Source: Piromyces finnis finn
Taxonomy: Eukaryota > Fungi > Neocallimastigomycota
Reading direction: 5' to 3'
Assembly: GCA_002104945.1 (NCBI GenBank)
Contig: MCFH01000024.1
Location: 620,001-684,000, forward strand
Length of the DNA stretch: 64,000 bases
In this document: positions 1-64,000 of the stretch, piece by piece
Layout: each line of letters starts with the position of its first letter
Numbering within the stretch: position 1 is the stretch's first letter
Program-made: the position numbers and the translations under genes
The notes under the pieces: generated by a model
Told to the model about the DNA's origin: nothing
Seen by the model: the letters and a program-made list of their open reading frames with translations, nothing else
Database searches by the model: none

Positions 1-1109
1 CCCCCCAAAAGTTCAATGATATTTTTAATAATATCAGTTTAAATGTATATAATAATAATAATATTTATATATATAAGATTTAAAAAGGAAAATGACTAAA
101 AATTATAAATTTATTAATAATAATATATATAAAAAAAAAAGAATATTATACCATGAATTTAATGAGATATCTGAACTACTGGTACTTGTAGGACTACTTT
201 CTTCACTATTAATAGGTTGTAATAATAATGTAGCAGAAGATGATCGATAAATTGTTTGAGAATTTTGTCTACTTACTGATATTCTATTTGGTGTACCATT
301 ATCAGCAGCTGTTAATATTACAAATGATTTTAATATAATAAAAAAAATGATATAAAATATTAAATAACTAATTTATTTATTTCCAATTTTCAATAGAATA
401 TTTAAAATATTTTTTTAAAAAAAAAAAATTACATCGATTAATAGATTGGTTAATTGCTTCATGAATATTTTGTGTGGAAAGAGTATTAGTAAGATTTTGA
501 GAAGATAATGATGCTGCTAATGTAACTTGTTCAGGAATATTAGTTGTGTTGGTAATATTAGTTTGATTAGATAAAGCACTAATGATATTTTCTGCATTAT
601 TATTTGTTCTATACACCGGATTATGAAATGACTGTGGAATATATTGTTTTCTGAAAACTTCTTCTGGTATATATTTTTCTTCCTCTTCTATACTATTTTC
701 ATCATCATTTATATTTATTGAAGTGGTATAAAATATTTCTTTATCATTTTTTTCTTTATTTTACATTGAGGTTGCCATTTCAATTTAACAATATAATGAA
801 TATTTATTATTGTGAAAAAAAAAAATTTTTTTTATTTCATTGATTCATTAATACATAAAATATCAAAAAGAAAATAAAAAAAAGTTTTAAAATATTTTAT
901 CTAATATAATATATATTAATATATAATTCATATATAATATTATTTTCGTTTCTTTTTTTGTTTTTTGTTTTTTGTTTTTTACCTGATATATTATCAATTT
1001 CTGTTAAAATATCTTTCGATGTCTTTTGAAATAATTCATAAGATAAATTTAATTTATCTTTATTTAATTTACTTGCAACTCTTTCAATACTAACTCTTTC
1101 AAACTTCAT
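1..1109 (-). CDS. Hypothetical S/T/N-rich protein, multi-exon, probably continuing beyond the left window edge
   Basis: Exon 1 1109-983 (MKFERVSIERVASKLNKDK...) ends at a GT donor (phase 1). It splices in frame to an AG acceptor near 754, which opens the frame containing ORF 377..616. A further coding-like exon lies at ~330-150 (SFVILTAADNGTPNRISVSRQNSQ...). No domain recognised. Confidence 0.55.
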
Positions 1110-2508
1110 GATAATTTTTTTAGTTTAAAGCTTATTTTAATATTTTTCAAAAAGCAACAAATAATTTAAAAATATTCAATTATTTTAGTTTTTCTAAAAG
1201 AATATCGATAATTATATTTATGTTTATTTGGATGAAGATATAATATCCTTTTTCATAAAAAAAAAAAAAAAAAGTTTTCCAAAATTGATACTGATATTAT
1301 TATATATTGAATGATAGTAATAGTTATATTGAGTTTTTATTTAATTATTTTCATAAAAGAAAAAGTTATTAGGATAGTAATTAAATCCAAAATAAAAATA
1401 AATCCATTAAATTTTATTTATTTATTAAATGATATTATATTAAAAAAAAAAAAAAAAAAAAAATATTAATAATAAAATAAAATCTTTGGTTTTATTTATG
1501 TTATTATTAGATTTAACTATTTTTATATAAAAAAAAATGTGTATTTTTATTAATGAATGACTATTTATTTCATTTATTTATTTATTAAATGTATAATCCA
1601 AAAAAAAAAAAATATCTTATTAATATCAATATTCATATTAAATACATTTCTAAATATTAATTAATTATATAATTTGAAATAAAAATTAATATTATAATTA
1701 ATAAAAATTATTTTTATAAAAAAAAAAAAGAAAAAGAAAAAGAAAAAAAAATGCTCAATGGACGACATCAGATTATTATTTAATTATTTGAGATAAATTT
1801 TATATTATAATAAAAAATAGATATATAATCCATAATATGAAATAGAAATATGTAATTCATATTTTAATATTATTATTTTTAGATTGAATGATTTTTAAAT
1901 AAAAATAAATATTATAAAGAATTATCTTAAAATATATTATCCACAATTTTCTTTTTTCATTTTTTTATATATATATATATAAAATAATATTTAATAATAT
2001 ATGTATATGTATTATATTACCTAAAATAATTGAAAGTTAATTATCTTTTAAAATTAATTATAAAAAAAGTTTGATATTATTATTATTATTATTATTATTA
2101 CTATTTAATTATTAAAAAGTTTAGGTGAAATTCATTTTCTATATTTAAACTAATGAAAATAAAATTATTAATATTACTATTATTAAAATTATAATAGAAA
2201 TTAAATAGATTTAAAACTTTACTGGTTACCAAAAACTTTAAACCTATTTTTTGGATTTGTATTATAAATTTTAAATACTATATAAATAATTATTATTTTC
2301 TTGTGAAAGAATTTAAAGATATAGTTTATATTAAAAACTTTTTGCCATTTGTAAAAGGTAATTTGTTAATTAAGCTTTGGTTTATTTAATAAAAAATATT
2401 TAATTTATTTAAATATAATAAAAGATAATGAAGAAAAAAAAAAAAAAAAAAAAAAAAAAAAAGCAGATATTGAAATACATTTAAAATTGTTAATAAAAAT
2501 CGACTTTA

Positions 2509-2550
<42 letters not shown>

Positions 2551-2961
2551 CATAATTTGATTTTTTTTTTTTTAATACATATTTTTACTTTTTATATGTT
2601 ATAACATTAATAAAAAGATAATATAAACGACAATTTGATTTTTAGTGATATTATTTAATCAACGAAAACTAATCACTATTATAATAACTAAAAAGTAAAA
2701 AAGAAATATATCTTTTTTCTTCAAAGATAGGTAAATTTTTTTTTTTTTTTTTTTTTTTTTTTCTATTCTTTTATTTTTTTTAATACATATTTTTTACTAT
2801 TCAGCATACTACAAAAAAAAATTATTAATGAATATCAATTTAAATCACTATATCATATATAGTGTTTAAAAAAGAAAAAAGAAATAAATTGTTTGGATAA
2901 AAATATTAATATATCTAAACTATAAACTATATTACTTTTATATAGAGTATTAAAAAATTTT

Positions 2962-4430
2962 TTACATAAATTTATTTAATTGATTACGGTAATTAGCATA
3001 TCTTGAAGTTGATTTTTCTTCTTCATTATCTCTATTTCTGAATTGATCACGGAATCTATATTTATTTGTTTCAGAATCACTATTTGAAGCGCCATTATTT
3101 TCAGAATAAACATCAACTGGATTTTCATTATTATAATTAAATTGCTTTGGATTATTGATTGAAGAATCTTGATATGATGAATCATAATAAGGAGCATTAT
3201 TTCTATTATATTGATCTGGAACACCCTGTTGAGTTTGTTCTGGATTAAGTTGTCCATAAGCAGCATAAATTTGATCAGTAGTATCATATGATCTTCTACT
3301 ACTATTAACAATATTATCAGTACTACTATTATAATAAGAATCTTGAGGTTGTATTTGTTGGTAGGAGAGATCATTTTGATAATTGTTAGTTTGTTGATAA
3401 GCTTCCATTGGTAGTGGATAGTTATTATCTACAACTGGGGAAGAATATGGATATATTGGACCTGAATTATCACCACCTGTATTATTGTAATCAGTATTAA
3501 AATCTATATCCAAAGTTGAATTTCTCTTATGTCTATAAACTAAAAATCCTGCTCCGGCAAGAACAACTAAACCTGCTGCACATGAGCAAATAATAATAAC
3601 TTTATTAAATTATAAAAATATTATAACAATTAATAATTATAAATTTAATTCATACTTTTAACAAATTTACTTTAAAAACTATAATTATATTTACTTATTT
3701 TGTTTGAACCAGATGATGGTTTTTCATTATTTTGATTTTTACTATTATTATTTTGATTATTTTGATTATTATTAGCCTTATCAACATTGGGATTTTCAGT
3801 GTATCCATTAGCAAAATTTTGATTTTGAGTTGGATTTCCTGGTATTGGATTAACTTGGGACATGTTATTTGAGTTATTAGAAGAAACTGCATTATTTGAA
3901 TTAACTGAACCTACATTATTTGAACCTACATTATTTGAACCTGGATTATTTGAACCTACATTATTTGAACCTGGATTATTTGAACCTGGGTTGTTTGGAC
4001 TTGGATTATTTGAACCTGGGTTGTTTGGACTTGGATTATTTGAACCTGGGTTGTTTGGTCTTGGATTATTTGAACCTGGGTTGTTTGAACCTGGATTATT
4101 TGGATTTGGTTTACTTGGATTTGTATTAGATTGTGGTGGTGAGGTTGGTTGTCTAGTTGGTTGTGCAATTGGTTGTGTGGTTGGCTGTACAATTGGCTGT
4201 GCAGTTGGTTGTACAGTTGGTTGAATAGTTGGTTGTACAGTTGGTTGTACAACTACTGAAGTTTGAACACTTTCAGTAGGTTTTTCAGTTGGTGATGAAG
4301 GTTCAGTTGGAGCTGAATCAACAGTTGGAGCTGAGCTATCATCTTCTTGTCTTTTGTCAAGGTGAGCTGACAAAACAGAACAAATTAATAAGGAAAATAA
4401 AAATATGTAAAGAAATTTTCTTGTATTCAT
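2962..4430 (-). CDS. Mucin-like type I membrane protein (~457 aa): signal peptide, KRQ site, P/T/Q and NNPGS repeats, one TM helix, Tyr/Asn/Gln-rich cytoplasmic tail
   Basis: Exons 4430-3695 and 3599-2962 join in frame across a GT-AG intron. N-terminus MNTRKFLYIFLFSLLICSVLSAHLDKRQ. TM segment IIIIICSCAAGLVVLAGAGFLVY followed by basic RHKR. Confidence 0.85.
3905..4100 (-). repeat. Coding 15-bp tandem repeat, ~13 units (NNPGS/NNPSP/NNPRP/NNVGS)
   Basis: Repeating ttatttgaacctgga / ttgtttggacttgga / ttatttgaacctaca units visible on the + strand. Confidence 0.9.
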
Positions 4431-7005
4431 TATTCTATAATGTATAATTTTTTTTTTCAAAAAAAAATATTTAAACTTCTAATTATAAATGGCTTTTTAT
4501 CTTAAATAAAAAAAAGCACTTAAATCTATAAGAACTTTTTATATAATATTATAAATTATGTTTTATTTATTGTTTGTTTGTTTTTTTTTTTTTGTATTAT
4601 TATTATTATTTTTTTTATTTAATTCTTTTGTTGAATTAAATTTATACTTTTTTTTTTATTATTATTTTTTGATAGTGTACTATTATTTTATATTTCAACC
4701 TTATTTTAATAAAAATATATATAATTTTATATATATATAGTTTTGGTATTTTTGGTATTATTTATTTGATTTCTATTTAATAATTATTAAAAATAAATAA
4801 ATAAATAAATTGCTTTATTGTTTCTTGCCAACTTAAAATAAATTTCAATTTAAAAATTATTATTAAAAAATTAGTAGTGACAAGTATAATTAACAAATAA
4901 TAATTAATAATTATAAATTATCTTAGATGATAAGAATAGCAATAAAAATAATAATATATATAAATATTATATTTATTTATTTTTATTTATTTATTTATTT
5001 ATTTAAAGGGTTTTTCAAAGAAAAAAAAAAAAAAAAAAAAAAGTAGACTTATGTATTATATATATATGTTTTTTTTTTTTAAAGTATAATCTTAAATAAT
5101 ATATTTATATATTGTATTACTTGAAATTATATTCAATCCATATAATTATTGAACCACAAGAAATCTTATTATTTAATATTTTAATTAATATATAGATAAA
5201 TTTAATTTATTTTTTTTTAATTAATAGGATATTAACACTTTATATATTTTAGAATAATCTTAATAAAAAATATTAAATATTTCAGTTGTTTTTTTTTTTT
5301 TTTTTTAACAAAATTAATAACATATATTATTAGTACATTTATTAGAACATGTATTATATAAGAAAGTATATAAGAAGCAAAGAGAAAACACTAAAAAATA
5401 AAATACCATAGTAATAAAATATAACATATCATCTTATATTCTTTGGACATTTCCTTAAGCATAATAGTTAACAAAGCAGTAATTATATTAATAGAACTTA
5501 TATATAAATATATATGAATATATTTTTATAAATTATAACAAATAAAATTTAATCGTTGTTCAAAATGTATCATATAAAATTAATTTTAAAAATTAATAAA
5601 CTTTAATACTTATTAAAAAACTGAAATAATTAAAATATAAAACCTTAAAAAATATTAAAATACAAGGTGTTTTAAATTTATATTGATCATATATATTATT
5701 AAGTAATATTTTATATAGCTGCGGATAACATTTTTTAGTGTAACAGTAATAAAAAAATATAAAATAAAGCTTAAGTTTTTTTTTCATTTAAAGTTTAAAT
5801 TTTATTTAAAAAAAAATTAATTTCAAAAATTTAGAATTCTACTATAGCACAAATTATTACTAATAAAATGAAATGTATGGTTAGAATTAGAATGATGGTA
5901 AATTTAAAAATAAATTAAAATAGATATTCCTCCCACCAACACTGCTGCTTTTTCTTTTAAACTAATGATACTTAATTTTTTTAAAATATAGGTTCGTATT
6001 ACTAAAAACAATATATTGAATTCAAATATAATATTGAAACAAAAAAACTAATAGCTATCATTTATCATTATTGTAATAATATTTTAAAATAAAATAATTT
6101 CTAGTAAATGATATTATGTCAACTTTTTTTTTTTATTATATGTTATATTAAAACTTTATTATTATATATCTCTAAACATCTAAATAGCTGATCATACATT
6201 ATTTGATAAAAGAAACATTAAATGAGAAAAAGAAAAAAAAGGTAAAAATGTAATAATATATTTAAATAAATTAAAAGTAGGCAAATACAAAGTTTATAAA
6301 AAATTTGAAACTTGTCATGAATACGAATTATTTCGTTCATGATAGGTAGTTATGTAAATATATATATTATATATTATATATATTTAAATTCATTTTATGT
6401 AAAAAAAAAATAAGAATTAAATATTTTATATTATTAAAAGTGTTCTAGTATCCTATTTAAATATTATTTATCATTTATATATAATTATAATAATTATTAT
6501 GAATGTTAATGAAGATTTATATTTATGTATAAATATTTTTATTATGTTTATTTTAATCTATTGATGATAAAACTTAAATATTAATTATTTCAATTTTTTT
6601 TTTTTTTTTTTCTTTTTTCTTATATATATAGTGGTATAAAAAACATGATTTATTTAGATATTAAAAAAAAAAAAAAAAAGGAATATAAATATAATAAATA
6701 ATAGAGAATTAAAATTAAAAAAAAAAATAAATAAATATGATATAATAAATAATGATAAAATAAATAATATATTTTATAATTCAAAATATTTTTTTTAAAA
6801 AAAATAGTATTACATTATCTTTTTAAATAGAATAGACATTTCTGTCCTTTATAATTACAATTTATTTTATAATTGTAATTATTTATCGTATTACTAAAAC
6901 AATAATAGTATATAGAATTTGTAATCATATCAAAGAGTATTTGATTATAGAGTCATACATTAATAATTATTCCTCTTACTTATAAATATGATCTATTATG
7001 TTTAG

Positions 7006-9758
7006 TTAATTATTAGAAATGGCAACATTAACAACTACATCATCATCATTCTTTTTATTTTTCTTTGCTTTATTGTTTCTAATAAATAATGATGATATAT
7101 AAAGTAAAATAGTCACAGGAAATATTGAATAAAGGTAGGTTTTTTGAATGGCTTCAATATAAATACGATTTCCTTCTGGAATATGATGAACATCATTAAC
7201 TGTTACAGTGCTAGCTTCGGGATAATGGTTACGATAATATTTTGGGAAAAAGTTTTGTAAAAGAGCACCATAAACAGCAACACCAATTGCTCCACCGATG
7301 TAATTGAAAAAGGAAGTAATTGTAGTACTAATACTAAGATATTCTGCTGGGGCTGCTTGTTGAGCTACCATAATACAATTTTGATAGATAACACCACAAC
7401 TTAAGCCATACAAGATAAATATTAAAAATTCTATCCAATAATCAGTGTCAATACCAATTAGTGAAATCAAATATACAGCAAAAATAGAAAAAAAGCATCC
7501 GAGTTTTATAAATATATCAATACGTCCGAATTTACCAATTAAATAACCACTTCCCATGGCTGATACAGTAAGAAATGCACTAAATATAAATAGATACATA
7601 TAAAACAAAAGATTAATTATGTATTTGACATTCAAGCTTTTTACGAAAAAAAAGATATACATACGATATTGGTACTAATCTTAAACCAGCATGAGTGGCA
7701 GTAAATAAACGTCCATCCTCTAAATATGGTATATATGATATTTTATTATTCATTCATTATTAAAAATATTGATAAAAAATAAAAAAAAAATAATATAAAA
7801 ATACTTACGATATAAAAGAGGTAAAGTATTGATAACATTTAAAAAGATAATTCCTTCTAAGAAATTTGTAATTGATGAAGTCGTTATATTTCTGTATTTA
7901 AATAATGCAGGTGGTGTGATAGGTTCTTCGGCATATTTAAATTCAATTATTATATAAAGGATTAATAAGACAATACCAATAGCAAATAAAGAAATAACAG
8001 GTGCAGAACCCCATGAATATTTTGAACCTAAAATTTATATTTTAAATTAAAAAAAGTATATATATTGTTAATATATAAAATTTTCTAAAAATTTTTTTAT
8101 TTTCCTTTTTCAAAAAAAAAAAAAAATAATAATTTTTTAAAAGGAAATTAAAAATAACGTACCACCCCAATTTAATCCAAGTAAGATACAGACCAAACAT
8201 GCTAAAAAATCATTTTATATATTAAATAAATTCCATTTAATACTTTCATTCATTTTATCGATCAATAAATATTTGAAAATAATATAATATTTAGAAATTT
8301 ATGAATTTTAAAAACTTACAAATTAATGTAAATGTACCCAAAAAGTCAATTCTTTTAAATTTTTCCATGAAGGAACTTCTTTCAATTGGTATTTTAAAAA
8401 ACAAATAAAAGAATAATATACAAACAACCCCAATTGGTAGATTTATATAAAATGACCATCTCCATCTATTAATTATTTTTTAGTTATATAAATATATAAA
8501 AAAAAAAAAAACATTCAGTAACTGTGACAATGTATATATGATTTATCATAATTTTAGATTAATACGTTTTATGATCGGTTAAAAAACCACCGAGTAATGG
8601 TCCTGTAACAGATGTAAATGCATAAATGGCACCATTAACTCCCATATATAAACCTCTATAATAAATTTTTATATATTATTAAAATTTACATATATAATAT
8701 TTATATTACTATTACATTCTTGTAGTGTCTAATTTAATAGTGTTGTTTTAAAATAAATACCTTTTACGTATAGATGTAATATCAGCAAGAATAATATAAG
8801 TGAGTGCAATTATACCTCCACTTCCAAGTCCTTGTAAAGCTCTTCCTATAATTAAAACACCAATATTTGGGGCGACTTGAAAAAAAAGAATGAATGTTAT
8901 ATTTATGATAATATTATATATTAGAAATCTTTAATAATTATAAAGTTATTATCCTTTTATAGTTACTTACCACCACATAATAGTGATGCTCCTGTAAATA
9001 TGATTAAAATAAGAATAATTAAAGTTCTACAACCAAAAATATCGGCAACTGTATAAAAAAAAAATTAAATATTATTGTTATAATTAAATGAGATTAGTAT
9101 ATCATTAATTAGTAATACATTATTATTTTATACGAAATTACTTACACTTTCCACATACTATTATTTTTATTCAAAATGAAAATAATAAATATAAAATGAA
9201 TAATATATAATAAAAATTATAAATTATAGAATTTATTATTTCGATATTAAATGTATTATTTTTATTTTAAAAAAAAAATAATAATTACATGGTTGGATTG
9301 CAGTATTTGTTAACATATATACAGTAATAATCCAAGTAAAATTATTGTAAGAATTAAAATCTGAATTAATTTTTGGAAGTGCAGTTGAAATAATAGTTGT
9401 ATCAAGATTTGACATAACTAGAGATAGAACTTTTATATTTATTTTATATATTCCATATATATTAGATTGAGCTCTATGAAAAAAAAAAAAGTATATATAC
9501 ACTATAAAAATTACCTATACTTGTATAAATTAAAGCAAATTTTGACTTGAAATTTAAATATTCGAAAAGTAAATTTTAATATTTTTCAATTTTAAAGTTA
9601 AAATGAAGTTTTATACATTTTTATTTTTATCATTATTTTACCTTTGAAAATTTGTATTTAATAAAATCTTCATCGTTCTCAATAATTTCCTTCACTTTTT
9701 CATTTTCCCCTTCCTGTACTTTCTCATCTGCCTTTATATTGTTTTCTGTAATGTCCAT
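7006..9758 (-). CDS. MFS drug:H+ antiporter, DHA2 (14-TM) family, 11 exons
   Basis: The spliced frame contains [27 protein letters not shown] (motif A region), [33 protein letters not shown] and KRIDFLG. All joins checked are GT-AG and in frame. Confidence 0.92.
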
Positions 9759-10377
9759 TTTAAAAACTTTTTTCTTACTTATTAAAATATATGTATTGTA
9801 ATTATATACTGAATGAACAATGAATATGATATATATAAAAAATTAAATTTAGATTTTTTTTTTTTTCATTATTTATTTGTTTTTTTTTTTAATTTATTTA
9901 TAAATTTATTTAATTAATGTTTACGATATTGAATTCATTAAAAAAGGAATTTTATTTCTAAAAATTACTCTAAAAAAAAAAAAAATTGTTTTTTGAATAA
10001 AAACAAATAAATGCAAATTTAATTATTATAAATCAACATAATACAATTAAATACCTTTATTTATATTTAGAAAGAATGAAATAATAAGGATTTATAAATA
10101 TAAATTTTTAATTCATTGTTTAATTTGCATTTCTTAAATCCTTTTTTTTTTTTTTTTTTTAATTTTTTTAATATAAAATTATAGATTTTAATTAATTTTT
10201 TTTTTTTTTAAAAAATAATGAATACAAATATATTGATGTTTTTTTTTTGTAATAATCCACGTGGATATAAGAAAATATCTATAATCAACATTATTTATGT
10301 AAAACATAGATTTAATTCACATGAAATAAAGGAAAATCCTTGAAATTATTTAATATGTAGGAATTAATAACATCATT

Positions 10378-10640
<263 letters not shown>

Positions 10641-12617
10641 TGAAAAAAATGTCAATAAATAGATGTATTATTTCTTAAGCTTTTTATTTTAATAAAATCT
10701 CTAATTATTTTTATAAGTTAGTAACTATATACACATTTAATTAACATCATTTTTTAAATTTAACATTTCCTAATGTTTTTTATATGTTACATTCTAATAT
10801 ATATTTCTTTTATAATAATATATATATATTACATAAAAAAGGTAAATTAGTCTGACGCTTATTTAATAAAATAAAATCAGACTAAAACTAATTAAATATA
10901 GTTAATTTGATTTTTACTTTATTTTTTTTTTTTATTGCTGTAAAGGGTACTTATATCGAAGAAAACATTTTCCTTATTCTTGATAGGAAATTGTAAATTG
11001 CGTAAGAGAGAAATTCTTATTTTGCAAAAGGAATTTATTATTTTATTTGACACTAAATTATGTGATCATATGAATGTAACGTGATTATATATGACTTTTA
11101 ATAATAAGACTTTAGAAATTTCATTATATAAAGTAGTAAAAATCTAATCAATAAGAAATATAAAATCTTGTTAATAATAGGTCGATATAAAATAATATGT
11201 AATTTATAAATGCCATTTTATATTTATATTATTATAGATGATGCTTATATTTAAAAAAGCTGAATATGTTTATAATTATTATTTTTACATTTCTAATTAT
11301 CATATGATTAAAAAAAATTTATTCTGTCACCAAAATTTTTCTTTATAAAACTTAATATTTTTTTTATTGTTCTTTTTAATTCATTTTTAAAAAAAAAGTG
11401 AGCAAGTTGACTATCATAATGCTTTTTTTTTTAATATTAGTTTAATCTTTCTTTTTTTTTTATTATTATATACATTACTTTTTTTATTTCATAGCTTTTG
11501 TAATAAAATTATTGAAACAAGAAAGATAGTATAAATGAATAATGGGTAGTTTTTAATAATTAAAATAAAATTAATATTTTATTATACTATTATGTATATT
11601 TATTACAATATAATAAATTATATTGTAAAATTTAAATTTAATATAAAAAATCTATTTTAAATATATTAATATATTTAAAATATTTTTGTCATCCTATAAA
11701 AACATGTACATTAACTCAATCATAAATTTTTCTGTATTTGAATGTAAAAGTAAATCATAAATTAAATCAAGAATTTGAAATTAAAAATAAATTAAAAAAT
11801 ATATAGGTAATAAATTATCCTATATAATAATTTATATAATAATTATTATTCTAGGATTGATGAATAATATAAAAAGATTATGATAATAAATGGTAGCCAT
11901 AAAAAATGAAACATTTTTAATATTTAGTAATCATGAACAAAACCTGGAAGGTAACATTAATATTTTATAATATAACAAAAAAATTGCTTATAAAGAGTTG
12001 AATAGAATGCCTTTTTTTATTTTATATTCTATTTTTTATATAAATAATAGATTGTAATATAAGCCTTTTTTTTTTTAAAATAACATTACCTTTTTTTTTT
12101 TCAAGATTTGTATTATAATCGTTTTTTTTTTTTTTTTTTGATTTATTAATTTTAAATTAATAAAATTATCCAAAATTTTAAAAATTTTATTATAATTAAA
12201 AAAATTTTTTTTTACAATCGACTTTACTATTTCTTTAGCAAATAAAAAAAAATTTTAATTGCTAAAAACTAAAAAAGGATAATATTAAATTAAATAGTTG
12301 AATCTTGTTTTTATTTAGTTTAAAAAATAAAGCAATACTTCAATATTTAATTATTTATATTATTTAAAAAGAATATATATATTTAAATATTAATAAAAAA
12401 AAAGGGCTTTCTTTATAATAAAGGTTGAAAGGGTAAGTAATCACAACAATAAAATATATAGTAATAAGATTTTGTTTGGAGAAATTAGATTTTACATGCA
12501 AATATTTAAAATAAATAAATAGCTGTATTTTATGTTATATATTAATACTTTGATTATTATTATTTTTTTTTGTTTTTAATTAGTTTAATTTAAATAATTA
12601 AATTAACAAAGTTAAAA

Positions 12618-14165
12618 ATGGCAGATTCAAAAAAGAAGCTTACAGCTGAAGAAAAAAAAACTATTAAAAGTATCGTGAAAACAAATTCAACTCGTGATGC
12701 TATTTTTCTTTCAACAGCTATTTATTTAATTCTTCCTGTTGGTTTAATCTTTATTGCTGTTTCATATAATATTTATAGAGAACGTAAAGATTTTTCAAAT
12801 AAACATCCAGAAGTAAGTTTAGTATAAACTTTAAAAAATACAAAAATAAAAAGCGATTAAAATAATGAAAAATTTACCTGAAAATATTATACACAGTAGA
12901 ATAAAGAAAAAAAAAAAAGAGAAATAGACTAGTATTAAATGAATATTAATATTCGATAAAAAATAACGATTCTAATTATAAATTGAATATTTGTTTATAT
13001 ATGTAAAATTAAAGTTTGAATATACTCCAGATATTAAAGATTTCCTAATTGGTTTGATTAGTTGTGTACTTGTTTATTTAGTCCGTGTCGGTTCTATTGA
13101 TTACCTTTTCAGAGCTAGAGCTGAAAAAACTGTTATTCAATTCCCTGATGAAGATTTAAGAAAGAAAAAAGTTGAAAAGGTGTGTAAAAAAATATATATT
13201 TTCATTTATGTTATTAAATAGAAATATTTCTTATAAATGATTTTATACCAATAATTTTAATAATTTATTAAATTAATAAAAAAAATTGTTTATTGCTATT
13301 TAAAGGCCGCTTTTGCTAGATTCAGATGTTTATGGTATCTTTTTATTACCATTGTTGGTTATTACTGTCTTAAAGATGAAGAATGGCTTCCAAGAACTTT
13401 AGGTGGTAAAGCTCGTACTTTAAAGGACTTAAATTTATTCTGGGATAATCTTCCATATCAACCACAAAACAGAAAAGTTGTCATTTATTATATGATTCAA
13501 TTTGGTTCTGCTTTATGTACTTTCATTCTTCAATTCAAACAAAATCGTACCCGTAAGAGTTAGTAAGTATAAGTATATTAAAATAAATAATTAAAAAATA
13601 ATGAGAAAAAAGTTAATAAAATTATATATTTTTTTATATTATAAATTAAAATTTTTAAAGTGGTGAATTCCTTCTTCATGATATGGCTACATTAGTTCTT
13701 TTAATTATCAGTTTCTTAAATAATTATCTTCGTATGGGTGCAGTTGTTCTTTTCCTTCATGATATATCTGATATTTTCTCATACGGTGTTAAGATTTTTG
13801 TTGATACAGTACACCTTAAGACAACTTTAGTTTTCTATGTTAGTTTAGTTCTTTCTTGGTTCTATACTCGTTTATACATTTTCCCATTCGAAGTAATTCT
13901 TCAATGTTTTACAAACAATATTTGGGCTCGTCCAGAACTTGTTGGTTATATGATTATTGCTATTTGTTTAATAACTCTTCTTTGTCTTCATGTTTACTGG
14001 ATCGTTCTTATATTAGGTATTGGTGTTAAATTCCTTCGTACTGGTGAAGCTGATGATATGCAAGATGCTGAAAAGGTTGAAGACTTTAAGCAATCAAAGT
14101 TTTCTGAAAAGAGAACTGTTAATTTAAACGCCGATGTTTCTGATTCAAATAAAAAACAAGACTAA
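12618..14165 (+). CDS. TLC-domain ceramide synthase-like protein (Lag1/Lac1 family), ~373 aa, 4 exons
   Basis: Exons 12618-12812, 13015-13179, 13306-13562 and 13661-14165. The Lag1p-motif region reads RKSYGEFLLHDMATLVLLIISFLNNYLRMGAVVLFLHDISD, followed by WFYTRLYIFP and LHVYW, with a C-terminal acidic DDMQD segment. Confidence 0.88.
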
Positions 14166-14503
14166 GCTTTAGAATTGAAAAAAAAATCCTAAAATAAATA
14201 AATATATATATATTCAATAGGATATAATTCAAAAAACGAATTTTTTTTTTTTTTTTTTCAATCAAAAGACAACATAAAATACTAAATCCTTAATATATAT
14301 AATATCTCTTTAAATTTTATTATTAAAAAATATATATATATATATAAATACAATTTTGAATAAAAAATCATATTTATCCTTATTTTATTCTATTATATTT
14401 AAATAAAATAATATCAATAATATTAATAAAAATATATATATATAAGTCAATATTAAAAAATAATATTTATCTTTTCAAATTAATTATAATTAATATGGCA
14501 TTC

Positions 14504-14543
<40 letters not shown>

Positions 14544-14732
14544 ATACATAAATTTTATTATTGATTTATTTTTTTTTTTACTTTTCATTTAAAATTGTTT
14601 TATATAAAAAGGAAAAGTTTAGATAAACTTTTCCTTTTATCAAAGTTAAAAAATTAATTAAAAGTAAAGAAAATAAAGAAATGTAACATAAATTTAATTA
14701 AATTTTCAATTTAATATAAAGTTTAAATATAC

Positions 14733-14768
<36 letters not shown>

Positions 14769-15185
14769 CGGTGTTTTAATTAATACAACCATAAACAATT
14801 AAAATAATTTGTTAAAATTTTACTGTGGAATACAAATATTAATAAATCTATAATATTTGTAGTTTTGTTAAAAATATTAATAACTATCGTTTTATATTAT
14901 TTATGCATTTTATACACTAGAAAATAATATTCTATATGTTAATAATAAATAAATAAAAAAAAACTATATTAACTGATTTATTTAAAGTAAAAAATTTAAA
15001 GTAATTATTAAATATTTGATATCTTTCACAAGGAAAACATTAAAAAATCAATTCATAATTTTATAGTATATAAATAAATCTCTTTCATTTCTTTTATTTA
15101 AAAAAAAATAATAAATAAAAGATATTTCATTTTTAGTTAAAAAATTAATTTAATAATAATAATAATAATAAAAAAAAAAAGTATT

Positions 15186-16412
15186 ATGGAATCAAAAGAC
15201 AATAAAGAAGAGGATAATTTAAATAAAATAAAAGAAAATTTTATTGAAAATAATATAGAAACAACAAAGAATAATTCTTTCAATAGTAATCAAGGTATTT
15301 CTCGTTATATGTTAATATTGAAAAAAAAAAAAATGAAAAAAATAATACCATCTAAAATAGTATTATTATTAATTATTTAATCTATTATATTTAAAATTTT
15401 AAATAATAAAAAAAAAAAATATAAAATTTGTATCTACATATCATTTTAAGGGTTTTCAAGAGATAAAGCGTTAAATTATATAAAATATGGAACAAAAGCA
15501 TTAAACGATAATTTCAAACCACAAAGTATTATTGAAGAAGAAGACGAGGAAAATGAGACAAAGAAAAATAGTGAACAAAATAACAAGGAAGGAGAAAATG
15601 AAAATCGAGAATTTCAATTAAATCGTAAGTCAAGGATATTTTTAAAAAATAGTAAAAGTTATGTTGCGTTACGTGATAGTTATAATATAATACAGAATCA
15701 AGTAATGGAATTAACTAAAAAGGATCAGGATAATATGCAAACTGAGAATGCTAAAGAAAATACTGAAAAAGATATAGAATATTCTAACAAAAAGGCAACA
15801 GAACAATCTAATGGATCTATTGACAATTTGGAAGAAGAAAAAAAAAATATTATACAGCAATTTGAAGATGAAGATAAAAGTAATAATTCATTATTGCCAT
15901 TAACAGGAAATTTCACATTTAAAGAATATAGAAAATGCCATGAGTCAATTTCTACACCATTAGATATTATTAATGAATCCAATGAAAAATATCATCAATT
16001 AGAAAACTCCGTTAATCAAGCAAAAGAAAAATTAGATAAATTAATGACCGAAGAAGAAAATAAGATGAAAAAAGAATCCATTAGTGTTATAAATAATATT
16101 AATGCTGAAGATTCCAAAAATAATACGGGAGGTGATTCTATACGGAAAACCTCCTTTAGTTCTAAACATAATAGTAATAGAGTGTTAAATTCAAGTCGTA
16201 CAACTATATCATCTATTTCTCAAAAAGGTATATACATTTATTTTATATATGAAATATTTAGTTTCTAAAATATATTGAATGATTTATAATATATAATAAA
16301 TTAAATCGAATGATTATATATAAACATGTATATAAAAGTTATATTAAGATTTTCTATATCTATGATATATTTTAAATAACTTTTTACTAATTTCAATTTC
16401 AAATTATTATTC

Positions 16413-16465
<53 letters not shown>

Positions 16466-19400
16466 TTTTTAACAAAAATAGAAAAGATTTCAGATTCAAA
16501 ATCAACAATATCTACAGGGAATAGAACGCATAACAGGAAAAAATCAGGAAATAATAAGCAGAATAAACGTTCATCAAGTTCATCAGGTAAAAAAAAAAAG
16601 AGATCAGGAAGTAGTCGTGGTAAAAGAGCAAGTAGTTCTAAGAGCCGATCTAGATCTCCCATAAAATCAAAAATGAAACGTCAAAGTCGTAGTCGTAGCA
16701 TTAGTCGAAGCCATAGTCGTGGTTTATCTCATTTAACAAATTCTTTTGATTCAGATTCCCTATTAAATAATTGTAATAATTCATCATCAACTATTGAAAG
16801 CGCTATTGAACATGAATTTTCAGATTTAAAAGAACAAATTTTAAATGGCATTGGTGAATTCGAAGAAGCCTTAAATGAATTTATTGAATGGAAAAATAGT
16901 ATTATTGAAAATAATATTCCTAGCAATATGAAATTAGAAGTTACTCTTCTCTTTTCTAGATTATTTAGAAGGTTTTTTTTTTTTTATATTTCTTTAAACC
17001 AATTATCTTAATTATATAATTTATAAAATCAATATAATAACAATTATATAATAAAAAAAAACATATAATAATTATTTTTTAGTAAAAACATTATGTTGAC
17101 ACCATTATTTGAAACTTTAAGAAAAATTGATATTTATTCAAAAAGATGGGTAAATAAAGATAGAGCACTATCTAAAATTGAAGAAGATTATTTAAGGTAA
17201 AAAAATATAGATTAAATTTTTATGTCTATAAATAGAAAAATATTTTATTTTATTTCACAATACTACTATCGATTTAATAATATTATTTTAATAATTTTGA
17301 ATTTTGATATATATTTAATAGGCAGGATCATCTAATTAATATTGCTATACGAAAAATGTTGCAAATGAATTTTCAGGTTTATTTTAACTTCAATATTATA
17401 GATAATTTAAATAATTATTTTTAATAATAAATGTAATAATTAATGAAATGTACTATTTTTAATGATTATAATATTTATATTATCTTTATTTATAGATATG
17501 TCAATTAAAATCTAAAAGATCTATAGAAAATTGGACAAACTTAATAGAAAAATTTTGTGTAAATATATAATTCACTATATTTTCTATCTATACATATTTC
17601 TTCATTTTTAATATTTCTTAATATTTATATATTTATATATAAAGAAAAGAAATAAATTATTAATGTACAAAAATTGTCAATATGATGCCAATGATTTTAT
17701 TAATAGTGATGGAAATGGTCAAACTTCAAAAAATATTAATAGTAATGATAGAGATTACTATGAAAAAAAAATAAATTATTTAAAAAATAAACTTCATAAA
17801 TATAAAGAAAAATTTAATGTCAATGAAAGTGGTTCTGATTCTGGTAAATTTATTAAAGATTAAAAAAACCAAAAAAAAAAAAAAAAAGAGTTTATGAAAA
17901 AAAAATATTAATATAATTACATTTTTTTTATAATATATTAACGATTTGCTTTAATTTAATTTTAAAGATGGAGAAAAGATTACAAAAAAGAAAAATAAAA
18001 ACAAAATAAAATCTATATCAGACCAAAAGAATATACCAGAAGATCTTTTTATTCGAATTCTTAATAATGAAAAAAGAAAATTAAAATCGAATAATGAATT
18101 ATTTAATCGTACTCTTAAAAAAAGAAGACCAAGATGTAAATATATATATATATATAATGATTTTTTACTTTATAATAATTATATAATTATATTAATATAA
18201 CATTTATTTTTTTTTTCAGTGAGATGGGATATTAAAAGAAGAATTGCAATAAACAACGTCCGTTATAAATATTTAATTCAAAAAAGTTTTAGAGCATTAC
18301 CTTATCTTATTCAGAATTTAAAAGATTATATTACAAAAGGTTTTTGGAATGGTCCTCATTTATTCCGAAATCATTATATTTCTGAATATAATGGTGAATT
18401 GTACACTCGTACCTATTACAAAAAATATACCTCTCCAGATATCATCCCAAATCACAATTCCTGTACTGATCTTAAAGCATTGTTAAAACTTAGTACAAAA
18501 AAAGTAAATCCTTCCCTTGTACGTTCAAATAGTTTTGCATGTGGTAAAGAATTTCCTTGGATCAATTCTCGTTCATTGAATGAAACTTCGTTTAAAGAAA
18601 CTAACAAAAAGGTTCGTGATAAAATGGAAAAAGACCTTTTGGGAGATGATAATCAGAATATTCAATTAGATGATCCAGTGAAGAATATTGATGATTATAT
18701 TAATAATGCTCTAAATAAGGATAGAAAAATTAATAGTAAAAATGATTTAGCTGATTTAACAAAAGATCAAATATGTGATATTATTACTATTTTATACCCT
18801 GATACCGAAAGTATTGTTAAAATATATAATGAGGACCAACCTAAATTCTATGTAGGTAGTGATGATGAATACGATCAAATTGAAGCAATGGATAATAAAG
18901 CAATTAAAGATGAAATTAAAAAAACAACTAATTCCACTAAGCTCTTAAACGCTGTTGAAGATTCCGAGGAGGAGAAAGAAATTGATGAGCTGGGTAAATA
19001 GTAATAAAATAAATTTATATTATTAAATTAAAGAAAATTAATGTATTTTATTATATTTTAATGATACCCGCCGATAATATAATAATAAAAATAATAAAGA
19101 TGATATTGATTGGAGTAATGAAATACTTCAAGAAGATATTGTATATGATAGAATTAAAAATAATATTGATTACTCAGAAGATTATATTCCTTGGAGAAGT
19201 GAAACAGAAGAACTTTATTTCAATCCATATGATACTGAACAAATGTCTTATAGTAATGACCTAAAATCAAAAGTTCGTGAATACCTTAGTAACTATAATT
19301 CAAATACTGTAAATGGACTTTCATACAAAAATAGGTAAGATAAAGGAAATTATCTTTTTTTTTATATTTTATGTATATTTATAAAAATTATATTATTTAT

Positions 19401-20907
19401 ATTTATTTATATTTTTCTTTTTCATTTCTTATTATTTTATATTTTGTATATGACAGATTTGATGTTAAAGCAAATATTTCTCATAAAATTAAGGGAGAAG
19501 AAGGTGATATTGATGAAGGTATTATTGGTGGTGGTTTAGGTTTTGATTTTGAAGGTAAGAAGGGAGAATTAACAGAATATTTCGATCCAGAAAAGACTTG
19601 GTTTTCTCTCCAAGATGTTATGGAATTAACTTTATTACATGCTCAACAATTAGAGACTATGAATGAAGAATACAATAAAAAAATGGATGAATTAAATCAA
19701 AAGTTAAAGGAGTCTGAGAATCAAATTTTAAGTTTTCAAATTAAAAATAATGATAAGAATTTAATAAAGGAATACCTAAAAAAAATAGAAGAGTTACAAG
19801 ATACCCTCGAAAAAAGAAATAAAGAAGTTAAAATGCTTCAAGAAGAAAATGATTATTATCGTGAATGTGCTAAAGAGGAATCATATAATACCAAAATCTT
19901 TAATACTATTCCTCAAAGTCATCCTATTGAAGGAAAACCTAATATTCCAGAGGTAATATAATTATAATTTGGATATTTATTATTTAATAGGATTAAAAAA
20001 AATTATTATCATTAATACTTTTTTTTTTTTTTTTATTATTTTCTGGAAATATAATACAGAAAATAAAAATACCTAATAGAATTAAGAAATATTCAGTAAG
20101 TTTCTCACTCTTTTTTTTTTCTTTAATTATACTTTTGATAATATTAACTATTATAATTATATATAAATTAAAAAAAAAGAAATTAAAAAACATTTTTAAT
20201 ATTTATTTTATAATTCTTTTTTTTTTCCAGTTCTTTAATAGGCTTGAAGCATTTAATACTGAAAAAATTAAACATCATGATCGTTTATTACAGGAACAAA
20301 TGGAAAAATACCTTCATGACTTTGAATATCGTCTTTCTCATGAATATCGTCTAAATAAACCAAATCCAGAATATGAAAAAATGTTAAATAAATGGAGAAA
20401 AACTAGTCAAAGTAAATATTACTACAATCATAAAAAAATAAAGTTTCAAAAATTCTTATATAATAATGTCTATTATATACATTTTAATATAGAACTTAAA
20501 GCTGAATTCATGCCACTACAACCAGGATTACAAAGACCACAATTCTATAAAGAATTAAAATTACATGGTAATAATAATAAATAGAATTAGATGTTTCGAT
20601 AATCTTTTTTTTTTTTGTTATATTAATATATTTATTAATTGTTTTTAAAAAATTAAAATAAAATAGGAATTGAGTCACCATGGGGTGGTAAGTTCCATAT
20701 CCCAAAAGAAAAGCAAAAGGAAGGAAATGTAAATATAATAAATATAATATTATTAAAAAATTCAACTAATTATACATATACATATTAATATAATTTTTTT
20801 TTTTTTTTTCTTTTTTATAAATATAGACTGTTAATTATTTGAACCTATTTGAAATTGCAAAACAAACGGAAGCAAAAAATAATTTTATACAAAAAAATAA
20901 TTCATAA
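15186..20907 (+). CDS. Large multi-exon hypothetical coiled-coil protein with an internal K/R/S-rich segment
   Basis: ORFs 15186, 15705, 16673, 17663, 18219, 19371 and 20135 can be linked through GT-AG introns (not every join checked). Predicted last exons ~20667-20729 (GIESPWGGKF) and 20827-20907 (stop TAA). No known domain recognised. Confidence 0.6.
16413..16460. repeat. Intronic (AAT)n microsatellite
   Basis: Directly visible; explains the poly-Tyr shadow ORF 16411..16662. Confidence 0.9.
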
Positions 20908-21399
20908 GCAAGTTTAGTATTGATTTGTATAACAATAGTTTTTATTTTTTGGAAACTTGAAAAATCTATATATAGAGATATTACCTATTTTCTAGTCAAA
21001 TTAATAAATATTATCGAAATTTTAAATAAATTAAGTAAATAAATAAAAACATTCATAATACAAAATTTAGTGTTATATATATCCATATAATCATATAATC
21101 TATAATCTATATTTATATTTTGGAAAATAAAATAAAATTAATAAAGGAAATTCTCAAAGAATTTATCCATTAAATTTATTAAAAATGAATACCTAATGTA
21201 AAATATTAAAAAGTTTAACTAAATATTAAAATAAATCAAATTAAAATATATTTATATAAATAAAGAATTAGAGATATTTAAACCTTTACTCTTTTTATAA
21301 TTAATACTATTTTTTTTTTTTTATTTTTTTTTTAAAATAAAAAAATGTAAATTTTTATACTGAATCACTTGAATAAAAAAGAGTTCATTATAATAAACA

Positions 21400-21434
<35 letters not shown>

Positions 21435-22138
21435 TATTATAAAATTTCAAAATATTGTTTGTTCCATAGAAAAGAATAGTTAATTTCAATACCTTTTATT
21501 TTTAATTTTTTCCTTAATTAAAAGAACAATTAAAATATAAGTTTGGCGACCGTTTCAACAGAGTGTATTAAAATCAAACTATAGCAACAAAGATAAAATT
21601 CTATTAAAAAGAGTTTTTACCAAGAAAATATAATAAAATAGTTCAACACCTTTTCAATAATTGTCTATATACTTTTATTAAGATATTGCTAATAATAAAT
21701 ATATCTTATTATTTATTATTGAAGTGAAAATAAAAATCCTTGATTTTAATTATTAATCTTTCCAAATTTCTTATATATTAAATAAAAAATTAATAATATA
21801 ATAATAAAAACTTATTGATATATAAATAATTGCTATTTTATTTATTTGCTTTTTTTTTTTTTTTTTTTTTTTTTAATTAGTTTTTAATTATATTGTATTT
21901 ATTTGTTTAATTGAGATTGCTATTTATAAAGGGTTTCCCTGGTTTTTTATATATTTATTTATATTTATATTATTTATATTATATTAACAATTTAATTTTT
22001 TGAAATGAAAATTTTATTTGTTGAAAAAATACTTTATTATTCAATTAAAATCTATAAAAAATAAATATCAGAATAAATATTTATAGTTATAATAATTAGT
22101 ATTTATTTGAATATATATATATATACATTATTTATGAA

Positions 22139-23495
22139 TTATACTATATTTACCATCCATGCAATAATGAAATAAAACAAGAATATTGGATAAATAACCA
22201 ATGTCTTTTTCTGACTTAAACTAACATCAGTTAAGAAACCAATGGAAGCTATTGATTTTTAAGATAAAAATTTTTAGTTTACAATAAAATATTTATTTAT
22301 TTTTTATATTTTAATAATGATTATATATATATAATATTTACCATAAACAGACCAAACAAAACCAACAATAACAAATATTAAGTCTAATATGAAAAAGTCA
22401 ATAAATAATGTAATAATAGAAACAATAGTTAAGGGGAATATACAATAACCTAAGATACATATACTTTGGAAAAATGACCTAATTCAAAAAGAAAAAGAAA
22501 AAAGTATATTATTTATTATCTTAGTATAGTTTTTTTTTTTTTTTTTTTTTTTTTTTATTCTATCTTTCTATATATATTTATTTTATATTAATAATATATT
22601 TATATTTTATATTTATTTATTTTCAATATTTAATACTGTATTTTATATTCTTACATTTTCCCTCCTAGTAATTTTGAATTAACAGTAATTACAGCAGCAC
22701 CACACCAAATAATAATGAATGTTATAGTAAATACCATAGCTGATTGATTTTCTGGTGCTGAAAAACTTAAACGACTGTTTATTGATAATTATATTAATTT
22801 TTTTATTATAAGAAATTTTTATTTTATTTAATAATATTAAATAATGATAGTATATTTTGTTACTTCTCATTCAAATACTTACATAGCTAAAGTCATACAT
22901 AATATTAATGGTCCCCAAAGATCCCCTATTAAAAGTAATTTAATATATAATTATTTATATTTTTAATATATAAACAAATAAAGATTTATTCTCAAATTTA
23001 TTAATTTCATTATAATAATACTAACAATCCCTTAATAGATTTTCGTTTCCTGTTGGAATTAAAACTTGTTTCATTTTTGCCCATACATTATTTAAATCTC
23101 TTAACTATAAATTTATAATTAAAAAGAATAAAAAAAAAAAATTAATATTTAATTGTTTTTTAATGTACTATTACTCAGGTAAATTAATATTATTAAAAAA
23201 TATTTCATTTGTTTTTTTGACAAAGAAATTTATTTACCAAGGTATCTAAAACGGGTTCATCAAGTGTATCTTGAATTCCTTGTCTATTACTTCCTATACC
23301 TGTCATTTTACCCATTGTATTAGTGGTATTATTATTTGATGAAGCTGGTTTACTGTTATCCATATTACCACTAACAGCATCCATATCTATAGTATAATCC
23401 AATCCCTGTGATGAGGATGGGGTATCAAACATATTTGTATTATCATTGGTATCAAAATCTTCAAGATCTTGTAATGAATTGTATTTACTTGACAT
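22139..23495 (-). CDS. YIPF6: Yip1-family Golgi membrane protein (YIPF6/Yip4-like), 6 exons
   Basis: Spliced frame: DTLDEPVLDTLLRDLNNVWAKMKQVL...LLRDWDLWGPLILCMTLA...IIWCGAAVITVNSKLL...CILGYCIFPL...ASIGFL...YPIFLFYF, the YIPF6-type signature. Confidence 0.9.
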
Positions 23496-24747
23496 TTTGT
23501 ATAATTATATTTTATTTTATTTAAAATTAATGATGACACTTATTTTATTGATAATATTGATTTTCAAAAAATAAAAATAACTAATTATTATATTTAAACT
23601 CTATTTTGTTAATAAAATTTATCTTTTTTTTCCTTTTATTTTTTTTTTCTGTAGTTTTGTTTTGTATTAATTAAACTAAATAATAATATAAAAATCGTTA
23701 TTTGATTTCAAAAAAAAAAAAAAAGAAAGAAAGAAAAATTTAATTTCATTGAGTTTTATTAGAAAACTTTATTTTTTCTTATTTTCAAATTACCAGTTTG
23801 AATTATATATTATAAATTTGAATTGATTTATGAATTTTTGTTTATTATGAATTGGCGTCGATATTTTTTATCTTTTGTTCTAAATTTTACTTTTTTAAAA
23901 AAAACTTTTATAATATAAATAATATACAAATTATACAGGAAAAATTTATATATATATATAAAATTAAATAAAACATTAGAAGTAATTTAAAAGTATATTT
24001 ATCTTATTTTTATTTTATTAATATATAAAATGTATTTATATTTATTGTTCAAGCTTACAACTTTCTCTTTTTTTTCTTTATTAACTTCTATTAATAACTA
24101 TTATTTTAATAGTTTTATTACAAATAGAAAAAATTCTTCTTCAAAATAGAAATGTAAAAAAAAAAAGAAAAAAAAAAAATAAAAAAAATGATAATAATAG
24201 TAGACTTATTTTAAATTACAAATTTGACGTTATTCAATTTTTGTCTTTTTTGTTGGTAACAAAAAAAAACTTTTTTTTTTTTTAAAGAGGAAAAAAAAAT
24301 AAATAATTTATTGAATAATTATCAATATATATTAAAATAAATTCAAATATATGTAGAAAATTTAAAATATCACAATTTGTTGTTAGTTGTATCATAAATA
24401 TAAATATCATAAATGTTATTAAATAAATAAACAAATAAATGAATAAATAAATAAATAAATGAATAAATAAACAAACAAACAAATAAATGAATAAATAAAT
24501 AAATTATTTATTTTGGTTAGGATTTACATCAAACTAAATGCTAAATGTTAATATAAATAATTTTTATTTTATTGTAAAGTTTCTTTTTTTTTTTTAATTA
24601 ATATTTTTCATTTCTTTTTTATACCAATAATTTTAAATTAACTTATATAATAGCTAAAGAAAAAGAAAAGATTAAAAAATAAGAATATAATATATATTCT
24701 TTCATTACTTATTTTATTAGTATAAAATAATTTTTTAAAAAAAAAAA

Positions 24748-26968
24748 ATGGATATTACAGAAAAATTTTTTTCAATAGTTAAAGAATGTCAACAAATTAA
24801 TAATGTTATTAATGAAGAAACCGGAAAATCTAATGACAATGATAATTCTATTGAGCCAGTAACTTATTCAAAATTTAAGCAAACTAATTGGAAACCAGAA
24901 GAAAATGAAATTAAAGATGCTTTCTTGAAAGAAGCGTATCAAATTGTATAGTATATTTTTATAATAAAGTCGATAAATTTACCTATACTGTTTTTTATTT
25001 TATTTTTTAAAGTCATTTGTTTTTATTATTGTTTTTTTTTTTTTTTTTTTTCTACTTGTAACCAAGTGTAATTTTAAAGAGCTTTAAATTATCTAAAAAA
25101 AAAAAAAAAAAGAAAAAAAGAAAAACTTAATTTTTAAATTTTATAATTCTAAATTTGATATTCAAATAAATTATGGTAATTGTTACATTATTACTGATGT
25201 TATTACAATAGTATTTTTATTTAATGCAGTATGATTATTTTAATTACAGTATCATTTAATTGTGAAAATCTGTTTAAGATATTATTGAATTTTATACTAG
25301 TAACTGGTTATTTATTTAAAAAATTATCATTAAATCATTGTATTTGCTATTTACCAATATAACTAATATAAAAATATATATTACAAATAATAACAATATG
25401 ATATTATGTATTTATATATCATTTATTTTCATTTATTATAGGAAAAGAAAATTTATCAATTACAAAATTTCTTGCTTTCTATTAGGAAATCATATTTGAA
25501 TATTTCCCATCTTAATTCAACAAGCACCTTATCTCAAGTTGTTTATTTTCCATTTAATTTTGATGATAATGACACAACACCAAAATCTATTGCCATACAA
25601 AATATGACTGACCGTCAAAGAGATGATATAGACCAACTTTCTAAACAATATATAAAAACATGTGAAGTTCAAATTAATAATTTAAATTTAAAAATAAGTA
25701 TGTTTATAAATACTATATTAAAAACGCAAATGCAGAACTATATTTAATTTTTATTATGGAAATTTAAAATTTAATTTTATTACAATATTAATAAATTTAC
25801 TAAAAGAAATTATTAATTTTGGATATATAAATTATTTCTAATTTAATTTAATAAAGAACAAAATCTTGATGAGATAATAGGAGAAAGAAGAGGATCGTTC
25901 TTTTCAAAAAAAAGAAATGAGTTTGATATTGATAAGCAAATTGAAGTTATTTTCCTACATAGAGAAGGTATAGTATATTCATTGAATATATTATTAATGA
26001 AAATTGCTGATATTTTAAAGAATCAGCAAGAAAAGCGTCTTGAACAGAATTTACAAAAGAAAGAAAGGTAAATTTTATATTAAAATAAATATAATATAAT
26101 AATATTATTAATATTAGTTTTTAAATCCCTCCCTACTAATATAATATATACCGTTACTATTATTATTATTGTTATTATTTTATTATTAATAATATTTTTA
26201 TTATATTAAAATAGTCTCGTTCATAAGGCTTCAATAACAAAAAAATCAGCAACAGAAACAATGTTGTCTTCAAAACTTGGTACAGGTGCTTCCACCCCAT
26301 TTAAGTTTCTTAATAATAAAAACCCATTTAAAACTACTGGAAATTTTACATCATCTAATCCAATATCAAATGATAACTCAACATACAATAATACAGAATT
26401 TAATAATACCCAATTTAATATTACTGGTGATAATGCAACCGATCCAAATATAAAAAATTCATCTTCTCTAAATAATAAAGGTTTTCTTCCTATAGAAGAT
26501 GAAATAAATAATTACTATGAATTTGAAGATAATGAGCTTTCTCAAGAATTAAGAATGGAACTAGAGGAAGAAAATCAAGAAATGCTGGAAGAATTAGAAT
26601 CTGATATGAATCAAGTTCGGTAAGTATTGACAAAAGAAATTTTATATTATAATATTATTATATGTATAATTCTTTTTCTGATTTGTTATATTAATATTTC
26701 TTTTCATTTAAATATACATAGTCAAGCAACACAATCTATAAATGAAATTTCACAATTACAAGCTACTTTAAGTCAACAACTTCAAATACAACAAAATATA
26801 ATAGAAACTTTACATGAGGATTCATGGAAATCTGTAGATACTATGAAACAAGCTAATCAAAAACTTCTTTCTGCTCAAAGACATTTCAGCGATCGTAGAG
26901 TATGGATGTTATTCTTCCTTATTATATCAAGTCTAATTCTTTTATTCTTAGATTGGTTCTATTCATAA
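24748..26968 (+). CDS. UFE1: Syntaxin-18/Ufe1-like ER Qa-SNARE
   Basis: N-terminal MDITEKF, DAFLKEAYQI, LLSIRKSYL and MTDRQRDDID motifs (Syntaxin-18 N). SNARE heptads INEISQLQATLSQQLQIQQNIIETL. C-terminal TM WMLFFLIISSLILLFLDW. Confidence 0.88.
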
Positions 26969-29186
26969 TTAATTTCCAAAAAATTCACAATTATTGTTAT
27001 TTTTTAATATAATAATAATAATAATAATAAAATAATAATAAAAGTAATAAAAATATTATTTATATATATATATATAGAAAGAAGAATATAATTATATGTA
27101 CTATATTATAACAATTTACAAATTTAAATATTCTAAATCAAATCAAAACTTTAGATAAAAAGAAAAAATAAAGAAAAAAAATAATATAAATAAAATAAAA
27201 TAAAATTAAAAATAAAAATAAAAAGATAAATAAAATAAATAAAATATAATAAAATAAAATAAATAAATAAATAAAATAAAAAATTAAAAACTAAAATTAA
27301 AATAAAAGTAATCAAAAATAAAATAAATCTAGTATTAGTATTATTAGTGTTAGCATTATATAATAATTCTTATAATGTTATTGGTTTTCATTTTATTATA
27401 CATTATTAGAATATTAGTGTATAATATTATAAAAAGAACATACTGATAGATTTTATCATTCATAATATACTAATTTTTATTTATTTATAATTCTAAGGTA
27501 ATAAAATTAATATATACTTTTTTAAAAAAAAATAAAATGACTAATAAACAAATGGACGGTTTTTTTTTTTTATTTTATAATATTGTGTTCATAATAAATT
27601 TATTATTTAATATTCAATTTATTTGATGTTTAAAATATTTATAACATAAGCATTATAACTTTTAATTGATGTTTATATTGTATTATGTTTTTTATGATAA
27701 TACTTCAACCTAATTAATATTTTTCTTTTTCTTTTTTTCTAATAAATACTTATATTTTAATAAAATTCATCTTTTATTTTTTATGTTATTTTTTTTCAAA
27801 GTTTACATTTTACAATTATGTTACACAAAATAGTATTAAACTTTAAAAATTAATAAATTTATGTAAATATTTTTTTTATCAAATTCAAAATAAAACATGA
27901 AAAAAAGGATAAATTAATAATTATATATATATATATTTATGTTAAGTATGAGTAATAAATAATGAAAATAAAAATAAATAACATATTTAAAAAAAAAGGT
28001 CAACAATTAGATTTATACACACATTTTATTTTTTAAATGTTATGAAAGGATAATGATTTTTTATGCTTAAATTATAAAAATGTTTTAAAGAATCTTGCTA
28101 TAAAATATTTAATTCACCTTTTTTTTATATTAAAATATATAAATAAATGATTATTTTATATTTGAATAATAGTTATCTATTCATTAATATCAATATATTA
28201 TAATGATTATCTATTATTATTATGTTATTATGATTGATATAACTATTACCCTTTTTTATTCATCTTTATTGATATAAAAAAAGACTAAAGAAAATCATGA
28301 ATATGTCTATTTATATAATTTTTTTAAAAAAAAAAAGATTCACCATATATAAAGACTAGTTATTAAATATTTCTCTATAACAATTATTAAATGTTAATTA
28401 AAAAAAGTTATAAAAATCATAGATAGTATAAATCATTATATTGTTTATATTATAAAAATCTTTATAATTTAAATAATTATTTTCTTAAAAGCTTACTTTT
28501 CAATATGAATAGTAACAGCAATTAAATTATAAAATCACTTTATTTATCATTATTATTATTATTATTATCATTATCATCATCATCATCATCATCATTATTA
28601 TTATTATTATTATTATCCATTAAAACTGATTATGTTATATGTTTTTAAGAAAAATTATTTTTTTTTTTTTTAAAACATAAATAATTTATTTTAAAATGTA
28701 GTAACAATTGAATCTTTTAATTTGCTATGAATAAATTAAACAATTAGAGAAAAAAACATTTTTCATTTGTTATTAGTAAAACCTTAAATTATAATAAATT
28801 ATTTGTTATTTTATATAACATCAAATTAATTAATAAAGAATTTGTATGTTTATAATTAAATGGTAATGAAATAGATAACTTTTATTATTATTAAACTTTA
28901 CTTGTATATTTTTTTTTTGCCTTATAAAGGCTTATTAAAAATTTGAACTTAACTTTATTTATTATTAAAATTTTATTACCATAGTGACATTTTATATATT
29001 CATAATTAGGTATTTTATAAACAAAATTATAAAAAATGGCATATAAAATGAAAAATTTATCCTGACATTTTTAATGTAAATAAACAAAACAAAAAAAAAA
29101 AAAAAAAAGTATAGAATTAAAAAAATAAATTCTATATATAAAAATCTTTTATTTAAAAAATATATACGTTAAATAAAATAATCAAT

Positions 29187-30836
29187 ATGAAATTTTTATC
29201 AATCTTAACTGTTGCTGCTGCTGCTAGTTCTGCTTTAGCTGCATCACAAGGTAAATATATTTTAATGATATTTGATGATAAAAATAGATAAAGAAAAACA
29301 AAATAAAATGTATTATTTAATTTATAATTGTATTTACGTATTAAATATTTTAAAAATAATATTAAAATCATAATTAATATTTCATATTATAAATAATAAG
29401 ATTATGCTAGACATCTTGAATTAAATTTCTTATTCTACGAAGCCCAACGTTCTGGTCCACTTCCAGCTACTAATCGTATTCCATGGAGAGGTGATTCTGG
29501 TCTTAATCATGGTGCTGATGTTGGTGTTGATCTTACAGGTGGTTATTACGATGCTGGTGACAACGTAAAATTCAACTTTCCACAAGCTTTCTCCATGACT
29601 GCTCTTTCATGGATGGGAATTGAATTTGCTTCTGGTGTAGAAATGGCTGGTCAAACTCAATACTTAAAAGACACTGTTAAATGGGGTTGTGATTATTTAT
29701 TAAAATGTCACGAAAAGGGTACTGATGTATTTTACATGCAAGTTGGTGATGGTGATATAGATCACCAATACTGGAAAGCCGTTGAGGATATCGACTATCC
29801 AACTCCAGCCTTCTTTGTTAATTCTACCAACCCAGGTACTGAAGTTACTGGTGAAACTGCTGCTGCTTTTGCTGCTGCTTCAATTCTTTTCAAGGAAAGT
29901 GATCCAGATTATTCATCTACTCTTTTAGATCAAGCTCTTGAATGGTATGAATTTGCTGATAAATATCAAGCTGATTATTCTGTATCTGTTCCAAAGGCTG
30001 CTAATTACTATAAGAGTTGGAATGGTTATAATGATGAACTTGCCTGGGCTGCTATATGGCTTTACAGAGCTTTGGGTGATGAATCTTACTTACAAAAGGC
30101 TATGAGTCTTGTTTCTGATTATCAACTTAATGAAGTTGGTATTGATTGGGATAGCAAATATCAAGGAGTTATTGTTATTCTTGCTCAACTTGGTATTGAT
30201 GAATATGTTCAAAAAGTTGAAAATTGGGTTAGAGAAATTTGTACTAATGGCAAGTTCTCTCCAGGTGGTATGTATATCAATCGTGACAGTGAATGGGGTT
30301 CACTTCGTCGTGCTACTTCCATGGCTGCTAGTTTAATTTACTACACAAAGAATCTTCCTGAAGGGAGTGAATTAAGAGAATTAGCAAAAACTTTTGCTAA
30401 ATCCCAAGCTGATTATGTTCAAGGTAATAATCCACTTGGCGTTGATTTTATTGTTGGTGCTGATGCATCATCTCCACGTTCTGTTCATCACCGTTCCGCT
30501 TCTGGTGCATCATGTATGGAATGTGAACCAACCGTTAATGAACATATTATATATGGTGCTTTAGCTGGTGGACCAGATGTTAACGATCAATGGTTAGATT
30601 ACAGACCAGATTACCAAAAGAATGAAATTGCTCTTGATTATAACGTTTGTTACGCTGCTGTTTGTGCCTATCTTATTGAAGAAGGATTAAATATAGAAGA
30701 TCCAATTCCAGTTTGGGAATTCGATTATCGTATTAATACGGATGTTGATTCTTCAGATGATGAAGAAATTGAAGTTGATATTTCTCAAGTCACTGAAGCT
30801 GACAATGATTCATCATGTGATGAAGATGATGAATAA
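29187..30836 (+). CDS. Secreted GH9 endoglucanase (~499 aa), no dockerin, acidic C-terminal tail
   Basis: Exon 1 29187-29250 (signal peptide MKFLSILTVAAAASSALA), intron 29251-29400, exon 2 29401-30836. Motifs FYEAQRSG, WRGDSG, GGYYDAGDNVKF, HHRSAS and DYRPDYQKNEIALDYN; catalytic Asp/Asp/Glu present. Confidence 0.95.
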
Positions 30837-31762
30837 GTATTGTAAATATTATACCAATCTTACTTTGGTTGTAAAATATATTAATTATAGTATATATATT
30901 TATAAAAAAAAAAAAAAAGAATTACATTTTCATTAGTAATCCATAATTATATTATAATATAATTATTGAACTATAATGTGATTAGAATATAGATAAAAAA
31001 TAAAAGTTTTTTTTTTTTTTTTTTAGAGTAAAATATAATTTTAAAATTTAAAATATTATTTAATGATAGTATCAAAAAAAAAAAAAAAGAAAAAGAAAAA
31101 TGTAAAAATAGTGTATGGAAAAATATATATAATAAAAACAAAAACTAATGTAAATAAAGAATCAATATACATAATAAATAATAATTTATATATATTTAAC
31201 ATAAATTTATATAAATATAACCAAGAAAAAGTTATGATATGTATATTTTTAAATATTAATTTTTTCTTGTTAAAATTATTATATTTCTGAAAAATCTAAG
31301 TTCTGTATTTAATTTAATTATTAATTATTTAAATGTATTAAAAGTAAGTAGATAAATAAATAAATAAAATTTAAGATAATTAAAAAAAATTAAAAGTTAT
31401 TTCAATATAAAAAATCGAATATTGAAGAGAAAAAGCAAAAAGTCCAGTATAATTTATAAATTATAATAGAAGATCTTTTCTTTTTAGTTTTTTAATTTAA
31501 TATTAATAATATCATTTTAAAAATTTTTTAATAATTAAATAAAAACTTTATTATTTTAAAACAATGAAAACTAAAATAATTTGAATTTAAATTCCAAAAT
31601 TATTAATAAAATTATATTTAAATAAATTTCAAGATTTTAATAATTTATAAAAGGGGAATTTTTAATAATAAATATACTAAGTAAACAAATATTTAAATAA
31701 ATAATTAAATTAAATTAAATTAAATTGAAAAAATAGAGGAACAAGATATAAATAAAATAACC

Positions 31763-34700
31763 ATGGAACAGGAAAAGAAAAATTTGAATGAATTATCAAC
31801 AGTTTCTTCAACTTCTGAAACATCAACTAAATCGGACTCAAAAATTGATAAGGATACTGTAACTATTAAAAAATCTATAAATGCGGAAACTGAAAAAAAA
31901 GTTAATAATAATGAAGAAAGTAAATCATTAGTAAAAGAATCTGAAACATCTATCAAACAAAAATCAATAAATCCCATAGTAACAGATTTAAAAGGTAAAT
32001 CAACTGATGAAAATTCAAATCAAACTTTAAAAAGTAGTGTACAAACAACAAAATTAACTTCAGAGTCATTATTTAAAAGTACAAATGAAACTTTAACCCA
32101 ATTAGTAAAATCATTAGAATGTAAAAAAACAAGCTCTTCTCCAGCAATTTCAATGTCTAAACCAGAAATCACATCAACTTCAGAACCTAGCAATGCTAAT
32201 ATTAATGTATCAAGTAATTTATTAAAACTACCTAATACTGAAAATAAAGATAAAGAAACTACAAAAAAGGTACCTAATACAATTAATTTAACTGTAGCTA
32301 CTACTCAAAGTAAAACATCATCAGCTAATTTAAGTAATATAAAAACTACCTCTACATCATCTGTAACAGAAGCTGTAAAAGCAGTCACAATAGTAGTATC
32401 AGAAAATAAACTAATTAATGACAATGTATTATCAAAAACTAATATATCTAATGCTTTAGAAACAGAGAAAATATCCAATATACCAAAAACAACTACGGAT
32501 TTAAATAATGCAAAACCCATCTCATTATTTAGTTTAAATGCAGAGGATACTAAAAAAATAAATGATCAACAAGACAACACTTCAACAATAGCAATATCAA
32601 CAAAAATTGCATCTTCTGATAGTAAATCAATTACAAAAACACCAGCACAAATTGCAGCAGAGGGTCTAATTTCTTCTTTAACAAAAGCAGATGGAGGAAT
32701 AACTCTACCTCTCATAAATAATAAGAATAAATCAACAATTGGGAGTCCAATTGTAAAACCACCAATAATAAGTGATACAAAAAAATTAGCAACAAATCTA
32801 ATTAAGAATATTCAATTAGAACAGAAAACTAATCAACTTTTTGCTAAAACTTCTATATCAAAATCCTCCTTAAATAATATTAATAATATCACAACAACAA
32901 GTGGCTCATTAGATAAAAAAGAAATTCAGGCTGCTGCTGCTGCCGCTGTTGCAAGTGCCGCAGCTGCTCTTACACCAACATTAACAAGATCTAAGTCACA
33001 AGAAACTTCTGCAAATGTTGCGGCTGTTGTAGCTGCTGCATTTAATAAAGCTAATGCAGCAGTAGTAGCTCAACAGAAAATAGTTCCACAATCTTCTCAG
33101 ACAAAGGCACACACTTCTAAAATTCAAAATAAAAGTCAAACTCCAATTCAATTTCAAAATTTACAACAGCAATTAAAGTCAGCATTACCAACAACTACCC
33201 AACCCACTACTTCTACACCAACGGCTGTATCAAAAATTGATCAAGTAAAAAAAGCTATTTTATCTACTCAACAAACACAACAACCAATTGCAACTTCAAA
33301 GTTAACAACTCCAGGAACGCCATCAACAAATACTGCCACTACTAAAAATGATACAAAAACTACACCAGTTCAATCAGCAGCAGCTACTCCTACAATTAAA
33401 GTTGTTACTCCTATTACTAATCCAAATGTTGCAGCTGCAATTGCTAAATCTATGAATAATGCAGCATTAAATCAACAACTTATAGGTACTAAAGCAGAAC
33501 CAACTGTAATATCACCTAATAGTACAACTTCCTCTGCTAACTTAATATCAAATTTACAGAAAAATAATATTTCACCAGTAGCTGCAAATAATTTGGGTTT
33601 AAATATTAACCCAACATTAGCCAATCTTAAAGCAAAATTTAATCTTAATAATTATCCTATTAAAAATGGTATTCCTAAAAATATGAATGTTGCAGCTGCT
33701 GTAGCAGCTAATCCACAAGCCTTGCAAGCGGCAATAGCATCAAGTCAATTTTCTAAAAATTATTACAATTTAGCACAGTTAAATGCTCTTAGAGAAAAAC
33801 AAAAGCTACAACAACAAAATTTCTATATATCACAGCAACAACTTCAACAACTTCAACAACAACGAGCGGCTGCTTTGTCTAACGTTGGTTTAAATATCCT
33901 TAATAACCCAGTTTTAAATGGCGCTAATCAAGCTACATTATTAAATACAGGTCTAATGGGTTTAAATGCAAATAATACTGCTAAGATTAATGCTAACCCA
34001 ACAGCAGTTGCTGCTTCATCCTCAGCAATAAACCCTTCAATGATAAAAAAAGACTTCAATATGAATCTTTTACTCCAAAAACAACAACTTCAAAAATTTG
34101 AACAAGCTGCGGTTGCTGCTGCAGCTCAACAAGCCACTCAACAAGCAGTTCAACAACAAAAAATATCTCAGGCTCAAGTTCACACTCAAGCTCAAATTCA
34201 AGCCAAGGTTATTCAAGCGCAGGCACTAGCTCAGGCACAATCACAAGTTGCTAATTCAACATTATCAAATCAAGCATTACAACAACAACAATTACAAAAA
34301 CAAACTATTGATAATTCAATTTCAACTGCTAAAACAAGTTCAACATTGACCACATCTACACCAACAACAACAATAACAACGACTTCAGTGACTGCCAATA
34401 CAAAAGCAGCATCTTTATCAACTACTGTTGAATTTCCGATTCAAAATCAAACTCAAGCTTCAAGTACTAGTAATCCAATTCAAACAATAACTTCTACGAT
34501 AACCACTACGGTTGTAACTCCAAATACTGTTTCAAATACTACAACAAGTGCAACATCAAATACTATACCCGTTATTAAGATTGAAGATGCAAAAAACAGT
34601 ACAATTGCTATTAATAATTCTCAATTACCAATAAAACAGCATATTGATAAAAATCCTTCTCCAATAACTGTTGCATTTGACTCAAGAACAGTTAAAAATG

Positions 34701-37394
34701 AGATCGAAGAAAGAAGAAAAAGAGAATTGGCTTCTCTTAACGATACTATTTCAAGAGAAAAAAGAAAAATAGTTAAACTAAAAGTGAATAAAAAACCAAA
34801 GTTAAAAATAAGTGAAGAAGATGGTAATATTTCTTTTAAATAAAGAAAACTATTTATGAAATATTGAAATAATATAGTTTTTAGATTTTATATTAGTGAT
34901 ACACAAATCTAATTCAAATCAATAATTTAATAAACACTATTTTATGCATTTTATAATAGAATTAGATCCTGAGAGTGATATATTCCAAGTTGTTAATGGC
35001 ATTGCTTCAATTGTTCCTACATATAATTATAAAGAATATAAAAATATGGGCAAAGTTTCTAAATGGTAATTTTTCTATAATAATATAAAATCTATATTTT
35101 TTTCTAAAAAATATAAAAAATATATTAATATAATTAAAATATTATATATTCATTGATAAATTTTAAAATAAATTTATAATTTTTATAATAATAAAATATA
35201 TAAATATTTATTAGGATTTGGACACCTTTTGGAAGTTCAGCTAGAGATGATAATTTACAATTATTCCACTGGAGAAAAGCTTCAGAAGACAGTGATGGTA
35301 TGAAATAATGATTAATTTTTTTTTTAAAAAAGAAATTTTTAGAAAATAAGTGTTTTTACTAAAATTATAAATATCATCTACCCTCTTTATAATTAGATTA
35401 TGAATTTGCAAAATTTAATAAATGTGTTGATATCCAAGATTATACAGATGAAGAGTATAATACATATCTATCAGGTAAACTAAAAATATATATTTTTAGT
35501 TTAATAGATTTAATAATTGTTAAAATATAAAATTTATTTATTAATTTTTAATGAAAAAGACCCAGCATGGACAAAAGAAGAAACAGCTTATTTAATGGAT
35601 CTTTGTAAACAATTTGATTTACGTTTTTATGTTATTTTTGATCGTTACGAATATCCTCATCATAAGAGAACTATGGAAGATTTGAAAGATCGTTATTATC
35701 AACTAACAAAAAAAATATTAAATATTCGTTCTAAAAAGGATTCTAAATTAAAGGAGCAATTAGAATATTATAATTATGATAAAAGTAACTTTTCTTAGAT
35801 AGTTGTTATTAATTAATTTTAATATACATAATTTTAAATAATATATAAATATTAATAATAAATAAATAAATAAAAAAAAAAAATATAAAATAAATAGATA
35901 AAGAAATCGAACGTAAAAAGCATCTGCAGTCATTATATAATAGAACCAAAGAACAAATAGAAGTAAGAAATAAGCATATAATAATAAAATATATTGTTAC
36001 ATATTCTCATTATAATTATAATTTTCAAAATAAAAAAATAAAAAGGAGGAAGATGTATTATTTTTAGAATTAAGAAGAAGAAGACTTAAAGAATCAGAAT
36101 GGCTAAAAGAAAGAGATAATTTATTACAATTATTAAACATAAATAATGTAATAAATTCTACAGTAGTTAATGTATTACAAATAAATTATTATATATAAAT
36201 ATTTAAAATATTATTAATTATAATTATTAATGATATTGTTATTGGCATTTATTTTCTTGTTATAAAAATTATAAAAATATTAGAAAAAGAAACGTAATAT
36301 TCATCAAACAGATCAATATGAAAATACACCTACAATTAATAATACGGCATTACAAAAAACAAATCCATCACCTACACAAAATTCAGCAAATAATGTTACA
36401 ACTAATAACTTAGTATCTTCACCAAAATCAATACCAACAGCTGTTGCTACTGGAACTTCTACTGGAACGCCAAAACCTACTAGCCATCATACAAATAGTG
36501 CCCGTAGTGTAAACAATTCACCATCAAATTCACATTCTAGCTCACTTCATAAATCTAATTCCCATTCGGTAAATAATGTTTCTACTGTATCTATTTCAGT
36601 TTCACATGAAAAGAGTTCCTCCAAACCACATCATCATACTAAAACATCAAATGAAGATTGTACATATATTTTGCTCTCTCTATAATATAATTTTATTTAT
36701 ATTTGCTTAATGATTAATAATATATTATTTATATTTTTTTTACTAAAATTTATAGCTGAAGTATCATCAGTTAAAAAAGAAAGATTACCAAGTGGTGTTT
36801 ACTTAAGAAGTTCTCGTGTATTGAATATGAAAAATTCTATTATACCAAGAGTAAATCATTACTTTGAAGAAAATGAAATTCGTAAGTTGTTTCTTATTTA
36901 TTTATTTATTTATTTGTTTTTTTGTTTGTTTGTTTGTTTGTTTATTTATTTGTTTGTTTATTTATTTATTATAAAAAATAATAATAATAGCATACTATCC
37001 ATCTATGCCAACCCAATCTACTTGTGCTGCTTATAATGAATTACGTAGTCAAGTTGTAACATTGATGGAATTAAAGCGTAAGAATGAGCATTTAGAGAAA
37101 GAATTAAAGAATCCAAACTATCGAAAAATGAGTAATACTTCAGAGCTTTCCAGTACAGTTGTTTCCTCATCTTCTACAAAATCAACTAAAGTAAATATTT
37201 ATTATAATAAAAATATTTATTGAAAATATATTTTTTTTTTTTTATAATAATAATATATATTTGTTGTTTCATAATTTTAAATAATTAATTATTTTTCACT
37301 TTTTATATATTACCTTTAGGTTAAAAAGAGATCTTTATCACCAACAACAGTAAAAGAACCTAAAAAGGGACGTTTTATGAAAACTTATCAATAA
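31763..37394 (+). CDS. SWC4: SWC4/EAF2/DMAP1 (NuA4/SWR1 subunit) with a ~1000-aa low-complexity N-terminal extension
   Basis: Exon 1 (31763-~34822) splices in frame to ELDPESDIF...KVSKWIWTPFGSSARDDNLQLFHWRK...YEFAKFNK and the SANT domain WTKEETAYLMDLCKQFDLRFYVIFDRY...RTMEDLKDRYY. Then KEIERKKHLQSLYNRTKEQIEEE and LPSGVYLRS. Last exon 37320-37394. Confidence 0.88.
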
Positions 37395-37576
37395 AATATA
37401 TCCAAACATTTATATAATATTCATTTTATCATTTTCATATAAATATACATACATAATATTACACTAGTTAAATAATAAAGTTGAAATAATTATTCATTAT
37501 TAAAATTTTTATTTAAAATTTTCTAAAAAAAAAAAAAATACAAATAACAAAATAATACATTATTATTTAGGATATA

Positions 37577-37642
<66 letters not shown>
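37577..37642. repeat. (ATT)n microsatellite
   Basis: Directly visible. Confidence 0.9.
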
Positions 37643-38490
37643 GTTTTGTTCTTTTTTTCATTAAATATTTTTATTTCTTTTTGAACTTTTCTTTGATCTA
37701 TTTAGAAAATTATATTCATAAAAAAAAAACAATTTAATATGTTTTTATTAAAACAACTTATTTTATTCTCATACAGAATAAGTAATTAATGTAAATAATA
37801 ATAAAAATAAAAAAAAAAAAAAAATTAATAATAGAACGCTATTAATCATTAATAAATATAAAATTTAATTTTTTTTATTTTATTTTATTTTTTTATTTTA
37901 TTTTATTTTTTTATTTTTTATTTCAATAATAGTGTAAAATTAATTTTTAAAAAAATATATTTTCTATAATAGTATATAATTATTAAAATTTGTTATAAAT
38001 ATTTTATAAAAAAAATAAAAGTAATGGTATGGAGTAATAACAGTAATAAACCTATTAATGAAAAACAAAAATTTTAAAAAAAAAAAAAAAATCATTAATA
38101 TGATAATTTATTTGCTTTCCATATTTTTTTTTAAAAAAAATAAAAAATTAAAATAAAATAATTATCAGAAAATCCTAGATATCTTCAGTGTTAAAGTTAT
38201 CCCCATAATTTTTTTTAAAAAAAAAAAAAAAAACAGTTAAGAATATGTAAATAAAAAAATAATTTTATTCATATTCATAGATAACTAAAACTCGAAGTGC
38301 AAGGATGATATTTTCATCATTAATTACTTATTTATCTTTCCACTTTTTTATAAATAAAATATAATAAAATATTCTTTAAATTTACCTTATACTTCTTTTT
38401 ATCGGTATTTTATGATAGATATTGAGGTCTAATGTAGTTTTTTTAAAAAATAGAAAAATATTACTTTTTTCATTTAATTTTTTTTTTTTT

Positions 38491-41400
38491 TTATTTATCA
38501 TGTAAACTAAGTTGTAAAACATAGTTAAGATATTCTTCTTCATTCATATCTTCAGGATTCTTTACATTTAAGGTATTATCCGGTGAAGGAGAGGATATAT
38601 TCAAAAGTTCTTGTTCATCATAATTATCATAAGCATAATTATCATAATTCTCCTCCCATTCATCTAAAGGAATGAAATTCTTTTTCTTTCCTTTATTCTT
38701 TTTACCTTTACCCTTTTTACCTCCTTTGGATTTTGGTTCATCTTCTAGGGTATCATATTTATTATTTAATATATTTGTGGATGAATCAGGTACAATTACA
38801 CTTGAAGATGTAACAGATGTTGTATTATTAATTATTGATGTTTCTGGGGTATCATTTAAAAAGTCTTGAATAGCATCATTAATGAAATCGTTATCTGATT
38901 TTCCACTAGTATTAAATGAAGGTTTGGATTTATTGATATTGCTTTTTTTCTTTCTTTCTTCTTGCTTTATTTTTTCTTCTTTAAAGTATTGTTCAGCACT
39001 AATTCCATTTTCATTCTCATCATCATCTTCGTAATATTGATCTTTAAAGTTATCCTCTGGATGATTAATCTCATTATTTATTTTTTCCATATACATATCT
39101 TGTTTAGCAATCTCAGAGGCATACAAGAAATCTCTCTTTTCTTGCTCATCAACATAATCTTCTGGAATTTCTTCTTGATCAGAATTAAATTGGGATGGAT
39201 CGTATTCAAAATCATCATTTATTTCGTTTTCATGATCTTGACCTTTGGAACTTGTAGATATAACTTGCTCCTTTTGTTCCATACTTAGCATCATTGCATA
39301 GGCCATTAACTCTTCTTCCGTTAATTCTTCATTAATAGATCCGTTAAAACGTTTTAAATTTTTAGAATTTACCTTTTCTTGCTTCTTTTCTTTTTCAAAC
39401 ATTTCACAAGAAGTCTTATAGTCTTCCATAATATTTTTATTTCTAGCTAATTTAAGTGACAATAACTCTTTGTCTGTCTTATTCTTCTTTTTGGATTCTT
39501 TGATACGCTCAGTATCAAAATCCCATACTTTGATACTATTACCAAAACTAATACAAATTTGGTATTTATCCATTTCCATACCATTAATAACATTATAATG
39601 ACGCATAACATTAGTATTTCTTGGATTGTTCTTGGATTTTCTACAGTAAAATGTACGAATTAATGTACTATTTAAACTATCAATAACATTCACTTTACCA
39701 TCTGAACCTGCTGTAACAATTTTAAATGCATCAATTAAAATTGATGTTGGTGGTCCTTCATGAAGGTTAAAACTACGAAGAGGAGTTAAAATATTAGTTC
39801 CATTTTCATCTTTTCTTATTAATTTTTTGGAAGAATATTCGTTATCTTCATTTGGTGTTTTCTTTTTATTGTCGAAATTCCAAATATAAATCATACCATT
39901 ATTATCTGAACTAACAATAATACTTTCTTCTAAACCATGAAGCTCATTATTATTATATTTTGTAGTATCAATATTAATACCAGAAAGTTTTGCCCTTTCA
40001 ATATTTGAAGTTTTGCCTTGTTGTTCTTTACTCCATGTCACAACAGCTAATTCATTTGAATAATCACCATCATCTAATATATTTAATTTTTTCAATTGAG
40101 GAATACTCCAATGTGTTAATTTTCTGTCTTTAGAACCATTTTGGCATGCAATAATAATTGTTTCGTATATTGGATCATAATGAAGTGAGACTATTGGACT
40201 TCCTACATCAATAACGTAATCCATTGTTAAATATAACTCTTGTCCATCTTCAGGTGGTTTTTTTGCTGACATTAAATCAAATACATTTACATTCCAAATT
40301 TGAACTTGACCAGCTATATTACCAACAATAATATACTTTTTTGGATTGATAATTATTGACGTAATTGCAGCTTCATAGTAGGCTATTAAAAGTTTAACGA
40401 TAATAAAATATTTAATATTATTATAAATTTAATATATTTATCAAACCAATAAATATAAATATCATATATAACAATTTACATGAAAGAACAGCGATACGAG
40501 CATCATATTTTGTATCCCAAAGCATAACACGTCCATCAGCAGAACCTGTAACAACTAATCTTGTGAATGTTGGTAACCATTCAATACATGTAATAGCAGT
40601 TTCGTGTCTTTGAACATATTTTTTGTGTTTTAAATTTTTTAATTTATCTTTAAAGTTCGATATTTTTGTAATACGACCACCAAATTCACCAACAAAAATA
40701 TGATCCCTATTTTTAAATATCATTTAAATTAATAATCTGATTAAAATCATAATTGGACATAATAATCAAAAAAAAAAAAGATTATTTATAAATAATTATT
40801 TATCTATCTATTTATCTATGATACTTACTTATCAATTTTAACACATGATACTGGTTGTGGCATAAAATCACCAAATAAATTGATATTACGACGTTCTGTT
40901 CTACCTGTGCTTGGATCTGATACAATAATTATACCTTAAAATATGAAAAATAAATACATATTTATAAATTAAATAGTGTAAGCGATTTAAAATAATAGTT
41001 TTATTTGAAAAATATATCAATTGTTTATCTATATATATTTAATATTATCAACTATTATTAATATGTAATATATCAATAAGGTTTACCTTGATCTAACCAC
41101 CCAGTATATAAACGTCTTCTATTAAAATCAGCATAAAATATATCTGCTATAGGATACATACATCTGTATTCTAAAACATTTGGTTTTCCTCTTTTCCATA
41201 AACTATTATAATTAAAAGATTTTAAAATAAAAAGATAATAATTCAAATAAGAAAATCATTACTATTAATTATTAATTTATATATAATATTTTCTGAGTTT
41301 GCCTCTTTTATTAATAAGATTTATAATATTGAAAATAAGACATTGCAATTACTCTATAAGATTCATTCTTGTTGTGAATTCTTCTCTCCATCTTCCCTCT

Positions 41401-41915
41401 GAGACTTTTCTATTAATGATAATAAATAAATAATTATTTACATTTAGTAATTAACTTTCATAATATAAAAGTATTAATTTTAAAGTTTGTTTTTACTCAT
41501 ATGGCATATATTCAAATCTATCTAAGAAAGCTTCCTTCCATATAATTTCATTTCTGATAATTTTATTCCATGAAGAACATACCCATGATACAATATTCTA
41601 CAATACGAATCACAATTAATATATACATATATTCAAAAGTAATTATTATAATAAATTTATAAATTATATTTACAAGTGTATCAGGATCTAAGTATGAAAA
41701 AATTTTAATAATTAATTCTTCAGGGAGACTTAAGATGTAACATTGTTCTGGATCAATTTTAGTAGATTTCTTCCATGCTCCTTTTACTATTTATATTTTA
41801 ATTATGTTTAATATTAATTTAATTCAATGTTTATCTTTATTATAGCATTACTATATTTATTGTATTTATAATATTTACATGCTGAGACATAATTGCTTAT
41901 AATGGCTGAGTCCAT
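38491..41915 (-). CDS. F-box/WD40 protein with two C-terminal UIMs (Ufo1/Pof10-like architecture)
   Basis: F-box LSLPEELIIKIFSYLDPDTL...VCSSWNKIIRNEIIWK across exons at ~41790-41510. WD repeats HETAITCIEW...VTGSADGRVMLWD and HEGPPTSILIDAFKIVTAGSDG. UIM-like motifs TEEELMAYAMMLSME and NEEEYLNYVLQLSLHDK. Confidence 0.87.
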
Positions 41916-42189
41916 GATTATTTTATTTTTTTAAAAATGAAAAGTATTTAAATAATTTATATTATTTTTATTTGAAATTCCTAATTTAAATTTGCTTAAC
42001 TTTTTTTTATTTTTTGTTTTATTATATAATCTTATATATATAATAAAATCAATAATTATTACTTTTACTAAAATGTAAAAATACTTTTCTGCCTTTTTAT
42101 CTTAAAAATAAAATAAAAGAAACTAAAGATATAAATTCTTAACAAATTAACTTTTATATAATAGTGATATTTAATTGGATAAAGTATTT

Positions 42190-42190
<1 letters not shown>

Positions 42191-42285
<95 letters not shown>

Positions 42286-42286
42286 T
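42191..42286. repeat. (TTTA)n microsatellite
   Basis: Directly visible. Confidence 0.9.
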
Positions 42287-42837
42287 ATCCTATTAATCCT
42301 ATTAATTCAATCATGGTAAAAATTTAAAGGGAAAACTTTTTAAAGTGAAAAATGGAAAATATAGAGAGCTTATATTCTATCAAAACAATTTCACCGCCCT
42401 AAATGAAATAAAACAAAGCATAAAAGTATATATATGTATTGAAATTTATAAATATTATTAACGAATTAAATATCAAATAACATAAAGGATTATTTGCAAA
42501 TGTAAAAAAAATAATGTATTTTTCTTTTTTAAATATTATTAATTTATTTATTTTATTAATTTATTTATTTTATTAATTTATTTATTTTATTATTTATTAT
42601 TTATTATTTTACTTTATTTTATGATATTTACATTTAAATTATATAACTATATATTGTTCTTTCTATACATAATTAATTGCTAGTTGTTTAAAGTTTTTAT
42701 ATATTTTATTAGATACATTATTCTTTTTATATAACAGTAAATTATTGGGGTTTATTTATACAATTTATACCTTTAGATATTCTATATTCTTCATTGATTA
42801 ATGGTTCTAATCATTTATTAGATATTATTTAAACTAT

Positions 42838-43578
42838 TTATAACTTTAAATATTCTTCATCGGTAACTGGTTCTAACCATTCATTAGATAAGTTTTCACC
42901 TGGAATTTCAAAAGCAAGATGACTGAACCATGAGTCTTTCTTGGCACCATGCCAATGCTTAACATTTGCTGGAATAGTAACAATTACACCAGGTTTTAAA
43001 CTTTGAGCTGGTTTGCCAAATTCTTGGTACCAACCTTCACCATCGACACAAATTAAAACTTGACCACCACCACTAGTGGAATGATGAACGTGCCAATTAT
43101 TTCTACATTTTGGTTCAAAAGTAACATTACATATCATCAATGGGTCCTTTTTTGGATCAGTTAAAAGGTTTAAGAAGGAATTACCAATAAAATATTTAGC
43201 ATAGGCATCATTTGGTTGACCTAAACCAAAGAATCCACCATGTTGTTCTGGTTTATCTTCATCCTTATAAACTTCTTTAGCATATCTGAATGCAGCCCAG
43301 GCATTTGGCCATCCAGCATAAAAAGCAACATGAGTAAGAATTTCAGCCATTTCAGTTTTAGTGACACCATTATTTTTAGCAGACATCATATGATATTGTA
43401 ATGAAGAATCTGTAATACCTTTTGAAACTAAGGATGTAACAGTAACAATAGATCTAATTTTTAAAGATAATTTATCTTCTCTGTCCCAAACTTGACCAAA
43501 TAATACATCATCGTTTAATTCGGCAAATTTTGGAGCAAAATCACCTAATTGATCACGTCCAGCAGTTTGTTTTGGCAT
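42838..43578 (-). CDS. Carboxymuconolactone decarboxylase (CMD)-family / cupin fusion protein, intronless, bacterial type
   Basis: CMD part: APKFAELNDDVLFGQVW...RSIVTV...H...AKNNGVTKTEMAEILTHVAFYAGWPNAW. Cupin part: NVTFEPKCRNNWHVHH...GGQVLICVDGEGWYQ...IPANVKHWHGA...FSHLA. Confidence 0.92.
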   Translation of the reverse strand: MPKQTAGRDQLGDFAPKFAELNDDVLFGQVWDREDKLSLKIRSIVTVTSLVSKGITDSSLQYHMMSAKNNGVTKTEMAEILTHVAFYAGWPNAWAAFRYAKEVYKDEDKPEQHGGFFGLGQPNDAYAKYFIGNSFLNLLTDPKKDPLMICNVTFEPKCRNNWHVHHSTSGGGQVLICVDGEGWYQEFGKPAQSLKPGVIVTIPANVKHWHGAKKDSWFSHLAFEIPGENLSNEWLEPVTDEEYLKL

Positions 43579-44358
43579 ATTTTTTTGCTTTATTAATAAT
43601 GTAAATATTTATTTAATATTAAAAAAAAAAAAAAAAAAAAAAAAGAAAATTAAAATATTTATATATTTTAATGCACTTATATTTTCCGCTAATTTAATAA
43701 AATATATAATAATCCGATAATTATTTATTAAATAGCTTTTTTCTTTAGAAAAAAAATACAAAATTTATATATATTACTTATATTATTCCTATTTAAATTT
43801 GATTATTTCTTTATAAATATATATATAATATTAAATAAACATGTATCATTTTCACATTATCATGACTCAATAGATAGCTTACCATTTTGAAGTATAAGAA
43901 GGTTGATTGGTTAGTATTTTAATATAAAAATAACTATTAATTAAAAAAATATTATTACTAATTACTAATTGAAAATAAATATTTCCGCATTTTTTCCCAT
44001 TAATGGAAAAAAAAAAGCAACTCCATAAAATAATAATATATTTTATTATTACAACTTCAATTAAGTACAAAAATTATTACAATAAATATTTAATTTTTTT
44101 TATTATTATTATATTTATTTTATTATTTTTTTATTTATTTTACACATTATTTAAGTTTTTTATATATTTAAAAATTCTTTTAATCATTATAATTAAAATA
44201 TTTTTTCTATAATATTATTGATATTAAAATTAATATCTCTATATATCTCAATTATTGAAATATTAAATAATATAAACATTTTTTGTAATTGAATAAGTAT
44301 ATGTAAGATTGAATAAGTATATATATATAATTTTTTAAATTATTTTTAATTAATCAAT

Positions 44359-46749
44359 TTAGTTCTTTTTAACAATACATTTTCTAACCTTCTTGATAGT
44401 GTCAGCAGAAGCAACATCTTTCTTTGGTTCTTCATCAGCTGAAATTTCATCTTCAACATCAGCAGAATCATTCTTTTGTTCTTCTTCAACAGATGCTTCA
44501 CCAGCTTCTTCATCACTTTCAACTTCCTTAACATCTTCATCATTACCTGAAACATCTGGAATTTCTTCATCTTCAGAATCATTTGGTTCATTTTCGTCAC
44601 CGACAGCAGCAGAAACGGTAACCTTAAGTGGTAAATCTCTAGCATTAGAACCAGCGTAAACAGTGTATTCACCATCTTCTGGTTTAACAAAGTCCTTAAC
44701 ATCGACATCATAGTAAGAAAGATCGTGGTTGTCAATTAAAATAGTTGTCTTTTCACTTTGACCAGCTTCTAACATGATTTTATCGAATCCCTTGAATAAA
44801 CGAACTGGGTAATCCTTAACTGATTCTGGGAAGGAAAGGAAAATCATTGGAACAGCAGCACCAGCAACATCACCAGTGTTCTTGACTGTTAAAGTGACAT
44901 AAAGACCATCTTCAGTCATGTCAGCAACAATGTCAGAGAATTCGAAGGTAGTGTAAGATAAACCATAACCGAAAGCAAAGGTTGGTTCAATTTCTTTCTT
45001 ATCGAACCAACGGTAACCAACGAAAAGACCTTCATCGTAATCATATTGAGTTTTTTCTTCACCACCACCTGGAAGAGCATCATCATATTTAACATCGGTT
45101 GGGTAGTCTTCACGTGGAGCCCAAGTGTATGGTAAGTGACCTGATGGGTTAACATCACCGAATAATACATCAGCAATAGCATTACCAGTTTCTTGACCTG
45201 GGAAACCAGCGAAAACAATACCCTTTACCTTATCAATAAATGGAACATTGACTGGACCTGGAGCATGAATAACAACAATGGTATTTTTATTAACTGAAGC
45301 AACGGCATCAACTAATTCATTACCACCATGCCATAAGTCTAAGTCTAAACGATCACCCTTATTTCCTTCGACAGTAATGTATTCTTCTCCAGAATCGGCT
45401 TGAACGAAAACAATAGCTAAATCAGCATCCTTTGCAGCAGCTGCACCACCTTTAGCATCATCTTCACCATAACTAACAACCTTTATTTTATCCTTCTTAG
45501 CTCTCTTTGTAATAGCGGAAAGTGGATCAATAACGTATTTGAAATCGGTTGTACCAGAACCCCAACCAAGTGGGAGGGTACCATTAGCACATTGCATATC
45601 AGTACAGAAAGTAGCTGGCATAGCATCCTTACCAATAATAGCAATCTTTTTAACCTTTTTGTTAATTGGAAGGACCTTATTATCATTCTTTAATAATACT
45701 GTACTATCAGCAGCAACCTTTCTGTTAAGAGCAATGTTTTCTTTAGTGAGAGTGTCAACAGTTAAGTTAACTTCTGGATAATCTTCTAATTGACCAGCTT
45801 TAATTAAAGAACGAACAATACGTAAAGCAGCATCATCTAATCTTTCTTGTGAGAAGATACCTTTATCAATACATTCTTGAATATGTTCACCCCAGAAACT
45901 GTCACCAACGAAATCTGGACCCCAGTATTTACCACCTGGCATATCCATATCCATACCAGCGCCGAAACTCTTTTCAACATCGTAAATAGACCACCAGTCA
46001 GACATAACAAAACCTTGGAATCCCATCTTACCCTTTAAAACATCGGTTAAGAGTCTCTTGTTTTGAACAGAGTAAGTTCCATTAATAGCATTGTATGAAG
46101 ACATAACAGAGTCTACAGAACCATCATTGATAGCACGGTAGAATGGATCAATATAAACTTCCCAAAGGGCTTGTTCTGGAATGTTTGAGGAAGAAGCCCC
46201 ACGATTGTTTTCTTGATCATTACCAACAAAGTGCTTAGCGGTAGCTATAACACCTTGAGATTGGATACCCTTAATAACTTGGATACCAACTTGACCGGCT
46301 AAGAATGGGTCTTCACCATAACTTTCCCAGATTCTACCAGAAGCTGGAGCACGTTGAATGTTCATAGCTGGAGATAAAGCAGCGTTAATACCTCTTTGAT
46401 AGAATTCATTACCTTGAGCAGCACCAACCTTATAGTATAAATCTCTATCAAAAGTAGAAGCAGTATTAATTGCAGCTTGCCATGAAGTAGCTGATCCTTC
46501 AGCAAATCTTACACCAGCTGGACCATCTTGAAGGCAAAGACCTTTAAATCCTTTTCTTTCAATTGGATCAATTGAACCAACACAAATACCTTGCATATTT
46601 TCTCTACCGGTGGTAAGAGTAATTTTTTCTTCATTGGTTAAATCAGCACACCATTCTCTAGCCTTAGCATCGGCTTCTTCCCAAGTCATAGCAATTGACT
46701 TAGAAACAAAAAGAAGTGCAACAGTAGATAAAGCAGAGGCGAACTTCAT
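44359..46749 (-). CDS. Secreted GH3 beta-glucosidase (796 aa), intronless, Fn3-like domain, acidic tail, no dockerin
   Basis: Signal peptide; LCLQDGPAGVR, GRIWESYGEDP, AKHFVGNDQE, nucleophile VMSDW, acid/base DSGEEY, YDEGLFVGYRWFD and FGYGLSYTTF. Confidence 0.96.
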   Translation of the reverse strand: MKFASALSTVALLFVSKSIAMTWEEADAKAREWCADLTNEEKITLTTGRENMQGICVGSIDPIERKGFKGLCLQDGPAGVRFAEGSATSWQAAINTASTFDRDLYYKVGAAQGNEFYQRGINAALSPAMNIQRAPASGRIWESYGEDPFLAGQVGIQVIKGIQSQGVIATAKHFVGNDQENNRGASSSNIPEQALWEVYIDPFYRAINDGSVDSVMSSYNAINGTYSVQNKRLLTDVLKGKMGFQGFVMSDWWSIYDVEKSFGAGMDMDMPGGKYWGPDFVGDSFWGEHIQECIDKGIFSQERLDDAALRIVRSLIKAGQLEDYPEVNLTVDTLTKENIALNRKVAADSTVLLKNDNKVLPINKKVKKIAIIGKDAMPATFCTDMQCANGTLPLGWGSGTTDFKYVIDPLSAITKRAKKDKIKVVSYGEDDAKGGAAAAKDADLAIVFVQADSGEEYITVEGNKGDRLDLDLWHGGNELVDAVASVNKNTIVVIHAPGPVNVPFIDKVKGIVFAGFPGQETGNAIADVLFGDVNPSGHLPYTWAPREDYPTDVKYDDALPGGGEEKTQYDYDEGLFVGYRWFDKKEIEPTFAFGYGLSYTTFEFSDIVADMTEDGLYVTLTVKNTGDVAGAAVPMIFLSFPESVKDYPVRLFKGFDKIMLEAGQSEKTTILIDNHDLSYYDVDVKDFVKPEDGEYTVYAGSNARDLPLKVTVSAAVGDENEPNDSEDEEIPDVSGNDEDVKEVESDEEAGEASVEEEQKNDSADVEDEISADEEPKKDVASADTIKKVRKCIVKKN

Positions 46750-48786
46750 TTTGGTTATTTTAATTTATGTTTATTATATTAATATATTTTTATATTGCTT
46801 TTAATTATGTTTTATTTTTTTTTTTACAAAATTTCTTTATTTTTTTTCAAAAATTATATAAATAATAATTTATATTTTTTTTTATAGTTTATACACAATT
46901 TTATTAAATTATTTGAGGTTTATATATATATACTTATTCTTTTATTTTTAATATAATATTTTTTATTATATTAATGTTGTTAAAATAAGAAGGAAATTAC
47001 TACACTTTTATACTTTTTTCAATTATATTAATACTTATTTTTTTTGTTTAATATTATATAACGGTTATTTTTTGTATATACTTTTTATATTTTTCTTTTG
47101 ATTAGTTAAAGCATAATAATAATATTTTTTGTTAAAAAAATATATTAAATTGAAGGTTAATATGTTCATTTAATTTAATTCTTTGAAAATTGTATATTAA
47201 AATATATTAATTTGAGATATTAGTTTTATTTATATTATTATTGTTTAGTTTACCTATGATATTTATTCAGGTTTTTTTTTGTGTGTCTATATTAAAAATA
47301 TATTTATTTTTTATATTAGTAATTTACCCACAAAATATTAAAATAATTTTAAATAGTAATATTATTCTATATTTTATTTTAAATAAGTTAGGAGTATATA
47401 CTATATTTATTTCATTTTTATTTTAAGAAGGATTAATTAAATATATTAAAAAATACTAAAAAAAAATAAATTTAATTTAATTAATGATTTTTATATTTTT
47501 AATTATTAAGGCATATGGAATGAAAATTATTTGCTATATTTTCAATATTTATTGAATTTATTTATGTTAGAATGAAAAAAATATGTATATAAATAATAAT
47601 ATTAATATTAATAGTGAAAAAAAGTATTATTATTATTATTATTCTAATTATTATTACTATGTATGACTATGATAATATGATGATGATGACAATTTATTAT
47701 AGTTTAAAATTTGGGATTTTTTTAAAAATTCTCCAAAGTAATATATGATTAATGAGAGTTGTGTAACCACGGTTAAAATAAAATAAAATATTCTATTGTT
47801 TATAAATATTATTAACATTAACTTTATTTTTTATCTTTTATTGAAAGGTTAGAATAAATAATATCCTTACTATCTCCTTTTATTACCACCAAATACATCA
47901 TTTTTATTCTAAATAATAAAAATATTAAATATAATAATTACCTAATTTTCCATATCTTTAATATTTTAATAATTCTATTAAATAATAAATTTAATTAATG
48001 ACCATTTATTATTCAGATGATTAAAAATATAATTATATCAATAATAAAAATAAAACTGTTTTTATTTTATTTTATAGATATTATAGTATTAAAACTATTT
48101 TCTCATATCCATTTTATTAAAAACTCCTTTTTTTTTTTTTAAAAAAAACTAAGAATAAATTATAACTATTTCTTTCTTCTTTATTTACTAACAAACAAAA
48201 TATTATAATAAAAAAAAATCTATATTCTATATCCTATTATCTTATTATTATATTAACAACATCAACAGTAATAGTCGCAATAAAATTTTATTTTATTAAA
48301 AACGAAAATTTACTTTTCAAATATAATATTAATAATATTTATTTTGAAAATAAATATTAAAAAATAAAAAAAAAAAAAAATGCTTAAAAGAAATAACAAT
48401 AAAATAAAATATGAATATATTATATAATATGATATATATTATATGATAATTTTCTCTATTATTATTGAAATTAAATAGTAATAAAAATAAAAAAAGTACA
48501 CTTTATTTAAAATTTTATAAATTATATTAAGTGCTTTATTAAAAAATTATTTATGATGTGAATCTAATTATTGTATAAATAATAATAATAAAATGAAATG
48601 TTGAAGATTATTGATTGTATTGTAAATTTTGTATGAAAAAAATATTTTAAATATTTGTTAATTATAAAACTTTTTCAACATCAAATAAACAATTGTCTAT
48701 TTTGAATAAATTATTGGGAATAATTTTGGAAATAAATTAATTTATTCATGAAATAACATATATTCGCATATATATTAATTAATGAT

Positions 48787-50186
48787 TTATTTATTGCTTT
48801 TCTTTCCCTTCTTCTTCTTACCAGGCTTTGGTGAAGTAACAGTATTAGAGATGGTAGCTTTATGTTATATAAATTAATTAAATAAATTTAAATTTATTAG
48901 TATTTTTAAAATAGAATTATATAAACAGTACTATTATGTATATTAATATTTTACGTTGTATTTAATACTTTAAATATATTATCATTGTTATTATGATTAA
49001 TAATAACGATTGTAACTGAAATAATTTTGATATATTGTGTTTTGCATATATTATAATAATACAAATAAAATATTATATACAACAGTAAATAATAATTAAT
49101 GTTTACCATCAAGTGGTTTGGCTTCTAAACTCTTCTTAGTATTTAACATCTTTTTAAGTAAAGATCTGTTTAATTTTTCCATCTTTTTAATGTCACTAGC
49201 ATATTCAGTTTTATATTTAATACACTGTAATTTGATGATTGTTTAAATTAATGAAATTATCTTTTAATAAATTATAATGAAAAGTAATAATTTATTTTAA
49301 TAAATTCTTACGGTTGGTCCATCGGTAACTTTAAGAACAAGTTTGGTATCAACATTTCTGTATTTAACAAGGTATCTTGTCTTTTTTTTAATTAATATAA
49401 ATTAAGTAAATTTATTATATTAGTGATATAAAATAAAAAAATATATTGAATTTATTATTAATAATATTTAAAAATGTATATTGAAAAAAAATAAGAAAAT
49501 TGTGTAAAATCATTAAAATATTAAATGTTAATTAATTTTATATATATTTTATTCTGATAATTAAAAATGAATATTGAGATTTCATTTTTAAGCGGATTAT
49601 TAAAAAATAAAATTTATAATTAATTTATGGTATTTAAATCATTTGATTTTTACTTATTTTTAGTGGATTATTAAAAAATCAAATTTATAATTAATTTATG
49701 GTATTTATAATCATTTGATTTTTACATATTTTTAATGGATTACTAAGAAACAATCAAATTTAAAATTAATTTATGGTATTAATAATCATTTGAATTTATT
49801 GATTATTATAATATTAAATTATTAAATTAAAAACCCCAATTTTTTCCATCTAAATAAAGATTATTGCTAATATCAATATGGTTTTTCAATTTTTGAATAA
49901 ACATTATTGCATCCATTTTATTGTTATTGTTAATAATATATCATTATGATCTTCATTCATATTAACTACTTTGCATTAAAAAATAAAATCCAATAGATAT
50001 AAAGTTATTGTTTATAATAACATCTATTCATCTTCATCTTTTATTTTGTTTTTATATTTGCCTTTTTTTTTTTTTTATTTTTCTGTTTCAAATTAAAAAA
50101 ATATTTATATATACTTTAAAAGGAGAGGCCATATATAATTCTTCAACAGCCTTCTTGAATGTATCCCAATCGTCAATATAAACCAT
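48787..50186 (-). CDS. SRP9: Signal recognition particle subunit SRP9/Srp21 (~109 aa, 4 exons; not in the ORF track)
   Basis: Exons 50186-50115, 49380-49312, 49224-49107 and 48857-48787 translate to MVYIDDWDTFKKAVEELYMASPFKTRYLVKYRNVDTKLVLKVTDGPTCIKYKTEYASDIKKMEKLNRSLLKKM...KPGKKKKGKKSNK*. This matches the SRP9 pattern W.F...AE.LY...P...R...KY......L..KVTD...C..YKT....D..K..K. Confidence 0.92.
49594..49800. repeat. Three-copy ~71-bp tandem minisatellite in SRP9 intron 1
   Basis: The unit ggattattaaaaaat.aaatttataattaatttatggtattt..atcatttgatttttac.tatttt starts at 49594, 49665 and 49737. Confidence 0.85.
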
Positions 50187-51445
50187 TTTTCTTTCTTTTT
50201 TTTTATTAAAATTAAAGATTTTAAATTGGATTAATAAAAAAAAAAAACAAACAAATAAATAAAACTAATAATTGAAAATTCAATATATATATAAAATTTA
50301 ATCCACCAATAGAAATATTATTAATAATTATATAATTAAATCAACCATATTTAAAATAATATATATGATGGATATTATAAATTATGGTAAAGTGTTAAGA
50401 TAAAAATATATAATTATTATAAATATAACACTAAAAGTATTATTAATAAATATATTATTGTTAAAAGAGATGTATTGTTAATTCATGTTATTGTTATTTG
50501 CTTATTATTATTTATTATTTATTATATATGATTTTATTTATTATATTTTCATTAAAGAAAAATTATTAATATTCTTTATTATAACAAAAAAAGATGTTTT
50601 TTTTAATTTTTTAGTTTCCATTGTTATTAATTATTTTTCATTTACATAAATAAGCAATTATAAAAATTTATACTATAAAAAGTAGGAGTAATAGCGTATG
50701 AGTGCATTTATAAATTGTTTTTTTTTTTTTTTTTTTTTTTTTTTGGTTTTGTTTTGTTTATGAATATTGGAATGATCCATCAAACAAAATTATTTAATAT
50801 TTGTTTAATATATTATTATATATAAAATTAAATATCAAGGTTAATATCAATTAAATTTCAAATATATTAGAATATTTTAATTAAATCATTTATTCTGAAG
50901 TACTATTTTTAAAATAGAATAAATATTCGTTTTAACCTTGTAAAAAAGATTCTTTTTTCATAAAAGAACTATAACTTTTATATATATTAATTATATATAG
51001 AAAGGACTTTTTTTTTTTTTTTTTTTAAAAAAAAAAGAAGTTAAAAAAGTCATTTTTTATTTTTATTTTACATTTATATATTTTTTTCTTTTGCATTTTT
51101 ATAAAGAAAAATCAATTTTGTTTTAATACTTTTTTTTTTTTGTTATTATTATTGTTGCTTTAATAACAATAATAATAGTAATAATAATAAGAAGAAATAA
51201 AGTTTCTTTGTATTTGAATAAAAAAAAAAAAAGAAAAAAGTAATATAATATATAAAATTAAAATTATTAAATAATATATAAAATTAAAATTATTAAATAA
51301 TAAAATTAAATACTAACATTACTTAAATGAATCATAACAGCATTTAAATAATATTATGAATTAATCTTAACACATAATATAAAAAGATTGACTGTTTAAA
51401 CAAATATATAAATTTATAAAGATAAGACCAAGCAATATTTACAAA

Positions 51446-54400
51446 ATGTTCAATTCCAATAATACTCAACAATTTCCACGTAATATAGCAATAAATTAAT
51501 AATTACATTTTTTCTTAAAAAAATAAAATATTAATAATAAAATATTTAATTATAATTTAATTATTTACTTCTTTTTTTTTTTTTTTTTTTTAAAAAAAAT
51601 ATATATATATATATATATGTTTTACTTAATAAAGAACTCTCATTTTTGAGTGTTCAAGAATTCAATAACTACAAAAATTTATATCTCCAAGCCAATCCTT
51701 CTATTAATGGAATAAATTGTAAATAAATTATATAATTACCGAATTTTATTTATTTAACAGCAGTGAAAATATTAATAAAGATTGTTATTTCAACTATATA
51801 TAAACATTTCTTTTTCTTAAAAAATAACTTCTCTATAAAAATATACTACTTTGTTTAAAACAGCTATATATATTAATAAAATTCTTGATTCTACCAATTT
51901 ACCTCAAGGAGTTATTAATCGTATCGAGTAAATATATATAAATAAATTAATATAAAATAAAGAATAACATTAAATTAAATAAATTTCACCTTTATCTTTT
52001 TATTCTCTATTTAATACTTAAATTTGAATAATAACAATAATAAAATAAGATCATTAAGTAATATTTCAAAGAATGGTTATTATAATTTCCCTCAATTTTG
52101 TTTATTAATGAAATTGCTAAACGGTAGAATGAGCGGTGAAATTCTACCAAATACTTTACCTGATAATATTAGTAGAGAAGTTATCAGTGCTAGTAATAAA
52201 ATGCAATCCACACAAAGTATGAGAAGTCCAATTTCCCCAGCAACTAATTTCTTTGGAAATAATAATAATTCAAATGCCCAAAATTTTTCCACAACTAGTA
52301 ATACTAATTCAGCCAATTCAATATGGACTTTATCTAATGAAGAAAAAATGAAATATTTCGAAATATTTAGACAATATGATACTTTTAATTCAGGATATTT
52401 ATCAGGTAATAAATATATTTCAATTTTTATGTATAATTTTTAGGTACTATAAAAAATTATAAGACAATGAAAGCCAAATTTCATATTTTTTTAAGAAATA
52501 TATAATTACTTAAATTAATAATTCTAATAATATTTTAATTTTAACTTTTTTGTTATTTGGCATTTTATTAAACATCTATATATACATATACATATATATA
52601 TCCATTAATATAATTTTAAAAATATCTAGGTGATGTTATTAGAGGTATTTTCCAAAAAAGTAATTTATCTATTTCTATACTCTCAAGAATATATGATTTA
52701 GTTGATCAAAGGCGTTCAGGTTCATTATCAAAAATTGAATTTGCTGTTGGAATGCTTTTAATTAACCGTCAAATGAGAGGTATGTCCATTCCATCTCAAT
52801 TACCATATGAACTTAAGGAAGTTTTAAAGAATAATACACAAATGCAAAACTCATATTCTAATATGGGTGGTAATATAAATTCTTCATTTAATAACGGTAT
52901 GAATAATTCAATGAATACCAATAATAGTTTTATGAATAGTGGTATGAATGGTATGAATAACGGTATGAATAATATGAATGGTATGAATAATGGTATGAAT
53001 AACGGTATGAATAATATGAATGGTATGAATGGTATGAATAATATGAATAGAATGAATAATGGTATGAATAATATGAATGGTATGAATGGTATGAACTTCA
53101 ATACGAATAATAATAATAATAATAATAACAACTTTGGATTCTTTAACAACAACAACAATAGTAATAACAATAACAATATACCATCCAATAGCTTCATAAA
53201 TAACAATAATTCATCATCTATGAATCAAAATGCTTCTAATAATTCAACCTCACCAACATACAACCAAAATATGTTCAATAATAATAGTAATATGTTTAAC
53301 AATGGTGGTGATATTCAAATTGAAGAAGTATCTGCCAATTACGAAGAGGAAGAAGAAAAGAGAAAGGAAATTGAAAAATTTAATGAAGAAATTGCAAAAT
53401 TAGAAGCCCAAAAGGAACATATGATTCAAAGTTGTAAGCCAAAGATTGGTCAATTACATCAACAATTACAGCAGTTAAATACTATTGAAGAGAAATTTAA
53501 TACGGTATTAAAAGATTATAATAATGCTCTTGATTCTGTAAGAAGAGCATGCAATGATAGACGTAATATTTTACAAGAAGAAGTCAACAAACATAAAAAG
53601 AAGGATGAAGGAGCTTCTATTGAAAATAAGGCTCAAGAACTTTTAGCTAAGCGTATGGAAGCTCTTGGTTTAAGTATGCTTTCTACTCTTCCAAAAGGTA
53701 ATGACGATGAAGAAGCCAAAGCTAAAAGAAACTTGTATGAATTTGATGAAAAAATAAAAAACGTAAATCAATTAATTTCAAATAGTGAAGAAAAAGTAAA
53801 TAATATAAAGTTACAATTCCAAGAAGTATTAAATAAGCAAAAAGAAGAACTTAATATATTAGTTAACTTTGATGGACCAAGTTTTGAAATTAATCCTCAA
53901 TGGGAAAAGGGTAGTAATATTAATGATAATGATTTATACACTTTTATTCTTAAAATCAATCAAGATAAAAATGATATAAAGATGAAATTCTTAAAAGAAT
54001 TGGAATCTCAACAAACTACAACCTCAACTTCAGCTCCAGCCCCAAATGTTGAATCTCACGAAAATTTATTCAGTCAAATGGCTGCAAATAAAACAGCTGA
54101 TCTCTTTAATACACCTGCTTTTAAATCAAATGAATCTTCTTCTGCTTCAGAGCCAACTCCAGAGCAAATTATTAATAAACTTGATGATGATAAGGATTTA
54201 AATTCTATTTCAAAGGATACAGTTAAAAACATACGTAATGTATTCAATCAACCAAGTTCATTTAATCATACAGATGATTCTACTGTTTCAAAAATTAAAG
54301 ATTTCATACCTTCTAATGTATCTATTAAGAATAAAATTGAAAGTATGGGCATGAACAATAACTCCCAACAATCTACTTCAGTCTCAGATACAGTTCCAAC

Positions 54401-57400
54401 ACCTTCTTCATCTGCCGCAGTTCCTCCTCCTCCTCCACCACCAGCTTCTAGCATTCCACCTAATGGTGCAGTTCCACCTCCACCACCACCTCCGCCTGCT
54501 TCTATTACACCACCTAATGGTTCAGCTCCACCACCTCCACCACCTCCACCAGCTCCTGGAATGGCACCTCCAGTTGCTAATTCACCAACCAAACCTACTA
54601 TTAGCACCAATCCATTGAATAACAATTCCAAACCAAAACTATCAGCAGGCATTAATCATAATGATTTATTAAAAGCAATTGCATTACGTGGTGCTATGAT
54701 GAACAATGATATGTCTGATTCCGAATCAGATACTGATGCTTCATCTGTTTATTCTGATGTAGCACCTTCTGCTCCTGTTAAAAAACTTCCAACTCCAACT
54801 TCTGCTAAGTCAAACACTAGCGCTTCATTCAATCAACCAGCTGCCGCCGAAGCTCAAAAACCTAAGATTGATATGTCTTCTCGTATTAAAAAATTAGAAG
54901 GTTTATTCAAATATGGTAGTAATGGTTCTGTAAATGAAGAAGAAGAAAAAGAAGATACAACTCAACAAGATGTATCTCGCTCAGTTGCTGAACCTGCTAT
55001 CCAAGCACCACCTCCACCACCTCCAGCTCCTGTTGAACAATTACAAATGAATCAAGTTCAAGCTGTCGAAGCTCAAGGTAACGTAAAATAAATAGTATAA
55101 ATATTAATTTTTATTATAATATTAAAATAATAATAAATTTATTAATGATATGTATGTTTTATCAGATGTTCCTCAATTAAGTCCAGAATCCCAACAATCA
55201 GAATCAAATACTAAGGAAAATGAAGACTTTGCTAATGAAGAAATGTTAGAAGAATCTGATGATGAGTCCTTTGCTTCAGACGATTATGTATATGATGATG
55301 AATTCTATATTCTTTATTATGTTAAAGCTTTGTATGACTTCAATTCTGAAAATCCAAATGATTTACCATTCCAAAAATCTGCAATTATTGCAGTTTATCA
55401 AGAAAAAGATGAATGGCTCTCTGGTAATCATAACGGTCGTATCGGTTGGTTCCCAAAGAATTATGTTCAAGTTATTAAGAATGAGGAAGATGAAGAAGAA
55501 GAAGAACAATCAAATAATAATAACTACTCATCTTCATCTCTTAATCAATCTCAACCACAACAAGGATTATACCAATCCTCCTATTATCCAGAAACAACAT
55601 CTACAAATCTTACTGCTATGGGTTACATGAGTAAAAATAGTACAAATGCTTCATATAGTGTAAGCGTAAGTATTATGCTAAGAAAATTATTTTATTATAT
55701 AAATTGTTATCACACGTTTTTTTTTTTTTTTTCATTCATATAAGTTAATAATATTAATTTTATAATAAATAAAAATAATAGAAAACTTCATGGGCAGCCA
55801 CAGTTGATCCATCCATATTAAATAGTATTGATGAGCAAGAAAGAATGAGACAAGAAGTTATTTATGAATTAATCAAGACAGAACAATCTTATGTTAGAGA
55901 TTTACAAGTTATTGTTAATGTAAGTTACTAATTATTAGTTTTACTTTAAATAAAAATAAATGGAATATGTTATAGTATATGCAATTCTTTTTTTTTTTTT
56001 TTAAAAAAAAGAAAAAAGTTATTAGTTAATTAATTGATTAATTAATTAATAATAATAATAATATATATATATATATATATATATAAATTAGGAATTCCTT
56101 ATACCAATGCAAAATAAAAGAATATTAAGTGATAGTGATATTAAGATGATTTTCTTAAATATTGAAGAGATTCTTCTTTGTAATGTTACTTTATTAAGTA
56201 GCATGGAGAGTGCACAAGTTAATAATTATGTAGAAACAATTGGTTATATCTTTAAAGATCAAGTAATTATTGTTTATTATTATTTTATAATATATAGGTT
56301 CAAAGATTCTTTATCAAAGCAAAGTATTTATTGCTAAAAAAATGTTTTTTATCATTTTTTATTATAGTCATTTGAATGTTATACCTATTTCTGTAGTAGT
56401 CTTACTGTTTCCATAAAGTATTTACAATCATTACGTGAAGAAAAGAAAGCTCTTAAAAACTTCTTAAAGGTATAAACAATTTAATCTCCCAAAATGGAAA
56501 TAAATAATAAGTTATTTTTTATATATAATATGATATTGATTTTTTTTTTTTTAAAAAAAAAAATATTATAAACATTATAAATATTAAAGGACCAAATGGC
56601 AAATCCAGAATGTAAGCAATTAGATTTATCAAGTTTCCTTCTTGAACCAATGCAAAGAATTACTCGTTATTCTTTACTTTTAAAACAAGTAATTATATAA
56701 TTAAATATGGATAAAGCTACTATTATTAAAATTAAATATTAAATTAATAAACCCAAAATACCCCGCTATATATTTACTTTTATTATTAATACTATTATCC
56801 ATAATAGATTCTTCATTATACAGGTACTAATCATAAAGATCATGATGATGTTTTACATTCTTTACGTTCCATTGAAGAGAGAGTTGAAAAAATTAATGAA
56901 ACCACTCGTGAATTTGAAAATCAAGAAAAGATCAATACTATTATTAAGCTTGTTGATTTCCATAACACAGTAAATGAAAATATATATATATATATATATT
57001 ATTCTTTTTTAAATATTTATAATATAATGATTAAAGAATAAAAAAAAAAAAAAAAAAATTAGATTATTAATTTTTATTTTAATATAACTCCTATATAGAA
57101 ATTAGATTTATATGCTCCATCAAGATTTGTTAAATCAAGAAAGTTTATTTTAGAAGGACCATTAGCTAAAGCAAAAAGTGGACGTAAACTATATGTTTAT
57201 TTGTTTAATGATCTTATCCTCTTCACTCAATTAAAGAGTAATAGTGCAAGAACAATGACTAAAGGAACAAAATATTGGGTATATAGAAAGGTAAGACCAA
57301 ATTATCAGTATAAATTAAAAATATTTTAAAAAAATTTTTTTTTTCTTTAGTAATATACAATACCATATAATTACTCTATTTATACCTATTGGATATATAA

Positions 57401-58544
57401 TAATTAACTTATGTTTAATATTTTAATAAATTATTTTATAATGTAGCCTTTATTTATCAATGAAATTTCATTACAAGCTAACCCAATGGGAAAAAATAAA
57501 ATGAAAGGTGGGATATTATAATAATTATTTAAGTTTAATTTATTCTTATATTTATCTACTTGATTTAGCTCATTTAAATATATACATTCAAAATTTTTAC
57601 CTATTTTAATTCAATAATAACAGAAACTTGCTTCCAAATTTTCCATACTAATGGCGTTGTTACTTTAAAAGCACCAAATTCATCTGATAAGAGTAGATGG
57701 ATTGATGCCTTAAAAAGAGTATTGAATGAATACAAAGACACAGATAAAGAAAAGAAGACTCGTGCTACTAATCCAAGTAATATTTTCTAAAAATATTTCT
57801 ATTATTTATAAATTATTCATTAGGGTTAAATAAAATAAAAGAAAAAAAGATGTTAATAGCTATATATACAAATATATATTTTATAAATAGAAAACTTTAA
57901 GAGTAAATTTATTGGTACACTTCAAGTTTCCCTTGATGGTAAAGATATTTATGTTCAAGAAAATGATATTAATCTTTTCTGTAATGTTAACCTTAATAGA
58001 CAAAATAATAGAACAGAATATAGTCATAATGTTCCAAATCCATCTTGGAAACAAGTAAGCAATAATTTATATTATTATTATCTATTTTTTAAATTATTTA
58101 AATTAGATTAAAATATATATATTCATTAAATAAAAATAACCAATTCTTTCGAAAAAAAAAAAAATAAAATAAAAAAAATAACATCAATCAAAAAATTAAA
58201 AAATATAAATTTTATTATAGCCAATGATTTTCGAGGTTCAAAATATGCAAGATATTTTAAAGATTACATTAATAAATTATGATTACAGTACAAATCAAGA
58301 ATGTAAGAAAATGTTAAAATATTATTATGAATATTAATAATCCTTTTTTTTTTAAACAAATTCTAAATCTTTCTTTTAATTTTTATTATTAATAATTCTC
58401 TAACATAAAGTGGCTATGGGTGAAACTAGTTTCCAATTAGCTTTGTTAGAGCACTTGAATTCTTCTGAACACATTTTCTTACCATTAGAAAATACCATAT
58501 CTGGCGGTGAAATTGTAGCAAAAATGAGTTACAAATCTTTTTAA
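51446..58544 (+). CDS. Intersectin-like endocytic scaffold (EH-EH-coiled coil-Pro-rich/WH2-like-SH3-DH RhoGEF-PH-C2)
   Basis: EH: WTLSNEEKMKYFEIFRQYD...IYDLVDQRRSGSLSKIEFAVGMLLI. SH3: VKALYDF...EWLSG...GWFPKNYV. DH: RQEVIYELIKTEQSYVRDL...LSSFLLEPMQRITRYSLLLKQ. PH: EGPLAKAKSGRKLYVYLFNDLIL...WIDAL. C-terminal C2-like exons (PNPSWKQ...YDYS) end at TAA 58542-58544. Confidence 0.9.
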
Positions 58545-58804
58545 AGATAATTTATTAAATTAATATTTCAAGAAAGGAAATAAAAACCAAATAAAGAATA
58601 ATTATAATAGTATATTAAATCTATAAAATAAAGTATACAAAAAAAAAAAAAAAATTAACTAAAAAATAAAAATAAAAAATAAATAATATAAAAAGAGCTA
58701 TATATAAATAATATATATAATATGTATATATATAGTTAAAAAGATAGTTTAAATAACTAATTTTTTTTTCTAAAAAAAAAAAAGGTAAAATAAAACGTTA
58801 ATTG

Positions 58805-58836
<32 letters not shown>

Positions 58837-59479
58837 GGTAAAATAAGTATAATATATATAAGAATATTAATAAAGTAATAAAAGATTAAAATATAAAAAA
58901 GAAAAAGAGACTTTTATTTTTTTAATATATAATTAATTAAAAAAGACACTATCACTATAATTTTTTTTTTCTTTTTATAGAAATTTTTAATCAACTTAAA
59001 ATATTACAATAAATGAAAATGTTTCATCTTTAATTGTTATGACGGGGTACTTTTTCAAAAAAAAAAAAAAACTTTTTGAAACAAATTTGGTATTTTTTTT
59101 TTCTTAATTTTTTTTTTTTTATTTTTTATTTGGATTTTGATAATTATTGATAAATAAATTATAAGATAAATTCATAATTATATTAATAATAAAATTTTTA
59201 TAAAAATATTTCCTTTATAAAAATCTCATTTTTTAATTTATGTACAATTTTTTTTTCTTCATATTATTAAAAATGTATTATCAACTTTATTTATGACACT
59301 TTTTTTTTTCTTTTTTTAAAAAGAAAACATAAATAAATATAAGAAAAAAAAAAAAGGATTTTACTTTTTTTTTTAACTTATTTAACATAATTATATTTAG
59401 AAAAAAAAAATAAAATATTAATAACAAAAATTGGAACAAATACCATTATTATGTTTATCTGACATATTTGTTAAGTTTC

Positions 59480-61672
59480 TTATTTGTGCCAGAAACTGTT
59501 AACAAAAGCAATTCTAGATTCGAACCAATCAGCAAGATAATTAGCAGCTTCCTTTTGAGTTTTACATTGCTTAGCACCTGGAGAAAGTTCAGAAACAAAG
59601 GATTGATTTTGAATAATATTATTCCATTTAGCGTAATTACGATCAAATGCAGCAGAGGCAACTTGAGTTTGAGTATGAATCATATCAACAATTTTGTTAA
59701 GAACACCACTATCATAAGCCTTTGTCCATCTGCTTCTAATAAGTTCTTGGTACCAATCTTCATACATAATTACAGCTAACCATGGGTTAATCTTTTGACC
59801 TCCCATATTACCATTATCTGGAATAATATTAGCTGCAAAATGACCTTGACCATTAGCACAACGATCCTTGTTACCAAGACCAGAATCGAAATCCCATGGA
59901 GCTTCGAATCTAAGTTTCTTTGAACCATTTGGACCAAAGTCAACATCTAAGTAGAAACTTGAGTAATAAAGATCAGCATCACAAGTCATTTCACTAATAA
60001 TAAATAAATCAGCTAATGATTCTGGTTCTAAAACGTTTTCAATAGCTTGTCTTGGAGTTAATTCTGGAGCATCAACAACATCAGAGTAGTTATTGTTGAA
60101 CTTTAAGGTCTTTTGATTGTAAGAAGCTTCATACATAATTTTGTAAGCATTGTTAACAAAATTGGAAATGAAGTCGTTTTGAGCTTGACTGTAAATATCG
60201 TTCTTAATATTCATATTTACACCATTACCTCCCATATTAAATTGTCTCTTTTGCATATTATTACCCCAGTTGAAACCTCCCCAGTTGTTTTGTTGGTTAT
60301 TATTTTGTCCATTATTTGGTTGTTGTTGATTACCAAATCCTGGGAAATTCCATCCACCTTGATTTTGATTACCTTGGTTAGCTTGACCATTTGGTTGTTG
60401 GTTTTGTTGTTGGTTTTGTTGTTGGTTTTGTTGTTGGTTTTGTTGTTGGTTTTGTTGTTGGTTACCCATTCCTGGGAAATTCCATCCACCTTGATTTTGA
60501 TTACCTTGGTTAGCTGGATCATTTGGTTGTTGATTTGGTTGTTGATTTGGTTGTTGGTTACCCATTCCTGGGAAATTCCATCCACCTTGGTTGTTTCCAG
60601 TATTACCACCGAAATTCCAGTTACCACCACCAAAACCGCCGAAACCGCCGAAACCACCAGATGGTTCAACAGTCTTTCCGCTTCCACCATTTCCATCGAA
60701 TGGCTTAAGTGGTGCATTGTTGTTGAAATCAACCTTAAAGGCTTGAATTGGATCTTCATACATAGAATAACCAGTATCATATTCAAGTAAATAACCAATA
60801 TCAGTACCAGTGTAGTTTTCTTCACCCTTAGTAATTTTAACTCTGTGTTCATTAATTTGTTGTTGTTCAGCTAAAAGATAAACACCAAAGTATTCGTTAT
60901 TAATTTGTAATTCAACTAATGTACCATCTGATGAATAGTAACCATCTGGATTAAGTAAACCACGGGAGAGATCGAATGATGATTTGTTTCTAAGCATAGA
61001 TCCATCCTTGTATTCAGCTAAAAGAACCCAGTTCTTAAACTTATGACCTTCATTAAGACCAAGCATACTTTGAGATTCGTCAAAGCTAATACGGAGACCT
61101 TTTTTAACGTAATTTGAAGTCCAGTTACCACGAACTTTAACCTTACCACTAGCGGCATTAACAACCTTAGTACCATCAGTATCTTCTACTGTAATAGTAC
61201 AATCTTCATAAAATGGTTCTGGTGGCATTTCTCTTCCCATATATGCTTGTTGAGCAATATGTTTTTCAACTGGTTTAGTTGCGAAATCAGAATTTCCACT
61301 GCTACTGATAAATGTTATAACTGGGATAACTCTTTGTCCATTTATAGCACTACCTTGTGGAACCTGGTTTCCTTGATTAGAATTGTTGCATGAACTTTTA
61401 ATTAAACACCAATCATTGTTTTCAACACCCCAATTACCTTCAGCATCTGTATAATAGACCTTACATCCATTACACCATGGATATTGAGTTGGATTAACAG
61501 CATTGTCAAAGTTGCATTTATTAATTATGCACCAATTGTTGTTTTCAACACCCCATTTACCTTCGGCATCTGTATAGACTACATCACATCCATTACAACA
61601 TTCATAATTTGGATGACATTGAGAAGCAAAGACACCAACAGATAATAAAGAAGCAAATACTAAATATTTCAT
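59480..61672 (-). CDS. Secreted CotH-family protein kinase with two N-terminal fungal dockerins (CBM10-like NCDD), intronless
   Basis: Signal peptide; dockerins CCNGCDVVYTDAEGKWGVENNNWC and WCNGCKVYYTDAEGNWGVENNDWC. CotH motifs KVRGNWTS..KKG.RI, WVLLAEY.D.S.LRN, YFGVYLLAEQ, GYLLEYD, CDAD...SSFY and APWDFDSGLGN. Confidence 0.93.
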   Translation of the reverse strand: MKYLVFASLLSVGVFASQCHPNYECCNGCDVVYTDAEGKWGVENNNWCIINKCNFDNAVNPTQYPWCNGCKVYYTDAEGNWGVENNDWCLIKSSCNNSNQGNQVPQGSAINGQRVIPVITFISSSGNSDFATKPVEKHIAQQAYMGREMPPEPFYEDCTITVEDTDGTKVVNAASGKVKVRGNWTSNYVKKGLRISFDESQSMLGLNEGHKFKNWVLLAEYKDGSMLRNKSSFDLSRGLLNPDGYYSSDGTLVELQINNEYFGVYLLAEQQQINEHRVKITKGEENYTGTDIGYLLEYDTGYSMYEDPIQAFKVDFNNNAPLKPFDGNGGSGKTVEPSGGFGGFGGFGGGNWNFGGNTGNNQGGWNFPGMGNQQPNQQPNQQPNDPANQGNQNQGGWNFPGMGNQQQNQQQNQQQNQQQNQQQNQQPNGQANQGNQNQGGWNFPGFGNQQQPNNGQNNNQQNNWGGFNWGNNMQKRQFNMGGNGVNMNIKNDIYSQAQNDFISNFVNNAYKIMYEASYNQKTLKFNNNYSDVVDAPELTPRQAIENVLEPESLADLFIISEMTCDADLYYSSFYLDVDFGPNGSKKLRFEAPWDFDSGLGNKDRCANGQGHFAANIIPDNGNMGGQKINPWLAVIMYEDWYQELIRSRWTKAYDSGVLNKIVDMIHTQTQVASAAFDRNYAKWNNIIQNQSFVSELSPGAKQCKTQKEAANYLADWFESRIAFVNSFWHK
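60210..60660 (-). repeat. Coding repeat insertion in CotH: 3x GGWNFPG(M/F)GNQQ units and 12-bp QQQN/QQPN repeats
   Basis: tgggaaattccatccaccttg occurs three times (~60341, ~60474, ~60570), with tggttttgttgt repeats between copies. Confidence 0.9.
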
Positions 61673-64000
61673 TTTTAATATTATAATATATTTCCAATAA
61701 TATTAATACTTTCTTCAATATTTATTTTAAAATATAATATTGTTTTTATTATTACAAATATTTTTAAACAATTATTCTTATTAACGTTAATTAAATATTT
61801 AATAATAATTTTAAAAATTAAAATCAATAAATATCTTTATTTTGTGTTTACTATTTTACAAAAATATTATTTTTTTAATATATTTACATATATTTATTTA
61901 TTTTGAAAAAAAAAATAGATTTAATCAATAAATACTCTTTTTTTTTTCTTAAAATATTATTGTTTCTTTTTTTACATATAATTATAAACTATCTTATAAT
62001 TATTTATTATATTTAACTCTGAAGAAAGTTATTAAACAAATTATTTGGAAAAAATTACGTTTTATATATAATTTTAATTTTATATATATATATATATTTT
62101 ATTTTTATTTTATTATTTTTCTTATTATTATTATTATTATTATTATTTATATTATTACATGAAACAAACGGACTGCATTAATTATATTGTGTTTATATTA
62201 TATTATATATAATATAAATAATAAGATTTTTAAGATTAATATATTTTATATTGAATTAATATTAATATATTTTGTAATAAAAAAAAATAAAGAAAAAAAA
62301 AATTTATTAACTTTAAATTATATTAATTTATAATCTATATATATATAAAAAATATAAAACGTTAAAATAAACTTTATTTATTATAAAATTCATTAATATC
62401 ATAAAATTATGATTCTCATATAAATTTATTCATAATATCAAACAATTTAAGTAATTTATAAATAATAGTAATATCATAATTAAATTTACAAATTAAAAGA
62501 AATGAAAAGTATAATAGGCGAATCTGCCAATTTTTTATATATATATTAATGCATATATATTTGATATATATTATATTTCTTAAATATATAGCAAATATTA
62601 AATTAAATAATCTATAATAATTTATTATAGATTACATAAAAAGGAAAACTTTAAGAAGTATTTTAAATATTTTAAATTATAAATAATAATAGGTATAATT
62701 ATTAATAGATTATATACATATTTACTTTATTCCATATATTTTTTTTATAAAAACTCTTTGTTTATTAGAACTTATTTTATAAGTAATAAAAACGGGAGAT
62801 TAAAGATTAAAAAAAAATTAAATAATGAAATTATTATTTATATAAATATGTTCCTTTAATTAAATTTTGGTGATTTTTTTTGTATTGTATAAATAATATA
62901 AATATCTTATAATTGAAAAAAAAAATATCCAAAAAAATTTTAATTATTTTTAAAATGGTTAAAAAATTTTAATATGAATTTTATTCTATAATATAAAAAT
63001 CATAAATGTTTGTGGCTCAATACTAACAAATGCTTATATAAATGAAATTTAAATCATTAATCTAAATTTAATTTATTTTTTTTGGTTATTAATTTATTTT
63101 CTAAGAAAAAATAAAATCTCTATTATATTAAACATTCCTTTTTTTTAAAGTAAAAATCTATGTATTAATATTATGTTTAATATTTTTAATCTATAATAAA
63201 TTAATATATAATTAATAGATTATATCTTATTAAATAATGATTTTTATATTTAATATTTAATTAAATTTACATGTCATTAAATTAAAAAAAAAAACTATTT
63301 TTAAGCATTTTCATTATATAAATATTATATAAATGAGAAAAACAATATTTATTACTATCATAATGAGTCATTTTAATATCATAATTTTATTAGAACATTC
63401 ATAATATTATCATAATTTATAATAATATCCAAAGTAAATTAACTATAATAAAATAGAAAGAAATTGATTATTTCAGTAGTAATTTCAAATAGTTTCCAAT
63501 AATACATAAAATTAAAATCTATAATAAAATAATAGGAATGTCATTTTAATTTTTATATACAATTTATGGTAATCTTTAAATCTTATTTTCTATTTTATAT
63601 GCTAGATTTTAATTAATTTTGGATATATCACAAAGTTCAAAAAGTAGCCAAAATTAAATTAAAATTGTATGATAAAAATGTTTTCTAACTAAGCATGGTT
63701 TTAATATATAAAAGTTATAATTGCAGATCAAATGATTAATATTATATTATTGTTATTATCAAATTAATTTATCTTATGTTTTTTTTTTACAAGGTTACCA
63801 TTTTTGAAAAAGAAATGTTACATTAAAAGAATTATATAAATTAAATTTAATTTATTTTTAATTACAATAAAGAATGCCATATATTTAAATATAATCTAGA
63901 TTAAATATAATATATTTTGTAATTAAATTGTATATTTAACAAATAATAAAAATATGTATTCTAAGCATAAATTAATATAAAAAATTATATCAGATGAAAT

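Follow-up and report, generated by a model that had tools for sequence, protein, structure and literature searches.

A dockerin-bearing CotH kinase of Piromyces finnis with a fungal-specific low-complexity insert and a conserved, predicted kexin motif at its end

In this study, we analyzed a gene in a 64,000-nucleotide stretch of the genome of the anaerobic fungus Piromyces finnis (contig MCFH01000024.1, positions 620,001 to 684,000), which is hereafter called the window. The gene lies on the reverse strand and consists of one uninterrupted reading frame (Table 1). In Pfam, the encoded protein matches two copies of CBM_10 followed by CotH. The tandem CBM_10 match (PF02013, E 7.8e-24, 2 stretches) has the conserved Cys/Trp pattern of fungal dockerins, and the pair matches the double dockerin of Piromyces equi Cel45A (PDB 2j4m, E 5.7e-13). 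A signal-peptide-like N-terminus, judged by inspection, is kept in the fungal orthologues, which is consistent with entry into the secretory pathway. A contig search for the window protein itself found no encoding record. The genome contains at least 110 CotH loci, almost all of which are contiguous Pfam matches, and the window gene is the sole member of its clade in this genome. Sequence comparison places it in a separate, bacterial-like CotH subfamily.

Table 1 Features of the window gene, with positions counted from the first letter of the window.
Feature	Position	Strand	Details and basis
Complete single-exon CDS, secreted double-dockerin CotH kinase	59480..61672	-	730 aa and stop; uninterrupted ORF, Pfam
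Signal peptide, aa 1-17, predicted cut after VFA	61622..61672	-	By inspection: N-terminal Lys, then hydrophobic stretch
Two fungal dockerin (CBM10) modules, aa 18-50 and about 66-100	61373..61621	-	Pfam PF02013, PDB 2j4m
N-terminal beta-rich half of the CotH fold, aa 113-341	60650..61336	-	pLDDT 90-98
Disordered low-complexity insert, aa 342-476 (G/N/Q/F/W/P), fungi only	60245..60649	-	pLDDT, absence from bacterial homologues
Predicted kexin (Kex2-type) motif, M473-Q-K-R/Q-F478, P4 to P2'	60239..60256	-	Clade-I conservation
C-terminal mainly helical half, aa 477-730; predicted 29-kDa chain B, starting Gln-Phe	59483..60244	-	pLDDT 84-99 from aa 481
C564-D565-A566-D567, candidate catalytic-loop Asp motif	59972..59983	-	Invariance of D565 and D567
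W593-D594-F595-D596, candidate metal-binding (DFG-like) motif	59885..59896	-	Invariance and 5JD9 alignment
DNA tandem repeat within the insert	60320..60559	.	132-nt period x1.8, 91% identity; Tandem Repeats Finder

The Pfam CotH model (PF08757) matches with 89.2 bits against a gathering cut-off of 23.8. The match is divided into two stretches, the first of which covers aa 178-299 (model positions 1-109). A single-sequence phmmer search against the PDB gave no CotH match, whereas profile and fold searches found CotH. Foldseek matched 5JDA (E 6e-9, probability 1.0), and VIA-align superposed model residues 115-730 on 5JD9 with a Z score of 26.9 and an rmsd of 3.0 Å (337/358 residues aligned). The next best fold after CotH was PI4KIIalpha, with a Z score of 11.5. 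In the profile search, the N-terminal half was aligned with 5JD9 residues 45-125, and WDFD with PWDYD at 5JD9 residues 244-248. K190 and K191 in the N-terminal half and D565, D567, W593, and D594 in the C-terminal half are invariant in a comparison of 123 homologues. The naming of the lobes and the exact equivalence of the catalytic residues are assumptions that we base on motif alignment. D565/D567 may be equivalent to D228 of B. subtilis CotH, judging from the aligned sequences. The B. subtilis enzyme is inactivated by D228Q and D251A (PMC7821199). In an AlphaFold model based on 123 sequences, both halves form one confidently packed fold around the insert (pTM 0.73), and the modeled window protein contains a complete CotH kinase fold. 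The original prediction, which was made from the sequence alone, had described a dockerin-bearing CotH kinase with an insert between a hinge-like motif and the catalytic motifs of the C-lobe. The domains and the placement of the insert were borne out, with the insert separating a beta-rich N-terminal half from a helical half with the catalytic Asp motifs. The motifs that it quoted are present without exception, namely GYLLEYD (aa 293), GGFGGFGG, three GGWNFPG units, a QQQN run, NWGGFNWG, MQKRQF, CDAD (aa 564), and WDFD (aa 593), and the KR codons are located at 60250-60245 as claimed.

The insert is fungal-specific and predicted to be disordered. A conserved loop, N319...D326-G-x-G-G-S-G-K-T334, stops just short of it. 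By sequence, the insert covers aa 338-476 (139 aa, window positions 60661-60245). By AlphaFold confidence, it covers aa 342-477, the sole long segment with pLDDT below 50, and the confidence returns exactly past R476/Q477, a boundary that is itself a prediction. Therefore, the existence of the predicted insert stands, and its length is corrected from about 150 aa to about 136-139 aa. The insert consists of 53% Q+N, 22% G, and 11% F/W, with one Asp. K475 and R476 are its only basic residues and form the sole KR dipeptide of the entire protein. Nested in the 132-nt DNA repeat is a 12-nt repeat (x6.2 at 98% identity, 60390-60463), and a 9-nt repeat (x2.6) is located at 60633-60655. These tandem repeats are a signature of recent expansion by slippage or unequal crossover.

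The nearest relatives of the window protein are CotH lipoproteins of rumen Clostridia (Oscillospiraceae, Ruminococcus, and Lachnospiraceae), which share 51-55% identity with it and have lipobox N-termini. At the insert position, the loop of the bacterial homologues is just 15-19 aa long. The fungal orthologues form a monophyletic clade I (97% support) of 15 cluster representatives from at least four genera, with inserts of 102-174 aa. The insert sequences of these orthologues cannot be aligned, and the insert length differs even inside clusters of 90% identity. A sister fungal clade II has shorter acidic inserts without KR. These sequence relationships suggest that rumen Clostridia were likely the donor lineage in a horizontal transfer; bacterial CotH xenologs that acquired CBM_10 have been reported independently (PMC11291939). 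The ends of the orthologue contigs were also inspected for poly(A) tails; one contig has a second, convergent gene, which indicates that this contig is genomic DNA.

The end of the insert is strictly conserved. Recurrence of the insert and of a terminal KRQ at this loop had been set beforehand as a test, and both were found in 15/15 clade-I representatives, all of which carry [LMV]-x-K-R-Q-[FWY]. The P3 residue is K/R/Q/F and never Asp or Glu. Both flanks of the motif are variable (2-3 bits of entropy), and the G/S/N-rich spacer that leads from KRQF to the next strand is 6-10 residues long. Even within the folded parts of the protein, just 35% of the columns are invariant, and the codons for P2 Lys and P2' Phe vary synonymously across the orthologues. 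The published preference of Kex2 is for an aliphatic P4, a free P3, Lys at P2, and Arg at P1 (PMC8528282, PMC3777899), and M-Q-K-R of the window protein fits it, in agreement with the kexin-type KR/Q site originally proposed. K475, R476, and Q477 lie inside the segment with pLDDT below 50 in the 123-sequence model, so the site is in a predicted disordered context. The genome encodes kexin-type convertases: it has three P_proprotein loci, and ORF L031 joins Peptidase_S8 and P_proprotein. In a literature search, no measurement of kexin specificity in Neocallimastigomycota was found. A genome-wide theme of a low-complexity region followed by KR was also considered and rejected, with one weak case (L039, with Ser/Thr at P4) among 53 other long ORFs.

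We propose a two-chain maturation pathway for this secreted cellulosomal CotH kinase, and we regard the overall account, comprising horizontal transfer, a slippage-expanded loop, and a selected kexin site with its predicted cleavage, as fairly probable. The ancestor would have been transferred horizontally from rumen Clostridia, whose homologue is a lipoprotein, and the lipoprotein anchor would later have been swapped for a signal peptide and two dockerins. Replication slippage may then have lengthened the surface loop between the beta-rich N-terminal and the helical catalytic halves to a long disordered segment, built from the G/N/Q/aromatic linker material usual in this organism. In clade I, the C-terminal end of this segment would have gained, and then strictly kept, the aliphatic-x-Lys-Arg/Gln-aromatic motif. 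A drifting insert with a conserved Kex2-type end suggests that maturation of the enzyme probably yields two chains. A late-Golgi kexin would cut after Arg476 and convert the single chain (80 kDa) to chains A and B (about 51 and 29 kDa, respectively). Chain A would contain the dockerins, the N-terminal half, and the low-complexity segment as a free C-terminal tail, so that a tethered loop would become a free sticky tail upon cleavage. Chain B would be the catalytic half; its newly exposed N-terminal Gln could cyclize to pyroglutamate, and the Phe that follows may anchor the chain.

The original prediction envisaged that cleavage would separate the two lobes. Because the model packs both halves confidently into one fold, a two-chain enzyme that remains associated is at least as likely as lobe separation, and chains A and B would probably stay together as one kinase fold. 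There is a precedent in Candida albicans Ywp1, in which the Kex2-cut propeptide is strongly bound to its core afterwards (PMC6258133). If the chains stay associated, cleavage would mature or gate the enzyme at the time of its passage through the late secretory pathway. The kinase can exist without processing, because clade II and all bacterial homologues lack KR. A bolder version, which we put forward only tentatively, is that the kinase fold is deliberately split by a proprotein convertase. The loop would be a "pro-linker" in which the kexin site is the only sequence-specific element. The late-Golgi cut would yield a two-chain cellulosomal CotH kinase, place a pyroGlu-Phe N-terminus by the catalytic half, switch activity on or off at secretion, and free a 135-residue aromatic-rich tail on the dockerin-bearing chain. 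If true, the protein would be the first example of a secreted kinase that is zymogen-like and gated by a convertase, and its cleavage would be the first post-translational maturation step to be defined for a fungal cellulosome component.

The conserved motif could have another cause. KRQF borders directly on the fold, and its conservation could therefore reflect a structural or ligand contact instead of cleavage. According to this alternative, slippage expanded a tolerant loop neutrally, no cleavage takes place, and the ordered part of the C-terminal half starts with KRQ-aromatic, which might contact the fold, nucleotide phosphates, or an acidic substrate and merely looks like a protease site. 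The rise in model confidence straight after Q477, which suggests that F478 may pack on the domain, is consistent with it, as are the K-K or K-x-D that bacterial loops already have immediately ahead of the same strand and the aromatic residue at the equivalent place in clade II, which has no KR. So are the hypervariable length and composition of the insert, its recent tandem repeats, and the use of the same type of low-complexity sequence as an ordinary linker in paralogues. The original prediction had itself named a hypervariable insert absent from close paralogues as evidence against its proposal, and this was found in part: the insert is hypervariable and absent from bacterial relatives and distant paralogues, and that of clade II is acidic and lacks KR. 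However, since KRQF and the first strand are joined by a spacer of variable length, the motif is out of fixed register with the fold, and K475, R476, and Q477 all belong to the low-confidence segment. The aliphatic P4 and the P3, which is free but in no case Asp or Glu, together reproduce the subsite pattern of Kex2 exactly; a structural role does not predict this. We consider this alternative unlikely. Cleavage of KR by trypsin-like rumen or fungal proteases outside the cell, for turnover or for release of the catalytic half from the cellulosome, appears very improbable. Because KR is the sole basic pair in a long exposed disordered segment, any Arg/Lys-specific protease would reach it first; nevertheless, the aliphatic P4 and the Lys-specific P2 in 15/15 representatives are specific to kexin and not trypsin-like, and if the site did no more than expose the protein to degradation, its loss rather than its retention would be expected.

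The insert might alternatively act mainly in self-assembly, as a prion-like module of aromatic stickers and Q/N/G spacers for condensation or amyloid-like association of cellulosomes or for adhesion to plant cell walls, with KR being secondary. Prion-like Q/N enrichment corresponds to at least 30 Q/N per 80 residues. The window protein reaches 54 in the richest stretch of this length, in addition to the aromatic residues of its insert (11%), and the clade-I inserts keep an aromatic content near 10% (7-15%) throughout while Q/N, G, and D/E vary widely; the median of other low-complexity segments in the genome is lower, at 4.7%. On the other hand, the Q/N richness is not conserved. In clade I, Q/N makes up anywhere between 8 and 66% of the insert, and in two orthologues 19% of the insert residues are acidic. 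The Q/N count of the best 80-residue window is 15-69 in this clade; it falls below 30 in 4 of the 15 representatives, among them the two with these acidic inserts. The insert sequences are not alignable, and an AT-rich genome (21% GC in the window) favors runs of N/Q/K by mutation alone. Similar G/F/Q and N/Q/W low-complexity sequence is the ordinary linker between CotH and dockerins in paralogues of the same genome, where it occupies simple linker positions; therefore, the term "prion-like" applies to the window protein but does not describe a conserved property. We give self-assembly as the main role little credence. The low complexity of the insert alone could also point to an unrecognized intron or an assembly artifact that is missing from the mature protein; this reading is scarcely credible, because GC content, reading frame, and word share all contradict it, and it was rejected. 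The GC content of the insert is 40%, compared with 10-13% in the non-coding flanks, and it is in frame and free of stops. The length variants in orthologues from independent genomes and metagenomes also stay in frame. Four small runs from the same organism, which are only guessed to be RNA, hold 91-95% of the sampled words of the gene, whereas splicing out the insert (19% of the stretch) would limit this share to near 81%.

The predicted two-chain kinase can be compared with several known systems. Bacillus CotH (5JD9/5JDA; PF08757) has the same atypical kinase fold, with an aligned WDxD motif and invariant Asp motifs, at only about 15% sequence identity. It is a spore-coat protein without a signal peptide, dockerins, or an insert, and it is not proteolytically split. 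The CotH lipoproteins of rumen Clostridia (P0021-P0120) share the whole CotH domain, the conserved loop before the insert, and all catalytic motifs with the window protein. They differ in having a lipobox N-terminus instead of a signal peptide and dockerins, and their short loop contains neither a low-complexity insert nor a KR-Gln-aromatic motif. Dockerin-CotH proteins have reportedly been described in anaerobic fungal cellulosomes by Haitjema (2017) and Lillington (2023), and the organism group and the domain pair are common to them and the window protein. The window protein, however, carries its dockerins at the N-terminus, and its low-complexity sequence interrupts the fold instead of lying between domains. 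Class III/V receptor tyrosine kinases (PDGFR, KIT, and VEGFR) also carry a long, poorly ordered insert after the N-terminal half of an intact fold. They belong to an unrelated family and are cytoplasmic, and their insert is a phosphotyrosine docking region without a known processing site; the likeness to the window protein is architectural only. The K2PP effectors (PMC8528282) and Ywp1 (PMC6258133), the fragments of which remain associated after the cut, are secretory proteins with a disordered segment ahead of a canonical aliphatic-x-K-R site, as in the window protein. In these proteins an N-terminal pro-domain is removed, whereas the site predicted here lies in the middle of an enzymatic fold and would give a two-chain catalytic domain.

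Among the dockerin proteins of anaerobic fungal cellulosomes, CotH proteins are the second-largest class, and the function of dockerin-CotH proteins is still described in the recent literature as "not clear yet" or "without any defined function". The convertase-type motif, which is strictly conserved at the border of the lineage-specific insert, offers a testable handle on CotH, which has no known role in cellulosomes. For heterologous expression, it would mean that the enzyme is not processed in E. coli but is processed in yeast hosts with Kex2. The window gene may represent a bacterial gene adapted to the eukaryotic secretory pathway, in which the anchor was replaced by dockerins, a loop was filled with host-type linker, and a eukaryote-specific processing site was gained.

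The double-dockerin CotH kinase contains every insert and kinase motif quoted in the original prediction, and the Lys-Arg codons lie where they had been placed (see the table). Its dockerin pair matches 2j4m, the double dockerin of Piromyces equi Cel45A, and the Pfam match to CotH is split into two stretches, the first of which stops at aa 299 (model position 109/322). The insert (aa 338–476, by sequence) is composed of 53% Gln and Asn, 22% Gly, and 11% Phe and Trp. It has one Asp, its only basic residues are K475-R476, and the KR dipeptide occurs once in the whole 730-aa protein. Nested tandem repeats in the insert DNA (132 nt × 1.8, 91%; 12 nt × 6.2, 98%; 9 nt × 2.6) suggest that parts of it were recently expanded by slippage. 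Two other-frame ORFs overlapping the insert were rejected as genes, being stop-free by-products of low-complexity repeats.

Coordinates of the kinase gene, its elements, and related loci in P. finnis
Feature	Location	Strand	Basis or remark
Single uninterrupted 730-aa ORF	window 59480-61672	-	ORF listing
Two CBM_10 fungal dockerins	aa 18-100		Pfam
Conserved loop before the insert	aa 319-341; window 60650-60718	-	
KR codons	window 60250-60245		
Other-frame ORF of 225 aa	within window 60113-60852	+	rejected as gene
Other-frame ORF of 211 aa	within window 60113-60852	-	rejected as gene
CotH-dockerin linkers, GFGGFGGFGG-(QG)n-FPGG or QW-punctuated N-run	G000:C182:281157-289038 (L050, L051); G000:C222:22226-25480 (L024)		paralogues
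CotH protein with Thr/Ser-rich linkers ending G-K-R (L039)	G000:C157:572419-576345	+	from locus position 1504
Tandem CotH clusters (examples)	C172:270-303 kb; C68:44-57 kb; C182:282-292 kb		

The insert is coding sequence rather than an intron. Its GC content is 40%, compared to 34% in the remaining CDS and 10–13% in the flanks, and the inserts of orthologues in independent assemblies differ in length, all in frame. Between 91 and 95% of the sampled words of the gene were present in four small runs from the same organism (only guessed to be RNA), while splicing out of the insert would set a ceiling near 81%; one genuine metatranscriptome contains 39% of the words. That the insert is an intron or an artefact is hardly credible.

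Two AlphaFold models were built, from alignments of 29 and 123 sequences. In the former, the CotH halves are folded (pLDDT about 85–95) and aa 319–482 have low confidence. In the latter (mean pLDDT 77.7, pTM 0.73), both halves reach 90–99, in agreement with the expectation that the two lobes fold around the insert. Loop 319–341 becomes ordered, and 342–477 is the sole long low-confidence segment; therefore, the predicted disorder stops exactly at R476|Q477. The best Foldseek matches are Bacillus cereus CotH structures 5JDA and 5JD9 (E 6e-9). VIA-align superimposed 337/358 residues over model residues 115–730 (Z 26.9, rmsd 3.0 Å), and the next folds were PI4KIIalpha (Z 11.5), CtkA (10.6), and Fam20C (6.9). 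These matches indicate a complete CotH kinase fold to which the insert is an addition. The insert is preceded by the last strand of the β-rich half (E293–298) and an ordered conserved loop, and is followed by a short strand and a long helix, which together open the helical half. The latter half bears C564-D-A-D567 and W593-D-F-D596, of which D565, D567, W593, and D594 are invariant across 123 homologues, and WDFD lines up with PWDYD of 5JD9. Mutation of D228 or D251 abolishes the activity of Bacillus subtilis CotH (PMC7821199), and the Asp residues of the window protein are candidate equivalents. Bacterial and fungal homologues alike conserve the loop before the insert (N-x-x-P-L-x-P-[FY]-D-G-x-G-G-S-G-[KR]-T), and in the window protein aa 327–334 fit the Walker A pattern G-x4-G-K-T. 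A genuine P-loop is improbable, since the Lys and one Gly vary, and the loop is ordered only in the model built from 123 sequences.

Together with 14 cluster representatives, the window protein makes up clade I, whose named members belong to Piromyces, Neocallimastix, Anaeromyces, and Orpinomyces. The loops of this clade (102–174 aa) are unalignable, and the 15 sequences were aligned by anchoring on KR. The long insert and its terminal KRQ recur at this loop in 15/15 sequences, as anticipated. P2 Lys, P1 Arg, and P1' Gln are each invariant (15/15), P4 is Leu, Met, or Val (8/5/2), P3 is always Lys, Arg, Gln, or Phe and never Asp or Glu, and P2' is Phe, Trp, or Tyr (13/1/1). The entropy at P5–P17 and P3'–P8' is 2–3 bits, a spacer of 6–10 residues separates the motif from the strand that begins the C-terminal half, and only 35% of the columns are invariant in the folded parts. 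Synonymous codon variation at the motif (Lys AAG/AAA, Phe TTT/TTC, Leu TTG/TTA) indicates that the constraint acts at the protein level. Judged by sequence, this conserved island behaves as a short linear motif rather than a packed structural element, and a neutral, never-cleaved loop in which KRQF serves as a structural edge element is unlikely. The clade I pattern coincides with the published specificity of Kex2, which has Arg at P1, preferred Lys at P2, a free P3 that disfavours Asp, and an aliphatic P4 such as Leu (PMC8528282; PMC3777899). Three P-domain loci occur in the P. finnis genome; a subtilase domain and a P domain are combined in one ORF, the hallmark of kexin/furin proteases. Extracellular cleavage at KR by a trypsin-like protease is very improbable. 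Among 53 long ORFs inspected, the only other case of low-complexity sequence followed by KR was L039, a weaker Kex2 match owing to its P4 Ser/Thr. After its CotH domain, this protein has two near-identical ~135-aa modules (starting YDIIKEGS), each directly following a linker.

The prion-like character ascribed to the insert holds for the window copy, which has 54 Gln/Asn in 80 residues, but is not an evolutionarily kept property. Within clade I, the inserts range over 8–66% Gln/Asn, 6–41% Gly, and 0–19% Asp/Glu, and length differs even inside 90%-identity clusters (e.g., 674–697 aa or 702/717 aa). Only the aromatic content is steady (7–15%). A main function as a self-assembly module would fit this steady value, about 10% against a median of 4.7% in other low-complexity segments, but is improbable, as composition is otherwise not conserved. 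P. finnis CotH paralogues use similar low-complexity sequence, lacking a dibasic site, to join CotH to C-terminal dockerins, suggesting that the insert is made of the common linker material of the organism; the paralogue linkers share its aromatic/Gly/Gln/Asn style but lie between domains. The loops of clade II are 40–72 aa long, 22–41% acidic, and lack KR; their inserts (P0014–P0019) have Ser-Asp-Asp-Glu runs and end in a conserved Tyr where clade I has Phe, and could be substrate-mimic or autophosphorylation segments.

The two fungal clades (SH-aLRT 97% for clade I and 100% for clade II) stand beside a bacterial group. The nearest non-fungal homologues (51–55% identity), CotH proteins of about 530 aa, come from rumen Oscillospiraceae, Ruminococcus, and Lachnospiraceae and have a loop of only 15–19 residues at the insert position. 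The lipobox-type N-termini (L-x-G/A-C) of the rumen Clostridia homologues (P0021–P0120) indicate surface lipoproteins, and the fungus swapped this N-terminus for a signal peptide and dockerins. Acquisition of CBM_10 by bacterial CotH xenologs in Neocallimastigomycota has been reported independently (PMC11291939). In the P. finnis genome (56.5 Mb, 232 contigs), Pfam gives 124 CotH matches at 110 or more loci, and the match is contiguous at nearly all of them. Many loci form tandem clusters, and one C68 open frame of 1752 aa has three CotH matches. The window gene is the sole member of its subfamily in this genome; the next paralogues have 28–30% identity in the C-terminal half, short loops, and no dockerins. 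In the contig that encodes the Neocallimastix-like orthologue P0004 (L065, JGI 3300030641), a second, convergent clade-I-like CotH gene has its tail 60 nt after the P0004 stop codon, suggesting local duplication in that genus of a subfamily that is single-copy in P. finnis.

We propose a maturation pathway in which the gene was transferred horizontally from rumen Clostridia, its tolerant loop subsequently filled with linker-type low-complexity sequence, and, in clade I, a kexin site arose at the C-terminal edge of that loop. Late-Golgi cleavage would yield chain A (aa 18–476, 51.0 kDa, or 50.7 kDa after basic-residue trimming), in which the dockerins and the N-terminal fold half are followed by a free tail of 135 residues, and chain B (aa 477–730, 29.0 kDa) with an N-terminal Gln-Phe. 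P1' Gln is invariant yet not required by Kex2, which argues for selection on the new N-terminus; pyroglutamate protection would be the obvious candidate. The invariant P2' aromatic residue, where model confidence recovers, may anchor this end. The chains are expected to remain associated, since the model packs both halves confidently into a single fold, and by analogy with Ywp1, whose Kex2-cut propeptide stays associated (PMC6258133). The conserved Cys residues are C158 in chain A and C564, C605, and C703 in chain B; if two disulfides form among them, one must bridge the chains.

Reviews describe the function of cellulosomal CotH as still undefined. In the literature on CotH-dockerin proteins, Kex2 in anaerobic fungi, and P. 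finnis CotH disorder, we found no description of the insert or the site, although an earlier mention is possible. Speculatively, timing the cleavage to the ATP-containing late secretory pathway would be an attractive rationale. The kinase belongs to a known family with a lineage-specific and comparatively well-supported putative processing motif within its catalytic fold.
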